Source of the DNA: Chloroflexota bacterium
GTDB taxonomy: Bacteria > Chloroflexota > UBA11872 > VXOZ01
Length of the DNA: 64,000 nt
Direction of reading: 5' to 3'
Assembly (NCBI GenBank): GCA_963662335.2
Contig: CAXXVD010000002.1
Span: 256,001-320,000 of the forward strand
The first letter of the stretch is position 1, and each line of letters opens with the position of its first letter. A program made the position numbers and the translations under genes. Shown here piece by piece: positions 1 through 64,000 of the stretch. The notes under the pieces are model-generated. The model was not told the DNA's origin. It was given only the letters and a program-made list of their open reading frames with translations, and made no database searches.

Positions 1-184
1 GAGGCTTTGGGATGGTTTCTTGCTTTGGGTCACCGCGATGTTTTCCTTTGCGTCGTGGCTGTGCGCTTGTTCTGTATAGAGATGTGGTTGCGGTCTGCGG
101 CGCGCCGCTGGCGTTGCGTCCGCCTATTCGGGGCGTGCATAGAGGTATATTCAAAAATAACGTAAAAATGAGGGGTAAAAGGGG

Positions 185-213
185 TTGCAATTTTACGAAG
201 TATTTACTATACT
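185..213 (+). promoter_or_regulatory. sigma70-type promoter for lexA-like gene
   Basis: TTGCAA (185-190), 17-bp spacer, TATACT (208-213) in an AT-rich patch upstream of ATG 272. Confidence 0.7.
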
Positions 214-271
214 GGGGAAAACGCGGCGCAGGATACCGCTGAACAGCATCCGGCGAGAAAGGAAGACGCGC

Positions 272-883
272 ATGAAAGAGACCCTTACCGGTAAGCAACG
301 GCAGGTGCTGGCGTTCGTCACGCGCGCGCAGCGGGAAGAGGGGCGCTGGCCCACGCTGGAAGAGATTGCCCGGCACATCGGCGCGCAGACGCCGGCGGCG
401 GCGCACCACCACCTGAAGCGCCTGGAAAGCAAGGGCCGCCTGCGCCGCGCGGCCTGGGGAACCTACGAACTGACGCCCCAGGCGCAGGTTCTGGAGGGCC
501 TGGGCGTGGCGCGCGTGCCGGTGCGCGGCACGATTGCCGCCGGCGCCGGCGTGGAAGCGGTGGAGGCCGTGGAAGACTGGCTCACCGTGGATAGCGTCTT
601 TGCGCGCCACCCGGACGTCTACGCGCTGCGCGTGCAGGGCGACAGCATGGTGGACGCCTGCGTCTGCGACGGCGACCACGTGCTCATCCGTCCCCAACGC
701 GACGCGGAAAACGGCGAGATGGTGGCGGCTCTGCGCGAAGACGGCACCGCCACCCTGAAGAGCCTCCTCCGCGAGGGCGGGCAGGTGTTCCTGGCTCCCG
801 CCAACCCCTACTACCCCACGCTCCCCGGCGACAACATCACCGTGCTGGGCAAGGTGGTGGGCGTGATCCGCGTCTTCGCGTGA
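272..883 (+). CDS. lexA: LexA-family transcriptional repressor (S24 peptidase)
   Basis: N-terminal LTGKQRQVL..PTLEEIA wHTH, IAAG Ala-Gly cleavage site, GDSM catalytic Ser, ATLK catalytic Lys, GKVVGV C-terminus; ATG 272 after AGGAAG. Confidence 0.88.
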   Translation: MKETLTGKQRQVLAFVTRAQREEGRWPTLEEIARHIGAQTPAAAHHHLKRLESKGRLRRAAWGTYELTPQAQVLEGLGVARVPVRGTIAAGAGVEAVEAVEDWLTVDSVFARHPDVYALRVQGDSMVDACVCDGDHVLIRPQRDAENGEMVAALREDGTATLKSLLREGGQVFLAPANPYYPTLPGDNITVLGKVVGVIRVFA

Positions 884-935
884 GGAGGGCGGGGCGTGAT
901 GACAGCGAGAAAGAATCCCGCGCGCGTGGGGTTCC

Positions 936-1262
936 CCCGTTCATCCTTCGACAGGCTCAGGACGAACGGGAGGGGATCCGCCGCCGTAGGGGGATCCGCC
1001 GCTGTAGGGGCGCTTCGCGAAGCGCCCCTACGCGAAAGGAAGCAATACCGCAACGAACCATCACCGTAGCGCGGGGGCTTGCCCCCCGCACGTGTGGCCG
1101 GGGACGCAGGTTGCAAACCTGCGCTACCGGAGTGGCGGAGTGTAGCGCGGGGGCTTGTCCCCCGCACGTGTGGCCGGGGACGCAGGTTGCAAACCTGCGC
1201 TACCGGAGTGGCGGGCCGTAGCGCGGGGGCTTGTCCCCCGCCGGTGCGCCCCTCCGGTGCAC
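936..1262. repeat. REP/BIME-like cluster including a 76-bp tandem REP doublet (1066-1241)
   Basis: GTAGCGCGGGGGCTTGTCCCCCGC at 1066 (one mismatch), 1142 and 1218, alternating with inverted CGCAGGTTGCAAACCTGCGCTAC; also GTAGGGGCGCTTCGCGAAGCGCCCCTAC and CTTCGACAGGCTCAGGACGAACGG. Confidence 0.9.
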
Positions 1263-1305
1263 GCCGGAAACCGTGCCGGATCTAACGTAAAGAGAGGAAA
1301 GCACA

Positions 1306-2049
1306 ATGGCAGTCACCGTGCCTTTGACGCAGCCGGCGCCCATGGCCAAGGCGCCGCCTTTGACGAAACCAACACCTTTGGCGCAAGCGGCGTCCGTGGC
1401 GCCGCCGTCGCGCCGCGCCGGGCCGGCCAGCGGCCCGCGGCAAGGCCCGCCCGACGAACTGTTCGTCACCGTCCAGGCGGCGCAGCAGGGCAACACCACC
1501 GCCCAGATGCTGCTCATGGACCGCCTGCGCCTGCCCATGGAGCGCCAGATTCGGCGTCTCAAGCGCAGTTTCCGCCCGTCGGAGGCCGAAGACGCCCGCC
1601 AGGAGGTGCAGCGCCTCTTCCTGGAGTTGCTCTACGAGTACGACCGCACGCGCAACGGCAATTTCGAAGCCTACATGTGCACCATGCTCAAGTGGCGCGT
1701 GCACAACTTCGGGCGCGCGTCCCGCCGCATCGCGCCGCCGGACCCGGCCCACAACCAGTCGCTCAGCGACGAGATCACCGCCTACCTGGCCGAACAGCGC
1801 CTGCGCGCCGGCAATCCCACCGCCGAACCGGCGGTGCACGCCGAACTCGAGATTGCCCTGCAAGCGCTCACGCCCAAGCAGAAGTCGGTGCTCTTCGCCA
1901 TCTACTGGCAGGACCAGCGCGTGGTGGACGTCGCCGCGCGCATGGGCGTCAGCCCCCAGGCCGTGCGCGCCATCCGCCAACGCGCGGAAAAGATCCTCCG
2001 CCAGCGCCTGGAAGCTGGCGGCGGGGGCGCTCTAAGCGGCGGCAAGTAG
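1306..2049 (+). CDS. sigma70-family alternative sigma factor (regions 2 and 4 only; SigH/ECF-like)
   Basis: AEDARQEV..LF..YD...F..Y region 2 motif; LTPKQKSV..IYWQD..V..VAARMGVS...V region 4 HTH; true start uncertain. Confidence 0.8.
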   Translation: MAVTVPLTQPAPMAKAPPLTKPTPLAQAASVAPPSRRAGPASGPRQGPPDELFVTVQAAQQGNTTAQMLLMDRLRLPMERQIRRLKRSFRPSEAEDARQEVQRLFLELLYEYDRTRNGNFEAYMCTMLKWRVHNFGRASRRIAPPDPAHNQSLSDEITAYLAEQRLRAGNPTAEPAVHAELEIALQALTPKQKSVLFAIYWQDQRVVDVAARMGVSPQAVRAIRQRAEKILRQRLEAGGGGALSGGK

Positions 2050-2124
2050 TCTATAGTATAGGAAGCAACAAGCACGAACCGCCGCAACAGCCAACAGGCG
2101 AGGCCGCCAAAAAGGTTACGAACG

Positions 2125-2799
2125 ATGCAGACATTGCAGCGCACACGGGCAGAAACCCAGGTGGCGCGCACGCGAGACGCCGGCATGGTGGTGATCATTC
2201 GCGGCGTGCCGCCGGCGTGGGCCGTGCCCATCGGCGAGGCGCTGCTGGCGGCGGACGTGGACGTGATGGAGATTACGCTCAATACGCCGCGCGCGTTGGA
2301 GATGATCGCCGCGCTGCGGACTGCGCTGGGCGGGGAGATGGAGATTGGCGCGGGCACGGTGCTCTCGGCGGCCGACGCCCAGCGCGCGTTTGACGCCGGG
2401 GCGGAGTTCTTCGTCGCGCCGCACCTGGATACCGAGGTCGTCGCCTTTGCCAACGACCGCGACTGCATGGTGGCGCCCGGCGCGTTTACGCCCACCGAGG
2501 TCTTTACCGCCCTGCGCGCAGGCGCGGACATCGTCAAAATCTTTCCCGCCAACCACGTCGGGCCGCAATTCCTGGAAGACCTGGCCGGGCCGTACGGCGC
2601 GCTGCCGCTGCTGCCCACCGGCGGCATCACGGTGGAAAACGCCGGCCACTACATTCGCAGCGGCGCGCTGGCGCTGGGCGTCGGCGCACGCCTGCTGGAC
2701 TGGCAGAACCTGGAAGATGACTTCACGCCGGTCACGGCGGCCGCCCGCGCCATGCGCGCGACGATCGCGCAGGCGCGGCAGGAGATGCAAATCCGGTAG
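2125..2799 (+). CDS. eda: KDPG/KHG aldolase family protein
   Basis: MEITLNTP, IGAGTVL, PGAFTPTE, VKIFPA, PTGGIT motifs. Confidence 0.85.
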   Translation: MQTLQRTRAETQVARTRDAGMVVIIRGVPPAWAVPIGEALLAADVDVMEITLNTPRALEMIAALRTALGGEMEIGAGTVLSAADAQRAFDAGAEFFVAPHLDTEVVAFANDRDCMVAPGAFTPTEVFTALRAGADIVKIFPANHVGPQFLEDLAGPYGALPLLPTGGITVENAGHYIRSGALALGVGARLLDWQNLEDDFTPVTAAARAMRATIAQARQEMQIR

Positions 2800-3010
2800 C
2801 GTAGGTTTGCAACCTGCGGTTCTGGGTAGCGCAGGTTTGTAACCTGCGCCCGGCCGCGTCCGCATCTGCCGTAGCGCGGGGGCTTGTCCCCCGCCGGAGC
2901 TATCGAAACTGACACGCAAAGGATTGCCCCAACAGCATCGCAGGTTACAAACCTGCGCTACCAGATAATTCGGAGGCGGGTTTGCAACCTGCGGCCCGGG
3001 TAGCGTAAGG
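2796..3010. repeat. REP cluster (GTAGCGCAGGTTTG-type and GTAGCGCGGGGGCTTG-type)
   Basis: several GTAG-hairpin copies in both orientations directly after the aldolase stop. Confidence 0.85.
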
Positions 3011-3135
3011 CGATAGCCCAGGGCGCGCGGAGAAGATGGAATGCCGCCTGCGCGGGAATTGTAAGTCTTGACTAATTCGTTGACAGAGTAGCTGGACAAG
3101 GCGGGTGACCTGTGTACGACGTTAAGCCGTCTTGC

Positions 3136-3239
3136 TGTCATTCCGAACGAAGCGCAGCGTAGTGAGGAATCTAGGGCGTCAAATGGCTAGAGACTTGCTG
3201 CAAAGCAACCCTAGATTCCTCGCTGCGCTCGGAATGACA
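3136..3239. repeat. inverted REP pair TGTCATTCCGA...GAGGAATCT / AGATTCCTCGCTGCGCTCGGAATGACA
   Basis: long inverted repeat; the same family recurs at ~11412, ~23018 and ~35328. Confidence 0.85.
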
Positions 3240-3365
3240 GCAGCCACCGCCGTTACCTCACGGAAGGCGCAAGCTGTCAACGAATTACCTGACACTTACA
3301 GGAATGACAAGAGGTAGTCCCCACTCCATTGCCGGATCCGCACTTAGAAAGAACACCCACAACCC

Positions 3366-4829
3366 ATGCCGCCCACCTTCAAAGACCTGCGTGAATTCGT
3401 CGCCTTCCTCGAAGAGAAAGGCGAGTTGCAGCGCATTACCGCGCCGGTGGACCCGGAACTTGAGATCACCGAGATCACCGACCGCGTCACCAAGGCCGGC
3501 GGCCCGGCGCTGCTCTTCGAGAACGTGCGGGGTTCGGAGATCCCGCTGCTCATCAACACCTTTGGCTCCGAGCAGCGCACCGCGTGGGCGCTCGGCGCCG
3601 ACGCCTGGGAAGAATTGCCGCAGAAACTGGAAAACCTGCTTGGCATCGCCTTGGGCGGCCCGCCGGAGGGTCTCGCCGCCAAGCTCCAGGCCGGCGGCGA
3701 GTTGCTCAAGCTGGCGCGCATCGCCCCCAAGGTCGTCGACTCCGCCCCCTGCCAGGAGGTGGTGCTCACCGGCGACGACGTAGATCTGAACATGTTGCCC
3801 GTCATCAAGTGCTGGCCGCTGGACGCGGGAAAATACATCACCCTGCCGCTGGTGTGCAGCTACGACCCCAACACCGGCAAGCGCAACGTGGGCTGCTACC
3901 GCATGCAGGTGCTCAGCCGCAACACCACCGCCATGCACTGGCAGCGGCACAAAGGCGGGCGCGAGCACTACGACGACAGCGTCGAGAAGAAGGAACGCCT
4001 GCAACTGGCCGTCGCGCTCGGCGCGGAGCCGGCCGCGGTTTATTCGGGTACCGCGCCGCTGCCCCAGGGCATCGACGAGTTTCTCTTTGCCGGTTTCCTG
4101 CGCGGCGGGCCGGTGCAACTGGTCAAGGGCAAGACCGTGGACGTGATGGTACCCGCCAACAGCGAAATCGTCCTGGAAGGCTACGTTGAGCCCGGCGAAT
4201 ACGCGACCGAAGGGCCGTTTGGCGACCACACCGGCTACTACTCCACCGCCGACCAGTACCCGGTCTTCCACGTCACCGCCATCACGCACCGGCGCGACCC
4301 CATCTACGCCACCATCGTCGTGGGCCGTCCGCCCATGGAAGACATCTACATGGGCAAAGCCACCGAGCGCATGTTCCTGCCGCTGATCAAGCTGATGGCG
4401 CCGGAAGTGGTGGACATCGCGCTGCCGGACGAGGGCGTCTTCCACAACATCGTCTTCGTTTCCATCAAGAAGCGCTTTCCCGGCCACGCGCGCAAGACCA
4501 TGTACTCGCTGTGGAGCCTGCACCAGATGATGTGCGTCAAGTTCATCGTGGTGGTGGACGACGACATCGACGTGCAGGATACGTCGGAGGTCTTGTTCCG
4601 CATGGGCAACAACGTGGACTGGAAGCGGGACACGGTGATCGTGGAAGGGCCGGTGGATTCGCTGGACCACGCCGCGCCGCTGCCGAATTACGGCGGCAAG
4701 ATGGGCGTGGACGCCACCCGCAAGACGGCGGAGGAAGGCTTCACCCGCGAGTGGCCGCCGGACATCGTGATGAGCCCGGAGATAGAGGAGCGGGTGACGC
4801 GCCGCTGGCGGGAGTACTTCAGCGTGTAG
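3366..4829 (+). CDS. ubiD: UbiD-family (menaquinone-biosynthesis type) prFMN decarboxylase
   Basis: DLREF..LE..GEL, RNVGCYRMQ, EIVLEG, EGPFGDHTGYY, GRPPMED, GGKMGVDAT motifs. Confidence 0.92.
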   Translation: MPPTFKDLREFVAFLEEKGELQRITAPVDPELEITEITDRVTKAGGPALLFENVRGSEIPLLINTFGSEQRTAWALGADAWEELPQKLENLLGIALGGPPEGLAAKLQAGGELLKLARIAPKVVDSAPCQEVVLTGDDVDLNMLPVIKCWPLDAGKYITLPLVCSYDPNTGKRNVGCYRMQVLSRNTTAMHWQRHKGGREHYDDSVEKKERLQLAVALGAEPAAVYSGTAPLPQGIDEFLFAGFLRGGPVQLVKGKTVDVMVPANSEIVLEGYVEPGEYATEGPFGDHTGYYSTADQYPVFHVTAITHRRDPIYATIVVGRPPMEDIYMGKATERMFLPLIKLMAPEVVDIALPDEGVFHNIVFVSIKKRFPGHARKTMYSLWSLHQMMCVKFIVVVDDDIDVQDTSEVLFRMGNNVDWKRDTVIVEGPVDSLDHAAPLPNYGGKMGVDATRKTAEEGFTREWPPDIVMSPEIEERVTRRWREYFSV

Positions 4830-4856
4830 CCGTTTGATTGCGAAAGAGCCTAAGCC

Positions 4857-6731
4857 GTGCTGGATACTCTCGGCAGCGCGCCGCACCCCTGGTTGTTTGG
4901 GCCGGCGGCCGTGTTCCTTGGCCTCAGCGTGCTCCTCATTGGGGCGGACTACGTCGTGCGGGGCAGCGCGTGGCTGCAGCAGCGCCTGCTGCGCTGGCGG
5001 TGGACGCGGCCGCTGGTGGTCGCGCTGCGCGTTTCCAGCGCGTGGATCGCGTTCTATCCGGTCGCAGCCACCGTTGCCGTCGCCGCGCTGCTCGTGCAGA
5101 TCAGCCTCTACGCCTCGTTTGGCGGCGAGGCCCCGCTTGAGGCCGCGGCCGGAACCTGGCTCGCGCTGCCCACCAACGCGATCGTGCTCGCCTTTCGCGT
5201 GGATTCCGTCAGCCTGCTCTTCCTCTGGCTGGGCGCGGCCTCGATACTCTGTCATTTGTGGACGCTGCCGGCGGCCCGCCTGCCGCGGGATCAAATGGGA
5301 AGAGCCTACGCCTTCCTGCTCCTGACGCTGTGCGCCTACGGCGGCCTGGTGCTCTCCGAGAATCTGCTCTTCCTCTACGTCTTCTGGGAAGCGTTGGGGT
5401 TGGCCGGCTACTTCCTGGCGGTCTTGCCCCGGGAGGAGCGCCCCCACATCGGCGCGGTGGCGGTGCGTCTGCTCATGATCGGCCACTTCTCCGGCTACGG
5501 CCTGTTGGCGGCCGTGCTCATCATCTCGCGCCGCAGCGACCAGTACCTCTACGGCGACATTCCCGCCGGGGCGTTCGACGCGCTGGTGGTCGGCCTGGTG
5601 CTGGCGGCGGTGGCGGCGCGGGCCGGTTGGCCGCCGTTTCACGGCTGGGCCGCCTCGCTGCGCAGCCATCTGGCGCCGATCTACGCCAACGTAGCGGGCA
5701 TCATGCTGCTGGGCGCCGCCTACGTGGTCGCGCGCTTTCTGGTGCTCTCCGGCCCCGAGCCGTTCGTCGCCTGGTCGCGTCCGCTGCTGGTGGTCGGCGG
5801 CCTCAGCCTGGCGCTCTCGATTGCCGCTATGCTGGCCATGGGCCGGCTGACGTCGCTCCTGGCCGTAAACTGGATTGGCCACGCCGGCCTCATCGCGGTA
5901 GCGGTCGGCGTCGGCACCTATCAAGCCGTTGCCGCCGCGGCGCTCACGCTCTTCAGCGGCAGCGTCGGCATGGCGCTCATGGCGGCGGCGGGACCGCCCC
6001 TCCTGGCGATCCACCGCGGCAGCCAGCGCGCCCTCTGGACGTTGCCGGCGGCCGCGAGCGTCATCGGCATCGCCGCGTTGGCGGGCGTCGTCGTCCCGCT
6101 TAGCGCCGCCTCGCGCTCATTGCTCTTCAGCGCGCTCGAACCGGAGGCGTGGGCCGTCCCCTTGCGCGCGCTGCTCATTCTCTTTGGCATCTTCACCATC
6201 ATCACCTTTGGCCGCTGGATGCAGCGCCTGTTCGTAAACCCGCCGCTCACGTCCGCCCGGCGCGCGGAAGCGCTGCTCGACCAGGGTCATCTGGTGTGGC
6301 TGCTCGCGGCGGCGGGCATCGTCATGGCCGTCTTGCAGTGGCGGCTGCCCGTGCTCGTCTGGCCGGCGGCCGCCACCATCAGCCACGCCGTAGAGTTCGA
6401 CCAGGCCTTGTTCGCGTGGAGCGCCCTCTTGACGGTCAGCACGCTCTCCACCGTGCTGGTGGGCGGTGTTGGCGTCATCGCGGTGCTGCTCGTGCGGCGC
6501 ATGCATCCGCGGGACCGGCGGCAACTCGCCGCCGTCACGCGCACGCTTGGCGGCGCCGCCGACCGGCTCCTGGCGCCGCCGAACAACTTACTCGTCGCCC
6601 TCGGGCGCTGCCTGGCCGCGCTTGGCAGAACGGCGGCCGTGGCGGAGCGCCGCTACTACGTCGCGATCGTCATGCTCTCCCTGCTGGCGCTCTTCATCCT
6701 GCTCCTGGAAACGCAAGGAATCGCCCAGTGA
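4857..6731 (+). CDS. proton-conducting transporter membrane subunit (NuoL/MrpA/HyfB-like, divergent)
   Basis: many TM segments; NLLFLYVFWEALGLAGYFL and AGWPPFHGW motifs of the Proton_antipo_M family. Confidence 0.75.
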   Translation: MLDTLGSAPHPWLFGPAAVFLGLSVLLIGADYVVRGSAWLQQRLLRWRWTRPLVVALRVSSAWIAFYPVAATVAVAALLVQISLYASFGGEAPLEAAAGTWLALPTNAIVLAFRVDSVSLLFLWLGAASILCHLWTLPAARLPRDQMGRAYAFLLLTLCAYGGLVLSENLLFLYVFWEALGLAGYFLAVLPREERPHIGAVAVRLLMIGHFSGYGLLAAVLIISRRSDQYLYGDIPAGAFDALVVGLVLAAVAARAGWPPFHGWAASLRSHLAPIYANVAGIMLLGAAYVVARFLVLSGPEPFVAWSRPLLVVGGLSLALSIAAMLAMGRLTSLLAVNWIGHAGLIAVAVGVGTYQAVAAAALTLFSGSVGMALMAAAGPPLLAIHRGSQRALWTLPAAASVIGIAALAGVVVPLSAASRSLLFSALEPEAWAVPLRALLILFGIFTIITFGRWMQRLFVNPPLTSARRAEALLDQGHLVWLLAAAGIVMAVLQWRLPVLVWPAAATISHAVEFDQALFAWSALLTVSTLSTVLVGGVGVIAVLLVRRMHPRDRRQLAAVTRTLGGAADRLLAPPNNLLVALGRCLAALGRTAAVAERRYYVAIVMLSLLALFILLLETQGIAQ

Positions 6732-7321
6732 GTTGGGAAGCCCTGATCCTCGTGCTCGTGCTTGCCGGGGCCGCCACGGTGCTGGCGGCGCAGTGGTGGC
6801 TGCCCGCATTCGGCGGCCTGATCGCCACCTACGTGGGCACCGCGTTGCTGCTCATGGCCTACACCGGCACGGTGGTAGCGGTGACGCGCATCATCATCGG
6901 CTTTACCGTCGCCACGATGCTGGCGGTGGCGCTCTGGATGGAGCGGAAACGGCCGTTGCAAAATCAAGCCCTGTTCGCGACTCCCACCCTCGCGGGCGTC
7001 GCCGCGCTCAGCATCCTGGCGGCCTACGCGTTGGCCGAGCGCATGCCGTCGCTGATAGACCCGATCGCCGCCATGGCGGCCGCCGCCGTGCTGCTGCTGG
7101 GCTTCTTTACCGTCGTGCTGCGCACCAGCATCTTCGGCCTCAGCATGGGCGTGCTGCTCATCGTCAACGGGCTGGACTTCATCATCTGCCTCTTCCTGGG
7201 CGAGCAAGGCATGGCGCTGCTAACGGTGGAAGGCTTGGTGCCGGTCGGGGTGACGTTCCTGGTAACGCTGGTGCAGATCATAGACTTCGAGGGCTTAGTG
7301 GAGCGCGATGCTCGCGGATAG
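6728..7321 (+). CDS. small polytopic membrane protein (HyfE/NuoK-like position)
   Basis: GTG 6728 overlaps upstream TGA (GTGA); ~6 TM helices; C-terminal LLLLGFF..VLR..I..LSMGVLLIVNGL resembles NuoK/HyfE. Confidence 0.6.
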   Translation: MSWEALILVLVLAGAATVLAAQWWLPAFGGLIATYVGTALLLMAYTGTVVAVTRIIIGFTVATMLAVALWMERKRPLQNQALFATPTLAGVAALSILAAYALAERMPSLIDPIAAMAAAAVLLLGFFTVVLRTSIFGLSMGVLLIVNGLDFIICLFLGEQGMALLTVEGLVPVGVTFLVTLVQIIDFEGLVERDARG

Positions 7322-8699
7322 TGTGCTCATCACGCCGTTGCACCTGCTGCTCGTCCCGTTGGGCGCGGCCGGGTTGGCGCTGCTCGCGCGCCGCTGGTCG
7401 GCGCTCGCCGGCATCGTCGCCCTTGCCGCCCTTGTCGTTACGCTCGCCCTGGGTTTCGCCGTGAACACGCAGTCGGCAAGCCCCATTCTCACGCTCGCCT
7501 TGCAGCTTGACGCCAGGGTGCGCGTGCCGATGCTCGCCTTCCTCGCGTTGGTCGCGCTCACGCTCGTGTTCCACCTCATACGCGACCAAGGCGAGTTCTT
7601 CCCCGCCACCGCGTGCCTCGTCGGCGCGTTCATCGCCGCCGCGGCGCTCCTCTACTCCCGCTACGTGGTTACGGCGGCCGTGCTCCAGTTGGCGTACGTC
7701 GTGGCGGCGATGGGCATCCTGGGACGGACGCCCACGCGCCAGGTTGGCGTCACGGTAATCCGCTACGCGCTCATGATGACCCTCGGCGGCGCGCTCGTCG
7801 TCCTGGGCCTGCTGTTGGTAGACGAATACCGCATCAGTCCGGAGACGGAGGTGAGCGTGCGGCTGATTGCCGCCATGCTCTCGGTGGGATTTGGCACGCT
7901 GCTTGCCGCCGCGCCGCTCTACTTCTGGCTGCCCGACGTGGCCTACCGCGCGCCGGTGATGGGATTCGCCCTCATTGCCGGGGTCCTCCACGTGGTGACC
8001 ACCGCCTTCCTGGTCTCCGTGTTGGGCGCTTTTCCGTGGCTTACCGGCGACCTGGAACTCAACGCGCTCGTGGCCCTGGGCGGATTGGCGACGATCGTGC
8101 TCGGCGCGCTGCTGGCCTACGGCGCGAACGACCTGCGCGGGCTGCTGGGCTACTCCACGGTGAGCGCCAGCGGCTTCATCGTGCTGGGGGTCGCCTCGCG
8201 CTCGGCGCTGGCCGTGGCCGGCGCGCTCTACCAGACGTTGGCAATGGCCGTGGCGCTCTTCTTGCTCAGCATCCTGATTGGCGTGATCGAAGAGCGCCTG
8301 GGCGGCGTCACGTTTGCGCAGATTAGCGGCCTCACCGCGCGCGCGCCGCTGCTGACGCTGGCCTTCGTGGTGGGCAGTTTCTCCATCGTCGGCGTGCCGG
8401 GCTTCGGCGCCTTTCCCGGGCGCTGGTTGGTCTTCCAGGCCGCTTCCCAACAAGGCGAGTGGTTTCTCTTCACCTTGCTGGCGGGCAGCGGCTTGCTGAT
8501 GCTCGCCTACGCGCGCGCCCTCCGCGCCTGCCTGCGGCCGGTGCAGATTCCGGGCCGCATTCGCCCCTTCTCCCGCGCCGGTTCCATCCTGGCCCTCCTG
8601 CTCGCCGTCGCGTGCTTCGCCCTGGGCCTCTACCCGTCACCCATCTTTGCCGCCATTCTCGAGCTTGTCAAAGATCTCGGTTTCGTGCGCGTGGTCTAG
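7308..8699 (+). CDS. proton-conducting transporter membrane subunit (NuoN/MrpD-like, divergent)
   Basis: AAAPLYFWLPDVAYRAP, DLRGLLGYSTVS..GFI, SIVGVPGFGAFPGRW motifs. Confidence 0.8.
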   Translation: MLADSVLITPLHLLLVPLGAAGLALLARRWSALAGIVALAALVVTLALGFAVNTQSASPILTLALQLDARVRVPMLAFLALVALTLVFHLIRDQGEFFPATACLVGAFIAAAALLYSRYVVTAAVLQLAYVVAAMGILGRTPTRQVGVTVIRYALMMTLGGALVVLGLLLVDEYRISPETEVSVRLIAAMLSVGFGTLLAAAPLYFWLPDVAYRAPVMGFALIAGVLHVVTTAFLVSVLGAFPWLTGDLELNALVALGGLATIVLGALLAYGANDLRGLLGYSTVSASGFIVLGVASRSALAVAGALYQTLAMAVALFLLSILIGVIEERLGGVTFAQISGLTARAPLLTLAFVVGSFSIVGVPGFGAFPGRWLVFQAASQQGEWFLFTLLAGSGLLMLAYARALRACLRPVQIPGRIRPFSRAGSILALLLAVACFALGLYPSPIFAAILELVKDLGFVRVV

Positions 8700-8796
8700 G
8701 CCGCAAGCAAGATTGCCCCTTCGCCATGTAGAAAGCGCCGGTCCGCGGGCATGACTGCGTAACGCGGGAACGTCGGGGCAACGCGGGCACGACGGT

Positions 8797-8901
8797 GTAG
8801 CGCGGGGGCTTGTCCCCCGCCTCTTGGCCGCGCCGCCGCCGTTGCCCCTTCGACGCGGCTCAGGGCGAACGGCGGCGACTCTCCGCTCACGGCGAACGGC
8901 G
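8797..8901. repeat. REP cluster
   Basis: GTAGCGCGGGGGCTTGTCCCCCGC at 8797 plus CTTCGACGCGGCTCAGGGCGAACGG. Confidence 0.75.
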
Positions 8902-8916
8902 ACGGCGCCAATACCC

Positions 8917-9942
8917 TTACATCGTATCCAGCGCCACGATCCGCTGCTCCGCCACCGACAGGTACGCTCCCCGGATGAGGCGCAGCGTGGCGATGCCGTC
9001 GGCCAGGCCTTGCACCGGCGCCGCGCCCGTTTCCAGGCAGCCGATGAAGTGGGCGATCTCCCGCGCGAACGTATCGGGCACTTGCAGTTCCTTCACCGCC
9101 GGCCGGTCCATGCCGTTCAGGTTGATTTCGATGCGCCCCGCCCCGGCCGAAAGCGTGCCCCGGTCGCCGACCACGTGGATGGTGTAGCCCGACGGCAGGT
9201 TCATCGCCCACGAACTGAGAATCTGACCGGTTGAACCGTTCGCGAACGTCACGAGCGCTTGCGCCGTATCCTCGCCGTCCAGTTGCGGCAGGCGGTGGTT
9301 GGTGAGCACCGCGCTCACGGTCACCGCCGGCGAACCGGCCAGGTAGAGCAGCCGGTAGGTCGGATGATAGCCGGTGTCGATGAGTTCGCCGCCGCCCATG
9401 AATTCCCGCTTGGAGCGCCAACTGCCGGGCGCGTGCGACCCGTGCGTGGTGGAGCCGGCCCTGACGTAGGGGCGGGTGATGAAGCAGTCGGCGGAGTGAA
9501 TCCAATAGACCTCACCCACCAGGCCGTCGTCGATGCGGGGCTTGATCTCCTGTATCGATTCCGTGAAGACCTGGTTGTGCGCGCACATGAGCGTGACGCC
9601 GCTCGCCTCGACGGCCGCCTTGATCTCCGCGGCCTCGTCCAGGTCCAGGCAGAGCGGTTTCTCGATGAGGATGTGCTTGCCGGCGTTTGCCGCCGCCACC
9701 GCGGCCTCCTTGTGGACGTGGTGCGGCAGGCAGATGTCCACCGCGTCCACGCTGGAGTTCTGCAGGAGTTCGTGGAAGTCCGCGTAGACCTGCGCGCCGC
9801 CCACCTGCGCCGCGCGCCCCTGGGCGGCCGTATCCACCACGTCCGCCACCGCCACCACTTTGGCGCGGCCGCTGTTGGCGAGCCAGCCCCGCGCGTGGCC
9901 GTTGCTGATGCCGCCGCATCCGATTATGCCAACGCCTAACAT
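8917..9942 (-). CDS. Gfo/Idh/MocA family oxidoreductase
   Basis: GIIGCGGI Rossmann motif, GKHILIEKP, GGGELIDTGYH. Confidence 0.9.
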   Translation of the reverse strand: MLGVGIIGCGGISNGHARGWLANSGRAKVVAVADVVDTAAQGRAAQVGGAQVYADFHELLQNSSVDAVDICLPHHVHKEAAVAAANAGKHILIEKPLCLDLDEAAEIKAAVEASGVTLMCAHNQVFTESIQEIKPRIDDGLVGEVYWIHSADCFITRPYVRAGSTTHGSHAPGSWRSKREFMGGGELIDTGYHPTYRLLYLAGSPAVTVSAVLTNHRLPQLDGEDTAQALVTFANGSTGQILSSWAMNLPSGYTIHVVGDRGTLSAGAGRIEINLNGMDRPAVKELQVPDTFAREIAHFIGCLETGAAPVQGLADGIATLRLIRGAYLSVAEQRIVALDTM

Positions 9943-10088
9943 TCGCGCTTGCGTCCTTTCCGGTACAATAAGCGTGTCTAACAGGCAAGACATCTCCTAT
10001 TATGAGCGTTTGCGCACCGAGCGCAAGCATAGAGAGCCGGTTTCCGCCGTAGCGCGGGGGCTTGTCCCCCGCCGGCCGGGGATGCCCC

Positions 10089-10250
10089 CGATGATGTCGC
10101 ATTAAGCAGAAAGACAGCCAAACTCGCGTCCAAAATCTCCGGCTTCGCAGGTTTGTAACCTGCGAAGCCGTTAGGTCAATCCTTTGCATGTCAGCTTCAA
10201 TGGCGCCGGCGGGGGACAAGCCCCCGCGCTACGTTAATGCGACTACACTG
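10089..10250 (-). mobile_element. REP-carrying MITE, copy 1
   Basis: TIRs CGATGATGTCGCATTAA / TTAATGCGACTACACTG; flanks GGGATGCCCC / GGGATACCCC; interior is the reverse complement of the 18063 copy. Confidence 0.75.
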
Positions 10251-10312
10251 GGGATACCCCCTCACCCTAACCCTCTCCCCCGTGGAGAGGGAACGAAGAG
10301 GAGCAATTACCC

Positions 10313-11317
10313 ATGCAAACCACCCAGATCGTCTTTCCCAAGCCGAACGAGGTCACGCTGGAAACCGCCGCGCTGCCGCCGCTGGGGCCGCGCGACGTGC
10401 TGGTGCGCACCGAGGCCAGCCTGATCAGCGCCGGCACGGAACTCTCGAACCTGCGCGGCGACCTCAATTACGACAACTTTCCCAAGTATCCGGGCTACTC
10501 CAACGTGGGCGTCGTGGAGCGCGTGGGTGAGCAGATTAGCGATTTTGCCGCCGGCGACCGGGTGCTCAGCAACGGCCGCCACGCATCCCACCACGTCGTT
10601 AGCCGCGCCGCCGGCCGCACCGGCGCGCCGCAGACGTTGCTGCGCGTGCCGGACGGCGTGGACCCGGCCGACGCCACCTTCACCACCCTGGGCGCGGTGG
10701 CCATGCACGGCATTCGCAAGGCCGAACCCAAGCTGGGCCAGGCCGCCGCCGTGGTCGGGCAGGGCGTGGTGGGGCAACTCCTCTGCCAACTGCTGCGCCT
10801 CAACGGCGTCCATCCGGTAATTGGCATCGACGTCTTTCCCGCGCGGCTGGACGCGGGCGCCAAGAGCGGCACGCCCGTGCTTGTCAATGCGGAAGAAGAG
10901 GACGTCGTGCAACGGGCTATGCAAGAGACCGGCGGCGCGGGCGTGAATCTGGGCTTCGACGCCACCCGCAGCGGCACGGCCCTGCGCGCCCTGATGGACA
11001 TGGCCGCCCAAAGCGGCAAGATCCTCCTGGTGGGCAGCATCCCGCGCACGGCGGAATTGCCCCTCTTCGACCCGCTCCAGACTAAGGAACTCAGCATCAT
11101 GGGCGTGCTGCAACCGCGCTCGCCGCTGGTCGCGCACGCCTACTACCCGTGGACGCAGCAGCGCAACCGCGCCGAAATCCTGGACTTGCTCGCGCGCAAG
11201 TCCCTGCGGGTCGACCATCTCATCACCCACCGCCTGCCGCCGGCGCACGCGCCCCAGGCCTACGACATGATCGCCCGCGGCGGTTCCGACTGGCTGGGCG
11301 TGGTTTTCGCATGGTAA
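10313..11317 (+). CDS. MDR-family (zinc-binding type) alcohol dehydrogenase
   Basis: SLISAGTE, PGYSNVG, VVGQGVVG, LITHR motifs; GAGGAG RBS. Confidence 0.88.
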   Translation: MQTTQIVFPKPNEVTLETAALPPLGPRDVLVRTEASLISAGTELSNLRGDLNYDNFPKYPGYSNVGVVERVGEQISDFAAGDRVLSNGRHASHHVVSRAAGRTGAPQTLLRVPDGVDPADATFTTLGAVAMHGIRKAEPKLGQAAAVVGQGVVGQLLCQLLRLNGVHPVIGIDVFPARLDAGAKSGTPVLVNAEEEDVVQRAMQETGGAGVNLGFDATRSGTALRALMDMAAQSGKILLVGSIPRTAELPLFDPLQTKELSIMGVLQPRSPLVAHAYYPWTQQRNRAEILDLLARKSLRVDHLITHRLPPAHAPQAYDMIARGGSDWLGVVFAW

Positions 11318-11411
11318 AGCGCCCGGTCTCTTCAATGCTAACGTGCGCGCTAGCGGTCTTGCGTGTAGGCTTCAGAGTTTACATGTCAGCATCTTAGACT
11401 GCTCCTCGCTA

Positions 11412-11563
11412 TGTCATTCTGAGGAGCGCAGCGACGAAGAATCCAGTGCGCGGGCAGCCATAGATTCCTCGCTGCGCTCGGAATGACACTAGCGGAGTTC
11501 ATTTATTGGAATGACACTATCGGAACTACACTGTCGGAGTGACATTATCGGAATGGCACTAGC
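11412..11563. repeat. REP inverted pair followed by six degenerate 14-bp tandem units
   Basis: GGAATGACACTAGC-like units at 11480, 11494, 11508, 11522, 11536, 11550. Confidence 0.75.
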
Positions 11564-11700
11564 TGTCAACGCCCTCTCGTGAAGAGAAGATTCTGTCAAC
11601 CAATTGCCTGGCGCTTACAGGGATTACAGGGAATACCGTCCCGCGACATAACCAGGTCTAGCTCTTCCTAACGTCACCAAGCACCCACTGCGCCGCTAAC

Positions 11701-11729
11701 TTGACACCGTACGCGCGGTGTTCTATGTT
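11701..11729 (+). promoter_or_regulatory. putative sigma70 promoter
   Basis: TTGACA-17 bp-TATGTT upstream of ATG 11777. Confidence 0.55.
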
Positions 11730-11776
11730 GAACCTGCATCTTTAGGCAGACTGGTAGTGCGTAGGAGGTATACGCA

Positions 11777-13165
11777 ATGAGAGGCACAGGAAGACTGAGC
11801 CGGCGCTCCCTGCTTGGTTGGGGTGGCGCGGTAGGCGGCGGCGCTTTGCTGGCGGCCTGCGGCGCGCAGGCGACCGGCGGCGCGGCGGAGCCCGAGGCCG
11901 AAGCCGAAGCCGAGGCCCCCAAGGCCGAGGCGGAGCAGCCGGCCCCCGAGCAGCGCCTGATCGTGCACACCGACTGGTGGCGGCCCGGCGGCGCGCCCAC
12001 CATTCAGGAGTACTTCGACGGCATCAAGGGCGACTTCATGGAGCTCAACCCCGGCGTGACCGTCGAGTCGGTGCACGTGCGCGGCACGCTCGGTTTGCAG
12101 GACCAGGTGACCACGATGATTGCCGCCGGCGAGCAGGTCGACTCCTCGCAGGTCTCGGTAGCCTTCATCCTCAATTGGTTGCTGAAGGATTTTCTGCAGC
12201 CGCTCGATCCGTTCCAGGCCAAGGACCCGGATACGGCGCCGGATAAGTTCGTGGACTCCGGCCGCTTCTTCAACGTGCACAATGGCCAGACTTACGGCAT
12301 CCCGTACGACGGCCCCTCAACCGTTGTGATGGGGATCAACACGCGCTTGTTGACGGACGCCGGCCTCGACACCGATCGCGAAGTCACCTGGAATTGGGAT
12401 TGGGACCAGTTCCTGGAATATGCGCAGAAGGCGCACGAGACGGATGGCGAGAATATTACGCGCATGGGCTATCGCACCGGCGGCTTCAGCCTGTCCGGCA
12501 TCGGTCGGTGGCTCTATCCCAACGGCGCTACCCTGTATACTGCGGACAATACGGCAGCGGCCTTCGATTCCGCACAGGGCATTGCCGCGGGTCAGTTCAA
12601 GGAAGACCTGAAGATCAAGCACAAGTTCGACCCCTTGCCGGAAGGCGCGACCTTCGTCAACGAGCAAGTCGTCATTTCCCAACAGGGTTCCTGGAGTGTC
12701 GGCTACATCTTCGGCAACAATGAGACCCTTGAGTTTGACTTTGCGCCCATACCCAAGGGTCCCAGCGGTGAGAACCCGGGTAGCATGACCTGGACGAACC
12801 AGTGGTGCCTCTTCAGTGTCTCCCCGGACCCCGAACTGGCGTGGAGTTGGATGAGTTGGGTCAATAGCGAGCCCACGCTGGAGAAGTACTTTGCCGGCAT
12901 CCTCTCCCGCAACGCTGGCCGCAAGGAATTCTACCAGAGCGAAGCCTGGAAGGCGCGCACCGACGAGCGGCCGGTGCTGAAGGACCTGGAGATAATCGCC
13001 GACAATTCCGGCCCGTACCCGTGGCTCCACACGTCCGCGGGCAACGAGGCGACCAAGCCGGTGTGGGACGCCCTGAATAACCAGGAACTCACCGTGCAAG
13101 AGGCCTTCCCGCAGGCCGCGGGGCTGCTCAACGGCGTATTGGAGGAGCTGGGCACACCTAGTTAG
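11777..13165 (+). CDS. Tat-exported carbohydrate ABC transporter solute-binding lipoprotein, paralog 1
   Basis: SRRSLL twin-Arg, LAAC lipobox, Ala/Glu linker, YGIPYD and W.WD.FLEYAQK motifs of SBP_bac_1. Confidence 0.88.
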   Translation: MRGTGRLSRRSLLGWGGAVGGGALLAACGAQATGGAAEPEAEAEAEAPKAEAEQPAPEQRLIVHTDWWRPGGAPTIQEYFDGIKGDFMELNPGVTVESVHVRGTLGLQDQVTTMIAAGEQVDSSQVSVAFILNWLLKDFLQPLDPFQAKDPDTAPDKFVDSGRFFNVHNGQTYGIPYDGPSTVVMGINTRLLTDAGLDTDREVTWNWDWDQFLEYAQKAHETDGENITRMGYRTGGFSLSGIGRWLYPNGATLYTADNTAAAFDSAQGIAAGQFKEDLKIKHKFDPLPEGATFVNEQVVISQQGSWSVGYIFGNNETLEFDFAPIPKGPSGENPGSMTWTNQWCLFSVSPDPELAWSWMSWVNSEPTLEKYFAGILSRNAGRKEFYQSEAWKARTDERPVLKDLEIIADNSGPYPWLHTSAGNEATKPVWDALNNQELTVQEAFPQAAGLLNGVLEELGTPS

Positions 13166-13200
13166 GCTCTTTCCTCTGCTCTTTAGTACAGCAGTAGAGA

Positions 13201-13235
13201 CTGGGCGGGTTGCACAACCCGCCCAGTTTTCTTTT
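13201..13235 (+). terminator. intrinsic terminator
   Basis: CTGGGCGGGTT-GCAC-AACCCGCCCAG followed by TTTTCTTTT. Confidence 0.85.
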
Positions 13236-13320
13236 GCTATGACCGCGCCCTACATGCTCTCGAAGGGGAGAGTGGCGCTTCAAGTTAAAGACCGTCGTTA
13301 AGCGGAGTCTTGTCAGCTTG

Positions 13321-13349
13321 TTGACAGCAGATAAACGGCCTAGTACCGT
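13321..13349 (+). promoter_or_regulatory. putative sigma70 promoter
   Basis: TTGACA-17 bp-TACCGT; same design as 14929-14957. Confidence 0.55.
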
Positions 13350-13418
13350 AAGTGCTACGGCACTGTTCCACGCAGAACATGCCGAGAGTAGGTTGGTAGT
13401 GCGTAGGAGGTATACGCG

Positions 13419-14804
13419 ATGAGAAGCACAGGACGTTTTAGCCGACGCTCTCTCCTCGGCTGGAGTGGCGTGGTAGGCGGCGGCGTATTGCTCGCAGCCT
13501 GCGGCGCGGCGCCTGCCGCCATGGAGGGCGAAGGCGAGATGGAGGCCAAGGAAGAAGAGGCCCCCAAGGCCGAGGCGGAAGAGAAGGCGGCTGAGCCGCG
13601 CCTGATCGTGCACACCGACTGGTGGCGGCCCGGTGGCGCGCCCACCATTCAGGAGTACTTCGACGGCATCAAGGGCGACTTCATGGAGTTGAACCCCGAC
13701 ATCACCGTCGAGTCGGTCCACGTGCGGGGCACCATCGGCCTGCAGGACCACGTCACGACGATGATTGCCGCCGGCGAGCAGGTGGACTCCTCGCAGGTTT
13801 CGGTAGCCTTCATCCTCAACTGGCTGCTGAAAGACTTCCTGGCGCCGTTGGATCCCTATCAGGCCGCGGATCCGTCCATGGCGCCCGACAAGTTCGTGGA
13901 TTCCGGCCGTTTCTTCAACCAGCACGGCGGCATGACCTACGGCATCCCGTACGACGGCCCCTCCACCACCGTGGTTGGGATCAACACGCGGCTGCTCACG
14001 GACGCCGGCCTCGATCCCGATCGCGAAGTTACCTGGAATTGGGACTGGGACACGTTCCTGGAGTACGCGCAGCAGGCGCACGAAGTGTCTGGCGAAAACA
14101 TCGTGCGCATGGGCTACCGGCCGGGCAGTTTCTCCATTTACCATCTCGGGCGGTGGGTCTACGTCAATGGCGGCCGGCTCTATAGCGATGATAATTCGGA
14201 GGCCGTCTTCGATTCGCCGCAGGCCATCGCCGGGGGCCAGTTCATGGAAGACCTGAAGCTCAAGCACAAGTTCGACCCGGTGCCGGAAGGCGCGACCTTC
14301 CAGAACGAGCAGTTGGTGATGGACATTCAAGGCTCGTGGCGCGTCGGCTACCTGCTCGGCGAGAATCCCGACCTGGAGTTCGACTTTACGCCGTATCCCC
14401 AGGGCCCCGACGGCGCGGCGCCGGGCAGCTTGACCTGGACGAACCAGTGGTGCCTCTTCGGCGTCTCGCCGGATCCGGACCTCGCCTGGTCGTGGATTGC
14501 CTGGGTGAACAGCGAAGCCACCCTGGAGAAGTACTTCGCCGGCATCCTCTCCCGCAACGCCGGCCGCAAGGAGTTCTACCAGAGCGAGCCGTGGCAGAAG
14601 ATCGTGGCCGAACGGCCGGTGTTGAAGGACATCGAGACGATCGCAGACACGTCCGGCCCGTATCCGTGGATCCACACGTCCGCGGGCAACGAAGCCACCA
14701 AGCCGGTGTGGGACGCCCTGAACAATCAGGAACTCACCGTGCAGGAGGCCCTGCCCCAGGCCGTGAAATTGCTCAATGGCGTTTTGGAGGAGTTGGGCAC
14801 CTAA
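13419..14804 (+). CDS. Tat-exported carbohydrate ABC transporter solute-binding lipoprotein, paralog 2
   Basis: SRRSLL, LAAC; highly similar to 11777-13165. Confidence 0.88.
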   Translation: MRSTGRFSRRSLLGWSGVVGGGVLLAACGAAPAAMEGEGEMEAKEEEAPKAEAEEKAAEPRLIVHTDWWRPGGAPTIQEYFDGIKGDFMELNPDITVESVHVRGTIGLQDHVTTMIAAGEQVDSSQVSVAFILNWLLKDFLAPLDPYQAADPSMAPDKFVDSGRFFNQHGGMTYGIPYDGPSTTVVGINTRLLTDAGLDPDREVTWNWDWDTFLEYAQQAHEVSGENIVRMGYRPGSFSIYHLGRWVYVNGGRLYSDDNSEAVFDSPQAIAGGQFMEDLKLKHKFDPVPEGATFQNEQLVMDIQGSWRVGYLLGENPDLEFDFTPYPQGPDGAAPGSLTWTNQWCLFGVSPDPDLAWSWIAWVNSEATLEKYFAGILSRNAGRKEFYQSEPWQKIVAERPVLKDIETIADTSGPYPWIHTSAGNEATKPVWDALNNQELTVQEALPQAVKLLNGVLEELGT

Positions 14805-14842
14805 GCGGCTGTCCCATTTGCCTTTTCATACGGCAAGCGAGA

Positions 14843-14881
14843 CTGGGCGGGTTCGCGCGAACCCGCCCAGTTCTTTCGTTT
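14843..14881 (+). terminator. intrinsic terminator
   Basis: CTGGGCGGGTTCG-CG-CGAACCCGCCCAG then TTCTTTCGTTT. Confidence 0.8.
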
Positions 14882-14928
14882 CACCCTCTTTCCTTCCCGC
14901 GCCTGCGCATCAACCCGCCGCCAGCGCG

Positions 14929-14957
14929 TTGACAGCGGAACGCTGAATTAGTACCGT
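14929..14957 (+). promoter_or_regulatory. putative rny promoter
   Basis: TTGACA-17 bp-TACCGT. Confidence 0.55.
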
Positions 14958-15080
14958 TAGTGTGGGCGATTAGTTACGCTAGCGGTAGCTGCACGCCCCG
15001 AACGAAAACATGATTGCCACCAGTGGTGATTGAGATGTTTCGACTGCTTACACGGTATCGCGGAGAGGAAGGCAAAGGGC

Positions 15081-16610
15081 ATGGAGCTATGGATGCTTGT
15101 CGTGCCTCTGCTTGTCCTAATCCCTGGAGCTTTTGTAGTAGGATTTTGGGCGCAACGGCTAATCCAGCATCGGAATACCCAGGCGGCGGCGGCTGAAGCG
15201 CAGAGGCTCTTGGAGGATGCAGAGACAACACGAAAACGCATGGCGGTGGAGGCCAAAGATGAGGCGCTGCGGCTCAAAACCAAAGCGGAGGAGGAGATCG
15301 GACGTTGGCGGGGCGAACTCACCCGCACCGAGCGCCGCCTGCAACAGCGCGAAGAGACGCTAGAGCAACGCGCGACGCAGGCCGAACGGCGCGAAAAGAA
15401 GATCGGCGACCAGGAGAAGCGCGTCGACCGCGAGCGCAACGCGGTCAACGAACTGCGCCAGCAGCAGATCAGCGAACTCGAGCGCATCGCCCAGATGACG
15501 GCCGACGAGGCCAAAGCGGTGCTCACCCAGAGCATCGAGGACGAGGTGCGCGCAGAGTGCACCCGCATGATCAAGCAGCTTGAAGCGTCCGCGCGCGAGG
15601 AATCCGAGCGCAGCGCGCGCCGCGTCATCGCCACGGCCATCCAACGCCTGGCCGCCGACCATACCGTGGAATCCACGGTCTCGGTCGTCACCCTGCCCAA
15701 CGAGGAGATGAAAGGCCGCATCATCGGCCGCGAGGGACGCAACATCCGCGCCCTGGAACTCCTCACCGGCGTTGACCTCATCATCGACGATACCCCCGAG
15801 GCGGTGGTGCTCTCGGCCCACGACCCGGTGCGGCGCGAGGTGGCGCGCGTAGCCCTCACCCGCCTCATCCAGGATGGGCGCATCCACCCGGCCCGCATCG
15901 AGGAGATGGTGGGCAAGGCCGACAAGGAGATCGAGGACACGATCTGGGAGGAGGGCGAACAGGCGGCGGACCTGGCGCAGGTGCGCGGCTTGCCCGCCGA
16001 GATGGTGCGCCTCCTCGGCCGGCTGCGCTACCGCTCCAGCTACGGCCAGAACGTGCTGGCGCACAGCGTGGAAGTGGCGCAACTGGCCGCGAGCATGGCC
16101 GCGGAAATCGGCGCCGACGTGAACGTGGGCCGCCGCGCCGGCCTGCTGCACGACGTGGGCAAGGCAATCGACGCCGACGTGGAAGGCCCCCACGCGCTGG
16201 TGGGCGCGGAAATGGTGCGCCGCTACAACCAATCGCCGAAAGTCGTCCACGCCGTCGCCGCCCACCACAACGACGAGGAGCCGCGCACGGTGGAGGCCTT
16301 CATCGTTTCGGCGGCGGACGCCATCTCCGCCTCGCGGCCGGGCGCGCGCCGGGATTCGATCGAGCGCTACATGCAGCGCCTGCGGGCGCTGGAATCCGTG
16401 GCCAACTCTTTCTCCGGCGTGGAGAAATCATACGCCATCCAGGCCGGACGCGAGGTGCGCATCATGGTGCGTCCCGACGAAATCGACGAGTTGGGCGCGG
16501 TGCGCCTTTCCCGCGACATCTGCAAGCGCATCGAGGAGTCGCTGGAATACCCGGGCCAGGTAAAGGTCACCCTGATCCGGGAGACGCGGGTGGTGGACTA
16601 CGCTCGCTAA
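15081..16610 (+). CDS. rny: ribonuclease Y
   Basis: N-terminal TM, coiled coil, KH motif [16 protein letters not shown] motif [24 protein letters not shown]. Confidence 0.97.
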
Positions 16611-16718
16611 AGCGGGTACGCCCGGTAAACCGGGTACGCCCGGTAAACCGGGTTCGCTCGCTAAAGCGGGTACGCCCGGTAAACTGGATACGCCAGATAG
16701 ACCGGGAACGCCCGGTAG
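16601..16718. repeat. 18-bp tandem mini-hairpin array (~6.5 units)
   Basis: CGCTCGCTAAAGCGGGTA / CGCCCGGTAAACCGGGTA units with an 18-bp period. Confidence 0.85.
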
Positions 16719-16799
16719 CGCGCGAGACCGGAGGCTGCTCGCTGAGAGTCGCCGAGGCGACGAACGTTGCAGCCAACAACGGAAGCCGGAGGGGAGCGG

Positions 16800-17060
16800 A
16801 TGGAAATCCTTAAGGTGGCGTCGCAATCCAAGCCGACGGCCGTGGCCGGCGCGATCGCCGGCGTGATGCGGGAAAGCGGCCGCGCCGAAGTCCAGGCGAT
16901 CGGCGCGGGCGCGGTGAACCAGGCCGTCAAGTCCATCGTCATCGCGCGCGGCTACCTGGCGCCCAGCGGCATCGACCTCATTTGCATTCCCGCCTTCATC
17001 GAGGTGACGGTCGAGAGCGGCGAGCGCACCGCGATCAAGTTCCTCCTCGAATCACGCTAG
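16800..17060 (+). CDS. spoVS: stage V sporulation protein S family
   Basis: MEILKVAS.S.P.AVAGAIAG, QAIGAGAVNQAVK, GIDLICIPAF. Confidence 0.95.
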   Translation: MEILKVASQSKPTAVAGAIAGVMRESGRAEVQAIGAGAVNQAVKSIVIARGYLAPSGIDLICIPAFIEVTVESGERTAIKFLLESR

Positions 17061-17084
17061 TTCCCGTAGCATAGGAGACTGCGT

Positions 17085-17993
17085 ATGTATCCCAATGGCG
17101 CGGACTTCGCCCTCAGCCTGACGTTCGACGTCGAGATGTGCAGCAATTTTCCCTACTGGACGTCCGTATGGGACCACCGCAAAGGCGCCATCGACGCGGA
17201 CAGCAAACTCTACATGGGCAAGATGCTGGACGTGGCGGATACGTATGGGGTCAAGCTGCAATTCTTCCTGGTGGGCCGCGCGCTGGAAGATCCGGACATC
17301 GACTACCTCAAGCGCATGGCCGCCGAAGGCCACGCGGTGGATAACCACACCTACAACCACGTGAACGTGAAGGCGCGGGAGATCCCGCAACTCCAGCCGG
17401 TCTACGCCAACGCGCCCTGGCGCGCCGCCGGCCTCGATGCCCTGGAATGCATCCGGCGCGAGGTGCGCCAGACTTCCACGGCCATTGCGGAAAAGCTCGG
17501 CGCGGCTCCTACCGGCTTCCGCACGCCCGGCGGCTTCAACAACGGCCTGGACGACGCGCCGGCGGTGCAGGACGTCCTGCGCGACGAGGGCATGGCATAC
17601 GCCTCGGCGCGCTACTATTTTCCGGTGGATCCACAGCGGAAACGTCCGGCGGCGGACGTGCTGAATCAAGCGATGGAAGCCAGCATCGACGCGCTCCAGC
17701 CTTCCCGCTATCCCAACGGCCTGCCGGAACTGCCTTTGGCGGGCATCACCGACATCTGGGCGTTCCGCGTGCTGGACCTGGACCGCTGGGAGTTCATCGA
17801 CGTGCTGAAACACGGCATCGATCACGCCCACGCCCACCGGCAGGCGCTGAGCCTCTGCTTCCATCCGCCGGTGCTTGCCGTGCGCGACCCGCACTGCGAC
17901 ATGCTGCACGGCATCCTGCGCTACGCTCTGGATAAACCCGGCGGCTGCTGGATTACGACGAACCAGGAGATGGCGGCGCATACGCTAAACTAG
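17085..17993 (+). CDS. polysaccharide deacetylase (NodB/CE4) family, paralog 1
   Basis: LTFDVE, HTYNH, GFRTPGG, CFHP motifs. Confidence 0.85.
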   Translation: MYPNGADFALSLTFDVEMCSNFPYWTSVWDHRKGAIDADSKLYMGKMLDVADTYGVKLQFFLVGRALEDPDIDYLKRMAAEGHAVDNHTYNHVNVKAREIPQLQPVYANAPWRAAGLDALECIRREVRQTSTAIAEKLGAAPTGFRTPGGFNNGLDDAPAVQDVLRDEGMAYASARYYFPVDPQRKRPAADVLNQAMEASIDALQPSRYPNGLPELPLAGITDIWAFRVLDLDRWEFIDVLKHGIDHAHAHRQALSLCFHPPVLAVRDPHCDMLHGILRYALDKPGGCWITTNQEMAAHTLN

Positions 17994-18062
17994 CCGCCGG
18001 GATTCGGTAGCGGCGCGGCAGATAATCCGTTTGCGCCGGACTGGGAAGCGGGGGACAAGCCC

Positions 18063-18224
18063 CAATGTTGTCGCATAAACGTAGCGCGGGGGCTTGTCCC
18101 CCGCCGGAGCCATTTGAGCAGACATGCAAAGGATTGACCTAATAGATTCGCAGGTTACAAACCTGCGCTGCTGGAGATTCTGAGCGCGAGTGTTGCTGTC
18201 TTTCTCTTTAATGCGACAGCATTG
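18063..18224 (+). mobile_element. REP-carrying MITE, copy 2
   Basis: TIRs CAATGTTGTCGCATAAA / TTAATGCGACAGCATTG; flanks GGGACAAGCCC / GGGACAAGGCG; inserted in a REP. Confidence 0.78.
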
Positions 18225-18339
18225 GGGACAAGGCGACAGCATTAGCGACAAGTCCCCGCGCTACGGCAGACAATCCGTTCGCGCTGAGCCTGTCGAAGCG
18301 CAATCCGCATCGAGCACACCAACACAAAAGGACTCACAC

Positions 18340-19248
18340 ATGTTCCCAAACGGCGCCGAATTCGCGCTCAGCCTCACCTTCGACATCGAGATGACCCCCA
18401 ATTTCCCGTACTGGACCTCCAAGTGGAACCACCGCAAGGGACAGATTGACGAGGGCACCAAGCTCTACCTGCGGCGCATGAGCGAGATCGCCACGGGCTA
18501 CGGCGTCAAGCTGCAATACTTCCTGGTGGGCAGCGCGCTGGAAGACCCGGACATCGACTATCTGAAGCAACTGGTGGACGACGGCCACGCCATCGACAAC
18601 CACACCTACACCCACGTGAACGTCAAGGCCAAGACGATCGACGGCTTGCAGGAGGTCTACGCCAACGCGCCCTGGAAGGCGGCTGGTCTCACGCCTTTGG
18701 AAGCAATCCGCCAGGAAATCCGGCAGACAAGCGACGCGATCGAAGAAAAGTTGGGCGAACGGCCCCAGGGCTTTCGCACGCCGGGCGGCTTCGAGGGCGG
18801 CTTGGACGACGTGCCGGCAGTGCAGGACGTGCTCAAGGACGAGGGCTTTCGCTTTGCCTCGGCCAACTACCACTATCCGGTAGACCCCCAGGTGCGGCAT
18901 CAGCCCACAGAGACGCTGGAGGCGGCCTTCCACGCCAGCTTGAACAAGCTCCAGCCGTACCGCTACCCCAACGGCCTGCTGGAAATCCCCCTCATGGGCA
19001 TCACGTCAATATGGGCCTTCCGGCACATGGACCTGGACCGCTGGGAGTTCATCGACCTGATCAAGGCCGGCGTGGACCACGCGCACGAGAATAAGCAGAT
19101 CTTCAGCTTGTGCTGCCACCCGTCGGACATCGCCGCGCGCGACCCGCACTGCGACATGGTCGACGCCGTGCTGCGCCACGCGCTGGACAAACCCGGCGGC
19201 TGCTGGGCCACCACCAACCGCGAGATTGCGGACCACTTGAATAGTTGA
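18340..19248 (+). CDS. polysaccharide deacetylase family, paralog 2
   Basis: LTFDIE, HTYTH, GFRTPGG; colinear with paralog 1; ATG after AAGGA. Confidence 0.85.
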   Translation: MFPNGAEFALSLTFDIEMTPNFPYWTSKWNHRKGQIDEGTKLYLRRMSEIATGYGVKLQYFLVGSALEDPDIDYLKQLVDDGHAIDNHTYTHVNVKAKTIDGLQEVYANAPWKAAGLTPLEAIRQEIRQTSDAIEEKLGERPQGFRTPGGFEGGLDDVPAVQDVLKDEGFRFASANYHYPVDPQVRHQPTETLEAAFHASLNKLQPYRYPNGLLEIPLMGITSIWAFRHMDLDRWEFIDLIKAGVDHAHENKQIFSLCCHPSDIAARDPHCDMVDAVLRHALDKPGGCWATTNREIADHLNS

Positions 19249-19286
19249 CGTACCCCCGCGCAGAGCGAGAGGATGGCGGAAGCATC

Positions 19287-20405
19287 ATGGAGACTGCGGA
19301 CGTTGTAGTGATCGGCGGCGGCATCGTCGGCACGACGATTACGTATCATCTCGCCAAAGCCGGCGCCGGCAAGGTGGTGCTCTGCGAACGCAAGACGATC
19401 GGCTCCGGCACCAGTTCCATGTCCGGCGCCATGTGCGGCCAGCAGGCGGAGATGACGGACACCATCGCCAGGCTGGCGGTGCGCGCCCGCGACATCTACG
19501 ACAACTTCGGCGACGTCATCGGCGGCGACTGCGGCTTCTTCAAATATGGCATCTTGAATCTCTTCAACACCATGGAGTTAGCCGAAAAGGCGGCCGCGAA
19601 CGCGCGGAAGAACGGCTCGGCGGCGCGCGCTATCACCCTGGACGAGGCCAAAGACTACTACCCGGAAGCCAATCTGGATGGCGCGGGCGCGGCGCTGCTC
19701 TACGGCGAGACCGGCAACGTGGACGCCTACCGCACCATGCAGTCCTACGTGGCCGGCGCGCGGGCGCACGGCGCGGAAATCCGCGAGTTCACGCCGGTTA
19801 CCCACATCCACGCCAAGAACGGGCGCATTGAAAGGCTGGAAACGCCCGGCGGGGCAATCGCGCCCGGCAAGGTGGTGCTCGCCTGCGGGCCGTGGAGCCA
19901 CAAGGTGGCGCGTTCCGCCGGTCTGCGCCTGCCAATCCAGCCCTCGCAGGTCGGCGTCTCGTTCTACCGCCAGCCGCCGGATTTCTACGACCGGCCGCCG
20001 GTCTTTAGCGTAGAACTCGCCATCATCCCCTGGCACAACAAGCACTTCCGCGTCCTCTGCGACCGCCGCAACCCGCTGGTGAAGATCGAACCGGACCCGA
20101 CGAACGCCGTGCCGCCGCAGTGGATGGTGGACTGGACGACGGAGGTGATCCAGCGGCGGCTGCCCAAGATGAAGCGCGGCCGCTTCCAGGGCGCGTACCA
20201 GACCTGCTACGACGACACACCCGACCTGAAACCGCTCCTGGGCTATATTGCGGGCTACGAAAACCTCTTTCTCGATTGCGGCTGGAGCGGCCGGGGCTTC
20301 AAGTTCTCGGTAGCGCTGGGCGAGTACAATGCCAGGTGGATCATGGAAGGTAGAACCGAACTCGATCTCGCGCCCTGGCTGGCCAGCCGTTTCCTGGGCG
20401 CATGA
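19287..20405 (+). CDS. FAD-dependent oxidoreductase (DAO/sarcosine oxidase beta-like)
   Basis: DVVVIGGGIVG, VVLACGPWS, TPDLKPLLG, GWSGRGFK. Confidence 0.88.
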   Translation: METADVVVIGGGIVGTTITYHLAKAGAGKVVLCERKTIGSGTSSMSGAMCGQQAEMTDTIARLAVRARDIYDNFGDVIGGDCGFFKYGILNLFNTMELAEKAAANARKNGSAARAITLDEAKDYYPEANLDGAGAALLYGETGNVDAYRTMQSYVAGARAHGAEIREFTPVTHIHAKNGRIERLETPGGAIAPGKVVLACGPWSHKVARSAGLRLPIQPSQVGVSFYRQPPDFYDRPPVFSVELAIIPWHNKHFRVLCDRRNPLVKIEPDPTNAVPPQWMVDWTTEVIQRRLPKMKRGRFQGAYQTCYDDTPDLKPLLGYIAGYENLFLDCGWSGRGFKFSVALGEYNARWIMEGRTELDLAPWLASRFLGA

Positions 20406-20429
20406 GCGGCTGCAGCAAGGATTGATTGC

Positions 20430-21674
<1,245 letters not shown>

Positions 21675-21684
21675 GACGGACACA

Positions 21685-22152
21685 GTGGCGTCTGCGCAGG
21701 AATCAAGCGAAACGAGAGACGACGACACCGCCGCGTGGCTCGACGGCCTGCGCGCCCTCCTGGCCGCCGTGCGAGACACGCCGGTGCATGAGGTAGAATT
21801 GCGCTTTGGCGGAACCGCGGTGCATCTCCGCCGCCGCCCCGGCCTTGTGCGCCAGGCCCCGGCAGTGGCCGCCTCCATGCCGGAGACGGAAGCGCCGCCT
21901 GGGACGACAATTCACGCGCCGCTGAACGGCATCTACTACGACCGCTCAAGCCCGGAAGCCGAGCCGTTCGTGCAGGTGGGAGACCACGTCGGGCCCGGCC
22001 AGGTGGTTGCCCTGATCGAGGCCATGAAAGTCTTCAACGAGGTGCACGCCGAACAGCCCGGCCGCGTGGCGTCATTGCTGGTAGAATCCGGTGACATGGT
22101 GCAGAGCGGGCAAGATTTGATCGCGCTGGAGGCGGAAGCGGCAAGCGCCTAA
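21685..22152 (+). CDS. accB: biotin carboxyl carrier protein
   Basis: IEAMKVFNE biotinylation motif, PFVQVGD; start uncertain (21664 or 21685). Confidence 0.88.
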   Translation: MASAQESSETRDDDTAAWLDGLRALLAAVRDTPVHEVELRFGGTAVHLRRRPGLVRQAPAVAASMPETEAPPGTTIHAPLNGIYYDRSSPEAEPFVQVGDHVGPGQVVALIEAMKVFNEVHAEQPGRVASLLVESGDMVQSGQDLIALEAEAASA

Positions 22153-22183
22153 CGCAAGCGCCTGCCTGGACTTCCTTTCCCGC

Positions 22184-22283
22184 GTAGCGCGGGGGCTTGT
22201 CCCCCGCACGTGCGGCCGGGGACGCAGGTTACAAACCTGCGCTACCGGACTGGCGGAAAGTAGCGCGGGGGCTTGTCCCCCGC
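22184..22283. repeat. REP doublet unit (same as the 76-bp unit at 1066)
   Basis: GTAGCGCGGGGGCTTGTCCCCCGCACGTGCGGCCGGGGACGCAGGTTACAAACCTGCGCTAC plus the next REP at 22260. Confidence 0.88.
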
Positions 22284-22368
22284 CTGTGGCAGCAGGTACA
22301 GGTAAAGACATCGCACAGGTCGCACACCCAACGAACACGGCAGAAGCCTGCGCTAAGGAGCGAAGCAG

Positions 22369-22962
22369 ATGACGGCACGAGAGACGATACTCAGCGGCGC
22401 AAACGCGCGCGGCGCGCTCACGGCAATCGCCATTGCGACCTTTGCGGCGGGGCTGCTTGCCCTGTCGGCGCGGGCGGAGTTTCACCTGTGGTTCACGCCG
22501 GTGCCCATCACGCTGCAAGTGCTGGTGGTGCTGCTCATCGGCCTCAGTTTCTCGCCGCGCCTCTCGTTCCTGGCCCTGGCCGAATACGTCGGCGCCGGCA
22601 TCGCGGGCCTGCCGGTCTTCTCCGGCGGCGGCTCCGGCATTGCCTGGATGCTGGGGCCAACCGGCGGCTACATCTGGGGCTTCCTGTTTGCCGCGCCGCT
22701 GGTCGGCATTCTCGTCCGCTGGCTGGGGCCCCGTTGGGCAATCGTCGCGGCCCTGGCCGGCATTGCCGTCATCTACGTGCTTGGTTGGTACCACCTATCC
22801 CAGTGGTACTATCTGGTGAGAGACGAACTCAGCCCGTGGCTGCTCGCCTACCGCAACGGCGTGGAGCCGTTCGTCTTGATTGACATTGCAAAGGCCATCG
22901 TGGCCGTCGGCCTGGTGTACGGCGCCGCGCGCCTGGGCCTGCCCATGGGCAAGCGGGAGTGA
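22369..22962 (+). CDS. bioY: biotin transporter BioY
   Basis: PVPITLQ, GLPVFSGG, GPTGGYIWGF, PF...D..K. Confidence 0.93.
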   Translation: MTARETILSGANARGALTAIAIATFAAGLLALSARAEFHLWFTPVPITLQVLVVLLIGLSFSPRLSFLALAEYVGAGIAGLPVFSGGGSGIAWMLGPTGGYIWGFLFAAPLVGILVRWLGPRWAIVAALAGIAVIYVLGWYHLSQWYYLVRDELSPWLLAYRNGVEPFVLIDIAKAIVAVGLVYGAARLGLPMGKRE

Positions 22963-22997
22963 GCGGACGCGGCAGCAGCCCCACGTTCCCGCTCCTG

Positions 22998-23163
22998 GGC
23001 TGACAGGGGTAGGTAAATGTCATTCCGAGCGCAGCGAGGAATCTAAAAGATGCTGATTTTGCAGGGCTGCGCTCTGGATTCCGCGAACAGGGTTCGACAC
23101 TGCGCTGCGCTCCGTTCGGAATGACAGGTGAAGTCGATTATAGAATGCCTACCCCTGTCAGCC
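22998..23163. mobile_element. second MITE-like element enclosing a REP inverted pair
   Basis: perfect 16-bp TIR GGCTGACAGGGGTAGG / CCTACCCCTGTCAGCC; flanks GCTCCTG / TCTCCTG. Confidence 0.65.
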
Positions 23164-23318
23164 TCTCCTGGGGGAGAGGGTTAGGGTGAGGGGGACTTCT
23201 AGCCGCCGGACGCGCCGCCGGCCACTTTCTAAACAGGCGCCGGTGGTTATATACTTGATGCGGAGCTTTGGCGTCTTATCGTACTATCCCGTTTGTACAA
23301 CGTGTAGAGGAGCTAGGC

Positions 23319-23558
23319 ATGAGCGATACGCTGGAACAGGTAAAGGCGGTAGTGGCGGACAAGCTCGGCGCGGACGCCGCCGAGATTACCGAGGATACGC
23401 GCTTCCAGGAGGACCTGGAAGCGGACTCGCTCGATCTTGTCGAACTCATCATGGCGCTGGAAGATGAGTACAGCATCCAGATTTCCGATGAAGAGGCGCA
23501 GGAAATCCGCAGTATCAAGGATGCCGTAGCGTATATCGAACAGCAGACCTCCGGCTAG
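23319..23558 (+). CDS. acpP: acyl carrier protein
   Basis: DLEADSLDLVELIMALEDE; GAGGAG RBS. Confidence 0.96.
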   Translation: MSDTLEQVKAVVADKLGADAAEITEDTRFQEDLEADSLDLVELIMALEDEYSIQISDEEAQEIRSIKDAVAYIEQQTSG

Positions 23559-23657
23559 CGCCGCTCTTGTCCCCTCTCCCTGGGGGAGAGGGCGAGGGTG
23601 AGGGTTAAGCGGAGAGAAGCACTGCGTAGAAGGGGCGCTCGCGCGGACACGCCTGCT

Positions 23658-24425
23658 ATGGATCTTGCGCTCAACGGACACGTTGCCCTGGTCACCGGCG
23701 CCAGCCGCGGCATTGGCAAAGGCATCGCCGCCGCGCTGGCGGCGGAAGGCTGCAAACTGGCCATCTGCGCCCGGGGCGCGGACACGCTGGCGGAAACGGC
23801 GGCGGAACTGCGGGCCGGCGGCGCGGCGGTCCACGCCATCGCGCGCGACGTCACCGAACCGGACGCGGCGGCGCACATCGTCGCCGAAACCGCTGCGGCC
23901 TTCGGCCAACTCAACATCCTCGTGAACAACGTCGGCGGCAACAACCGCACGCCGTTCGGGCAACAGAGCGATGCAGAGTGGCGGGAGGTCATCGACGCGA
24001 ACCTGCTGGCGGGCGTGCGCATGACCCGCGCCGCGCTGCCGCATCTGGCCGCGGCCGGCGGCTCGGTGGTGTTCGTCGCGTCGATTTGGGGCCGGGAACT
24101 TGGCGGGCCGCCCGTCTACGTCAGCACGAAAGCCGCCGCCATCGGCCTGGCGTCCAGCCTGGCCCGCGAACTCGCGCCCCAAGGTATACGCGTGAACAGC
24201 GTCGCGCCGGGGTCGATCCGCTTTTCCGGCGGCAGTTGGGACCGGCGCGTGCGCGACGACCCGGCGGGCATGGCCGACTTCGTGGCGCGGGAGATTCCCG
24301 GCGGCCGCTTCGGCACGGTGGCGGAAGTGGCCGACGTGGTCGCGTTCCTCGCCTCGCCCCGCGCCGGTTGGGTGAACGGCGCGTGCATCCCGGTGGACGG
24401 CTGCCAGTCCCGCTCGCTTATCTAG
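23658..24425 (+). CDS. SDR family oxidoreductase
   Basis: TGASRGIG, YVSTK, VNSVAPG. Confidence 0.9.
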   Translation: MDLALNGHVALVTGASRGIGKGIAAALAAEGCKLAICARGADTLAETAAELRAGGAAVHAIARDVTEPDAAAHIVAETAAAFGQLNILVNNVGGNNRTPFGQQSDAEWREVIDANLLAGVRMTRAALPHLAAAGGSVVFVASIWGRELGGPPVYVSTKAAAIGLASSLARELAPQGIRVNSVAPGSIRFSGGSWDRRVRDDPAGMADFVAREIPGGRFGTVAEVADVVAFLASPRAGWVNGACIPVDGCQSRSLI

Positions 24426-24750
24426 GCAGCGCCGAGACGGCGGCTATGCTCGGCGCGGCTCACGTTGCGGGCAACCGCTCGGTGTCACTCCTGTACGTGT
24501 TGAGTAGTCACCATGGCCGGACAATGGCCGCACAAGGGAATGAGAGTGACAGCGCGTTCTCTGTCCGTCATTCCCGCGAACGCGGGAATGACGGATTACG
24601 TCGCGCCACTTTCAGATTTATCCTCTGGCAAATTCTCCGTCTCACACTGGGTGTTGACTGCTAGCTTCAATCCCAGCGCAGCGAGGAATCTCAGGCGCAG
24701 GTTGCAAACCCGCGCTACCGGAGAGAAGCATATGACGATTGGAGTGCCCC

Positions 24751-25494
24751 GTGCCGGCTGACCGCTCTGGCGATGATCTTGACAAGCTCCGCAACGTCCT
24801 CGGCGCGCCCGGCGCGGACTCGGCGCTCATTACGCAAGCTCTCACGCACCGTTCATATGCCCACGAACACGGCCTCTCAAGTCTTTACAGCAATGAACGG
24901 CTGGAGTTTCTCGGCGATGCCGTTATCGAACTGGTGGTAGCCGATCTCCTCTACCGCCGGTATCCCACCAAGACCGAAGGGGAATTGACGCGCCTGCGGG
25001 CGGCGCTGGTGCGCAAGGAGCGCTTGTGCCTCCTGGCGCAGGACGCGGGCCTGGGCGCGCTGCTCCGCCTGGGCAAGGGTGAAGAAGCGAATCGCGGCCG
25101 GGAGCGCGACTCCATCCTGGCGAGCGGCTTCGAAGCGGTGATCGGCGCGCTCTTCCTGGAAACCTCGTACGCGCACGTGCGGACCGTGCTCTTGCCGCAC
25201 GTGGAAGCGGCGGCGGCGCACGTTTTGAGCACCGCCAGCGACCGCAACGCCAAGACCGAACTGCAAGAGTGCCTGCAAGCGGAGCACAACGTCACGCCGA
25301 CGTATCGGGTGCTGCGCGCCAGCGGCGCCGACCACGCCAAACACTTCGTCGTGGGCGTCTACCAGGAGAAGATCCTGCTCGCAACCGGCGAAGGCGCCAA
25401 CACCCAAAAGGCCGAGCAAGCGGCCGCGGCCCGGGCGCTGGCGCAAATCCAGGCTAAAGAACCGCTGGCGGCAGATCCCGCGACGCTCTCCTAG
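24751..25494 (+). CDS. rnc: ribonuclease III
   Basis: ALTHRS, NERLEFLGDAV, FEAVIGA, dsRBD KTELQE; GTG 24751 follows GGAG. Confidence 0.95.
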   Translation: MPADRSGDDLDKLRNVLGAPGADSALITQALTHRSYAHEHGLSSLYSNERLEFLGDAVIELVVADLLYRRYPTKTEGELTRLRAALVRKERLCLLAQDAGLGALLRLGKGEEANRGRERDSILASGFEAVIGALFLETSYAHVRTVLLPHVEAAAAHVLSTASDRNAKTELQECLQAEHNVTPTYRVLRASGADHAKHFVVGVYQEKILLATGEGANTQKAEQAAAARALAQIQAKEPLAADPATLS

Positions 25495-25499
25495 TCCTT

Positions 25500-28400
25500 A
25501 TGTTCCTCACCCAACTCGAAATCCACGGCTTCAAGACCTTCCCCACCCGCACCACGCTGGCTTTTCCCCAGGGCATCAGCGCCATCGTCGGTCCGAACGG
25601 CAGTGGCAAGAGCAACCTGGCCGACGCCATCCGCTGGGCGCTGGGCGAGCAGAGCATGCTGGCCCTACGGGGACGCAAGAGCGAGGACGTGGTCTTTGCG
25701 GGCACGCCGCGCCGCGCCCGCAGCGGCATGACCGAGGTCGCGCTCACGTTCGACAACGAGGACGGGGCCTTCCCGCTGGAACTTGCCGAGATCAGCATCG
25801 CGCGGCGGGCGTACCGCTCCGGCGAGAACGAGTATCTCCTCAACGGCAATCGCGTGCGCCTGCGCGACATCCAGCAACTCCTGGCGGAAGCCGGCATCGG
25901 CCAGGGACTCATGATCGGCCAGGGGCTGGTGGACCAGGTGCTGGCGCAGCGGCCGGAGGAGCGCCGCGTCCTGCTGGAAGAAGCCGCGGGCGTGCGCGCG
26001 CTCTACATGCAGGAGCACGAGGCGGAGAATAAGCTGGCCCGCGTCCACGACAACATGAACCGCGTGCGCGACATCCTGCTGGAGTTGGAGCCGCGCCTGA
26101 CCCTGCTCGAAACCCAAGCCCAAGAGGCCCAGAAAGCGGAGACGCTCCAGGGGGAACTCGCCCAGACGCTGCACGATTGGTACGCGGCGCAACTGGCGCA
26201 ACTGGTGGCGGAGGAAGAAGCGGCCGGCCGGGACGTAGCAGGAATCCAGGCAACGCTCGCCACGCTGGAAGCGGAACTCGCCGGCCAAGCCCGCGAGCGC
26301 CGGCGTTTGGAGCAGGAAACGCAGGAACACGAGCAGTCCCTGCACCGCACCGAGGCGCGCCTGGCGGGTCTGCGCACCCGCCAGCGCGACCTGGCGCAAC
26401 GGCAGGCCGTCCAGCAGGAACGGCACACCCATTTGCAACGCGGCGTGGAGGAAGCCGCGGCCCGTGAAGCGGAGCTTGCCGAGCGCCACGCCGCCGTCGC
26501 CGCGCGCCTGCCGCGGCGGGAAACCGCCCTGGCGGACACAACCGAGGCGCTCACCGCGCGCCAGGCGGAGTGGCACGCGGCCAGGGACGGCATCGCGGAC
26601 CAGGAACGCGCGCGCCAGGAGGCCGATGAAGCCCTGCAAGCGTTGCGGCAGGAGGGCGTTGCCGTTGCCGAGCGGCTGAGCAGCCTCAACGCGGCGATCA
26701 ACGACGCGAAACGCCAACGCGAAGCGGTATTGACCCGCGCCGCGGAAGCGGCGGAACAACTGCAACACGTCCGCACGCAACAGCGCGACCGGGCGGCGTC
26801 CCTGGCGACGTTGCGGGAACGAGCGGATTCGCTCCACGCGCAGGCAGCCGCCGCGCACGCCGCCAACGCCGCCGCGGAAGCGGCGCGGGCCGAGACGGAG
26901 CAAGTGGCCCGCGACCTGGAGCGCGCGCGCCAAACATCGCTGCGCCTACGCGCCGACCTGGAAGGCCGCGCCGCCGCTTTGCACGCGCTCCTGGCGGGCG
27001 CTTCCGCCGGTGATGAACTCGCGCCCGCGGCGGTTGCGGCCCAGGCGGGCGTGCCGCTGCTGCCCACGCTTGCCGGGGTAGACCTGCCGGATACCTGCGC
27101 CACCGCGCTGGCGGCGGCCCTGCCCAGCGAGGCGTTCCTGGCCGCCACGGGCACGGACGCGGCGCAACTCGTCGCCCACGCGGTCAGCGCGGGAGCCGCA
27201 CAGGCCACCGTGCTGGCAGCCGACCTCCTGGCCGCGCCGGCGCTGCCGCCGCCCGCTCTCCCCGGCGTAGTCGGCTGCGCCGCCGACCTTGTCGCGTTGC
27301 CCCCGGCGAGCGCCGCGCTGGAGCCGGTGCTGCGCGCCATTCTGGTGGTAGAAGACATCTCCGCCGCGCTTGCCGTTGCCGCCCGGCAGCCCTGGCCGCT
27401 GCTCGTCAGCCTGGACGGCGTGGTCTACGGCGGCGGCGTCTTCCGCTATGCTCAGGCGTCCGCGCAACGCGGCCGGCAGCACGCCCAGTATGCGCGGCTT
27501 GCCGCGCGCCTAGCCGAAGTGCGCCGCCAGTGCGAAGAGTTGGAGGAAAGAGAAACCGCCCTGCGCGCCCAGTTGGAACAAGCGCGCGCGGCGGCCCAGG
27601 AAACGGCTACGGCGCACGCCCAGCGTCTCGACGCGGCCCGCGCCGCCGCCACCGCGTTGCAACGACACACGCAAGAGTATGACGAGTTGACCCGCCAGTG
27701 CGCCTGGTGGGAGCAGGTAGAGCAGGAGGCGCGCGCGCAGCGAGATGAGTTCGCGGAGACCATCGCCGCCCGCGAGCGTGAAGCGCCGCTGGCCGTTGCC
27801 GCCCGGGAGCGCCTGGCGCGGGCAATCGGCGAGCGGGAGCGGGCAAGCCATACGCTGCAACAGGAGGTGGAAGCCCAGCGCGCCGCCGTGAGCGCCTTGC
27901 AGACACAACTCGCCGTCCAGCAGCAGCGCAAAGAGCACCTGACGCGCGCCATTACCCAGTTGCGCGCCGACCAACGCGGATTGGAGCGCGAACGCGGCCG
28001 GAGCGCCCACACCCGCGCCGAGCGGGAAGAGGCGCTGCGTGCGCTCCGGGCAGACCTGACGGCAACCGGAGCGGCTGTGCAGCAGACGGCAGCCCACGTG
28101 GAAGAAGCCGCCGCGCAAAGAGCGCAACAACGCGCCGCATTGGAGCAGTTGCGCGTGCGGCTCGGCGTTTGCGCCCAGACCTGCGCCGACCTGGAAGAAG
28201 AACGGACCGCCCGTGAACGGGACTGCATTCGCGCCGAGCAGGCGCTGGCCGGCGTGCGGCAGCGGCGTGAGGATACGGTGGTGCGCTGGTTGAGCGACGA
28301 GCCGGACGCGGAGCCGGTTCCCACGCCTTCCGCCGAACCCGTGGAAACCTTGCAGCGCCGGGTCGCGTCGCTGCGCAACCGCCTGCGCCGCATCGGCCCG

Positions 28401-29018
28401 GTCAATCCCCTGGCCGTGGCAGAGTTCACCCAGTTGCGGGAGCGCGCGGACTTCCTCCGCGAGCAGGTGGCGGATCTGGAAGCCGCCGCGCGCGACCTGG
28501 ACGAGGTGAAGCGCCAACTCCGCCGCACCATTCGCGACGACTTCCTGGCTACCTGCCAGCAGGTGGCGGCGGACTTTCGCGCCATGGTGCAGGCGCTCTT
28601 CGACGGCGGCGACGCCGAACTGAGCCTGACCGATCCCCACAATCCCGCCGAGACCGGTATCGAAATCACCGTGCGCCTGCCGGGCAAGCGGCGGCAGGCG
28701 CTCTCGCTCCTCTCCGGCGGCGAGCGCGCGCTGGTGGCGCTGGCCCTGCTCTTTGCGCTGCTCAGCGCCCGCGCCGCGCCGCTCTGCCTGCTGGACGAGG
28801 CGGACGCGATGCTGGATGAGACGAATACCGTCCGCTTCTGCCGCCTGCTCCGCGAATACGGCCGCCGCACCCAGTTCTTGGTGATTACGCACAATCGTGG
28901 CACTATGGAGATGGCGGACGCGCTCTTTGGTGTTAGCATGGTAGAGGAGGGTGTATCGCAGGTGCTCTCCCTCCGCCTGGAAGAGTTGCGCGAACAGGTG
29001 CTTTCGCCCACGGGCTAG
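25500..29018 (+). CDS. smc: chromosome segregation protein SMC
   Basis: GFKTF, GPNGSGKSN Walker A, long coiled coils, LSGGE, LLDE Walker B, VITHN. Confidence 0.95.
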   Translation: MFLTQLEIHGFKTFPTRTTLAFPQGISAIVGPNGSGKSNLADAIRWALGEQSMLALRGRKSEDVVFAGTPRRARSGMTEVALTFDNEDGAFPLELAEISIARRAYRSGENEYLLNGNRVRLRDIQQLLAEAGIGQGLMIGQGLVDQVLAQRPEERRVLLEEAAGVRALYMQEHEAENKLARVHDNMNRVRDILLELEPRLTLLETQAQEAQKAETLQGELAQTLHDWYAAQLAQLVAEEEAAGRDVAGIQATLATLEAELAGQARERRRLEQETQEHEQSLHRTEARLAGLRTRQRDLAQRQAVQQERHTHLQRGVEEAAAREAELAERHAAVAARLPRRETALADTTEALTARQAEWHAARDGIADQERARQEADEALQALRQEGVAVAERLSSLNAAINDAKRQREAVLTRAAEAAEQLQHVRTQQRDRAASLATLRERADSLHAQAAAAHAANAAAEAARAETEQVARDLERARQTSLRLRADLEGRAAALHALLAGASAGDELAPAAVAAQAGVPLLPTLAGVDLPDTCATALAAALPSEAFLAATGTDAAQLVAHAVSAGAAQATVLAADLLAAPALPPPALPGVVGCAADLVALPPASAALEPVLRAILVVEDISAALAVAARQPWPLLVSLDGVVYGGGVFRYAQASAQRGRQHAQYARLAARLAEVRRQCEELEERETALRAQLEQARAAAQETATAHAQRLDAARAAATALQRHTQEYDELTRQCAWWEQVEQEARAQRDEFAETIAAREREAPLAVAARERLARAIGERERASHTLQQEVEAQRAAVSALQTQLAVQQQRKEHLTRAITQLRADQRGLERERGRSAHTRAEREEALRALRADLTATGAAVQQTAAHVEEAAAQRAQQRAALEQLRVRLGVCAQTCADLEEERTARERDCIRAEQALAGVRQRREDTVVRWLSDEPDAEPVPTPSAEPVETLQRRVASLRNRLRRIGPVNPLAVAEFTQLRERADFLREQVADLEAAARDLDEVKRQLRRTIRDDFLATCQQVAADFRAMVQALFDGGDAELSLTDPHNPAETGIEITVRLPGKRRQALSLLSGGERALVALALLFALLSARAAPLCLLDEADAMLDETNTVRFCRLLREYGRRTQFLVITHNRGTMEMADALFGVSMVEEGVSQVLSLRLEELREQVLSPTG

Positions 29019-29141
29019 AAGCCCACAGGCAAGAGCAGACGCGCTAGAGGCTGCGCGGCCCCGTCCGTTCCCTGCCACTGGTCCGCCGCCCTGCCTTTGG
29101 GCGGTTGTTCTGCCGTTGGGTGGTCGGCGCGCCGGAGTCCG

Positions 29142-30152
29142 TCATTCCCGCGAAAGCGGAAAGGTGGATTCACACTGCAAGTGCAACACCTGTTTCAAGA
29201 ACACTTCGGTTGGCGTTTGAAAGTCAAGACACTTGCGCGGGGTGTGGTTATAGGCCTGCACCAGTTGCGCAAAGCGGTCTGCGGAGACCGTCGCCAGGTC
29301 GGTCTTGCGGGGCAGCACCCGCCGCAGGCGCCCGATGGCGTTTTCGACGCCTCCTTTCTGCCAGGGGGCGCGCGTGTCGCAGAAGAAGGTTTGTACGCCC
29401 AAGTCGTGGAGGCGGTAATGGCGAGCGAACTCGGTGCCGTTGTCGAAAGTGGCGGTCTGCCGCCAGTCCGGCGGAACCAGCGCCAGCAGGTCGCGCATGG
29501 CGCTGGCGATCGGCTCTGCGGCCTTGCCGTTGGTGCGGGTGGCCAGCAGCAGGCGCGAATGGCGCTCGTGCAGGGTCAAGACCGCTTGACCGCCTCTGCC
29601 AAAGAGCATCAGGTCTACCTCCCAGTGACCGGGTGTTTGCCGGTCCGCCGCCGCCGCGGGGCGCTCTGCCAAGGGCCGCCGGTGCGCGATGAACGAGGCC
29701 GGACTGCGTCTGCTGCGCTTGCGCCGCCGCCGCGCCGTCCGCCCCTGGGGCAGCAGGTCTGCCCACGAGTAGTCCTTGGTGCGCGCAATCTGCCCGTAGA
29801 TGAAGCGATAGATGCTCTCGTGAGAGATCACCGGCGCGCACCTGTCATGCGCCAAGCGCCCCGACACTTCCTCCGGCGACCACCCCAATGCCAAGCGCTC
29901 CAGCACATCCTCCCGCAATTCCGCGTCTCGCTCCAGCCGCATGCCGCGACAGCGACGTGCTTCGGCCTGCTCCTGCGCATACTCCGCTTGATACCCTGCT
30001 TGCCGCGAACTGTTGCGTTTTACCTCCCGCGAAATCGTCGACGGCGAGCGACCAAGAGCTGTAGCGATTTTGGCTTGCGTGAGTCTCGCGGCCTGAAGTC
30101 CGGCCAACTGACACCGCTCTGCATACGTGAATTGTGTGTATGATCTTCCCAT
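29142..30152 (-). CDS. IS30-family DDE transposase
   Basis: IATALGRSPSTISRE HTH, WSPEEVS, SHESIY, GHWEVD, TFDNGTEF, PWQKGGVEN, PRKCL. Confidence 0.95.
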   Translation of the reverse strand: MGRSYTQFTYAERCQLAGLQAARLTQAKIATALGRSPSTISREVKRNSSRQAGYQAEYAQEQAEARRCRGMRLERDAELREDVLERLALGWSPEEVSGRLAHDRCAPVISHESIYRFIYGQIARTKDYSWADLLPQGRTARRRRKRSRRSPASFIAHRRPLAERPAAAADRQTPGHWEVDLMLFGRGGQAVLTLHERHSRLLLATRTNGKAAEPIASAMRDLLALVPPDWRQTATFDNGTEFARHYRLHDLGVQTFFCDTRAPWQKGGVENAIGRLRRVLPRKTDLATVSADRFAQLVQAYNHTPRKCLDFQTPTEVFLKQVLHLQCESTFPLSRE

Positions 30153-30196
30153 GGCAACACCTTAGCATGATGTTGCACTTCACCTGTGAGTCTACC
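29163..30196 (-). mobile_element. IS30-family insertion sequence
   Basis: imperfect 26-bp IRs GGTGGATTCACACTGCAAGTGCAACA / TGTTGCACTTCACCTGTGAGTCTACC; AAA on both flanks; encodes an IS30 transposase. Confidence 0.92.
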
Positions 30197-30289
30197 AAAT
30201 CCACAGGGGGCGCGACCAAGATGGATTCCCGCCTGCGCGGGAATGACGGAGTTCAACCTGCTATCCTCTCGTAGCGTTGGCGAGGTACG

Positions 30290-31240
30290 ATGGCCGAGCG
30301 AGAAGTGCCGGATAATCCGGGCGCGAGACGCGCCGCGCCGGAAGGCGCGCCGGGCGGATTCTCCCCAGGACCGGATGCGCGGTGGGGCATACCGCTGATA
30401 TTCCTGGCCGTAATCGCCGCGCTGTGGCTCAGTTTTCGCCTGGTGCCCGACCTGGGCGCGCTGGTGGACGATCTGCCGCTCCGCTCCGCGGCCGCCACCC
30501 CGACGTTGACGATTGCCGCCGTTGCCGACGCCACGCCGACCCGGGGCGTCAGCCGGCCGCCCATTCCCACACCCACGGCCGCGTCGAACGGCCAAGCCTC
30601 CCAGTCTTCATCTACCCGTTCCGCCTTCGTGCCAAACGTCCTCCAGTCCAGTCAGGAGCGCGCGGTCGAATCGCTCAAGCAGCATGAACTCACCGCGGCT
30701 ATCGAAGAGGTCTTCGACGACAAGGTGGCGCCCGGCTTGGTTGTGAGCCAGCAGCCGGAGGCAAATACCTCGCTGGCGGTTGGCTCCACCGTCATCATCC
30801 GCATTAGCAAAGGCCCCGAAAACCGCACGATGCCCGACGTGGTCGGCCAGCCGGTGGAAAACGTCCGCGAGCAATTAGGCTTGCTCGGCGTCACCATCGA
30901 GGAAATCGAGCAGGCCAACGCTACGGAGGCGGCCGGTACCGTGCTGGCCCAAGACCCGCCGGCCGGCACACAGGTGGAGCCGGAGAGTACCGTGCGGATC
31001 ATCGTCAGCGCAGGAGTGGATCGAATACCCGTGCCGGACATGCGCGACAAGTACTTTGCTTTCGCCCAGCAGGAGTTGGCCGGCAGCGGGCTGCGGGGGG
31101 TAGTGGGCATCAAACTCACCAACGATTCCGGCAAGTGCGGCACCATTGCCAGCCAAAATCCGGAGCCCGGCACACCTGTTCCCCTAGATACCGATATCTA
31201 CCTCAACATTCGCGACGAGCCCGGCTGTACACCGCCCTAG
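30290..31240 (+). CDS. membrane-anchored protein with three PASTA domains
   Basis: N-terminal TM, Pro/Thr linker, three VPNV/MPDV/VPDM...SQ.P..GT.V repeats; no kinase domain. Confidence 0.85.
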   Translation: MAEREVPDNPGARRAAPEGAPGGFSPGPDARWGIPLIFLAVIAALWLSFRLVPDLGALVDDLPLRSAAATPTLTIAAVADATPTRGVSRPPIPTPTAASNGQASQSSSTRSAFVPNVLQSSQERAVESLKQHELTAAIEEVFDDKVAPGLVVSQQPEANTSLAVGSTVIIRISKGPENRTMPDVVGQPVENVREQLGLLGVTIEEIEQANATEAAGTVLAQDPPAGTQVEPESTVRIIVSAGVDRIPVPDMRDKYFAFAQQELAGSGLRGVVGIKLTNDSGKCGTIASQNPEPGTPVPLDTDIYLNIRDEPGCTPP

Positions 31241-31287
31241 CGCGTCTCGCACCACAAATTGGCAGCGGACGGCAAGGGTCGCTCCCG

Positions 31288-32277
31288 TCACTGTGGCCGC
31301 AACGTGGATACGAACCGCTCCTCGCCCAGGATGCCCTTGGGCCGGAAGAGCAGCATGAGCACCAGCAGCGCCGCCATGAGCAGGAAGCGGAAGTGCGGCG
31401 CGCGGGCGCTCAACTCGGCCGGCACCAGCGCGTCGGTGGCAAACTGCGTGCCCGCCCAGATCGCCCAGAAAGCGAACGCGCCGAGGATCACGCCCTTGGT
31501 GTTGCCGCTGCCGCCCAGAATGAGCATCACCCAGATGATGAACGTGCCGTGCAGCGGATCGAAGACGCTGGGGCTGATGGCGCCGGCGTTGTGGGCGTAG
31601 AGCGCGCCGCCGACGCCCATCACCATCGCGCCCAGCGCCAGCGCCTGCAGCTTGAAGCCAAACACGTTCTTGCCGTAGGCCGCGGCCACCACCTCGTCCT
31701 CCCGTATCGCCCGCAGCACGCGCCCCCACGGCGAGCGAATCATCCGCTCCAGCAGCACCGCCACCACCGCCAGCACGACCACCACGATGACCAGGTAGAC
31801 GTAGTTGTAGTAGGCCGGCGGCACCAAATCGTAGAGCGGACGCGGGATGCCCACCAGCCCTTTGGAGCCGTTGGCGAGCCACTGCTCGTTGTTGAAGACC
31901 AGCCGGATGCTCTCCGCGATGCCGATCGTGGCGATTGCCAGATAGTCCGCGCGCAGGCGCAGGGTGGGAATGCCGATCAGCACGGCGATAATGCCGCAGA
32001 CGGCCGCGGCGGCAAGCACGCCCACCACGAATGGCTGGTCCAGGCCGAACGCCTGCTGGGTGTAGCGCGCCAGTTCGCCGGTGGGCAAGGGCTTGGTGAC
32101 CAGCGCCGCCGTGTACGCCCCAATGGCAAAGAACCCGGCCACGCCAAAGTTGACCAGGCCGGTGTCGCCAAAGTGCACGTTCAGCCCCAGCGTAAACAGG
32201 GCGTAGATGCTGGCGACGATGAGAAAGCCGACCAGATAGTTGAGCAGGCCGGAACTCAGGATGGCTTCGATTGTCAT
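31288..32277 (-). CDS. livM: branched-chain amino acid ABC permease (LivM-like)
   Basis: GLNVHFGDTGLVNFG, LRLRADYLAIAT, SPWGRVLRAIREDE. Confidence 0.9.
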   Translation of the reverse strand: MTIEAILSSGLLNYLVGFLIVASIYALFTLGLNVHFGDTGLVNFGVAGFFAIGAYTAALVTKPLPTGELARYTQQAFGLDQPFVVGVLAAAAVCGIIAVLIGIPTLRLRADYLAIATIGIAESIRLVFNNEQWLANGSKGLVGIPRPLYDLVPPAYYNYVYLVIVVVVLAVVAVLLERMIRSPWGRVLRAIREDEVVAAAYGKNVFGFKLQALALGAMVMGVGGALYAHNAGAISPSVFDPLHGTFIIWVMLILGGSGNTKGVILGAFAFWAIWAGTQFATDALVPAELSARAPHFRFLLMAALLVLMLLFRPKGILGEERFVSTLRPQ

Positions 32278-32324
32278 GGTGTTCCTCTCAACTTCCGTCA
32301 TTGCCATGTAAACAGCCACAACCG

Positions 32325-32670
32325 AGCCGTTCGCCCTGAGCGGGGTCGAAGGGTGAACGGCGGATTGAGCGTGTAGCCACTCCGAACGCACGTCTCTCCG
32401 TTCATACTTCGACAAGCTCAGCACGAACGGAGAGACGTGCGTTCGTTTTCATTCCCTTGTGTGGTCAGCGTGCGGCCATGGTGATTGCCATGAAAACAGA
32501 GCGCCACCTCCGTCATTCCCGCACACGCGGGAATCCATCCTCGCCGCAGCCATCCTCGCCGTCCCCGGCGGGGGACAAGCCCCCGCGCTACGTTAATGCG
32601 ACAACAATGGGGACAAACCCCCATGTTTCGGCCCACCGGTAGAGGCACGACATGTCGTGCCCCTACCGGT
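32325..32670. repeat. multi-family REP cluster inside the liv operon, with a solo MITE end
   Basis: CCGTTCGCCCTGAGC..CGAAGG, CTTCGACAAGCTCAGCACGAACGG, CGTCATTCCCGC..GCGGGAATCCA, inverted REP plus TTAATGCGACAACAATG, GTAGAGGCACGACATGTCGTGCCCCTAC. Confidence 0.85.
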
Positions 32671-32734
32671 GGAGCGGCATGTGCGCATCGACCGCAGACA
32701 CGCAAATACACATTCATACAACGCTTCCAGGCCA

Positions 32735-33652
32735 CTAGAACCGCCGCTGCTCGCTGCCCAATATCCCCTGCGGCCGGATCAGCAAGACCAAGATCAGAAT
32801 AACGAAAGCCACCGCCGGTTTGTAGGTGGGCAGCAGGAACGCCGTCGAGACCTGTTGCACGATGCCGATGATCATGCCGCCGAGCAGCGCGCCGTAGGGA
32901 TTGCCGATGCCGCCCAGAATGGCGGCGGCAAAGAGCGGCAGCAGCAAGTTCCAGCCCATATCGGGCCGCAGTTGCGAATCGATGCCCAGCAGGATGCCCG
33001 CCGTGGCCGCCATGGCCGCGCCGATGCCCCAGGTCCACACCATCATCCGCTCCGTATCGATGCCGCTGATCCGCGCCAGGTCCGGGTTGTCCGCCGTGGC
33101 GCGCAGCGCCTTGCCGATGCGGGTGCGCCCCAAGAAGAGGTACAGCCCCGCCACCATCGCCAAACAGGCAGCCAGAATGAAGATCTGATCGGGTTTGATC
33201 CGGATCTCGAACGGCAGTTGCAGCGCCGGCCGCAGGGCTTGGGTGTAGAAGTGGAACTCCGGCCCCCAGATGATGGACAACAACGCCCGCAGCGCAAACG
33301 CCGTCGCCAACGAACCGATCACGAACATCACCGGCGCGTAGCGCCGCCGCCGCATGGGACGGAACACCAGCCGGTCCACCGCCACGGCCACGCCCGCCGC
33401 GGCCGCCATGGCCACCGGCAGCGCCAGCGCCATGGGCAAGCCGAACGAGAGCGGGCCGAACGTGGCGTCCGGCACGCCCAGCGCGGCGAAGACCGTGCTC
33501 ACCAGGAAGAAGGCCACGTACGCGCCGATCGCCATCAGGTCGCCGTGGGCGAAATTGGCGAAGCGCACGATGCCGTATACCAGGGTCAGGCTCACCGCGC
33601 CCAGAGAGAGGATGCTGCCCAGGATGATGCCGTCCACCACCAGCGCGATCAT
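32735..33652 (-). CDS. livH: branched-chain amino acid ABC permease (LivH-like)
   Basis: LTLVYGIVRFANFAHG, GKALRATADN, ILGGIG, RPQGILG. Confidence 0.92.
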   Translation of the reverse strand: MIALVVDGIILGSILSLGAVSLTLVYGIVRFANFAHGDLMAIGAYVAFFLVSTVFAALGVPDATFGPLSFGLPMALALPVAMAAAAGVAVAVDRLVFRPMRRRRYAPVMFVIGSLATAFALRALLSIIWGPEFHFYTQALRPALQLPFEIRIKPDQIFILAACLAMVAGLYLFLGRTRIGKALRATADNPDLARISGIDTERMMVWTWGIGAAMAATAGILLGIDSQLRPDMGWNLLLPLFAAAILGGIGNPYGALLGGMIIGIVQQVSTAFLLPTYKPAVAFVILILVLLIRPQGILGSEQRRF

Positions 33653-34359
33653 GCCGTCCCTCCCAGATAGAGGTTTGCCACTTCCTCGTTGGCCAGCAGC
33701 GCGCCGCTGGCGTCGGTGAAGCGGTTGCGGCCGCCGGCCAGCACGTAGCCCCGTTGGGAATGCTCCAGCGCCTTGCGCGCGTTCTGCTCCACCATGAGCA
33801 CGGCGATTCCTTGCGCGTTTACGTGGGCGATTTGCGCGAACACCGTTTCCACGAAGACCGGCGCCAGGCCCGCCGTCGGCTCGTCCAGCAGCAGGAGTTT
33901 TGGCTCCAACATCAGCGCCCGCGCCATCGCCACCATCTGGCGCTGGCCGCCGCTCAGCGACGCGACCCTGGCCCGGCGGCGTTCCTCGAGAGCGGGAAAG
34001 AGGCCGTACACCATCTCCGCTTGCTCCGCATAGCCGTCCGCGCGCAGAAACGCGCCCATGGCCAGGTTTTCCTCCACCGTCAGGCTCAGAAACGTGTTGT
34101 CGGCCTGCGGCACGTAACTCAAGCCCTGGCGGACGATCTCGTGCGGCGGCAGGCCGGTGATGTCCGTATCTTGAAATTCAACCGCGCCGTCCGTGGGTTC
34201 CAGCAGGCCGAAGATCGTCTTCATGAGCGTGGACTTGCCGCAGCCGTTAGGCCCAATGATGGCCACCACCTCGCCCGCGCCCACGGTGAGCGAGACGCCG
34301 TGCAGGATTTCGATGTCGCCGTAGCCGGAGACGATGCCGGACGCCGCGAGCAGATTCAC
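33649..34359 (-). CDS. livF: branched-chain amino acid ABC ATPase (LivF-like)
   Basis: GPNGCGKST, LSGGQRQM, LLDEPTAGL, VEQN; GTG start overlaps livG stop. Confidence 0.9.
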   Translation of the reverse strand: MNLLAASGIVSGYGDIEILHGVSLTVGAGEVVAIIGPNGCGKSTLMKTIFGLLEPTDGAVEFQDTDITGLPPHEIVRQGLSYVPQADNTFLSLTVEENLAMGAFLRADGYAEQAEMVYGLFPALEERRRARVASLSGGQRQMVAMARALMLEPKLLLLDEPTAGLAPVFVETVFAQIAHVNAQGIAVLMVEQNARKALEHSQRGYVLAGGRNRFTDASGALLANEEVANLYLGGTA

Positions 34360-35141
34360 CGGTTCTGGCCTCCCAGGTAGGCAGCGAGCACCTGTTCGTT
34401 TTGCTGGATTTCCGCCGGCGTGCCTTCGGCCAGTTTTTCGCCGTTGCTCATCACGATCACCGGGTCGCAGAGTCCCATCACCACCGTCATGTTGTGCTCG
34501 ATCAGCAGCACGGTGATGCCGCGCTCGGCCACCAGCCGCTTGATCTGCGCCATCAGGCTGCGCAGCAAAGTGGGGTTCACGCCGGCGCCGGGTTCGTCCA
34601 ACATGATGAGTTGCGGGTCGGTCATCATGGCGCGGGCGAGTTCCAGCAGTTTCTTCTGGCCGGTGGAGAGATTGGCGGCGTATTCGGCGCGCAGGTGCGC
34701 CAGCTTGACGAACTCCAGCACGTCCAGCGCCTTGTAGTAGGCGTCGCGCTCCTGCCGCCGCACGCGCAACGGCATGAGCCACGCCGCGCCCAGCCGCTCG
34801 CCCGCCTGCCCCGCGGGCACGAGCATCAGGTTTTCCAGCACGGTCATCTGCTTGAGTTCTTTGGGCACCTGGAACGTGCGGCAGAGGCCGTGGCGGAAGA
34901 CCCGGTGCGGCGGCAGGCCGTCTATGCGCCTACCTTGGAAGACGATGCGGCCAGAATCCGGCGCGTAGAAGCCGGAAATCAGGTTGAACAACGTGGTCTT
35001 GCCCGCGCCGTTTGGCCCGATCAGACCCGTAATCGTGCCGCGCCGCACCTGCAGCGAGCAGTTCTGCACGGCCTGCAAGCCGCCAAACGACTTGGCGACG
35101 TTCGCGATCTCCAGGAGCGTGTCCGCTGTGTCCGCAGCCAT
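34356..35141 (-). CDS. livG: branched-chain amino acid ABC ATPase (LivG-like)
   Basis: KSFGGL, GPNGAGKTT, LDEPGAG, IEHNM, AYLG. Confidence 0.9.
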   Translation of the reverse strand: MAADTADTLLEIANVAKSFGGLQAVQNCSLQVRRGTITGLIGPNGAGKTTLFNLISGFYAPDSGRIVFQGRRIDGLPPHRVFRHGLCRTFQVPKELKQMTVLENLMLVPAGQAGERLGAAWLMPLRVRRQERDAYYKALDVLEFVKLAHLRAEYAANLSTGQKKLLELARAMMTDPQLIMLDEPGAGVNPTLLRSLMAQIKRLVAERGITVLLIEHNMTVVMGLCDPVIVMSNGEKLAEGTPAEIQQNEQVLAAYLGGQNR

Positions 35142-35164
35142 GGCATGTCTCCGCCTGTGCTCCA

Positions 35165-35430
35165 GCGCGGGAAGACGCTCTAGCCACTCCCTCATTCCTG
35201 CGCGCGGGAACGCGCTCTAGCCATTCTCTCATTCCTGCGCGCGGGAATACGCCTCCATCATAAACCAATTGGCCATGTCATACCGAGCGCAGCCGCACCC
35301 GGCACGTCATATCGAGCGCACCCGCCATGTCATTCCGAGCGCAGCGAGGAATCTAGAGTCCGCACCGGGCCACCGACACTGGCCGGGCACCCGAGATTCC
35401 TCACTGCGCTACGCTCCATTCGGAATGACA
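35165..35430. repeat. REP-derived direct repeats and an inverted REP pair
   Basis: CGCTCTAGCCA..CTCATTCCTGCGCGCGGGAA twice; three starts of the TGTCAT..CGAGCGCA motif; inverted pair 35328-35430. Confidence 0.75.
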
Positions 35431-35646
35431 GCAATTCGGCGCGACGTGCATTGTAAGGAATAACGGGAGAGGCGGCGCAGCGCGCTTTGCGGGGAAACCA
35501 CAGTCTGGTGGCCGGAACGCAGTCTTCCACGGTCTGGTGGCCGGAACGCGGTCTCCCACGGTCACGGACGTTTCCCCGCGTGTTGAGAAAGCGCCGCCGG
35601 CTTGCTATCGTACGAAGAGGAAAAGCCGGAACCGGGGGAAACGGCC

Positions 35647-37077
35647 ATGAATCTTCTCTTCATTACCGCCGACCAGCAGCGGTGGGACAGCCTGCCCTGC
35701 TACGGCCTGGACTTCCTGCGCACGCCCCATCTCGACCGCCTGGCGCGGGAAGGCCTGGTCTTCGAGCGCTGCTACGTGCCGGCGCCGCTCTGCGTGCCCA
35801 CCCGCGCGGCCCTGCTGGGCGGGCAGTGGCCGACGACTACCGGCGTGCTCGGCAATGCGCACTGGCTCGACGCCGCGCTGCCCACCTGGCCCCACGCGCT
35901 GACCGAGGCCGGTTATCTCACCGCCGCTATCGGCAAGATGCACTTCTTTCCCTGGGACGCCCGCAACGGCTTTCAGGAGCGCATTAGCGCCGAGGACAAG
36001 CGCCACACGTACCTGCCCGACGACCACAGCAAGTTCCTGCGCGCCCACGGCCACGAGCGCGCGCATCCCACGCAGAATCCCGGCTACTTCGAGACCCTGA
36101 ACGCCTCGGTCACGCCGCTGCCCAAGCGCTTCCACGTGGACGGCTTCGTTGGCGACCAGGCCGCCGGCTGGCTGGAACGGAACGCCAAAGAGCCGTTTGC
36201 CGCCTGGGTGAGCTTTGCCGGGCCGCACGATCCCTACGACCCGCCGGCGGAGATGGCGGACATGTATGCCGACGCGCCCATTCCCGCGCCCGTGGGTTCC
36301 CGCGCGGAATTGGCGACAAAGCCTCGGGCGCAACGGCAAGCCGGGAAAGAAAATGTCAAGAACTCCATGTACCGCATGGATCCGTCGCGGGCCACGCCGG
36401 CGCAGCACCGCCGCTGGCGCGCCCACTACTACGCCAACATCAGCCTGATCGACGAGGGCGTGGGCAAGATGCTGGCCGCGCTGGAGAGCCATGGCGCGCT
36501 GGACGAAACCCTCATCATCTATTCCGCCGACCACGGCGACGCGCTGGGCGACCACGGCCTGCCGTACAAGGGCTTCTACTACGAGTCCATGGCCCACGTG
36601 CCGCTGATAATCCGCGGGCCGGGGGTGGCCGGCGGGACGCGCTGCGCGTCACTCGTGAGTTCCCTCGACTACGTGCCGCTCTTCTACAGCGCTTGCGGCC
36701 TGGAACCGCCGGAAACGCTGCAAGGCACAAGCCTGGCGCCGCTGCTCGCCGACCCGGCGCTCCCCCACCGCGAGACGGTCTTCAGCGAGAACATGGGCAG
36801 CCAAATGGTGCGCGACGCGCGCTTCAAGTACGCCCACTACGCCACCGGCGAAAGCGAACTCTACGACCTGGAGACCGACCCCGATGAAATCCACAACCTG
36901 GCGCAGAGCCGCGCACATGCGGATGTCATTGCCCACGCGCGCCGTTTGCTCGTCGAACACAACCTCCACAACCACGCCATGAAGAGCGCCGCCGTCTCCC
37001 GCCCCCAAGAACCCTTCCGCGTGAAGCTGGAAGCGGCCTACTCCGTGGATCAGGCCTACACGGTGGCGGAATCCTAG
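35647..37077 (+). CDS. formylglycine-dependent sulfatase (choline-sulfatase-like)
   Basis: NLLFITADQ, CVPTR (CxPxR), GKMH, PHDP, ADHG, ELYDL..DP.E..NL. Confidence 0.92.
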   Translation: MNLLFITADQQRWDSLPCYGLDFLRTPHLDRLAREGLVFERCYVPAPLCVPTRAALLGGQWPTTTGVLGNAHWLDAALPTWPHALTEAGYLTAAIGKMHFFPWDARNGFQERISAEDKRHTYLPDDHSKFLRAHGHERAHPTQNPGYFETLNASVTPLPKRFHVDGFVGDQAAGWLERNAKEPFAAWVSFAGPHDPYDPPAEMADMYADAPIPAPVGSRAELATKPRAQRQAGKENVKNSMYRMDPSRATPAQHRRWRAHYYANISLIDEGVGKMLAALESHGALDETLIIYSADHGDALGDHGLPYKGFYYESMAHVPLIIRGPGVAGGTRCASLVSSLDYVPLFYSACGLEPPETLQGTSLAPLLADPALPHRETVFSENMGSQMVRDARFKYAHYATGESELYDLETDPDEIHNLAQSRAHADVIAHARRLLVEHNLHNHAMKSAAVSRPQEPFRVKLEAAYSVDQAYTVAES

Positions 37078-37155
37078 AGGCGTGAGCGCAACCTCCGGCG
37101 CGCCAGGCGCTTCGACAAGCTCAGCACAGGCCTGTCGAAGCATGAACGGGGCGCG

Positions 37156-38064
37156 TTAGACCTCGCCCAATTGCAGGCTGGCCCAGATCAGGGCCGCGTA
37201 GAACATGTACGGGCCTGTGAAGAGCAGGCTGTCGATGCGGTCCAGGATGCCGCCGTGGCCGGGGATGAGGGTACCGGTGTCTTTCACGTCCGCCCCGCGT
37301 TTGAGGAGCGATTCCACCAGGTCACCGAGTTGGGCCACGACCGCCGCGCCCAGTCCCACCAGGCCGGCGGCCAGTGGACTCAGCGGGAACGGCGTGAACT
37401 GGGCGTAGAGCGCCGCGGCCGTGACCGCGATGAACGCGCCGCCCAACGTGCCTTCCAGGGTCTTGCCGGCGCTCAGGTGTTGGAAGATGCGGCGTTTGCC
37501 GATGCTGCGGCCCACGAGATACGCCCCCGTGTCGTAGGCCCAGGTGACCACCAGGGCAAAGATCAGCCACCACTCGCCGCGCACGTAGATATAGTCCCGG
37601 AGCGCCACGGTGTGGCCGAGCAGCCAGCCGACGTAGAGCGCGCCGGCAACCGCCAGGCCCCAGCCGGTGAACGCCCGGGCATGGTCGCCGGAACGGGGCA
37701 GCAGCAAGAGCCAGAGCGAGCAGAGCGCAATCGCCGTGAAGAAGAGCGGCGGCAGGATGACGAGTTCCGCGTAGCCGGCCCAAATCAAGCTGTACGGCCA
37801 CAGGAAGAACGCGAGCCCGAGCGCGGCGGCGGTGACGCGGCTCACGGCGAAACCCATGCGGCGCGCCAGGTGGAAGTATTCCCACAGCGCCAGTCCACCG
37901 AACACCAACATGCCCGCCAGCAGCCAGGGATTGCCGAAGTAGGCCAGCGCGAGCAGGAGCGGCGCGTAGACGAGGGCGGAGAGGGCGCGGGTCGCAAGAT
38001 CCTGCCAGCGAGAACGTTGCGCCGCGCGGCTCGCCTCGCCGCGCCTACCGCTGCGCTTTGCCAT
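37156..38064 (-). CDS. cdsA: phosphatidate cytidylyltransferase
   Basis: DTGAYLVG, S.GKTLEG, GDLVES.LKR...VKD.G..IPGHGGILDRIDS. Confidence 0.95.
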   Translation of the reverse strand: MAKRSGRRGEASRAAQRSRWQDLATRALSALVYAPLLLALAYFGNPWLLAGMLVFGGLALWEYFHLARRMGFAVSRVTAAALGLAFFLWPYSLIWAGYAELVILPPLFFTAIALCSLWLLLLPRSGDHARAFTGWGLAVAGALYVGWLLGHTVALRDYIYVRGEWWLIFALVVTWAYDTGAYLVGRSIGKRRIFQHLSAGKTLEGTLGGAFIAVTAAALYAQFTPFPLSPLAAGLVGLGAAVVAQLGDLVESLLKRGADVKDTGTLIPGHGGILDRIDSLLFTGPYMFYAALIWASLQLGEV

Positions 38065-38827
38065 TGCGGCCAGCGGAAAGGCCGCCGAACTTGCGGTCGC
38101 GGCGGCTGTAGTTGGCAAGCGCGGCGTAGAACTCTTTGCGCCCAAAATCCGGCCAGTAGACCTGCGCGGCGTAGTATTCGGCGTAGGCGGCCTGCCAGAG
38201 CAGGAAGTTGGAGAGCCGCATCTCGCCGGCCGTGCGGATGACCAGGTCGGGGTCGGGCAGATTGCGCGTATAGAGGTGCTGGGAAATCAACTCTTCCGAA
38301 ATCCCGGCGGCCGGCACGCCGGCTGCGACGATTTCGCGCACGGCGTCGACGATTTCGCCACGGCCGCCGTAGTTGAACGCGAAGTTGATCGTCAGGCGCT
38401 CGTTGCCGCGCGTCGCTTCCTCCAGGTGCTCGATTGCTACTTGCAACGTGGAAGGCACGGCGTCGCGCCGCCCGATTGAGCGCACCTGAATCTCGTTCTC
38501 CACGATCGCGCCCTGTTCGCGCTCGATCGTCTCTTCCAGCAGTGTCATGAGACCGCTGACTTCCTCTTCCGGGCGCGCCCAATTCTCGGTGGAGAAGGCG
38601 TAGAGCGTAAGGATCTTGACGCCAAAGTCAACGGCGGCTTCCGCCACCGCGCGCACGCAGCGGGCGCCGGCGCGATGCCCTTCCAGGCGCGGCAGCCCGC
38701 GCTGGGCCGCCCAGCGTCCGTTGCCGTCCATCACGATGCCCACGTGGACGGGCGTGACGGGCAGCGGCGGAAATTTCCTTTCCTCTGCCGTCACCGTCTT
38801 CGAGGTCTTGGGAGGCGTCGGTTCCAT
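38045..38827 (-). CDS. uppS: undecaprenyl diphosphate synthase
   Basis: HVGIVMDGNGRWA, YAFSTENW.RP, NYGGR, RT.GE.RLSNFLLWQ. Confidence 0.96.
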   Translation of the reverse strand: MEPTPPKTSKTVTAEERKFPPLPVTPVHVGIVMDGNGRWAAQRGLPRLEGHRAGARCVRAVAEAAVDFGVKILTLYAFSTENWARPEEEVSGLMTLLEETIEREQGAIVENEIQVRSIGRRDAVPSTLQVAIEHLEEATRGNERLTINFAFNYGGRGEIVDAVREIVAAGVPAAGISEELISQHLYTRNLPDPDLVIRTAGEMRLSNFLLWQAAYAEYYAAQVYWPDFGRKEFYAALANYSRRDRKFGGLSAGRNGKAQR

Positions 38828-38829
38828 CG

Positions 38830-39384
38830 CTAGATGGTCAATATCTCCTGCTCTTTTTCGGCGAGCGCGGCGTCCACGCGCTCAATCTCGGCGTCGGTGA
38901 GCTTCTGCAACTCGCCCTGGGCGCGGCGCACGTCATCCTCGGAGACGCTGCCGCCCTTCTGCTTGCGCAGCGCGTCCTGCGCCGTACGCCGGCTGTTGCG
39001 GATGGCGACGCGGGCTTCTTCGGCGCGCTGGCGCACCAGCTTTGCCAGTTCTTGGCGCCGTTCCGCGGTCGGTTGGGGCAGCGCGATGCGGATCACCGTG
39101 CCGTCGTTCGCCGGGGTAATGCCGAGTTCGGACTTGAGGATTGCCCGTTCGATCGCCGGAATGGACTGCTTGTCCCACGGCTGGATGACGATGAGCCGCG
39201 GCTCCGGCACGATGATGGTGGCAACCTGGTTGAGGGGCAATTCCGTCCCGTAGTATTCCACCGGCGTGTCCTCTACCAGCGCGGTGGACGCGCGCCCGGT
39301 GCGAATACGCGCAATATCGCGCTGCAGGGCCTCCGTTGCCAGGCCCATCGCCATTTCGGTTTCCTCAAGAATTGGCTCCAGCAT
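38830..39384 (-). CDS. frr: ribosome recycling factor
   Basis: IRTGRA, YYG...L.QVA, IQPWD, ARVAIRN.RR. Confidence 0.96.
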
Positions 39385-40111
39385 CGTCTCGCTCTCCTAT
39401 CAGGGTTCCCACCGGCTCCCCTTGCAGCAGGCGCTCCAACGCGCCGGCGTGTTCCAGCTTGAAGACCGCAATGGGGAGATTATTCTCCATGCAGAGTGAA
39501 ATCGCGGTGCTATCCATCACCCGCAGGCCCATGTTGAGCGCGTCCAGGTAGGTGAGGTAGTCGAATTTTACGGCGCGCGGATTCTCCACGGGGTCGCTAT
39601 CGTACGCGCCGTCGACCTTGGTGGCCTTGATCAGCACCTCCGCGTTGATCTCCATGGCGCGCAGGGCGCCGGCCGTATCCGTGGTGAAGAAGGGATTGCC
39701 GGTGCCGGCGCTGAACACGACGACCCGGTCGTTCTCCAGATGGTCGATGGCCCGCGCGCGGACGTAGGGTTCGGCGACTTCGCGCATCTCGATTGCCGTC
39801 TGCACGCGGGCGTCCAGGCCTTCCCGCGCCAGGGCGTCCTGCAAGGCCAAGGCGTTGATGACGGTGGCGAGCATCCCCATGTAGTCGGCGGTGGCCCGAT
39901 CCATGCCCTGGTCGGCCGCCAACTCGCCGCGCCAGATGTTGCCGCCGCCGATAACGACCCCAATTTGCGTGCCCAGGCGGCGGGCGGAGGCGACTTGCTT
40001 GGCGATTCTTCCCGCAATCGCCAGATCTATGCCATACTCGCCCTTCCCCTTGCCCATGAGCGCTTCGCCGCCAATCTTGAGCAGCACGCGCCTATAGCGA
40101 AGCTTAGCCAT
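39365..40111 (-). CDS. pyrH: UMP kinase
   Basis: [39 protein letters not shown]. Confidence 0.97.
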
Positions 40112-40180
40112 GTATCCTCTCTGTCCCGCCGCGCCGGCCGTTGGCGTTGCGCATGAAGAGAACGCGCGTTGTGCCGCGCG

Positions 40181-40687
40181 CTACAGGCCGCGCTCGTAGC
40201 GGCAGAAGCGCCGGATGACGACGTTCTCGCCGGTCTTGACGATGGTCTGCTTGATGAGGTCCGCGACGGTGAGCGACGGGTCGCGCACGAACGGCTGCGC
40301 GAGCAGCACGGTCTCTTCCGCGTTGCCCTCGAAGTCTTCCGGCAGGTCGTCCTCGCTCACGAACTCCGGGCTCATGCCGGCCACGTGCAGCGCGATCTCG
40401 TGCACCAGGTGCTGGAATTCCTCAGTGCGCGCCACGAAGTCGGTCTCGCAGTTCACTTCCACGAGCACGCCGACGCGGCCGTCGCCGTGGATGTACGAGT
40501 GCACCAAGCCCTGGGAGGCCTCCCGGTCGGCGCGCTTTGCGGCTTTTGCCAGGCCCTGCTCGTCCAGCAGTTTCTTTGCCGCCGCGTGGTCGCCGCCGGC
40601 ATCCTCCAAAGCCCGTTTGCAGTCCATGATGCCGGCGCCGGTTTCCTCGCGCAGCGCCTTGATGTCCGCAGTCGTCACAGTTGCCAT
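40181..40687 (-). CDS. tsf: elongation factor Ts (short form)
   Basis: IKALREETGAGIMDCK, EVNCETDFVAR, GENVVIRRF. Confidence 0.96.
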   Translation of the reverse strand: MATVTTADIKALREETGAGIMDCKRALEDAGGDHAAAKKLLDEQGLAKAAKRADREASQGLVHSYIHGDGRVGVLVEVNCETDFVARTEEFQHLVHEIALHVAGMSPEFVSEDDLPEDFEGNAEETVLLAQPFVRDPSLTVADLIKQTIVKTGENVVIRRFCRYERGL

Positions 40688-40945
40688 TGCCTGAAATCAA
40701 TCTCCCTTTGCGCGGCGACGCCGCGCAGCTCGCGACAGCCAGTTTCCTACGTAAACGTCAACTCCATCCTGATGTTTCGCCCTCACCCTAACCCTCTCCC
40801 CCAGGGAGAGTGATTAAACCGACGGATGCGCCCAGCAATCCCCTCAAAAGACTCCCCCTGGGGAGAGGGCCGGGGTGAGGGGGGAAGACCCGCCATGAGA
40901 ACCCTAGGACTTTCAGCCGCCCGCCAGGCGTCAGGGGCAGCGGCC

Positions 40946-41791
40946 CTAGTTCGCTTCCGCGGCAGCGGCTTCTCCCGCGTCTCCATCCGGTTCGGGCGCG
41001 GCCTCCGCGGCCGGAGCGTCCTCCCCGGCCGGTTCGCCCTCCGCGTCCGGATCGGCGGCCACCGCCTCTGCTTCCTGCTCGGCTTCCGCCGCGGATGCTT
41101 TGGCTGCGCGCAGTTCCTGCCCGCTGTGGATGGCGTCCGCTATCAAGCGCGTGATGAGGCGAATCGACTTGATCGCGTCGTCGTTGCCCGGAATCGAGTA
41201 GTCCACCTGGTCGGGATCGCAGTTCGTGTCCAGCAGCGCGATGACGGGAATGCCGAGTTTCTGCGCCTCGGCCACCGCGATGTGTTCGCGCACGGTGTCC
41301 ACCACGTAGAGCGCGGCCGGCAGGCGGTGCATGTCCCGGATGCCGTTGAAGAAGCGTTGCAGTTTCGCCAGGCGGTCCTGCAGGCGGCCGATCTCTTTCT
41401 TGGAGAAACTCTGCCAAGCCTCATTCGCCTGTTCGGCCTCCATCTCCTTCATCTTCGCCAGGCGCTCGCTAATCGTCTGGTAGTTGGTCAGCATGCCGCC
41501 CAGCCAACGCTGGTTGACGAACGGCATCCCAATCCGGCCGGCTTCCCGTTCCACGATATCCTGCGCCTGCTTCTTGGTGCCGACGAAGAGGACTTCGCGG
41601 TTGCGCAGGGCCAGGTCTTGGACGAAGTCGCAGGCTTCCTGCAACCCGCTCGCGCTTTGTTCCAGATCGATGATGTGAATCTTGCTGCGCGCCATGTAGA
41701 TATAGGGCTTCATCTTGGGATTCCACCGGTTGGTGGGATGCCCAAAGTGCACCCCGGCATCGAAAAGATCCTTCAAACTCGCCACGGCCAT
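40946..41791 (-). CDS. rpsB: 30S ribosomal protein S2
   Basis: [41 protein letters not shown]. Confidence 0.97.
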
Positions 41792-42037
41792 ACGTTCGCG
41801 ACCCCTTCCGCACTCCTACGCTTACGCGCGCTTCGGCTTGCTGCTACGCTAATTCTATTTCTGCCGCCGCGCGCACGTTCGCGCGCGCCGGTGCAATGCC
41901 TATCCAAACTAGTATACCCCTATCGCGGCGCGGGCGGCAATGCGCCCCAGCAGCAGCGGCGCTCACGTCCCCTCTACCAACGCCGGGCTCGGCCCTCTTA
42001 TCCCCTCTCCCCGCGGGAGAGGGTTAGGGTGAGGGCC

Positions 42038-42231
42038 CAATGTTGTCGCATTAACGTAGCGCGGGGGCTTGTCCCCCGCCGGTGTGCTAGGCACAGAGAG
42101 CGATCACCCAGAGGCTCTTTCCGGTAGACAACGCCAGAATCTTGACCCTACCATGGCGCAGGTTGCAAACCTGCGCTACCAGGAAATCAGGCACGGTGTA
42201 GTTCCTCACTGTTTCCAATGCGGTCGCATTG
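42038..42231 (+). mobile_element. REP-carrying MITE, copy 3
   Basis: TIRs CAATGTTGTCGCATTAA / CCAATGCGGTCGCATTG; flanks GGGTGAGGGCC / GAGTGAGGGCT; sits at the end of a GGGAGAGGGTTAGGGTGAGGG repeat. Confidence 0.72.
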
Positions 42232-42253
42232 GAGTGAGGGCTTTTTCTGCACG

Positions 42254-43474
42254 CTAGCTCCCAGGCGCCAGCCATTCCGCCGCCATGTCCGCCACCGCCG
42301 CGCCGATGCTCAGCGAGGCCGTCGCCGCCGGCGAGGGCGCGTTCAGCACGTGGATGATGCGCGGTTCCCGCACGATGTGGAAGTCCTCGATCAACTTCCC
42401 CTGCCGGTCGAGGGCCTGCGCCCGCACGCCGGCCCCGGCGCGCACGAGATCCTGGCTTCTCACGTCCGGCACGAGTTTCTGCAACTCCCGCACCATGGCT
42501 GGCTTGTGCAGCGAGCGGTACATTTCGCCAATTCCCGTGCGCCAGTAGCGCGCCGCCATGCGCCAGAAACCCGCGTAGCCCAGAATGTCCAGCGTGTCGC
42601 CGAGGCTCACGTCGCGCCAGCGGTAGCCTTGGCGCTTGAAGGCGAACACGGCGTTCGGCCCCACCTCAATCGCGCCGTCGATGCGCCGCGTAAAGTGCAC
42701 GCCCAGAAAAGGAAAGGCCGGATTGGCGACGGGATAGATCATGTTGCGCACCAGGTAGCGCTTCTCCGGCACGAGTGCGGAATATTCGCCGCGAAAAGGC
42801 GCGATCTTCATCTGCGGTGTGTGGCCGGCGGACATGCTCACCCGGTCCGCGAACAGGCCGCCGCAGGTGATGACATGCCTGCTCCGCACGTCCCCCTGCG
42901 CGGTTTCCAGCCGCAGCCCGTTCGGTTCCGCCGCGATGCCTAGCACTTCCGCGCCGGTGCGCACCTGGCCGCCGGTTTTTTCAAATAGCTCACGGTACTT
43001 TTGCGCCACCAGGCTATAGTTGACGATGCCGGCGCTGGGCACGTGGAGCGCGCGGACACCGGTGGCATGGGGTTCCAGTTCCCGCAACTCTTCCGGCCCG
43101 ATCAGGCGCGCGCCCGGCACGCCGTTGGCCGCGCCCCGCCGCGCCAGTTCTTCCAACGCGGGAATTTGCCCGGCCTCAGTAGCCACGATCACCTTGCCGC
43201 AGCGGTCATACGGAATGCCGTGCTCCGCGCAGAAGGCCACCATACGCTCCGACCCCGCCACCGCCATGCGCGCCCGCAGCGAGCCGGGCCGGTAGTAGAT
43301 GCCGGAGTGGATGACGCCGCTGTTGTGGCCGGTCTGGTGTTGGGCGACGCCGGCCTCTTTCTCCAAGATGGCGATGCCCGCGCCGCGATGCCGCTGAGCC
43401 AGGGTAAGCGCCGTGGCAAGACCGACGATGCCGCCGCCTACGATCGCGATGTCAAGGGGGGAGTCTCCGCTCAT
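42254..43474 (-). CDS. lhgO: L-2-hydroxyglutarate oxidase family
   Basis: GGGIVG, HQTGHNSGVIHSGIYY.PGSL, PFRGEY, YPV..P.FPFLGVH, NAPSPAAT. Confidence 0.9.
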   Translation of the reverse strand: MSGDSPLDIAIVGGGIVGLATALTLAQRHRGAGIAILEKEAGVAQHQTGHNSGVIHSGIYYRPGSLRARMAVAGSERMVAFCAEHGIPYDRCGKVIVATEAGQIPALEELARRGAANGVPGARLIGPEELRELEPHATGVRALHVPSAGIVNYSLVAQKYRELFEKTGGQVRTGAEVLGIAAEPNGLRLETAQGDVRSRHVITCGGLFADRVSMSAGHTPQMKIAPFRGEYSALVPEKRYLVRNMIYPVANPAFPFLGVHFTRRIDGAIEVGPNAVFAFKRQGYRWRDVSLGDTLDILGYAGFWRMAARYWRTGIGEMYRSLHKPAMVRELQKLVPDVRSQDLVRAGAGVRAQALDRQGKLIEDFHIVREPRIIHVLNAPSPAATASLSIGAAVADMAAEWLAPGS

Positions 43475-43518
43475 GCCTCTGCCGGGTGTTCTGCTGGCGC
43501 CGCTGCCCTGCAGCCGCA

Positions 43519-44547
43519 TTAGATTATACTGCGCCGAGTCGGCAGGGTGTCGTCAAACGGCACGGGCAGCGTGTGGCCTTTGCGCGCCGCTTCGCGGGCG
43601 ATGAGCACCGCGCGGGTCGAGTCAAGCGCATCCTGCGCCGTTGCCACGATAGGGGTTTGCCCCCGGATACGGCGCACCAGGTCTTGGCCGCTTGAATCCG
43701 GACGGTTGCGACCGAACTGCACGTGCACGCGGGGCGAGTCGTGCCGCCAGTAGAGCAGGTCGCTGAAGTGCAGGCTGCGCACCTCGGCCGCGCCTTCCGT
43801 GCCCGTCAGGAAGAAGCGGCAGTCCCAGGGCGTGTTGCGGGGCGTGAGCCAGTCGGCCTCGATGGCGGCGATGATGCCGGAGTCCAGCGCAAACATGGCG
43901 TGGGCCACGTCGTTGAAGCCGGGATACTCGTGCCAGCGGCGCTGCATGTGGTGGGCGGTGACCGACTGCACGTTGGCCCCGGAATACCAGCGCGCCAGGT
44001 CGATGTCGTGGATCATGAGATCGACGATGGGGCCGCCCTCTTTGCTCTCTTCCAACATCCAGGGCTCGCGCTCGGCCAGGGCGAACTCGTGGGGCCGCGT
44101 GGCGACGCAGCCGGCAATCTCGCCGAGGAATCCGGAATCCACTAACTCCTTGAGGCGCGCGAACGGCGGGCCGAAGCGCTCGGTGACCATCATCTGCAAC
44201 TCTGCATTGCTGGCTTGAAGGGCTTGTTCGACCCGCGCCAGGTCCGCCAGTTCGATGACCATGGGTTTGTCCACCAGCACGTGGACGTTGCGCCGCAGGC
44301 ACGCCAAGATGGCCGCCGCCTTTTCGTGGTGGGCGTTGCAGATGGTGGCGAGGTCGGGCCGCAGCGCGTCCAGCATTTCGTCATGGCCGGCGTAGAGCGG
44401 CACATCGTATTGTTGGGCAACCTCCTGGCGGCGTTCGGGGTCGCTCTCGGCAATGCCGACGAGTTCGGTGTCACCGGCGGCGAGAATCTCCTGAATCGCT
44501 CCCGGGCCGTGAATGTGGATGCCGATGGCGGCAAAGCGTAGTGGCAT
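43519..44547 (-). CDS. Gfo/Idh/MocA family oxidoreductase
   Basis: HVLVDKP, GGPIVDLMIHDID. Confidence 0.85.
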   Translation of the reverse strand: MPLRFAAIGIHIHGPGAIQEILAAGDTELVGIAESDPERRQEVAQQYDVPLYAGHDEMLDALRPDLATICNAHHEKAAAILACLRRNVHVLVDKPMVIELADLARVEQALQASNAELQMMVTERFGPPFARLKELVDSGFLGEIAGCVATRPHEFALAEREPWMLEESKEGGPIVDLMIHDIDLARWYSGANVQSVTAHHMQRRWHEYPGFNDVAHAMFALDSGIIAAIEADWLTPRNTPWDCRFFLTGTEGAAEVRSLHFSDLLYWRHDSPRVHVQFGRNRPDSSGQDLVRRIRGQTPIVATAQDALDSTRAVLIAREAARKGHTLPVPFDDTLPTRRSII

Positions 44548-44609
44548 GGTTTGTCTCCATAATGTTATGCGTGAGGCGGTCAAAGCGCCCAAGAGCAGGG
44601 GACAAGCCC

Positions 44610-44804
44610 CAATGTTGTCGCATTAATGTAGCGCGGGGGCTTGTCCCCCGCCGGTGTGTACGGTACGGAGGGCGATTGCCGAAAGTTTCCCTCCAGCAGA
44701 CGACGCCAACCTCTTGACCGTAGCTTGACGCAGGTTCCAAACCTGCGCTACCGGAGAATTCGCACGCGAGTCTTGCCGTCGTTCTGTCTAATGCGACAGC
44801 ATTG
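44610..44804 (+). mobile_element. REP-carrying MITE, copy 4 (perfect 11-bp TSD)
   Basis: TIRs CAATGTTGTCGCATTA / TAATGCGACAGCATTG; GGGACAAGCCC on both sides (44599-44609, 44805-44815). Confidence 0.82.
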
Positions 44805-44882
44805 GGGACAAGCCCCCGCGCTACGTGTGGAAGCATTTCTCCGTTCGCGCTGAGCCTGTCGAAGCGCCAGCGGCCAGGCCTT

Positions 44883-45965
44883 CTACGGCTCAGGCGGCGT
44901 GCGCGGGCGCACCGCGCGTCTCTCCGCAATCGATTCATAGGCCGCTTCCACCAGGTAGAGCGTGCGCAGGTTGTCGGCGCCGCTGTTCATTGGCTCACGG
45001 TCTTCCTGGATGGCGGCGAAGAGTTCCGCCATCGGCCCCACCAGCGCGTCCGGTATCCACTTGCCGCGCAGTTCCGGCGTGATCCACTCTGCGCCGTAGC
45101 GTTCACTGCGGTAGGAGAGCGTGTCCGCGCGGCCGTAGGGAAAATTATAGAAGACGCCCAGTTCGCCTTTCGCCACGCCATCGGTACCCTCGAAGCGGTA
45201 CGTGGCGTGGGTATCGTCGTCCCAGACGCCGGCGTGATTGAGCAGCAGGCCGCGGGCGCCGCCGGGCCAGGCCAGCGTGATGATGGCCGAGGTTTCCCCT
45301 TTGATGCGCGCGTCGCCGGCGTGAAAGCCGTCGGCAAAGAGCCATGCCGGTTCGCCCAGGATGAAGCGCGCGACGTCGAGGAAGTGGATGGCGTCCTCGA
45401 CGATGAGCACGCGGGGGCGTTCCCAGAGCCACGGCCACAATTCCCAGCGCAGCGGGCCGACGCGATCGATTTGCACGTAGGTCAGGTCGCCCAGGTCGCC
45501 GCGTTCCTTGAGGGCATAGACGGAACGAAACGCCTGGTCCCAGCGGCCGTTCTGGTTCACGGCCAGCCGCACGCCGGCAGTGGCGGCGTCCCGCACCATG
45601 GCTTCCGCTTTGGCGATGTCGTACGTGAGCGGTTTCTGGCAGAGCACGTGCTTGCCGGCAGCAATGGCCGCGTCCACGAGGAGCGGATGGGTGAGCGTGG
45701 GCGTGGCAATATCCACCACGTCCACTTGCGGCGCATCCAGCAGCGCTTCCAACGCAGAAAAAGCCGCCGTGCCAAAATCCGCCGCCAGCGCCTCCGCTTT
45801 GGCCGCATCCTCATCATAGATGCCCGCCACGTTGAACCCCGCGCCGCGATACGCCGGCAGGTGGCCGGCGCGCGCGATGCTGCCGGCCCCGATGACGCCG
45901 ATGCCGTAGTCGCGCTTGGGCGGCAGATGGGGCCGGTAGTCGAGCGGTTTGGGTACAAGGGTCAT
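44883..45965 (-). CDS. Gfo/Idh/MocA family oxidoreductase
   Basis: GVIGAGSIA, GKHVLCQKP, AVNQNGRW, IHFLD. Confidence 0.88.
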   Translation of the reverse strand: MTLVPKPLDYRPHLPPKRDYGIGVIGAGSIARAGHLPAYRGAGFNVAGIYDEDAAKAEALAADFGTAAFSALEALLDAPQVDVVDIATPTLTHPLLVDAAIAAGKHVLCQKPLTYDIAKAEAMVRDAATAGVRLAVNQNGRWDQAFRSVYALKERGDLGDLTYVQIDRVGPLRWELWPWLWERPRVLIVEDAIHFLDVARFILGEPAWLFADGFHAGDARIKGETSAIITLAWPGGARGLLLNHAGVWDDDTHATYRFEGTDGVAKGELGVFYNFPYGRADTLSYRSERYGAEWITPELRGKWIPDALVGPMAELFAAIQEDREPMNSGADNLRTLYLVEAAYESIAERRAVRPRTPPEP

Positions 45966-45986
45966 GGCGCTATCCTTTGGGACGCT

Positions 45987-46754
45987 TCACGGCAGGGGCG
46001 TCACACTGTGCACGTAGCCGCCGTCCACGCAGAGAATCTGTCCAGTGATGTAGTCCGCTTGCGGCGAGGCGAGAAAGACGACGGCAGCGGCAATGTCCTG
46101 CGCCCGGCCCATGCGGGCGCGGGGCGCGCGGCGTATCCAGGCGTCCCGGCCTTGGCGAGAGGCCGGCCACCCTGGGGTTGAGACCGCGCCGGCGGCGATA
46201 CAGTTGACCGAAATCCCCTGCGGGCCGAACTCCACGGCCAGGGCTTGCGTCAGCGTGTTGAGCGCGCCTTTCGCCACGGTATAGGCGCTGGCGCGGCGCT
46301 GGAAGACGAGGCTGTGCGAGGAGCTAATGTTGACGATGCGGCCTCCCGCCGGTTGCGCGAGCATGATTTTGATGGCTGCCTGCGTGCAGTGTACGACGCC
46401 GTCCAGGTTTACCGCAAAGACGCGATGCCAGTCGTCAAGGGGATAGTCGGCAAACGACCCCCGGTGTGTGCCGCCAATGGCGGCGTTGTTGACCAGGACG
46501 TCCAGTCTGCCGAACTGCGCCTGCGCCTCACGGAACATCCGCGCCACGGCCGCCGGGTCGCTAACGTCGGCTTGAAGCGGCAGAGCGTTGCGTCCGGTGG
46601 CGGTGACGGCCGCTCTCGTAGCCTCGGCGCCCTCGCGGTCGGTGTTGTAGTTGATGCCCACGTCCGCGCCGGCAGCCGCAAGCGCTACGGCGATCGCTTG
46701 ACCGATTCCCTTGGATGCGCCGGTTACCAGGGCAGCGGCTCCGTCCAACGCCAT
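45987..46754 (-). CDS. SDR family oxidoreductase
   Basis: TGASKGIG, NNA, YTVAK, VDGG. Confidence 0.9.
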   Translation of the reverse strand: MALDGAAALVTGASKGIGQAIAVALAAAGADVGINYNTDREGAEATRAAVTATGRNALPLQADVSDPAAVARMFREAQAQFGRLDVLVNNAAIGGTHRGSFADYPLDDWHRVFAVNLDGVVHCTQAAIKIMLAQPAGGRIVNISSSHSLVFQRRASAYTVAKGALNTLTQALAVEFGPQGISVNCIAAGAVSTPGWPASRQGRDAWIRRAPRARMGRAQDIAAAVVFLASPQADYITGQILCVDGGYVHSVTPLP

Positions 46755-46859
46755 GATGCTTCCGCTTGCGCTCCACTCGTTGCTACGACCGTTTAGCCTC
46801 TGCCGCAGCCGGGCGCAGGTTGCAGACCGGCGCTACCCGCTGACGTTCCCATGCGCTCC

Positions 46860-48080
46860 TCATAGCCAGTGGGCTACCGGCCAGAGGGTAGCCGACCGGG
46901 TGAACGGCGCGTCGAGCAGGGCGTCGGTCTCTTCGATTGGATCGTGGCCGTAGCGGCGCAGGAACTCCGCCTCGATTTGCTGCTCCAGCGCCGTCGGCTC
47001 CGCCAGGGGCAAATCAACCCACGTGTTGCCCCGGTCCGCGCTCTCGCGCACCGCCAGGCAGAGTTCATAGTCCCGCAGGCCGTTTGCGACGCCGTACTGA
47101 GGCTGCCCGCCTGCCGTGATTGCCCGGTGGAAGCCGGTGAGGATGTCTGCCTTCGAAGCGTCATCTTGCGTGCTAATGCCGTACTGGGCGTAGGGATTGT
47201 GCCAGACAACTGGCGGGTCGGTGGCAACGGAGAGAGATGCGAGCACCTTTTCACCTGTTTGTTCTAAGTAGTGCTCCTGAATTGGAAAAGATAAGGACTC
47301 ACCCGCCGTGTATTGCACGAACACGTCGCGGTTGAAGTAGCCTTTCGTGCCTTCGATCTCCCAGCCGATTGGAAACGTAATGTGGCTCGACGGAAAGACG
47401 CGCGGCGGCTTCTCGAATAAACACGCCACGCCGTTGGCGAACTCTATTACCCCCGAATCCCACTTCAGCGTGTTTTCCGGTTCGCCGCCGTAGGCCGTGT
47501 AGGGCGCAGTCGGAACCTCGCCGCAGTAGCCGAGCACGCGCTTGGCAGGGGCGTCGATCAGGGCGCGAATGCCGCTGAAGCCGTGGTACTGTCCGGTCTG
47601 GTACCAGAGCCGGGCGTGCGTGACCTGGCCGAGCAGGCCGGCGTCGATGAGCTGCCGCTTCAGCCGCTCTCTGGGCCAGAGCCACACCTGCTCCGCCACC
47701 TCCCAGAGCACGCCGTGCTGCCGGCAGGTTGCGGCGATGGCGTGGGCGTGGCGGCGCGTGAGCGCGACCGGAATCTCGGTGATGATGTGGCAGCCGCGGC
47801 GGGCGGCGGTGAGCGCCATAACGATATGGGAATCTTTCGGCGTCAGGCTGAGCACCACGTCCGGCTGCTCGTGCGCAAAGAGCGCGCGCACGCCGGTGTA
47901 TTGTCCCGGCACGCCGTAGCGGGCGCCCACCTGCGCCAGCGCGTCGGGACTGCGGTCGCAGACGGCGGCCAGTTCGTAGTGATCGGTCAGGCGCGCGATC
48001 GTCGCCAGGAAATGCCGCGCCCGCGAGCCGGGGTCCGCGCCGACGCCCAAGACGGCAATGCGGAGTTTGCGCCCAATCAT
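46860..48080 (-). CDS. Gfo/Idh/MocA-like oxidoreductase (divergent)
   Basis: LRIAVLGVG N-terminal Rossmann fold; HIITEIP in place of EKP. Confidence 0.75.
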   Translation of the reverse strand: MIGRKLRIAVLGVGADPGSRARHFLATIARLTDHYELAAVCDRSPDALAQVGARYGVPGQYTGVRALFAHEQPDVVLSLTPKDSHIVMALTAARRGCHIITEIPVALTRRHAHAIAATCRQHGVLWEVAEQVWLWPRERLKRQLIDAGLLGQVTHARLWYQTGQYHGFSGIRALIDAPAKRVLGYCGEVPTAPYTAYGGEPENTLKWDSGVIEFANGVACLFEKPPRVFPSSHITFPIGWEIEGTKGYFNRDVFVQYTAGESLSFPIQEHYLEQTGEKVLASLSVATDPPVVWHNPYAQYGISTQDDASKADILTGFHRAITAGGQPQYGVANGLRDYELCLAVRESADRGNTWVDLPLAEPTALEQQIEAEFLRRYGHDPIEETDALLDAPFTRSATLWPVAHWL

Positions 48081-49003
48081 GCGTTGCCTGTCTCTTCCAG
48101 AAAGTCCGCGTAGCGCTGGAGCGGTTGCGCGCAGTCGTCGTCGAGCGCGGTCACGACCAGCCGCGCCCGCGCGGTGCGCGCCACGCCCGGCTCCAGACTG
48201 CCCCCAAAGAGTGACAAATAAAGCGGATTGTGCTTGTGGAAGCGGTCACGGGCATCCGGGCTGTCGTAGCCGCTGGAAACCGCGAAGCAATCTTCCGGCC
48301 GGGACATGAGCACGGCGGCCACGCGCCGCTGCCGGTCGGCCTGGAAGCACACGGGCAGCTTGTAGCGGCGCACCGGCGCGAAGCGGGCGATGTCCCGCCA
48401 GCGGCCGTCCACGCTGACGCCCACGGCGTCTTCATCGCGGGGATAGACGAGCACGCCGCCGCGAAAGACCGGGTTGACGTTGACGGGCGCGAGTTCCGGC
48501 TCGTCGCCGAAACGGCCCGGCTCGTCCTCTAATTCAAATCTGTCGCGCGCCAGGTAGACGTGGGGCACGTGGGCCGGATCGAAGTAGCACGCCAGCAGGG
48601 CCTCGAAATCGCGCGCCGCCGCGTTTGGCATAACGGTGACGGTCATGTCAATCGTTGCCGGTTCTTGGATTTCGTAGCGGATGGCCATTACCGGATGCGC
48701 AGGGTCTTGCAGCGCCCAGCGCAGGGTCACGCTATTCGCGTCCGCCTCGATTTCGCGCTCGCCCTGGCGGGGATTGCCCAGGTCGCTGTCCATGCCGGTT
48801 GTCCCCGCCGGATCGCAATGCATGAAGCGGTAGAGATTCAGGATGGCGTAGAGCGGATGCACGAACTCCACGCCGGTGGCTTTGTGCACCAAACTCGTCA
48901 GGCCGTGATGCGGGAACTCGTTGCCGGGACGCAGCACGCCCTGTATCTCAGCCGTCTCGAAGGCGTAGACCTTCTCATCAGGTCGGTAGTCCAGCATAGC
49001 CAT
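48077..49003 (-). CDS. hypothetical protein (beta-rich, possibly galactose-mutarotase-like fold)
   Basis: long ORF with typical codon bias, stop overlaps the next start; AAGGAG upstream of ATG 49003; fold is a guess. Confidence 0.6.
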   Translation of the reverse strand: MAMLDYRPDEKVYAFETAEIQGVLRPGNEFPHHGLTSLVHKATGVEFVHPLYAILNLYRFMHCDPAGTTGMDSDLGNPRQGEREIEADANSVTLRWALQDPAHPVMAIRYEIQEPATIDMTVTVMPNAAARDFEALLACYFDPAHVPHVYLARDRFELEDEPGRFGDEPELAPVNVNPVFRGGVLVYPRDEDAVGVSVDGRWRDIARFAPVRRYKLPVCFQADRQRRVAAVLMSRPEDCFAVSSGYDSPDARDRFHKHNPLYLSLFGGSLEPGVARTARARLVVTALDDDCAQPLQRYADFLEETGNA

Positions 49004-49131
49004 CGTGCCTGCCGCTCCTTTCGTAGACAATGATGCTGAAGCAGGCGGCCTCTTCAAGGCGCAAAATGCCTGATAACGCAAGCCCACACGAGCGCTGCCC
49101 CACCGGCGTGCAGCGTACCGATTTTGGCTCT

Positions 49132-49160
49132 GAGGCTACGGGATTTTGTCCCGTAGCCTC
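49132..49160 (-). terminator. hairpin/terminator after SBP gene
   Basis: GAGGCTACGGGA-TTTTG-TCCCGTAGCCTC stem just past the stop at 49206. Confidence 0.6.
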
Positions 49161-49205
49161 GGAACTCTATCGAGATTGCGAGCGTGGCGGAACCGCAGCC
49201 GCGAC

Positions 49206-50633
49206 CTACGAAGTAGCAGCGTCGAACAAGGCGTTCGTCTCCGCCGCCATGTTCTTCAGCCCTTCCTCCACGCCGACGGCGCCGGCGAAGATCTGCGGCG
49301 CCCACACGCCCATGGGACCCAGCATTTCGCCCCACGAGACGACGTCGTGCGTCGGCAGGTTGGTGGTCCACTGGAACATCTCGAACGCGGCGATGCGGTT
49401 GGCAGGGCCGTCGGTGACCTCCGGATCGTAGTAGAGTTGCGCGGAGTCATCCCGCGCCGGCCGCAGCACGTCGGCCCGCGCCAGAATGTCCTGGGAATCC
49501 TTCGTCATCATGTTGGCGAAGACGCCCCACGCCTGGTCCGGGGACTTGGAGTTGGTATTCATGCACCAGCCGACGATGTTGGTGGTGCCGCCCGGATTGC
49601 CCGTGTTGGGCGAGGCGGCCACGTAGCCGTAGTCCCAGGTGAAGCCGGAGCCGGGCCACGCTTCGTTCAGGAACTTCACGTTGTTGGAAGCCGCCGTCCA
49701 GAGGATGACCTGGCCGCTGCCAAAGAGCGCGAAGCGGCCGCCGCGGCCCGCCATGCCCTGGCTCAAGTCCGCAATCTGCTCCCGCGACGGCGATACCCGG
49801 TGCTTGAGCGCCAGGTCCACGCAGAAGTGCCACGCCTCCGCCGATTCCGGGCTGTCGATGACGCAGCGCAAATCGTCGTTCAGAAAGTCGCCGCCGTTGC
49901 CGCGCACGTAATTCAGCCAGCCCTGCTCGAGGGCGTCGGGGGCGAACGCGCCGTAGCGTGTGATGTTGTCTCCCTCGCGCTCGGTGAGCTTGATGGCGTA
50001 CTCCTGGAGCAGGTCCCAATTCCAGTCGGTGCCCAAATCGGACGGTATGGCAAAGCCGCCCTCGTTGACGGCGTCCTCGTTGAAGAGCGTGATGATGCTC
50101 GTCATCATGCCGGGCACGCCGAACATCTTCTCGCCCTTGTAGGTGTAGAAGTCGATGCCGGTCTTCCAGGCGTTGGCGGCAAAGTCCTGGGCGATGGGAT
50201 CGGCCTTGAACTGGGCGGTGATGTCGGCGGGAATCTCCTTGTTCGACCACGCGAAGTAGTTCACGCTGTTCATCAAGTAGATGTCGGGGCCCGTGCCGCC
50301 GACGAAGGCCGCCTGCAAATTGTCCCAATAGCCGGAGACCGCTTCCGCGGACACGCTGACGTTGGGATTGGCTTCCGAGTAGTTCGCGCCCATCTGCTCG
50401 ACCGACGCCACCGGGTCCGGCCACCAGACCCAGACGTTGATTTCGGCGGCCTCGGCCTGGGGCTGCTCGGCGGGTTTTTCCGCTTCCGGCTCGGCCGGCG
50501 CATCTTCCGCGGGCATGGCCGTGTCCGCTTGTCCGCAGGCGGCGAGCGCCGCCGCTGCGAACGCGGCGCCTCCGCCCACAAGGAATTGGCGGCGGGTCGG
50601 ATTGGAACGAGTGGAGTGTTCAGGCGTATTCAC
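49206..50633 (-). CDS. Tat-exported carbohydrate ABC solute-binding lipoprotein
   Basis: TRRQFL, LAAC lipobox, GPDIY, WNWD.L.EYA.KLT. Confidence 0.88.
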   Translation of the reverse strand: MNTPEHSTRSNPTRRQFLVGGGAAFAAAALAACGQADTAMPAEDAPAEPEAEKPAEQPQAEAAEINVWVWWPDPVASVEQMGANYSEANPNVSVSAEAVSGYWDNLQAAFVGGTGPDIYLMNSVNYFAWSNKEIPADITAQFKADPIAQDFAANAWKTGIDFYTYKGEKMFGVPGMMTSIITLFNEDAVNEGGFAIPSDLGTDWNWDLLQEYAIKLTEREGDNITRYGAFAPDALEQGWLNYVRGNGGDFLNDDLRCVIDSPESAEAWHFCVDLALKHRVSPSREQIADLSQGMAGRGGRFALFGSGQVILWTAASNNVKFLNEAWPGSGFTWDYGYVAASPNTGNPGGTTNIVGWCMNTNSKSPDQAWGVFANMMTKDSQDILARADVLRPARDDSAQLYYDPEVTDGPANRIAAFEMFQWTTNLPTHDVVSWGEMLGPMGVWAPQIFAGAVGVEEGLKNMAAETNALFDAATS

Positions 50634-50880
50634 CGTACGATTCCTCCTCCGTGTTCGCGCTCACCGGGTACCGGGCGAGCGACACTATATTGGGCGCCAT
50701 TGGTGCGCCGAGTGCCTTTGCGCGAAGCGGCCTCCCTTCTACTCTTCAAGTGCTGACGAGCCGCGCCAAGCTATGCCTCCGCGCAACCCGGCGCGGCTGC
50801 GCTTCCTCTACCCGCGACAGTGGCACATCACATCCCTGCGCGGGACGCATGGTAACGCCATTGCCAGCGAGTTAACGCGC

Positions 50881-50908
50881 ATTATAGAGGAAAGACTACG
50901 GTTGTCAA
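50881..50908 (-). promoter_or_regulatory. consensus sigma70 promoter
   Basis: minus strand TTGACA-16 bp-TATAAT. Confidence 0.75.
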
Positions 50909-50968
50909 GTGTGTTCTTGAAACCGGCGGCGCGGCGCGCCGCCAAGGAGACTTGGCGAGAGCGTGCGG

Positions 50969-52024
50969 CTACGTGCGCGGCCAGCGCTCGGCCAGCGGCG
51001 GCATGGCGGGAAACGGCGCGTGCGGCGCGGTCTGGTACCAGTAGGCGACCGAGGCGATGTCGTCGGTGAGCGGCTCGAACTTCTTGTTCAGCCACCAGCC
51101 GAGCGCCTGCACGGTCACTTTCAGGTCCTCTTTGAAGCGGATCGGATCCAGGATGTGCCAGCGGTACATGCCGTGGAGCGGCACTTCCACCGGATCTTGC
51201 TTGTAGAGCGGATAGCCGAGGAAGGGCGTGGAAAAAGTGCGGTCGCCAAAGTTCCACGCACCGCCAAAGTAGTCCTCCGTGCCGGTGCCGCAAATCGTGG
51301 GATGGCCGGTATCGCCGTCCAGGTAGAATTTCACCTCGCCCTCGCCCCACCAGCCGTTGGAAAACTGCGACCACGCGATGAACGTGCCCACGTACTGCCC
51401 CTGGCCGCGCACGCCGTCGAGCAGCACGTGTTCGGGATACTCGCGGGTGGTCATCGAGCGCCGCCACTGGGCGTGGAAGTAGGCGGCGTTTTCCGGCACT
51501 GGGGCCAGCGCGTAGGTGATCTGGTAGTAGAAGCCCGGGATTTCCTCCCAATAGTCATTCTCGATGGTGATGCGCGCGCTGCGGCGGAAGGGCATGGGCC
51601 AGTAGCAGTTGAAGCCGCCGGTGGGATTGACGGCAACCGGCAGCGAGTTCACGTCGTAGCGCAGCCCGTGGCCGTTGCAGAAGAAATCGCCCAGCGGGAC
51701 TTCCACCGAGGGCGTCTCCTCGCCGTCCCAGTAGCAGCGCAAGACGGTGCTGCGGTAGGCCTGGGGCCGTACGGTCAGCCAGATGTGCTGGATTGTGCCC
51801 GGCCCTTCGATCTCGGCGAGCGTCGTCGTGCTTTGCGGCGGCAGTTCGATCTTGGGCCGCACCTTCCAGCCCGGACCCAGCAGCGAGGCGGCGCTGTTCG
51901 CATCCGGCACGGCTTTCGCGCCGCCGCCCCGCGCGCCGGTGGGGTTTTCCGCCGAAATCGAGCGCGTTTCGGCATCCGAAAGCAGCGCGATGCTGTGCAG
52001 ACCGTTTTGCAATCCATCCAACAT
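50969..52024 (-). CDS. DUF2961 / GH172-like glycoside hydrolase
   Basis: RSISAENPTG, GPG.IQHIW, PSVEVPLGDFF, WWGEGE.KFYLDGD, GTGTEDYF. Confidence 0.88.
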   Translation of the reverse strand: MLDGLQNGLHSIALLSDAETRSISAENPTGARGGGAKAVPDANSAASLLGPGWKVRPKIELPPQSTTTLAEIEGPGTIQHIWLTVRPQAYRSTVLRCYWDGEETPSVEVPLGDFFCNGHGLRYDVNSLPVAVNPTGGFNCYWPMPFRRSARITIENDYWEEIPGFYYQITYALAPVPENAAYFHAQWRRSMTTREYPEHVLLDGVRGQGQYVGTFIAWSQFSNGWWGEGEVKFYLDGDTGHPTICGTGTEDYFGGAWNFGDRTFSTPFLGYPLYKQDPVEVPLHGMYRWHILDPIRFKEDLKVTVQALGWWLNKKFEPLTDDIASVAYWYQTAPHAPFPAMPPLAERWPRT

Positions 52025-52060
52025 GGTTGTCCGTTCCCCTTCCGTTTCCGGGCGGCCTCG

Positions 52061-53416
52061 TCAAGACGCAGGCGCATCCGCCAACGAGTCAAGCAGCGCC
52101 AGCGCCGTCGTCTCCATCGCCTGCGCCGTGCCGGGGCCGCCGATGGCCGAGCGCGAGGGCCAGGTCTCGTAGCCGCCGAGCGCCAGTTGCTCGTCGGTGG
52201 CCACGTAGCCAAGATAGTCGTTCGCCAGGCTGATGACAAACTGCGGCGCAAAGGGAGAGCCCGCCTTGATTGCGAGGCCGATCTCCACGAAGATCTCGCC
52301 CGGCAGCGCGGAAAAACCGGCCGGGCCCACCCGCAGCGCCTGAATCGATGAGGTAAGGGTCTCCGGCATTGCGTGCAGCGCCTTGATCTCGCGGGCGTAG
52401 GCCGGCGCCCAGCGCGGGTAGATCGGCTGGCCGCTCACCGCCGTAAACGGCCCTTCGGTGTAATCATAGCCGCCGTTCAGAATCTTCGCCGCGATTGCCA
52501 CGTCCGCATCGGTGGTCTGCTTCCGCGCAAACGCGAACTCTCCGACCGCCGCGCCCAGCGTTACGTGGTCGCGCATCTCCATCAGTTGGATTTCCGTCAG
52601 GGCGCGGCCCGCGAGCGCGTTCGCCATGCGCGCCGCCTGCGCGTGGCCGCGATGCGGCCAGGGCTTGAAGACGTTCGTGTTGTTGATGTTGCCGGACGCG
52701 CCATTGAAGAGCAGCCCCACCGCTTGCGGCCCAAGCAGACGCCGCACCGCCTGGAAGAAGTGCCCGAAGTAGTCGGCGGAAATCTCCGCGCCCGTATCCG
52801 TGCCCACGTAGTGCAGCGCGTAGTTTCCCAGCACGGCCAGCGGCTCGCCGGCGCAGCTTTCGACGTAGCAGAGCGCAAACTCCGGATCCGTCGGCCCGGC
52901 GGGGCGCACCACGTCCGGATTGCCGACGCCGGGATTGAAGTGCACCTGGCCGTTGCGCATGTGGTAGCGGCGGTTGAAGACCAGGCGCGGTTCCGCCACG
53001 CTCGCAAAGCCAATGCGCGCCGGCTGCAAGCGCCGCGCCGCCATCTCCACCGCGTCGGCAATCTTGCGGACGGCCCACGCCGTATAGTCGGTCTGCTCCT
53101 CCATGAAGCCCACCGTCACGGTAGCCGGCGCGGAGTGGGTGTGCGTGGCGGCGATGAGCACGTGGTCCGCCGGGATGCCACACCGCGCCGCAATGCGCTC
53201 CTTCACCGCGTCCATCATGCGGCCCGGCATCATCGTCAGGTCGCAGAGGACGAACGCGATGCGCCGCTCCCCGTCGTCCAATACCAGCGCCTTGGCCAGC
53301 AGGTCGTCGTGCACCGCGTCGGCGTGGGTTACGTCCCGGAACGCCCCGCGCATGGGAATGCCCAGCCCGGGCGTGATATTCGCCGTGGCCGCCCCCGCGT
53401 GCAGTTGCGCCGCCAT
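52061..53416 (-). CDS. neutral/alkaline ceramidase-like amidohydrolase
   Basis: ITP, HDDL.AKALVL, ATHTHSAP, FNRR, NYALH, SADYFG, PGEIF, GGYE. Confidence 0.8.
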   Translation of the reverse strand: MAAQLHAGAATANITPGLGIPMRGAFRDVTHADAVHDDLLAKALVLDDGERRIAFVLCDLTMMPGRMMDAVKERIAARCGIPADHVLIAATHTHSAPATVTVGFMEEQTDYTAWAVRKIADAVEMAARRLQPARIGFASVAEPRLVFNRRYHMRNGQVHFNPGVGNPDVVRPAGPTDPEFALCYVESCAGEPLAVLGNYALHYVGTDTGAEISADYFGHFFQAVRRLLGPQAVGLLFNGASGNINNTNVFKPWPHRGHAQAARMANALAGRALTEIQLMEMRDHVTLGAAVGEFAFARKQTTDADVAIAAKILNGGYDYTEGPFTAVSGQPIYPRWAPAYAREIKALHAMPETLTSSIQALRVGPAGFSALPGEIFVEIGLAIKAGSPFAPQFVISLANDYLGYVATDEQLALGGYETWPSRSAIGGPGTAQAMETTALALLDSLADAPAS

Positions 53417-53480
53417 GCTGCCGCTCCTTCGCTTCTGCGCCAAACCCGCAACCGTAGACACCCGGCGCGTTCACGGCGCG

Positions 53481-53563
53481 CCAAGCGCAATCACCTGAGG
53501 AAGTCTACATTTAAAGGAAAGCCAAGCGAAATCCCGTATTAAGGAAAGTCAAGCGCAATCCCG
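53481..53563. repeat. direct repeats AAGGAAAG(C/T)CAAGCG(A/C)AATCCCG
   Basis: full copies at 53514 and 53541, partial copy at 53481. Confidence 0.7.
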
Positions 53564-53579
53564 CCCGCTCTCCGGCCGC

Positions 53580-54815
53580 CTACACCGCCACCCGTTGCAA
53601 CTGCCCCACGTTCCGCCGCACCTTGGCGATGCCCTCCGCGATGTCGTCCATATCGGACTTTTCCGCCAGCAGGGTGGGGTGGCCCATGGCGATACCCTCG
53701 TAGCGGGTCAGTTTCTCCGCTTCCGGGCAGTCCAGCGCGCGGAAGACGCCCGCGCCGCCGGCAATCGCGCCGGTTTCCAGATCCAGCATCGGGTTGTCGT
53801 AGATTGGGCGCGGGTGTCCGCCGGAAACCGGCACGCCCTCCGCGTGCGCCGCGTCCAGGAACGACCGCTTATCCGTGCCGAACTCTTCCGGCAAGATGCG
53901 GAACGTATAGATGTGCATCCCGTGTTGGGTCACGTCCGGCGGGATTGGCGGCGGCGCGATGCCGTCGATTTGCGCCAGCAGGCCGGAGAGGTACTTGGCG
54001 TTGCGGTTGCGCAGTTTCGTCTGTTCGTCGAACCGTTCCAGTTGTCCCAGCAGGATTGCCGCCTGGAACTCGTTCATCGGGTAGTGGCCGCCCAGTTCGT
54101 AGTGCACGTAGCCCGGCTCATCTTTGGCGCGGCCGAAGCTGGAGAGCGTATAGAGCCAGCGTTCGGCCAGTTCCGCGTTATCGGTCGTTAACATGCCGCC
54201 CTCGCCGGTGCTCATGTTCTTGCCGCCGCCCAGGCTGAACGAACTGCCGTCGCCCATCCCGCCCAGTTTGCGGCCTTTCCATTCCGCGCCGTGGGCGTGG
54301 GCCGCGTCCGTGATCAGCGCCAGGCCGTGTTTGCGCGCGATTTCCTCGAAGCGTTCCATATCCGCCGGATAGCCGCCGTAGTGCACCGGGCTGATCGCGC
54401 GGGTGCGGGGCGTAATCGCCTCTTCCGTGCGGTCGGGATCCAGGCAGAGCGACGCCGGGTCGATGTCCGCCATCACCGGCGTCGCGCCCAGGTACATGGG
54501 CGCGAAGGCCGTGGCGATGAACGTAAACGCCGGCACGATCACCTCGTCGCCCGCGCCCACGCCAAACGCCTTCAACCCGATCTCCAGGCCCGCGGTGCAA
54601 CTGGTCAGGCCGATGCCAAAGCGGGCGTCGTGATAGGCCGCGAACCGCTCCTGCGCCGCCGTCTTCATCGGCCCGTGCGCCGTGCCGCCCCATACGCGGC
54701 TCTCGAACACCGCGCGCACGTTGTCCAGTTCGGTCTCGCCGTACTGCGGCCACTTGGGCCAGGATTTCGTCCCGTCCCGCACCGGCGTGCCGCCCAGCAG
54801 GGCCAGTCGTTCCAT
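53580..54815 (-). CDS. DegT/DnrJ/EryC1/StrS PLP-dependent aminotransferase
   Basis: GDEVIVPAFTFIAT, PVHYGG, DAAHAHG, SFSLGGGKNMSTGEGG. Confidence 0.92.
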   Translation of the reverse strand: MERLALLGGTPVRDGTKSWPKWPQYGETELDNVRAVFESRVWGGTAHGPMKTAAQERFAAYHDARFGIGLTSCTAGLEIGLKAFGVGAGDEVIVPAFTFIATAFAPMYLGATPVMADIDPASLCLDPDRTEEAITPRTRAISPVHYGGYPADMERFEEIARKHGLALITDAAHAHGAEWKGRKLGGMGDGSSFSLGGGKNMSTGEGGMLTTDNAELAERWLYTLSSFGRAKDEPGYVHYELGGHYPMNEFQAAILLGQLERFDEQTKLRNRNAKYLSGLLAQIDGIAPPPIPPDVTQHGMHIYTFRILPEEFGTDKRSFLDAAHAEGVPVSGGHPRPIYDNPMLDLETGAIAGGAGVFRALDCPEAEKLTRYEGIAMGHPTLLAEKSDMDDIAEGIAKVRRNVGQLQRVAV

Positions 54816-55013
54816 GGTGTCCGTTTCCCTTCCTTTTAATGGGGCTTCGTCCCAGTGACCGCCGTTCCGCTGCCGCTACGCCCCGATTGTATCACCATCC
54901 ACACGCGCCTAGGGTAATCGTATGCTTATGCCGCATTTGCGGTATACTGTATGGCGAATGCGAATTAGGGAATACCGCAGTCCCGCCGCAAACCGGAGCA
55001 GGAGCCGTCCGGC

Positions 55014-55256
55014 ATGATTTCAAATGAAGAGCGCCTCGCGCGCATAGAAGGCGGATACGAACACCTGGCCACCAAGGCCGACATCGGCGACGTTAAGGCC
55101 GACATCGCCGCGCTCAACGGCAGGATAGACGCCCTCGAGGCCCGCATAGACGCCGTGGTCGCCGAGTTGCGCATCCACCGCTGGGCGTTGGGCATCTCCA
55201 TTGCCTTGCAGCTTATCATCCTGGCGCGCCTCTTCGAGATCATCCCGCCGGGGTAG
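55014..55256 (+). CDS. small coiled-coil protein with C-terminal TM (DUF1640/CCDC90-like)
   Basis: LATKADI.DVKADI heptads then a hydrophobic tail; AGGAG RBS; TATACT upstream. Confidence 0.65.
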   Translation: MISNEERLARIEGGYEHLATKADIGDVKADIAALNGRIDALEARIDAVVAELRIHRWALGISIALQLIILARLFEIIPPG

Positions 55257-55342
55257 CGCGCGTACCCGCACGCGCGCTACCCCGGCGCCGTTGCCGGTCA
55301 GCCTCCGCGCGATTTTTCCCGTTTTGTTTGGACAAACCCCCC

Positions 55343-55371
55343 TTGCAACCGCTTTTGCCCTTTGCTACACT
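55343..55371 (+). promoter_or_regulatory. upstream tandem promoter of surface-protein gene 1
   Basis: TTGCAA-17 bp-TACACT with extended -10 TG. Confidence 0.65.
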
Positions 55372-55409
55372 AATGTCCGGACTGACAAGCGCGCAGCCGC
55401 GCCTGCCCC

Positions 55410-55438
55410 TTGCGCAGCTTGGAGCAGTCTGCTACACT
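55410..55438 (+). promoter_or_regulatory. promoter of surface-protein gene 1
   Basis: TTGCGC-17 bp-TACACT (TGCTACACT), conserved in all three units. Confidence 0.75.
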
Positions 55439-55444
55439 ACTAAG

Positions 55445-55750
55445 CAGGCTGGCGCAGCGTGCCCACTAGCGGGGACACCCTGGGCACAGCGCAAGTCAGT
55501 CAGGCTCATCTCGTATCAACATACCGTGCTATTGGCGTCAACGGTCGGATCAGCCAATTGATCGCCCTGGTCTGCCACCTGGGGAGTGTGACGTACACCC
55601 ACGATTCCCCCTCAGCGCGGGACAGTCATCTAGAAGAAGGGAGTGTATAGCTACACGCGCCGGAATAGCCCGGTATTTTGGGTGTCTCTTTCGAATGGAT
55701 CCGAACGCCCGCTAACGGTTGAACGGGCGTACAAGTGAAAGGAAAGGACT
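55445..55750 (+). ncRNA. candidate structured 5' leader RNA, copy 1
   Basis: ~300 nt between promoter and GTG; multiple hairpins; compensatory changes relative to copy 2. Confidence 0.55.
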
Positions 55751-57301
55751 GTGAGACAATTGTCTCGTTTGGTGAGCGTGTTCCTCGCGCTCATTTTGAT
55801 GGGCGCCTCGCTGATGGTCGTGGCCGCGGATGATAAAGTTACTACGGGCGCGAATGCTGAAACTCAGGGCTTGGATCATGGCGCCAAGGTCGTCATCTCC
55901 CGCGTTGACACCACGAGCCCCGTGTATCCCGACACTAAGCTGAAGTTCCGGGTACTCATCGTGCGCAGCGGTCATGATATCCCGGGTGTGGCTGCAACGA
56001 CCCTGAAGCGCACTGGCTTGACTGGCGGCGAAGACAAGTCATATCTCATCGGCACGGATTTCTCCGAGGTCGATGATACCCGCACGACGGATAACACCGC
56101 GGACAAGACGAAAGACCTCTTTTCGGCGCGGCCGACGTTCTCCAAGGAGATCGAGTACGTGGTGCTTGGTACCGACTTGGGCGACAACGCAGCCAGCCGC
56201 ACGGTGAACATCCAGTTCACCCTCGCGTTTACCGTGGGTAGTGATGTGCACGTGGTCGAGAGCAATACGGTGCCGGTGCTGGTAGTGAAGAAGCCTAGCG
56301 AGGGCGATGGGTCGTCCGGCGTGACGATGACGTTTGCCGGCGCCGATCCTGAGGAGCGTGTCGCGGGCAAGAAGATCAAGTTCACGTTGACGGCGAGGAC
56401 CGGCAAGTACGGTCTGGGTGCTACCCAGTTGGTGGAGATCATGCGGCAGCGCTACAGCGATGCCGACACGAAGGACGGCGACCCGGTAATCGTCGACTTC
56501 CTCACCATTCCGACGCTGGGAACCAAGGCGGAAAGCGATGAGCAGTCGGTCGAGTACGTCTTGCGGCAAGAGGACATCGACGCGCACAAGGTCGAGTTCT
56601 CGGTCAAGGTCGAGATTGAGCTCGACGACATCCGCAAAGCTGACGGCACTGCCGTTCTTAAGACTGACATTCATGGGTGGACGAAAGACACGCTGGAGGG
56701 CAGTCACGTCTTCATGAGCATGCCTCCGGTGGCGGCGACGCCGAACCCGTATATCTACGAGAATGCCGCGGCGACGGTGACGGAGCTGGCGGGCGGCACG
56801 GCCGTGGAGATTATGCGGAAGGACACAGGGGCGACGATCACGTTGACGGTAGGCACGCTGAGCAGCGCTGGCGCGCTGTTGCCGCGGGACAGCGGGTACA
56901 TTCGCGACGAGAGTCGCGGGCAGACCTACGCGGTGGTGCGGCGGGCGTCGGACAACACGGTCCGGCGTGTGTGGATATCCTCGAACAGCGAGTGGGTGCC
57001 GCACGTGCCGTGGGATAACGTGATAGCGTTCTACAACGTGCCGGCGTCAGTCTTGAACGCGATACCGTTGGACGACACGATGCCTGAAGTCGACCAACTG
57101 GTAGACGCGGCAGGCACGTGGTACGTGTACCGTGATAGAGCGTGGCGGCATATACCCAATCTGTCCACGTTCCGGGCGGAAGGGTTCTACTGGTGCGACT
57201 TGACGACGGCGGACGCCAACCACGCGGCCGCATCGTCGACCGCGACGCCGCTGCCGTCCAAGGTCGGGCCTCCGGCTGCGGGCTACCCGGCGTGCAGGTA
57301 G
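55751..57301 (+). CDS. secreted surface protein, paralog 1 (two Ig-like repeats plus conserved C-terminal domain)
   Basis: Sec signal MRQLSRLVSVFLALILMGASLMVVAA; YV...D repeats; C-terminal GYIRD..GQTYAVVR..FYWCD..YPAC. Confidence 0.85.
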   Translation: MRQLSRLVSVFLALILMGASLMVVAADDKVTTGANAETQGLDHGAKVVISRVDTTSPVYPDTKLKFRVLIVRSGHDIPGVAATTLKRTGLTGGEDKSYLIGTDFSEVDDTRTTDNTADKTKDLFSARPTFSKEIEYVVLGTDLGDNAASRTVNIQFTLAFTVGSDVHVVESNTVPVLVVKKPSEGDGSSGVTMTFAGADPEERVAGKKIKFTLTARTGKYGLGATQLVEIMRQRYSDADTKDGDPVIVDFLTIPTLGTKAESDEQSVEYVLRQEDIDAHKVEFSVKVEIELDDIRKADGTAVLKTDIHGWTKDTLEGSHVFMSMPPVAATPNPYIYENAAATVTELAGGTAVEIMRKDTGATITLTVGTLSSAGALLPRDSGYIRDESRGQTYAVVRRASDNTVRRVWISSNSEWVPHVPWDNVIAFYNVPASVLNAIPLDDTMPEVDQLVDAAGTWYVYRDRAWRHIPNLSTFRAEGFYWCDLTTADANHAAASSTATPLPSKVGPPAAGYPACR

Positions 57302-57340
57302 GCAGGACGCATTGAAGCTGTATGGGCACAACACAAACCC

Positions 57341-57472
57341 TAGAGGTATCAGTGACCGGGAGAGCGAGAGCGTGATGACCGCACGCTAGCGTGCCCGGGG
57401 GGTCTGTACAGTCTCCTTATGCTACGGCGAGAGCCGGTGTCTGTGGCAGGACACCGGCTCTTGTTATTGTCT
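57341..57472 (+). ncRNA. conserved 3' element ending in a terminator, copy 1
   Basis: 132 nt identical to 59449-59580; GCACGCTAGCGTGC palindrome; GAGCCGGTGTC/GACACCGGCTC stem plus T-rich tail. Confidence 0.45.
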
Positions 57473-57494
57473 GTAGAACGGAGCGGCGCGCCCC

Positions 57495-57523
57495 TTGCAT
57501 AGCTTGGGGCAGTCTGCTACACT
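57495..57523 (+). promoter_or_regulatory. promoter of surface-protein gene 2
   Basis: TTGCAT-17 bp-TACACT. Confidence 0.75.
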
Positions 57524-57529
57524 ACTAAG

Positions 57530-57836
57530 CAGGCTGGCGCGGCGCGCGCCCACTAGCTGGGACACCATGGGCGCGGCGGCAGCCGGTCGAGTTCAATTCG
57601 TATCCACATACCGTGCTATTGGCGTCAACGGTCGGATCAGCCAATTGATCGCCCTGGTCTGCCACCTGGGGAGTGTGACGTACACCCACGATTCCCCCAC
57701 AGCGCGGGACAGTCATCTGAAGAAGGGAGTGTATAGCTACACGCGCCGGAATAGCCCGGTATTTTGGGTGTCTCTTTCGAGTGTTTGCGAACGCCCGCTA
57801 ACGGTTGAACGGGCGTACAAGTGAAAGGAAAGGACT
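57530..57836 (+). ncRNA. candidate structured 5' leader RNA, copy 2
   Basis: homologous to 55445-55750 with covarying stems. Confidence 0.55.
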
Positions 57837-59408
57837 GTGAGACAATTGTCTCGTTTGGTGAGCGTCTTCCTGGCGCTCATTTTGATGGGTGCCTCGCTGA
57901 TGGTCGTGGCCGCGGATGATAAAGTTACTACGGGCGCGAATGCTGAAACTCAGGGCTTGGATCATGGCGCCAAGGTTGTCATCTCTCGCGTTGACACCGA
58001 AAGCCCCGTGTATCCCGGTACTGAACTGAAGTTCCGGGTACTCATTGTGAGAAGCGGCCACGATGTTAGGGGTACCGCCGCTGCTACCTACTTGGAGCGC
58101 ACTGGTGTAACTGCCGGCACTAAGTATATCGATGGCGACGATTTCACCGAGCACAACGATGGCCGCACGACCGCTGAGGCAGATAAGACGAAAGACCTCA
58201 CCGAAAAGGCGCCGACGTTCTCCACGGAGTTCAAGTACAAGGTGAGCGACGGCGACTTGGGCGATAACGCGGCCAACCGTACGGTGGACATCCAGTTTAC
58301 TCTCACGTTTCTCGCAACCGCGATGGATGCAGATGGAAATAGAACTAACGCGGAAACGCATGCGGTCACGAGCAATACGGTGCCGGTGCTGGTAGAGAAG
58401 AAGCCTAACGAGGGCGCGGGGTCGTCCGGTGTGACGATGACGTTTGCCGGCGCCGATCCTGACGAGCTTGCCGCGGGCAAGAAGATCAAGTTCACGTTGA
58501 CGGCGAGGACCGGCAAGTACGGTCTGGGTGCTACGAAGTTGGTGGAGATCATGCGGCAGCGCTACAGCGATGCCGACACGAAGGACGGCGACCCGGTTAC
58601 CGTCAACTTCCTCACCATTCCGACGCTGGAAACCGATTCGGTAAGCAATGAGGAGTCGGTCGAGTACGTCTTGCGGCAGGAGGACATCGACGCGCACAAG
58701 GTCGAGTTCTCGGTCAAGGTCGAGATTGAGCTCGACGACATCCGCAAAGCTGACGGCACTGCCGTTCTTAAGACTGACATTCATGGGTGGACGAAAGACA
58801 CGCTGGAGGGCAGTCACGTCTTCATGAGCATGCCTCCGGTGGCGGCGACGCCGAGCCCGTATCTCTACGAGACTGACGCGGCGACGGTGATGGAGCTGGC
58901 GGGCGGCGGGGCCATCGAGCTTACCCGGAAGGACACCGGGTCGACGATTACCCTGACGCTGGGCACGCTGAGCAGCGCCGGCGCGTTGTTGCCGCGGGAC
59001 AGCGGCTACATTCGCGACGAGAGCCGCGGGCAGACCTACGCGGTGGTGCGGACGTCGGACAACACGGTACGGCGTGTGTGGATTTCCTCGAGCAGCGAGT
59101 GGGTGCCGCACGTGCCGTGGGCGAACGTGATTGCGTTCTACAACGTGCCGGCAGCGGTCTTGAACGCGATACCGTTGGACGACACGATGCCTGAAGTCGA
59201 CCAACTGGTTGCGGTGGACGGCGTGTGGTACGTGTACCGTGATCGAGCGTGGCGGCACATACCGAACCTGTCCACGTTCCGTGCGGAAGGGTTCTACTGG
59301 TGCGACTTGACGACTGCGGACAGCAGCCACGCAGCGGCATCGTCGACCGCGACGCCGCTTCCGTCCAGGGTAGGGCCTCCGGCTGAGGGCTACCCGGCGT
59401 GCAGGTAG
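57837..59408 (+). CDS. secreted surface protein, paralog 2
   Basis: identical N-terminus and several identical blocks with paralog 1. Confidence 0.85.
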   Translation: MRQLSRLVSVFLALILMGASLMVVAADDKVTTGANAETQGLDHGAKVVISRVDTESPVYPGTELKFRVLIVRSGHDVRGTAAATYLERTGVTAGTKYIDGDDFTEHNDGRTTAEADKTKDLTEKAPTFSTEFKYKVSDGDLGDNAANRTVDIQFTLTFLATAMDADGNRTNAETHAVTSNTVPVLVEKKPNEGAGSSGVTMTFAGADPDELAAGKKIKFTLTARTGKYGLGATKLVEIMRQRYSDADTKDGDPVTVNFLTIPTLETDSVSNEESVEYVLRQEDIDAHKVEFSVKVEIELDDIRKADGTAVLKTDIHGWTKDTLEGSHVFMSMPPVAATPSPYLYETDAATVMELAGGGAIELTRKDTGSTITLTLGTLSSAGALLPRDSGYIRDESRGQTYAVVRTSDNTVRRVWISSSSEWVPHVPWANVIAFYNVPAAVLNAIPLDDTMPEVDQLVAVDGVWYVYRDRAWRHIPNLSTFRAEGFYWCDLTTADSSHAAASSTATPLPSRVGPPAEGYPACR

Positions 59409-59448
59409 GGAAGGACGCATTGAAGCTGTATGGGCGCATCACAGACCA

Positions 59449-59580
59449 TAGAGGTATCAGTGACCGGGAGAGCGAGAGCGTGATGACCGCACGCTAGCGT
59501 GCCCGGGGGGTCTGTACAGTCTCCTTATGCTACGGCGAGAGCCGGTGTCTGTGGCAGGACACCGGCTCTTGTTATTGTCT
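59449..59580 (+). ncRNA. conserved 3' element ending in a terminator, copy 2
   Basis: identical to 57341-57472. Confidence 0.45.
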
Positions 59581-59602
59581 TTGGAACGGCGGGGCGCGCC
59601 CC

Positions 59603-59631
59603 TTGCAGCGCGGGTAGCGCTCTGCTACACT
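59603..59631 (+). promoter_or_regulatory. promoter of surface-protein gene 3
   Basis: TTGCAG-17 bp-TACACT. Confidence 0.72.
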
Positions 59632-59637
59632 TTTAAC

Positions 59638-59939
59638 GAAGACCGACCAGCGTACACCCCACTGCTGAGCGGCGCGGATAGCGCGGGGGCGCCATGAAGG
59701 CCAACGAGACGTGTTCTGCATTGGCGTGCCGCGCTCCTGGCGCCACCGGCCAGGTCGGTAGCGATTTCCCCTAAGCCGCCCGAGACTGCGACGCATACTG
59801 ATGATTCCGCCTCAGCGCGGGATAGCCTCCAAGAAGGGAGCGCGTCTGCCCACCGAAACCGCCCGGAATTGTGTCTCTCTTTCCAGCTTTTGCCAGCCGC
59901 TTCACGGAAGCGGACGGTCTAGTGAAAGGATAAGGAACT
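59638..59939 (+). ncRNA. candidate structured 5' leader RNA, diverged copy 3
   Basis: same length; retains ATTGGCGT, GATTCC..CTCAGCGCGGGA.AG, AGAAGGGAG, GCCCGG.ATT, GTGTCTCT, AGTGAAAGGA. Confidence 0.45.
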
Positions 59940-61511
59940 GTGGCCCCCCTGTCTCGTTTGTTGAGCGTCTTCCTGGCGCTTATTTTGATGGGTCTATCAC
60001 TGGCGACCGCGTCGGCAGGGGATAATCACCCCGCGAAGAGCACGTACGGCGCTACGGTATCGCTTTCCCGTATCGACTCCACAGCCGCGGACAAGATACA
60101 CGTGGGGACGGCATTGCAGTTCCGCGTCTTCGTCAGACGGGGCGACCATGATATTCGTGCCGGTACCACGGTGTTCGGCGTGACGCGCGGCAGCTCTCTC
60201 ACCGCGGTCATCCCTGGTGACCCTAATGACCCTAATGACGGTGTGACGGCGAGCAATAGCCTCGTCTCCATGACGATCGACTACGTCGTTGCGGAAGGTG
60301 ATCTGGGCAATGCGGCGCGGCGCCTCGTTCCCTTCCAGGTACAGATGAGCTTTACGCCTGATCCTAGTAAATATACCGGGACTCATCCTGAAGCCACGGT
60401 CATGAGCAACATAATTGGCGTTTTCGTAACGAAGAGACCGGGCTCGGGCGATACCTCTTCGGGCGTAACCTTGGCGTTTGGTATCACTGAGCCGGATACG
60501 ATTGCCGTGGGGAAACAGGTCGGGTTCAGGCTGCGGGTGTCCACAAGCAAGTACGGGCTGCTTGGGAACAGTTTGATAATCCAGAAGCAGCTCTATGACG
60601 CTAACGGCGCCAAGAAGGGCGCGGCGAAGACCGTCACGCTGTTCGGCATTCCGCATCTTCTGAAAGGGGCAGTGAGCGAGGAGCAATCGCAGTCCTACAC
60701 GCTGCAAAAGGAAGACGTGGATGCCGGCGCCGGCCGGGTCGAGTTCTTCTATAGGTGGGTAGTCGAAGATTCGCACCTGCTGGACGCCAATGGGTCGCCT
60801 ACGGATGATCTCCGTGACGACTTCAGCCAGGTCTTCACGCGCAGTCATTTTCTGGGCGGAGCGCCGCCAACGCCGACACCGACACCTGCGGCCAGGGCTA
60901 CGGCGACACCGACGCCTGTGACGACAGTAGTCGGGAGGACGAGCGCGGCGACGGTTACGATTCGAGGGGCTCACCACGTCCACGTGGACCGGCGTGACGG
61001 GGGTCGGGACTTCGTCCTGGCGCTCGGTTATCTTGCGCCCAACGGCGCTCGCGGCTTCAATCCGCGCGGCTACATCCGCGACGGTGAGTCCCAGGGCCGA
61101 GGCGGCCAGACCTACGCCGTGGTGCGGCGCGAGGCGGACCAAGAGATCGTGCGCATCTGGATATCCCCCGAAAGCCCCGAGCGGGGCGAGGTGCCGTGGG
61201 ATACCGTGAAACTGCCGCCCTACACGGTGCCGGTGGGCGTCTTGAGCGCCATCAAGCTGGATGAGACGCGTCCGGTGGAGAACCAATTGGCGCGCCGCTT
61301 CGACGAGCGCAGCGATGGACGCATCTTCGTGTTCCGGAACAACGCCTGGCATTGGATCCCCGATATTCCCACGTTCGAGGCAGAGGGCTTCTATTGGTGC
61401 GACGTGACCGCGGCGGACGTCGACTTCTTCAGCCGCGCCAATATCGGAACTCCTTTGCCAAGCAGCGGCACCGCGAAAGACCCGAACTATCCGAATTGCC
61501 ACTCCAAGTAA
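59940..61511 (+). CDS. secreted surface protein, paralog 3 (diverged, with Pro/Thr linker)
   Basis: signal LSRLLSVFLALILMG, YTLQKEDVDAG, PTPTPTP linker, same C-terminal domain (FYWCD...YPNC). Confidence 0.85.
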   Translation: MAPLSRLLSVFLALILMGLSLATASAGDNHPAKSTYGATVSLSRIDSTAADKIHVGTALQFRVFVRRGDHDIRAGTTVFGVTRGSSLTAVIPGDPNDPNDGVTASNSLVSMTIDYVVAEGDLGNAARRLVPFQVQMSFTPDPSKYTGTHPEATVMSNIIGVFVTKRPGSGDTSSGVTLAFGITEPDTIAVGKQVGFRLRVSTSKYGLLGNSLIIQKQLYDANGAKKGAAKTVTLFGIPHLLKGAVSEEQSQSYTLQKEDVDAGAGRVEFFYRWVVEDSHLLDANGSPTDDLRDDFSQVFTRSHFLGGAPPTPTPTPAARATATPTPVTTVVGRTSAATVTIRGAHHVHVDRRDGGRDFVLALGYLAPNGARGFNPRGYIRDGESQGRGGQTYAVVRREADQEIVRIWISPESPERGEVPWDTVKLPPYTVPVGVLSAIKLDETRPVENQLARRFDERSDGRIFVFRNNAWHWIPDIPTFEAEGFYWCDVTAADVDFFSRANIGTPLPSSGTAKDPNYPNCHSK

Positions 61512-61581
61512 ACGGGGCGTTCGGGCTCGTGCTGGTGCGACGGCGCACACGGCGCCGCTAGTCCGGTAAGATGCTGAACGC

Positions 61582-61616
61582 AGAGCCGGTGTCCGCGCGC
61601 GAGGACACCGGCTCTG
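61582..61616 (+). terminator. terminator-like hairpin of the same family as units 1 and 2
   Basis: CAGAGCCGGTGTCC / GGACACCGGCTCTG. Confidence 0.7.
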
Positions 61617-61739
61617 GCATTGTCCCCCCTCACCCCGGCCCGCTCCCTGGGAGAGGGGGCAAGAAGAGCTGATTGGCTCCGGTTCCCTCTCCCGGCGGGA
61701 AGGTTAGGGAAAGGGGGCGGAATGCGATAGGGAGGCGCA

Positions 61740-62747
61740 GTGACACCACGCTTCTATGACGTAGCCCGCCTGCGGGCGTGGCGCGCGCGCATTGCCGCGC
61801 TGGACGCGGCCGCGGCGCCGGCGGCGGACGTGATTGCGCCGCCGGGCGCGGCTGCGGCCGGGGCCGCGGCGGTGGTGGCCGGGTCGTTCAATCCGCCGAC
61901 CGCCGCGCACCTGAGCCTCTGCGACGGCGCGCTGCGCCAGCCGGGGATCGAGACGGTGTGGCTGGTGCTGGCGGTGCGCACCGTTGATAAGGAAGCGGTG
62001 ACCGGCGCCTGCCTGGAAGACCGCCTGCTGCTGCTATCGATGCTGGCGGCGGCGCGGCCCAACGTGGGCGTGGCCCTCTGCAACCGGGGCCTCTACGTGG
62101 AACAGGCCGCGGCGCTGCGCGTGCAGATCGTGCCGCCGGCACGGGAACTGGTGTTCGTGGTGGGCTACGATAAGATCGAACAGATCTTCGACGGGCGCTA
62201 CTATACGGCGCGGGAGGCTAGCCTGGCACGGCTCTTTGGGCTGGCGCGGTTTCTGGTGGCCGCGCGCGATGGGCACGGCCGCCACGCCCTGGCCGCCCTG
62301 CTGGCTCAAAGCGAGAATCGGCTCTATCAACACCGCGTGGCCGCGCTGACGACCCTGCCCGCAGATCACGACCCAACCCTCTCCTCAACCCAGGTGCGCG
62401 CGGCCTACGCCCAGGACGCGGCGCGGGAAACAACGGACGGGCAGGGCGCGACTGCGGCGGCCGCGAGTTGGGGCGCGCCGGATGTGGTGTGGGCGTTTGC
62501 GCGGGAGACCGGGGTCTACGCGCCGCCGCTGGCGCTGCCCGGCGGCGAGACGGTGGACCGCTACGGAATGCGGCTGCGGCTGCTGGAGGCGCTGGCGGCG
62601 GAACCGGCAAGCGACTTTGCGGCGGCTGAATTCGCGGCGGCGGTGCGGCTGGCAACGGCGGACTCAGCGGCCGGCCGCGCGCTGCGCCGCCTGCTGGCGG
62701 GGAATGCGGTAACGCTAGCGGCGATTCGCGCGCGGGTGCAGGCGTGA
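61740..62747 (+). CDS. nucleotidyltransferase (NadD/NMNAT-like, HxGH-type)
   Basis: GSFNPPTAAH, DK, LEDRL, FVVGYDK, SSTQVR; GGAGG RBS. Confidence 0.75.
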   Translation: MTPRFYDVARLRAWRARIAALDAAAAPAADVIAPPGAAAAGAAAVVAGSFNPPTAAHLSLCDGALRQPGIETVWLVLAVRTVDKEAVTGACLEDRLLLLSMLAAARPNVGVALCNRGLYVEQAAALRVQIVPPARELVFVVGYDKIEQIFDGRYYTAREASLARLFGLARFLVAARDGHGRHALAALLAQSENRLYQHRVAALTTLPADHDPTLSSTQVRAAYAQDAARETTDGQGATAAAASWGAPDVVWAFARETGVYAPPLALPGGETVDRYGMRLRLLEALAAEPASDFAAAEFAAAVRLATADSAAGRALRRLLAGNAVTLAAIRARVQA

Positions 62748-62771
62748 ACGCTGGCGCCGGGAACGCGGGGC

Positions 62772-63305
62772 CTACTCCGGCTTGGGCTTATCCAGGTCTT
62801 CCGCGTCCAGGGAGTTGATGAACTCGCGGAAGACGCCCAGGCTCTCTTCCAGTTCGGGGTCCAGCGGGCTGCTCCGCTCGGATTCGTCCCCGTCTTCCCC
62901 GTCCTTGGTGGGGACGATGCCCGCGACCTCCAGCACGCTTTCGGCCACCAGGATCGGGGCGTCCGCGCGCACGGCCACGGCGATGGCGTCGCTGGGCCGG
63001 GCGTCGATCTCCACGTGGCGGCCGTTGTGATCGAGCACCACGCGCGCAAAGTACGTGCGGTCCGCCAGGTCGTTGATGAGAACGCTGACGACGGTGGCGC
63101 CGAGCGCGTCGATCAGGTTGACCAGGAGGTCGTGGGTGAGCGGCCGGGGAAAGGTGCGCTTGTGGAGCTTGATGGCGATGGACTCGGCTTCGGCAATGCC
63201 AATGACGATGGCAAGGTAGCGCTCCTGCTCCTTTTCGCGCAGGATGACGACCCGCGTCGGGTTGGACGGGTTCTGCGGGATGCTCTGTATCACCATCTCG
63301 ATCAT
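62772..63305 (-). CDS. bifunctional nuclease family (DUF151)
   Basis: VVILRE, I.IG..EA.SI, RPLTHDL, IDARPSDAIAVA. Confidence 0.93.
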   Translation of the reverse strand: MIEMVIQSIPQNPSNPTRVVILREKEQERYLAIVIGIAEAESIAIKLHKRTFPRPLTHDLLVNLIDALGATVVSVLINDLADRTYFARVVLDHNGRHVEIDARPSDAIAVAVRADAPILVAESVLEVAGIVPTKDGEDGDESERSSPLDPELEESLGVFREFINSLDAEDLDKPKPE

Positions 63306-63351
63306 GGTCGTGCTTTCGTGGCGGCGCGTTGGCTCTCGCTACCGTTCTAGT

Positions 63352-64000
63352 TTACTCTGCCGGCTGGTCTAGCTCAAATGCGCGGTGCAGGGCCTGGGCC
63401 GCGCGCTTGGCGTCGTCCTCGTGCACCAGGCAGGTAATCCTAATCTCGCTGGTGGTGATGCTCTCGATGTTGATGCTCGGCTCCGCCAGCGCGCCGAACA
63501 TGCGCGCCGCCACGCCGGGCGTGCTCTGAATGCCGGTGCCCACAATCGAGACCTTGGCGAGATTGGCAAAGTGCAGCACGTCGGCGGCGCCTAGCGACTG
63601 GGAGGCGCCTTCCACGAGTTCCAGCGTCTTCGCCAGGTCGTCGCGGGAGACGGTGAACGAGATGTCGGTGATGCCGTCGTGGCTGATGTTCTGCACGATC
63701 ACGTCGATGTTGATGCCGTCGTCGGCCAGCGGCTGGAAGAGGCCGTGGGCAATGCCGGGACGGTCGGGGATGCCGAGCACGGAAATCTTGGCGACGTCGG
63801 TATCGACGGCAATGCCGCGAATGCGTTGGGCGTCTTTCTCCATATCCTCTCCTCGCGTGATCACGGTACCGGAATCGTGGTTGAATGACGAGCGCACGAC
63901 GATGGGCATGTCGAAGAGTTCGGCCAGTTCCACCGCGCGGGCGTGCATCACGCGGGCGCCGAGCTTGGCCAACTCCAGCATCTCCTCGTGGGCGATGCGG
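63352..64000 (-). CDS. lysC: aspartate kinase, C-terminal part (runs off the window end)
   Basis: EMLELA.LGA.V.H.RAVE, two ACT domains (PDRPGIA; VSIVG.G....PGVAA), TSEIRI. Confidence 0.93.
   Translation of the reverse strand, partial: RIAHEEMLELAKLGARVMHARAVELAELFDMPIVVRSSFNHDSGTVITRGEDMEKDAQRIRGIAVDTDVAKISVLGIPDRPGIAHGLFQPLADDGINIDVIVQNISHDGITDISFTVSRDDLAKTLELVEGASQSLGAADVLHFANLAKVSIVGTGIQSTPGVAARMFGALAEPSINIESITTSEIRITCLVHEDDAKRAAQALHRAFELDQPAE

Follow-up and report, generated by a model that had tools for sequence, protein, structure and literature searches.

Stem-loops at the 5' terminus act as mRNA stabilisers in the leaders of E. coli ompA and of B. subtilis aprE and ermC, and the leaders of Thermus slpA and Aeromonas vapA are examples among S-layer mRNAs. 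A further S-layer example is the slpA mRNA of Lactobacillus, which excerpts of PMC10221546 describe as stabilised by a 5' UTR stem-loop. In cry3A and cry3C of Bacillus thuringiensis, an element called STAB-SD sits at about −125 (Agaisse & Lereclus 1996, as cited in an excerpt of PMC12970973). Here we analyse a leader that recurs before three paralogous genes of an uncultured Chloroflexota genus. We propose, tentatively and with a probability of roughly 45%, that it is a 5' UTR that would stabilise its mRNA and tune expression through a hairpin at its 5' end combined with a docking site for ribosomes that resembles STAB-SD.

Three paralogous genes with a shared leader

The window, by which we mean the whole 64-kb stretch of DNA that was analysed, contains three neighbouring paralogous genes on the + strand, each with its own promoter and a leader of about 310 nt. 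All three start with GTG (55751, 57837 and 59940), and a terminator is present after genes 1 and 2.

55343..55371, + strand, remnant of an extra (fourth) promoter, from a pattern match and comparison with upstream copies elsewhere
55410..55438, + strand, promoter of gene 1 (TTGCGC, 17 nt, TACACT, TG before the −10)
55751..57301, + strand, gene 1, predicted secreted beta-rich protein of 516 aa, family unassigned
57302..57478, + strand, 3' UTR of gene 1, conserved; its terminator hairpin (17 bp) spans 57426-57465
57495..57523, + strand, promoter of gene 2 (promoter pattern match)
57837..59408, + strand, gene 2, 523-aa paralogue with 84% identity to gene 1
59409..59585, + strand, conserved 3' UTR of gene 2, with a terminator hairpin at 59534-59573
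59603..59631, + strand, promoter of gene 3 (promoter pattern match)
59940..61511, + strand, gene 3, 523-aa paralogue with 42% identity to gene 2

An earlier note on this DNA had described the same promoter before each gene, and we found its motifs (TTGCnn, 17 nt, TACACT, with TG one base before the −10) three times, about 310 nt upstream of each GTG as that note stated. The position of the promoter before the leader is conserved for every leader compared. Tandem promoters lie upstream of the leader in most species; at the site of the remnant promoter, eight other species carry a promoter and, behind it, an incomplete copy of the leader with a length of about 190 nt (the 'up' element).

The encoded proteins have a signal-peptide-like N-terminus, are beta-rich in a structure model and matched no Pfam or NCBIfam family; the first two properties make it plausible that they are surface proteins. 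Between species, the proteins downstream of the leader are 39-56% identical over full-length matches, and in one relative an 85% match is confined to residues 330-523. The N-terminal two-thirds of the protein diverges, whereas the transcription unit is conserved at either end; within the window, the leader cores and 3' halves of copies 1 and 2 are almost the same, and their middles differ.

The leader precedes this gene family in 10 of the 17 species of the genus, always upstream of a member of the one protein family, and was found nowhere else; its range is a single subclade of the genus. Among 26 full copies (alignment A2), three leader types, A, B and C, stay distinct across species. The 3' UTR is 82-92% identical across species and includes a stretch of about 75 nt, with a CUCCUU motif and the terminator, that is invariant across all species in the type A genes; the motif is missing from the 3' UTR of copy 3. 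RNA evidence comes from contigs of a relative, whose libraries possibly contain DNA: one contig of 540 nt covers 55608-55813 unbroken, from the leader interior into coding sequence, others begin at 55560, positions 55367-55533 are without coverage, and contigs from all three libraries stop at 59534-59536. RNase J is encoded in the genome (599.8 bits, cut-off 400); searches of this genome, which is 96% complete, gave no RNase E/G and no CsrA.

Modules of the leader

The leader before each gene proves to be genuine, non-coding and strongly conserved, and it is modular, consisting of a 5' hairpin domain, a core, a variable spacer with an optional hairpin, and a conserved ribosome site with the first codons.

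55443..55505, + strand, 5' hairpin domain of leader 1, with outer stem CUGGC/GUCAG and an inner GC-rich stem
55511..55687, + strand, core of leader 1 (alignment A3; z −0.08)
55634..55643, + strand, Shine-Dalgarno-like AAGAAGGGAG in core 1, predicted duplex with the 16S 3' tail −12.9 kcal/mol
55706..55729, + strand, optional hairpin CGCCCG...CGGGCG (helix 10), before the ribosome site
55737..55767, + strand, ribosome site GAAAGGAAAGGA, GTG at 55751 and start hairpin GAGAC/GUCUC of leader 1
57528..57592, + strand, 5' hairpin domain of leader 2 (MFE −39.5 kcal/mol, z −2.71)
57598..57773, + strand, core of leader 2 (z −0.73), with AAGAAGGGAG at 57720-57729
57792..57853, + strand, start region of leader 2, with optional hairpin 57792-57815, ribosome site 57823-57834, GTG 57837 and start hairpin
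59632..59939, + strand, leader 3 (type B, diverged), with core 59716-59878, AAGAAGGGAG 59821-59830 and a hairpin at 59897-59913

As to its non-coding nature, no open frame is shared consistently among the copies, and the core has 1-nt indels. Among type A orthologues, mean identity is 65% in the 5' hairpin domain, 91% in the core of about 175 nt, 44% in the spacer and 93% over the ribosome site and start; the core is comparable to the neighbouring DegT enzyme gene, for which the same species show 85-90% identity. A stabilising role by itself would leave those 175 nt at 91% identity unexplained. Within the window, leaders 1 and 2 are 92-93% identical, and the core of copy 2 shares 86-90% with the type A cores of other species. 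Leader 3 can be aligned with both over its whole length (alignment A1, mean column identity 82%). Of the ordered motifs that the earlier note saw kept in copy 3, one is placed differently: its ATTGGCGT aligns about 16 nt upstream of that in copies 1 and 2, and at the homologous place it reads CCTGGCGC. A doubled AGC..GGGACA motif occurs in copies 1 and 2 only and is not retained in other species.

The 5' domain drifts in sequence yet keeps its fold, with significant compensatory changes. In 16 leaders and 15 pairs, 95.4% of cells are paired, five pairs changed on both sides compared with 2.0 ± 0.9 in shuffles (1/500 as high), and the covariation score is 0.254 versus 0.195 (0/500 as high). The compensatory changes that the earlier note saw in the first hairpin belong to this 5' domain, a genuine hairpin, and the stems that it quoted, GTGCCCA/TGGGCAC (55459-65/55481-87) and GCGCCCA/TGGGCGC (57546-52/57568-74), lie where it placed them. 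Its change of GGG-GACA-CCC to TGG-GACA-CCA between copies is likewise correct, except that the GACA loop, with C in third place, does not fit the GNRA pattern. The domain reaches an MFE of −31.4 kcal/mol (z −2.23) in leader 1, and z is −2.2 or lower in 9 of 15 domains folded. That of leader 3 folds poorly (z +0.33), and other type B domains are not unusually stable (z −0.60, −1.54 and −1.11).

The core contains AAGAAGGGAG, a Shine-Dalgarno-like sequence that hardly varies; it precedes the start by about 90-140 nt and is flanked by linkers of varying length. The 16S rRNA of this genome ends in ...GGAUCACCUCCUUUCU, and in 24 of the 26 leaders the predicted duplex of AAGAAGGGAG with this tail has −12.3 to −13.1 kcal/mol, compared with −9.4 to −11.0 kcal/mol for the true ribosome site (−10.5 kcal/mol in leader 1). 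By these predictions, AAGAAGGGAG is the stronger of the two in binding the 16S tail. In two type C leaders it is weakened to AGGUAGGGAG (−8.3 kcal/mol). Sites of −12 kcal/mol or lower arise by chance at about 0.26 per 310 nt (53 in the 64 kb, this strand), and the argument therefore rests on the conservation of AAGAAGGGAG and not on its presence. It is also the least-paired block in predicted ensembles (0.47 versus 0.63 overall). No start codon occurs 3-13 nt after it in the window's copies; an ATG follows 7-9 nt after it in 13 of the 26 leaders, a spacing which suggests that ribosomes really bind there. Nearer the gene, the CGCCCG/CGGGCG hairpin of the earlier note shows changes on both sides in five of eight pairs but is optional, being absent from 5 of the 26 leaders, and the start hairpin (helix 11) is 98.1% paired and almost invariant.

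Proposed role and competing explanations

We consider the leader most likely to be a lineage-specific cis-acting element that sets mRNA stability and translation, and it probably does not sense a ligand. Each gene would be transcribed as its own unit: a sigma-70-type promoter with extended −10 comes first, the leader of about 310 nt and the coding sequence follow, and a conserved 3' UTR closes the unit with a strong terminator. At the predicted 5' end, the bipartite hairpin, which is stable, may hinder 5'-end-dependent decay. 30S subunits may dock at one or two strong Shine-Dalgarno-like sequences that precede the start by 90-170 nt; the invariant AAGAAGGGAG would be one, and type A leaders would have GGGGAGUGUGA as another. 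A ribosome docked in this way would, in half of the relatives, translate a mini-ORF of five codons. Bound ribosomes could then block the 5'-to-3' exonuclease RNase J, which is the effect of STAB-SD on the cry3A mRNA of B. thuringiensis. Because the core is conserved far beyond the needs of a stabiliser, it is probable that the rest of it has a sequence-specific binding partner as well, which may be a protein, an sRNA or the 3' UTR.

Alternatively, the core may be a new structured regulatory RNA, either a riboswitch aptamer or a specific protein-binding fold, that is too conserved in a narrow clade for covariation to appear, an explanation that we regard as doubtful. Its primary sequence is highly conserved between fast-evolving parts of the leader, and it would be new because Rfam gives no match: the whole window at gathering thresholds yielded no family, in agreement with the earlier view of an undescribed RNA, and at E ≤ 10 over 55200-60100 there were only four microRNA-family matches (E 1.4-8.8). 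Candidate short helices reach 85-98% paired cells, versus 35-50% with slid partners, although this control is biased in that the helices were drawn from the same sequences, and most variable helix positions switch between G-U and Watson-Crick pairs, such as pair 151-165 (AU 8, GU 13, GC 4). However, covariation in the core does not exceed shuffles (92.6% versus 92.7% paired; score 0.154 versus 0.158, 367/500 as high; 1 versus 1.2 pairs changed on both sides), and none was detected for alternative long-range helices; power is low because the core hardly varies. By this test, which the earlier note had set, the riboswitch reading fails for the core. The further hairpins that the earlier note listed, GATCA/TGATC, GTGTA/TACAC and CCGG/CCGG, likewise have no more compensatory change than shuffles, and GTGTA/TACAC is not retained in the copy-3 type (74% of cells paired). 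Nor do 15 cores fold better than their dinucleotide shuffles (z −1.48 to +2.67, mean +0.18), with whole leaders at z −1.25 and, for leader 3, +0.88. Without covariation or excess stability in the core, a single structured RNA of about 300 nt is unsupported. Helix registers differ among the three leader types, and by eye the best hairpin is broken in the upstream partial copies and in a diverged copy before the third gene of one relative (G001). No conserved terminator or platform sequestering the ribosome site is present, the terminator-like GCCGG...CCCGG of the window's copies losing its U run in other species. Between the two options that the earlier note left for a cis-regulatory RNA, the 'S-layer-type stabilising 5' UTR' thus fits better than the riboswitch.

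A core conserved in sequence but not in folding stability or covariation could instead be under selection as DNA, holding operator or architectural sites for transcription regulators between promoter and start. Its short inverted repeats (GATCA/TGATC, CCGG...CCGG) and the tandem promoters are consistent with this notion. We nevertheless find it unlikely, since about 175 contiguous bases at 91% identity far exceed typical operator needs, the repeats tolerate G-U-type changes (GGUC/GAUC) that are sensible only if this strand acts as RNA, three species have GGTC/GACC in place of the GATC pair, the island with the best conservation complements the 16S rRNA tail, and the core is included in RNA-library contigs. 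The conserved unit ends around a diverged protein middle, including the match limited to residues 330-523, the 3' UTR identity and the resemblance of copies 1 and 2, might also reflect a recombination cassette, in which leader, signal-peptide codons, C-terminal domain and 3' UTR serve as flanks for exchanging the variable middle and similarity is maintained by gene conversion; joints between paralogues occur in DNA contigs. Conversion would be expected to homogenise the whole leader, however, and not to leave a poorly conserved 5' domain and spacer around the core; the leader types remained distinct across species, and the compensatory hairpin changes show selection on RNA. We regard this explanation, too, as unlikely. 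Least probable of all, the conserved 3' UTR might control translation by pairing with the region of ribosome site and start, either in cis or in trans; in the latter case the paralogues would share an sRNA that derives from the 3' UTR. The invariant 3' UTR stretch and precedent in icaR and hbs (excerpts of PMC3868564 and PMC5737220) favour it, as does a predicted duplex between 57815-57856 and the 3' UTR of −28.4 kcal/mol, compared with −21.9 ± 3.0 kcal/mol in controls (shuffles; 330 genomic windows), with fractions as low of 0.029 and 0.021, respectively. Yet this excess amounts to no more than about 2 sd, neither partner varies, type C changes in leader and 3' UTR are by eye not compensatory, copy 3's 3' UTR is without the motif, and the core is left unexplained.

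Comparison with described systems

Like the riboswitches and other cis-regulatory leaders catalogued in Rfam 15, this leader is part of a 5' UTR, recurs before genes of related function and contains a core of high conservation; unlike them, it matches no family, has a core without covarying helices or a conserved expression platform, and is confined to a subclade of one genus. Its genes share with S. aureus icaR and B. subtilis hbs, as far as the excerpted accounts go, a 3' UTR carrying an anti-Shine-Dalgarno-like CUCCUU and a predicted pairing with the ribosome site, although here the support for pairing is a weak energy excess only.

Closer parallels are found among stabilising leaders. As in ompA, aprE and ermC, the hairpin lies within a few nucleotides of the 5' end and keeps its fold while its sequence drifts, the 5' end here being a promoter-based prediction. 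The excerpted description of Lactobacillus slpA likewise has a strong promoter, a long leader with a stable stem-loop near its 5' end and, downstream, a gene whose secreted or envelope product is abundant; the leader here is two to three times longer and mostly conserved in sequence without a detectable fold, and the proteins that follow it are no more than possible S-layer formers. The leader here has no sequence homology to the STAB-SD of cry3A and comes from another phylum; its site lies within about 175 nt of conserved core and is accompanied by a 5'-terminal hairpin, an ATG follows the site in 13 of 26 leaders, and stabilisation is our proposal. What the two share, judging from the excerpted account of cry3A, is a long leader with a strong Shine-Dalgarno-like sequence far upstream (about −125 there, about −90 to −140 here), a site that in the window's copies does not start the main protein and is followed by no start codon, and a host with mRNA decay of the RNase J type.

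Transcription units, range and gene products

The three genes at this locus are tandem paralogues, each preceded, at a distance of about 310 nt from its GTG, by a promoter-like motif (TTGCnn, 17 nt, TACACT, with TG one base before the -10 element). An earlier note had proposed an undescribed structured leader RNA of about 300 nt in these three places, and its coordinates are correct.

55343-55371, promoter remnant, the sole part of an extra promoter and partial leader that is kept in the window's genome
55751-57301, + strand, gene 1, 516 aa, GTG start
57426-57465, + strand, terminator hairpin of 17 bp within the conserved 3' UTR of gene 1
57837-59408, + strand, gene 2, 523 aa, GTG start
59534-59573, + strand, terminator hairpin of 17 bp within the conserved 3' UTR of gene 2
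59940-61511, + strand, gene 3, 523 aa, GTG start

Because each gene has its own promoter, and genes 1 and 2 have a terminator in the 3' UTR, every gene looks like a separate transcription unit. A genome-wide count gives 12 instances of the promoter motif, four of them at this locus, and 0 of its reversed control; the motif is thus a general strong promoter type that is not special to the family. Ahead of the first gene's own promoter, eight other species carry an extra promoter followed by the 'up' element, an incomplete leader copy of about 190 nt that consists of the hairpin domain and the core's first half (for example, positions 1212-1398 of L042 and 1016-1168 of L006, two stretches from relatives). 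This element may be a decoy or a small RNA in its own right. In the window, a perfect GC-rich palindrome (55246-55287), to which Rfam gives weak microRNA-like matches only, lies immediately 3' of a small coiled-coil ORF (55014-55256) and is probably its terminator. Contigs from DNA runs fuse genes 1 and 2 at homologous positions (56165-58365 and 57214-59417), omitting about 2.1-2.2 kb, which suggests strain variants with one gene copy fewer or assembly collapse of the repeat.

Three metatranscriptome runs contain pieces from a relative. One contig of 540 nt extends from 55608, inside the core, across the start to 55813 and beyond, other RNA contigs start at 55560, and contigs of all three runs stop at 59534-59536, the foot of the terminator. 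These contigs, which leave out 55367-55533 and most of leaders 2 and 3, cannot show the 5' end and come from libraries that may contain DNA, fit a leader that is transcribed together with its gene.

The 3.2-Mb assembly of the window's genome has three copies of the leader and no more. With leader 2 as the BLASTN query, the leader is present in 10 of the 17 species of the genus, this genome included, with best matches at 79-89% identity. For the adjacent DegT aminotransferase gene, identity to the window's copy is 85-90% in the 10 leader-bearing species and 81-84% in the seven species without a leader; the leader therefore marks a subclade. A strict two-block pattern retrieved 18 stretches from the genome collection, 14 of which, from Chloroflexota MAG records, are true leaders; the other four, from other phyla, fail the leader profile and are chance matches. 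In metagenomes the pattern gave eight stretches, two of them true and both near-identical to known copies, so that no diversity was added. A sequence-only model of the core, run against 98 genomes of the class, recovered the 10 genus members and one marginal match (E 0.0025, 19.1 bits) that we take as chance. In all, the material comprises 26 aligned full copies from 10 species, plus a few that are diverged or partial.

Each leader copy precedes a family member or a shorter protein with the same N-terminal signal and C-terminal domain. Behind one relative's leader the gene is broken into three reading frames (L050, 1736-3161), and is either a damaged family member or the product of an assembly error. 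The proteins have a signal-peptide-like N-terminus and are likely secreted; they may be surface or S-layer proteins. Pfam and NCBIfam gave no family for them, and their 20 homologues among 5.8 billion proteins are all unnamed or 'hypothetical', the two with a source name coming from Chloroflexota/Chloroflexi MAG records. Among 61 genomes searched, full-length relatives occur only in this genus, at 39-56% identity over full-length matches. The AlphaFold model is beta-rich (pLDDT 73.8, pTM 0.36), with structural matches to multi-domain beta-sandwich proteins at low TM scores (0.19 or less on the query), and a protein-atlas search with the C-terminal domain returned unnamed clusters only, at scores of 0.88 or less. 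The same domain, some 190 aa long, forms the C-terminal end of three giant open frames of 2660-2954 aa on another contig of the window's genome (G000, contig C3) and is found in many proteins of other genera of the class; the leader is absent before the giant frames and those other-genus proteins.

285068-285655, C-terminal domain copy in a giant frame
294806-295390, C-terminal domain copy in a giant frame
305418-305993, C-terminal domain copy in a giant frame

Conservation and folding of the leader segments

The 26 aligned full leaders form three types: type A leaders resemble copies 1 and 2, type B leaders resemble copy 3 and carry extra inserted hairpins, and type C leaders precede the shorter proteins.

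Mean identity per leader segment, type A orthologues from 10 species
5' hairpin domain: 65%
Core, about 175 nt: 91% (85-99%)
Spacer with optional hairpin: 44%
Ribosome site and first codons: 93%

The level of conservation of the core is similar to that of a conserved enzyme gene, although the segments on either side of it drift; this comparison of sequences favours purifying selection acting on the core over recent transfer or blanket gene conversion. No consistent open frame was found in the six frames of the leader, and the core has single-base indels. At the start of each coding sequence, a GAGAC/GUCUC hairpin (55752-55767 and 57838-57853) spans the final two bases of the GTG plus codons 2-6. 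Its nucleotide sequence is near-invariant, third codon positions included, in 25 of the 26 leaders, and the 5' arm of the hairpin is missing in copy 3.

In leaders of types A and C, the 5' domain folds into a single bipartite hairpin, with a folding z of -2.2 or lower in 9 of the 15 folded. When the 16 type A and C leaders are aligned, 95.4% of the cells in this hairpin are paired, 5 of its 15 pairs are changed on both sides (2.0 +/- 0.9 in shuffles, 1 in 500 as high) and its covariation score is 0.254 vs 0.195 in shuffles (0 of 500 as high). Type B 5' domains, copy 3 included, have no unusual stability (z +0.33 to -1.54), and the hairpin is weak or absent in them. A hairpin preceding the ribosome site is retained while its sequence shifts, both bases being changed in 5 of its 8 pairs, and is missing in 5 of the 26 leaders.

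The core, in contrast, has no covariation beyond shuffles. Its best drawn hairpins are 92.6% paired (92.7% in shuffles), one pair is changed on both sides (1.2 in shuffles) and the covariation score is 0.154 vs 0.158; with type A orthologues 91% identical in the core, the power of this test is low. Folding of 15 cores was no better than that of dinucleotide shuffles (mean z +0.18), and in the long-range candidates CCGUGC/GCGCGG and CUCCCU/AGGGAG no pair is changed on both sides. Whole leaders gave folding z values of -1.25 and +0.88, and the covariation excess over the whole structure is marginal. Consensus folding of the whole leader and of each type separately produced inconsistent, weak structures, averaged pair probabilities retained local hairpins only, and an all-against-all helix scan found no clean long-range helix. 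Rfam 15 has no match at or above the gathering score in the 64-kb window, and at E <= 10 over 55200-60100 only four microRNA-family matches appear, at 16.8-21.9 bits against cut-offs of 68-112. Neither covariation-backed aptamer helices nor a conserved expression platform, as expected of a riboswitch, was found in the leader.

The proposal of a structured leader thus holds for the 5' hairpin domain, in which both of the compensatory changes noted between copies 1 and 2 are borne out; a fold of about 300 nt or an aptamer gains no positive support, given a core without excess stability and without excess covariation in a test of little power. Among the finer points, GACA had been mistaken for a GNRA loop, the ATTGGCGT of copy 3, listed as a shared ordered motif, is not at the homologous place in the alignment, and the doubled AGC..GGGACA motif is not maintained in other species among the 26 leaders.

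Several mechanisms of control were also considered. Copies 1 and 2 have a terminator-like hairpin with a U run (55659-55674 and 57745-57760); the U run is lost in other species and in type B, and we rejected transcription attenuation for this reason. The sequence CUCUUUC, a candidate mask of the ribosome site, is not conserved across the aligned leaders. CsrA-type control was set aside because no CsrA was found in the genome, and Dam/GATC phase variation because the GATC pair is lost in three species.

The upstream Shine-Dalgarno-like site and the 3' UTR

Within the core lies a near-invariant island, AAGAAGGGAG, which is flanked by linkers of variable length and is the least-paired block of the predicted ensembles. 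The 16S rRNA of this organism ends in ...GGAUCACCUCCUUUCU, and in 24 of the 26 leaders AAGAAGGGAG is predicted to form a duplex of -12.3 to -13.1 kcal/mol with this tail; the value for the true ribosome site is weaker, at -9.4 to -11.0 kcal/mol. In each of the 26 leaders the best-scoring 12-nt window over the AAGAAGGGAG site begins 90-140 nt ahead of the start codon and occupies the same alignment columns, and type A leaders have a second Shine-Dalgarno-like site, GGGGAGUGUGA (-12.3). A 310-nt stretch is expected to contain about 0.26 such 16S-complementary sites by chance, and it is therefore the conservation of the site that carries the argument.

No start codon follows the AAGAAGGGAG site at 3-13 nt in 12 of the 26 leaders, all three window copies included. 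An ATG 7-9 nt after the site is present in 13, opening a 5-codon ORF in 10 and an ORF of 21-26 codons in three, and one leader has an ATG with a stop codon directly next to it. The five-codon mini-ORF encodes MHAPE in nine leaders and MHAPA in one (e.g. L069 5833-6173 and L077 5162-5505, both on the minus strand of stretches from relatives); the three leaders with the longer ORF are those of type C, and the mini-ORF start codon is absent from every type B leader.

Conservation extends to the other end of the transcripts. The 3' UTRs of genes 1 and 2 (57302-57478 and 59409-59585) are 82-92% identical to those of nine other species, and about 75 nt of them, comprising an anti-Shine-Dalgarno-like CUCCUU and the whole terminator hairpin with its loop, are invariant in type A genes. 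Predicted pairing of the 3' UTR with the ribosome-site/start region is about 2 sd better than controls; the duplex between the leader and the whole 3' UTR is no better than shuffles (0.355).

Readings of the leader and known stabilisers

We put a probability of about 0.45 on the leader being a stabilising, expression-tuning 5' UTR, in which the 5' hairpin and ribosome docking at the upstream site would block RNase J. Because stabilisation falls short of explaining the extent of core conservation, it is likely that the core also has a sequence-specific partner. A bolder and rather doubtful proposal is that the core is an undescribed regulatory RNA module with a dedicated partner, coordinating, with the docking sites and the 'up' element, a rapidly diversifying secreted-protein family of this Chloroflexota clade; the partner could be a protein, a ligand or a small RNA made from the 3' UTR, which is conserved to the same degree.

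An aptamer-like fold, concealed by the low variation of the core, seems to us unlikely, as the core helices show no excess over shuffles and a conserved expression platform is lacking. It is improbable that the conservation reflects DNA-level operators, and slightly more so that the leader represents recombination flanks. Pairing between the 5' and 3' UTRs, or a small RNA derived from the 3' UTR, would agree with the strong conservation of the 3' UTR across species and its invariant stretch, and with the slight excess in its predicted pairing energy with the start region; we nevertheless give this explanation the smallest chance.

To our knowledge, almost nothing has been learned of how Chloroflexota control gene expression after transcription, and the organisms concerned are uncultured. 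The leader offers a concrete handle, since its modules are clearly distinct: a 5' hairpin with covarying pairs, predicted ribosome-docking sequences that do not vary, a long core whose conservation is confined to sequence, and a conserved 3' UTR. If the core has its own partner, it would be a new regulatory RNA linked to secreted proteins with fast-evolving exposed parts. The general importance of the leader is limited by its narrow range of 10 species.

Related leaders are known from S-layer genes of Thermus and Aeromonas, and stabilisers from ompA, aprE and ermC. Our model for the stabilising 5' UTR is STAB-SD, the upstream Shine-Dalgarno stabiliser of cry3A mRNA, which blocks RNase J (PMC12970973); 5' stem-loops act likewise for S-layer mRNAs (PMC10221546). 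As in the STAB-SD system, the 5' UTR contains a sequence predicted to be strongly complementary to the 3' end of 16S rRNA, this site lies far upstream of the start codon at a conserved position, and the host encodes RNase J (599.8 bits against a cut-off of 400), a 5'-to-3' exonuclease of the kind that bound ribosomes can stop, with RNase E/G not found in a search of the genome. Like a 5'-terminal stem-loop stabiliser, type A and C leaders also have a stable hairpin with a conserved fold, close to a 5' end that is predicted from the promoter alone. If the stabilising role is true, the leader would be a natural high-expression cassette, and the STAB-SD and 5'-hairpin logic of Firmicutes would extend to another phylum with RNase J.
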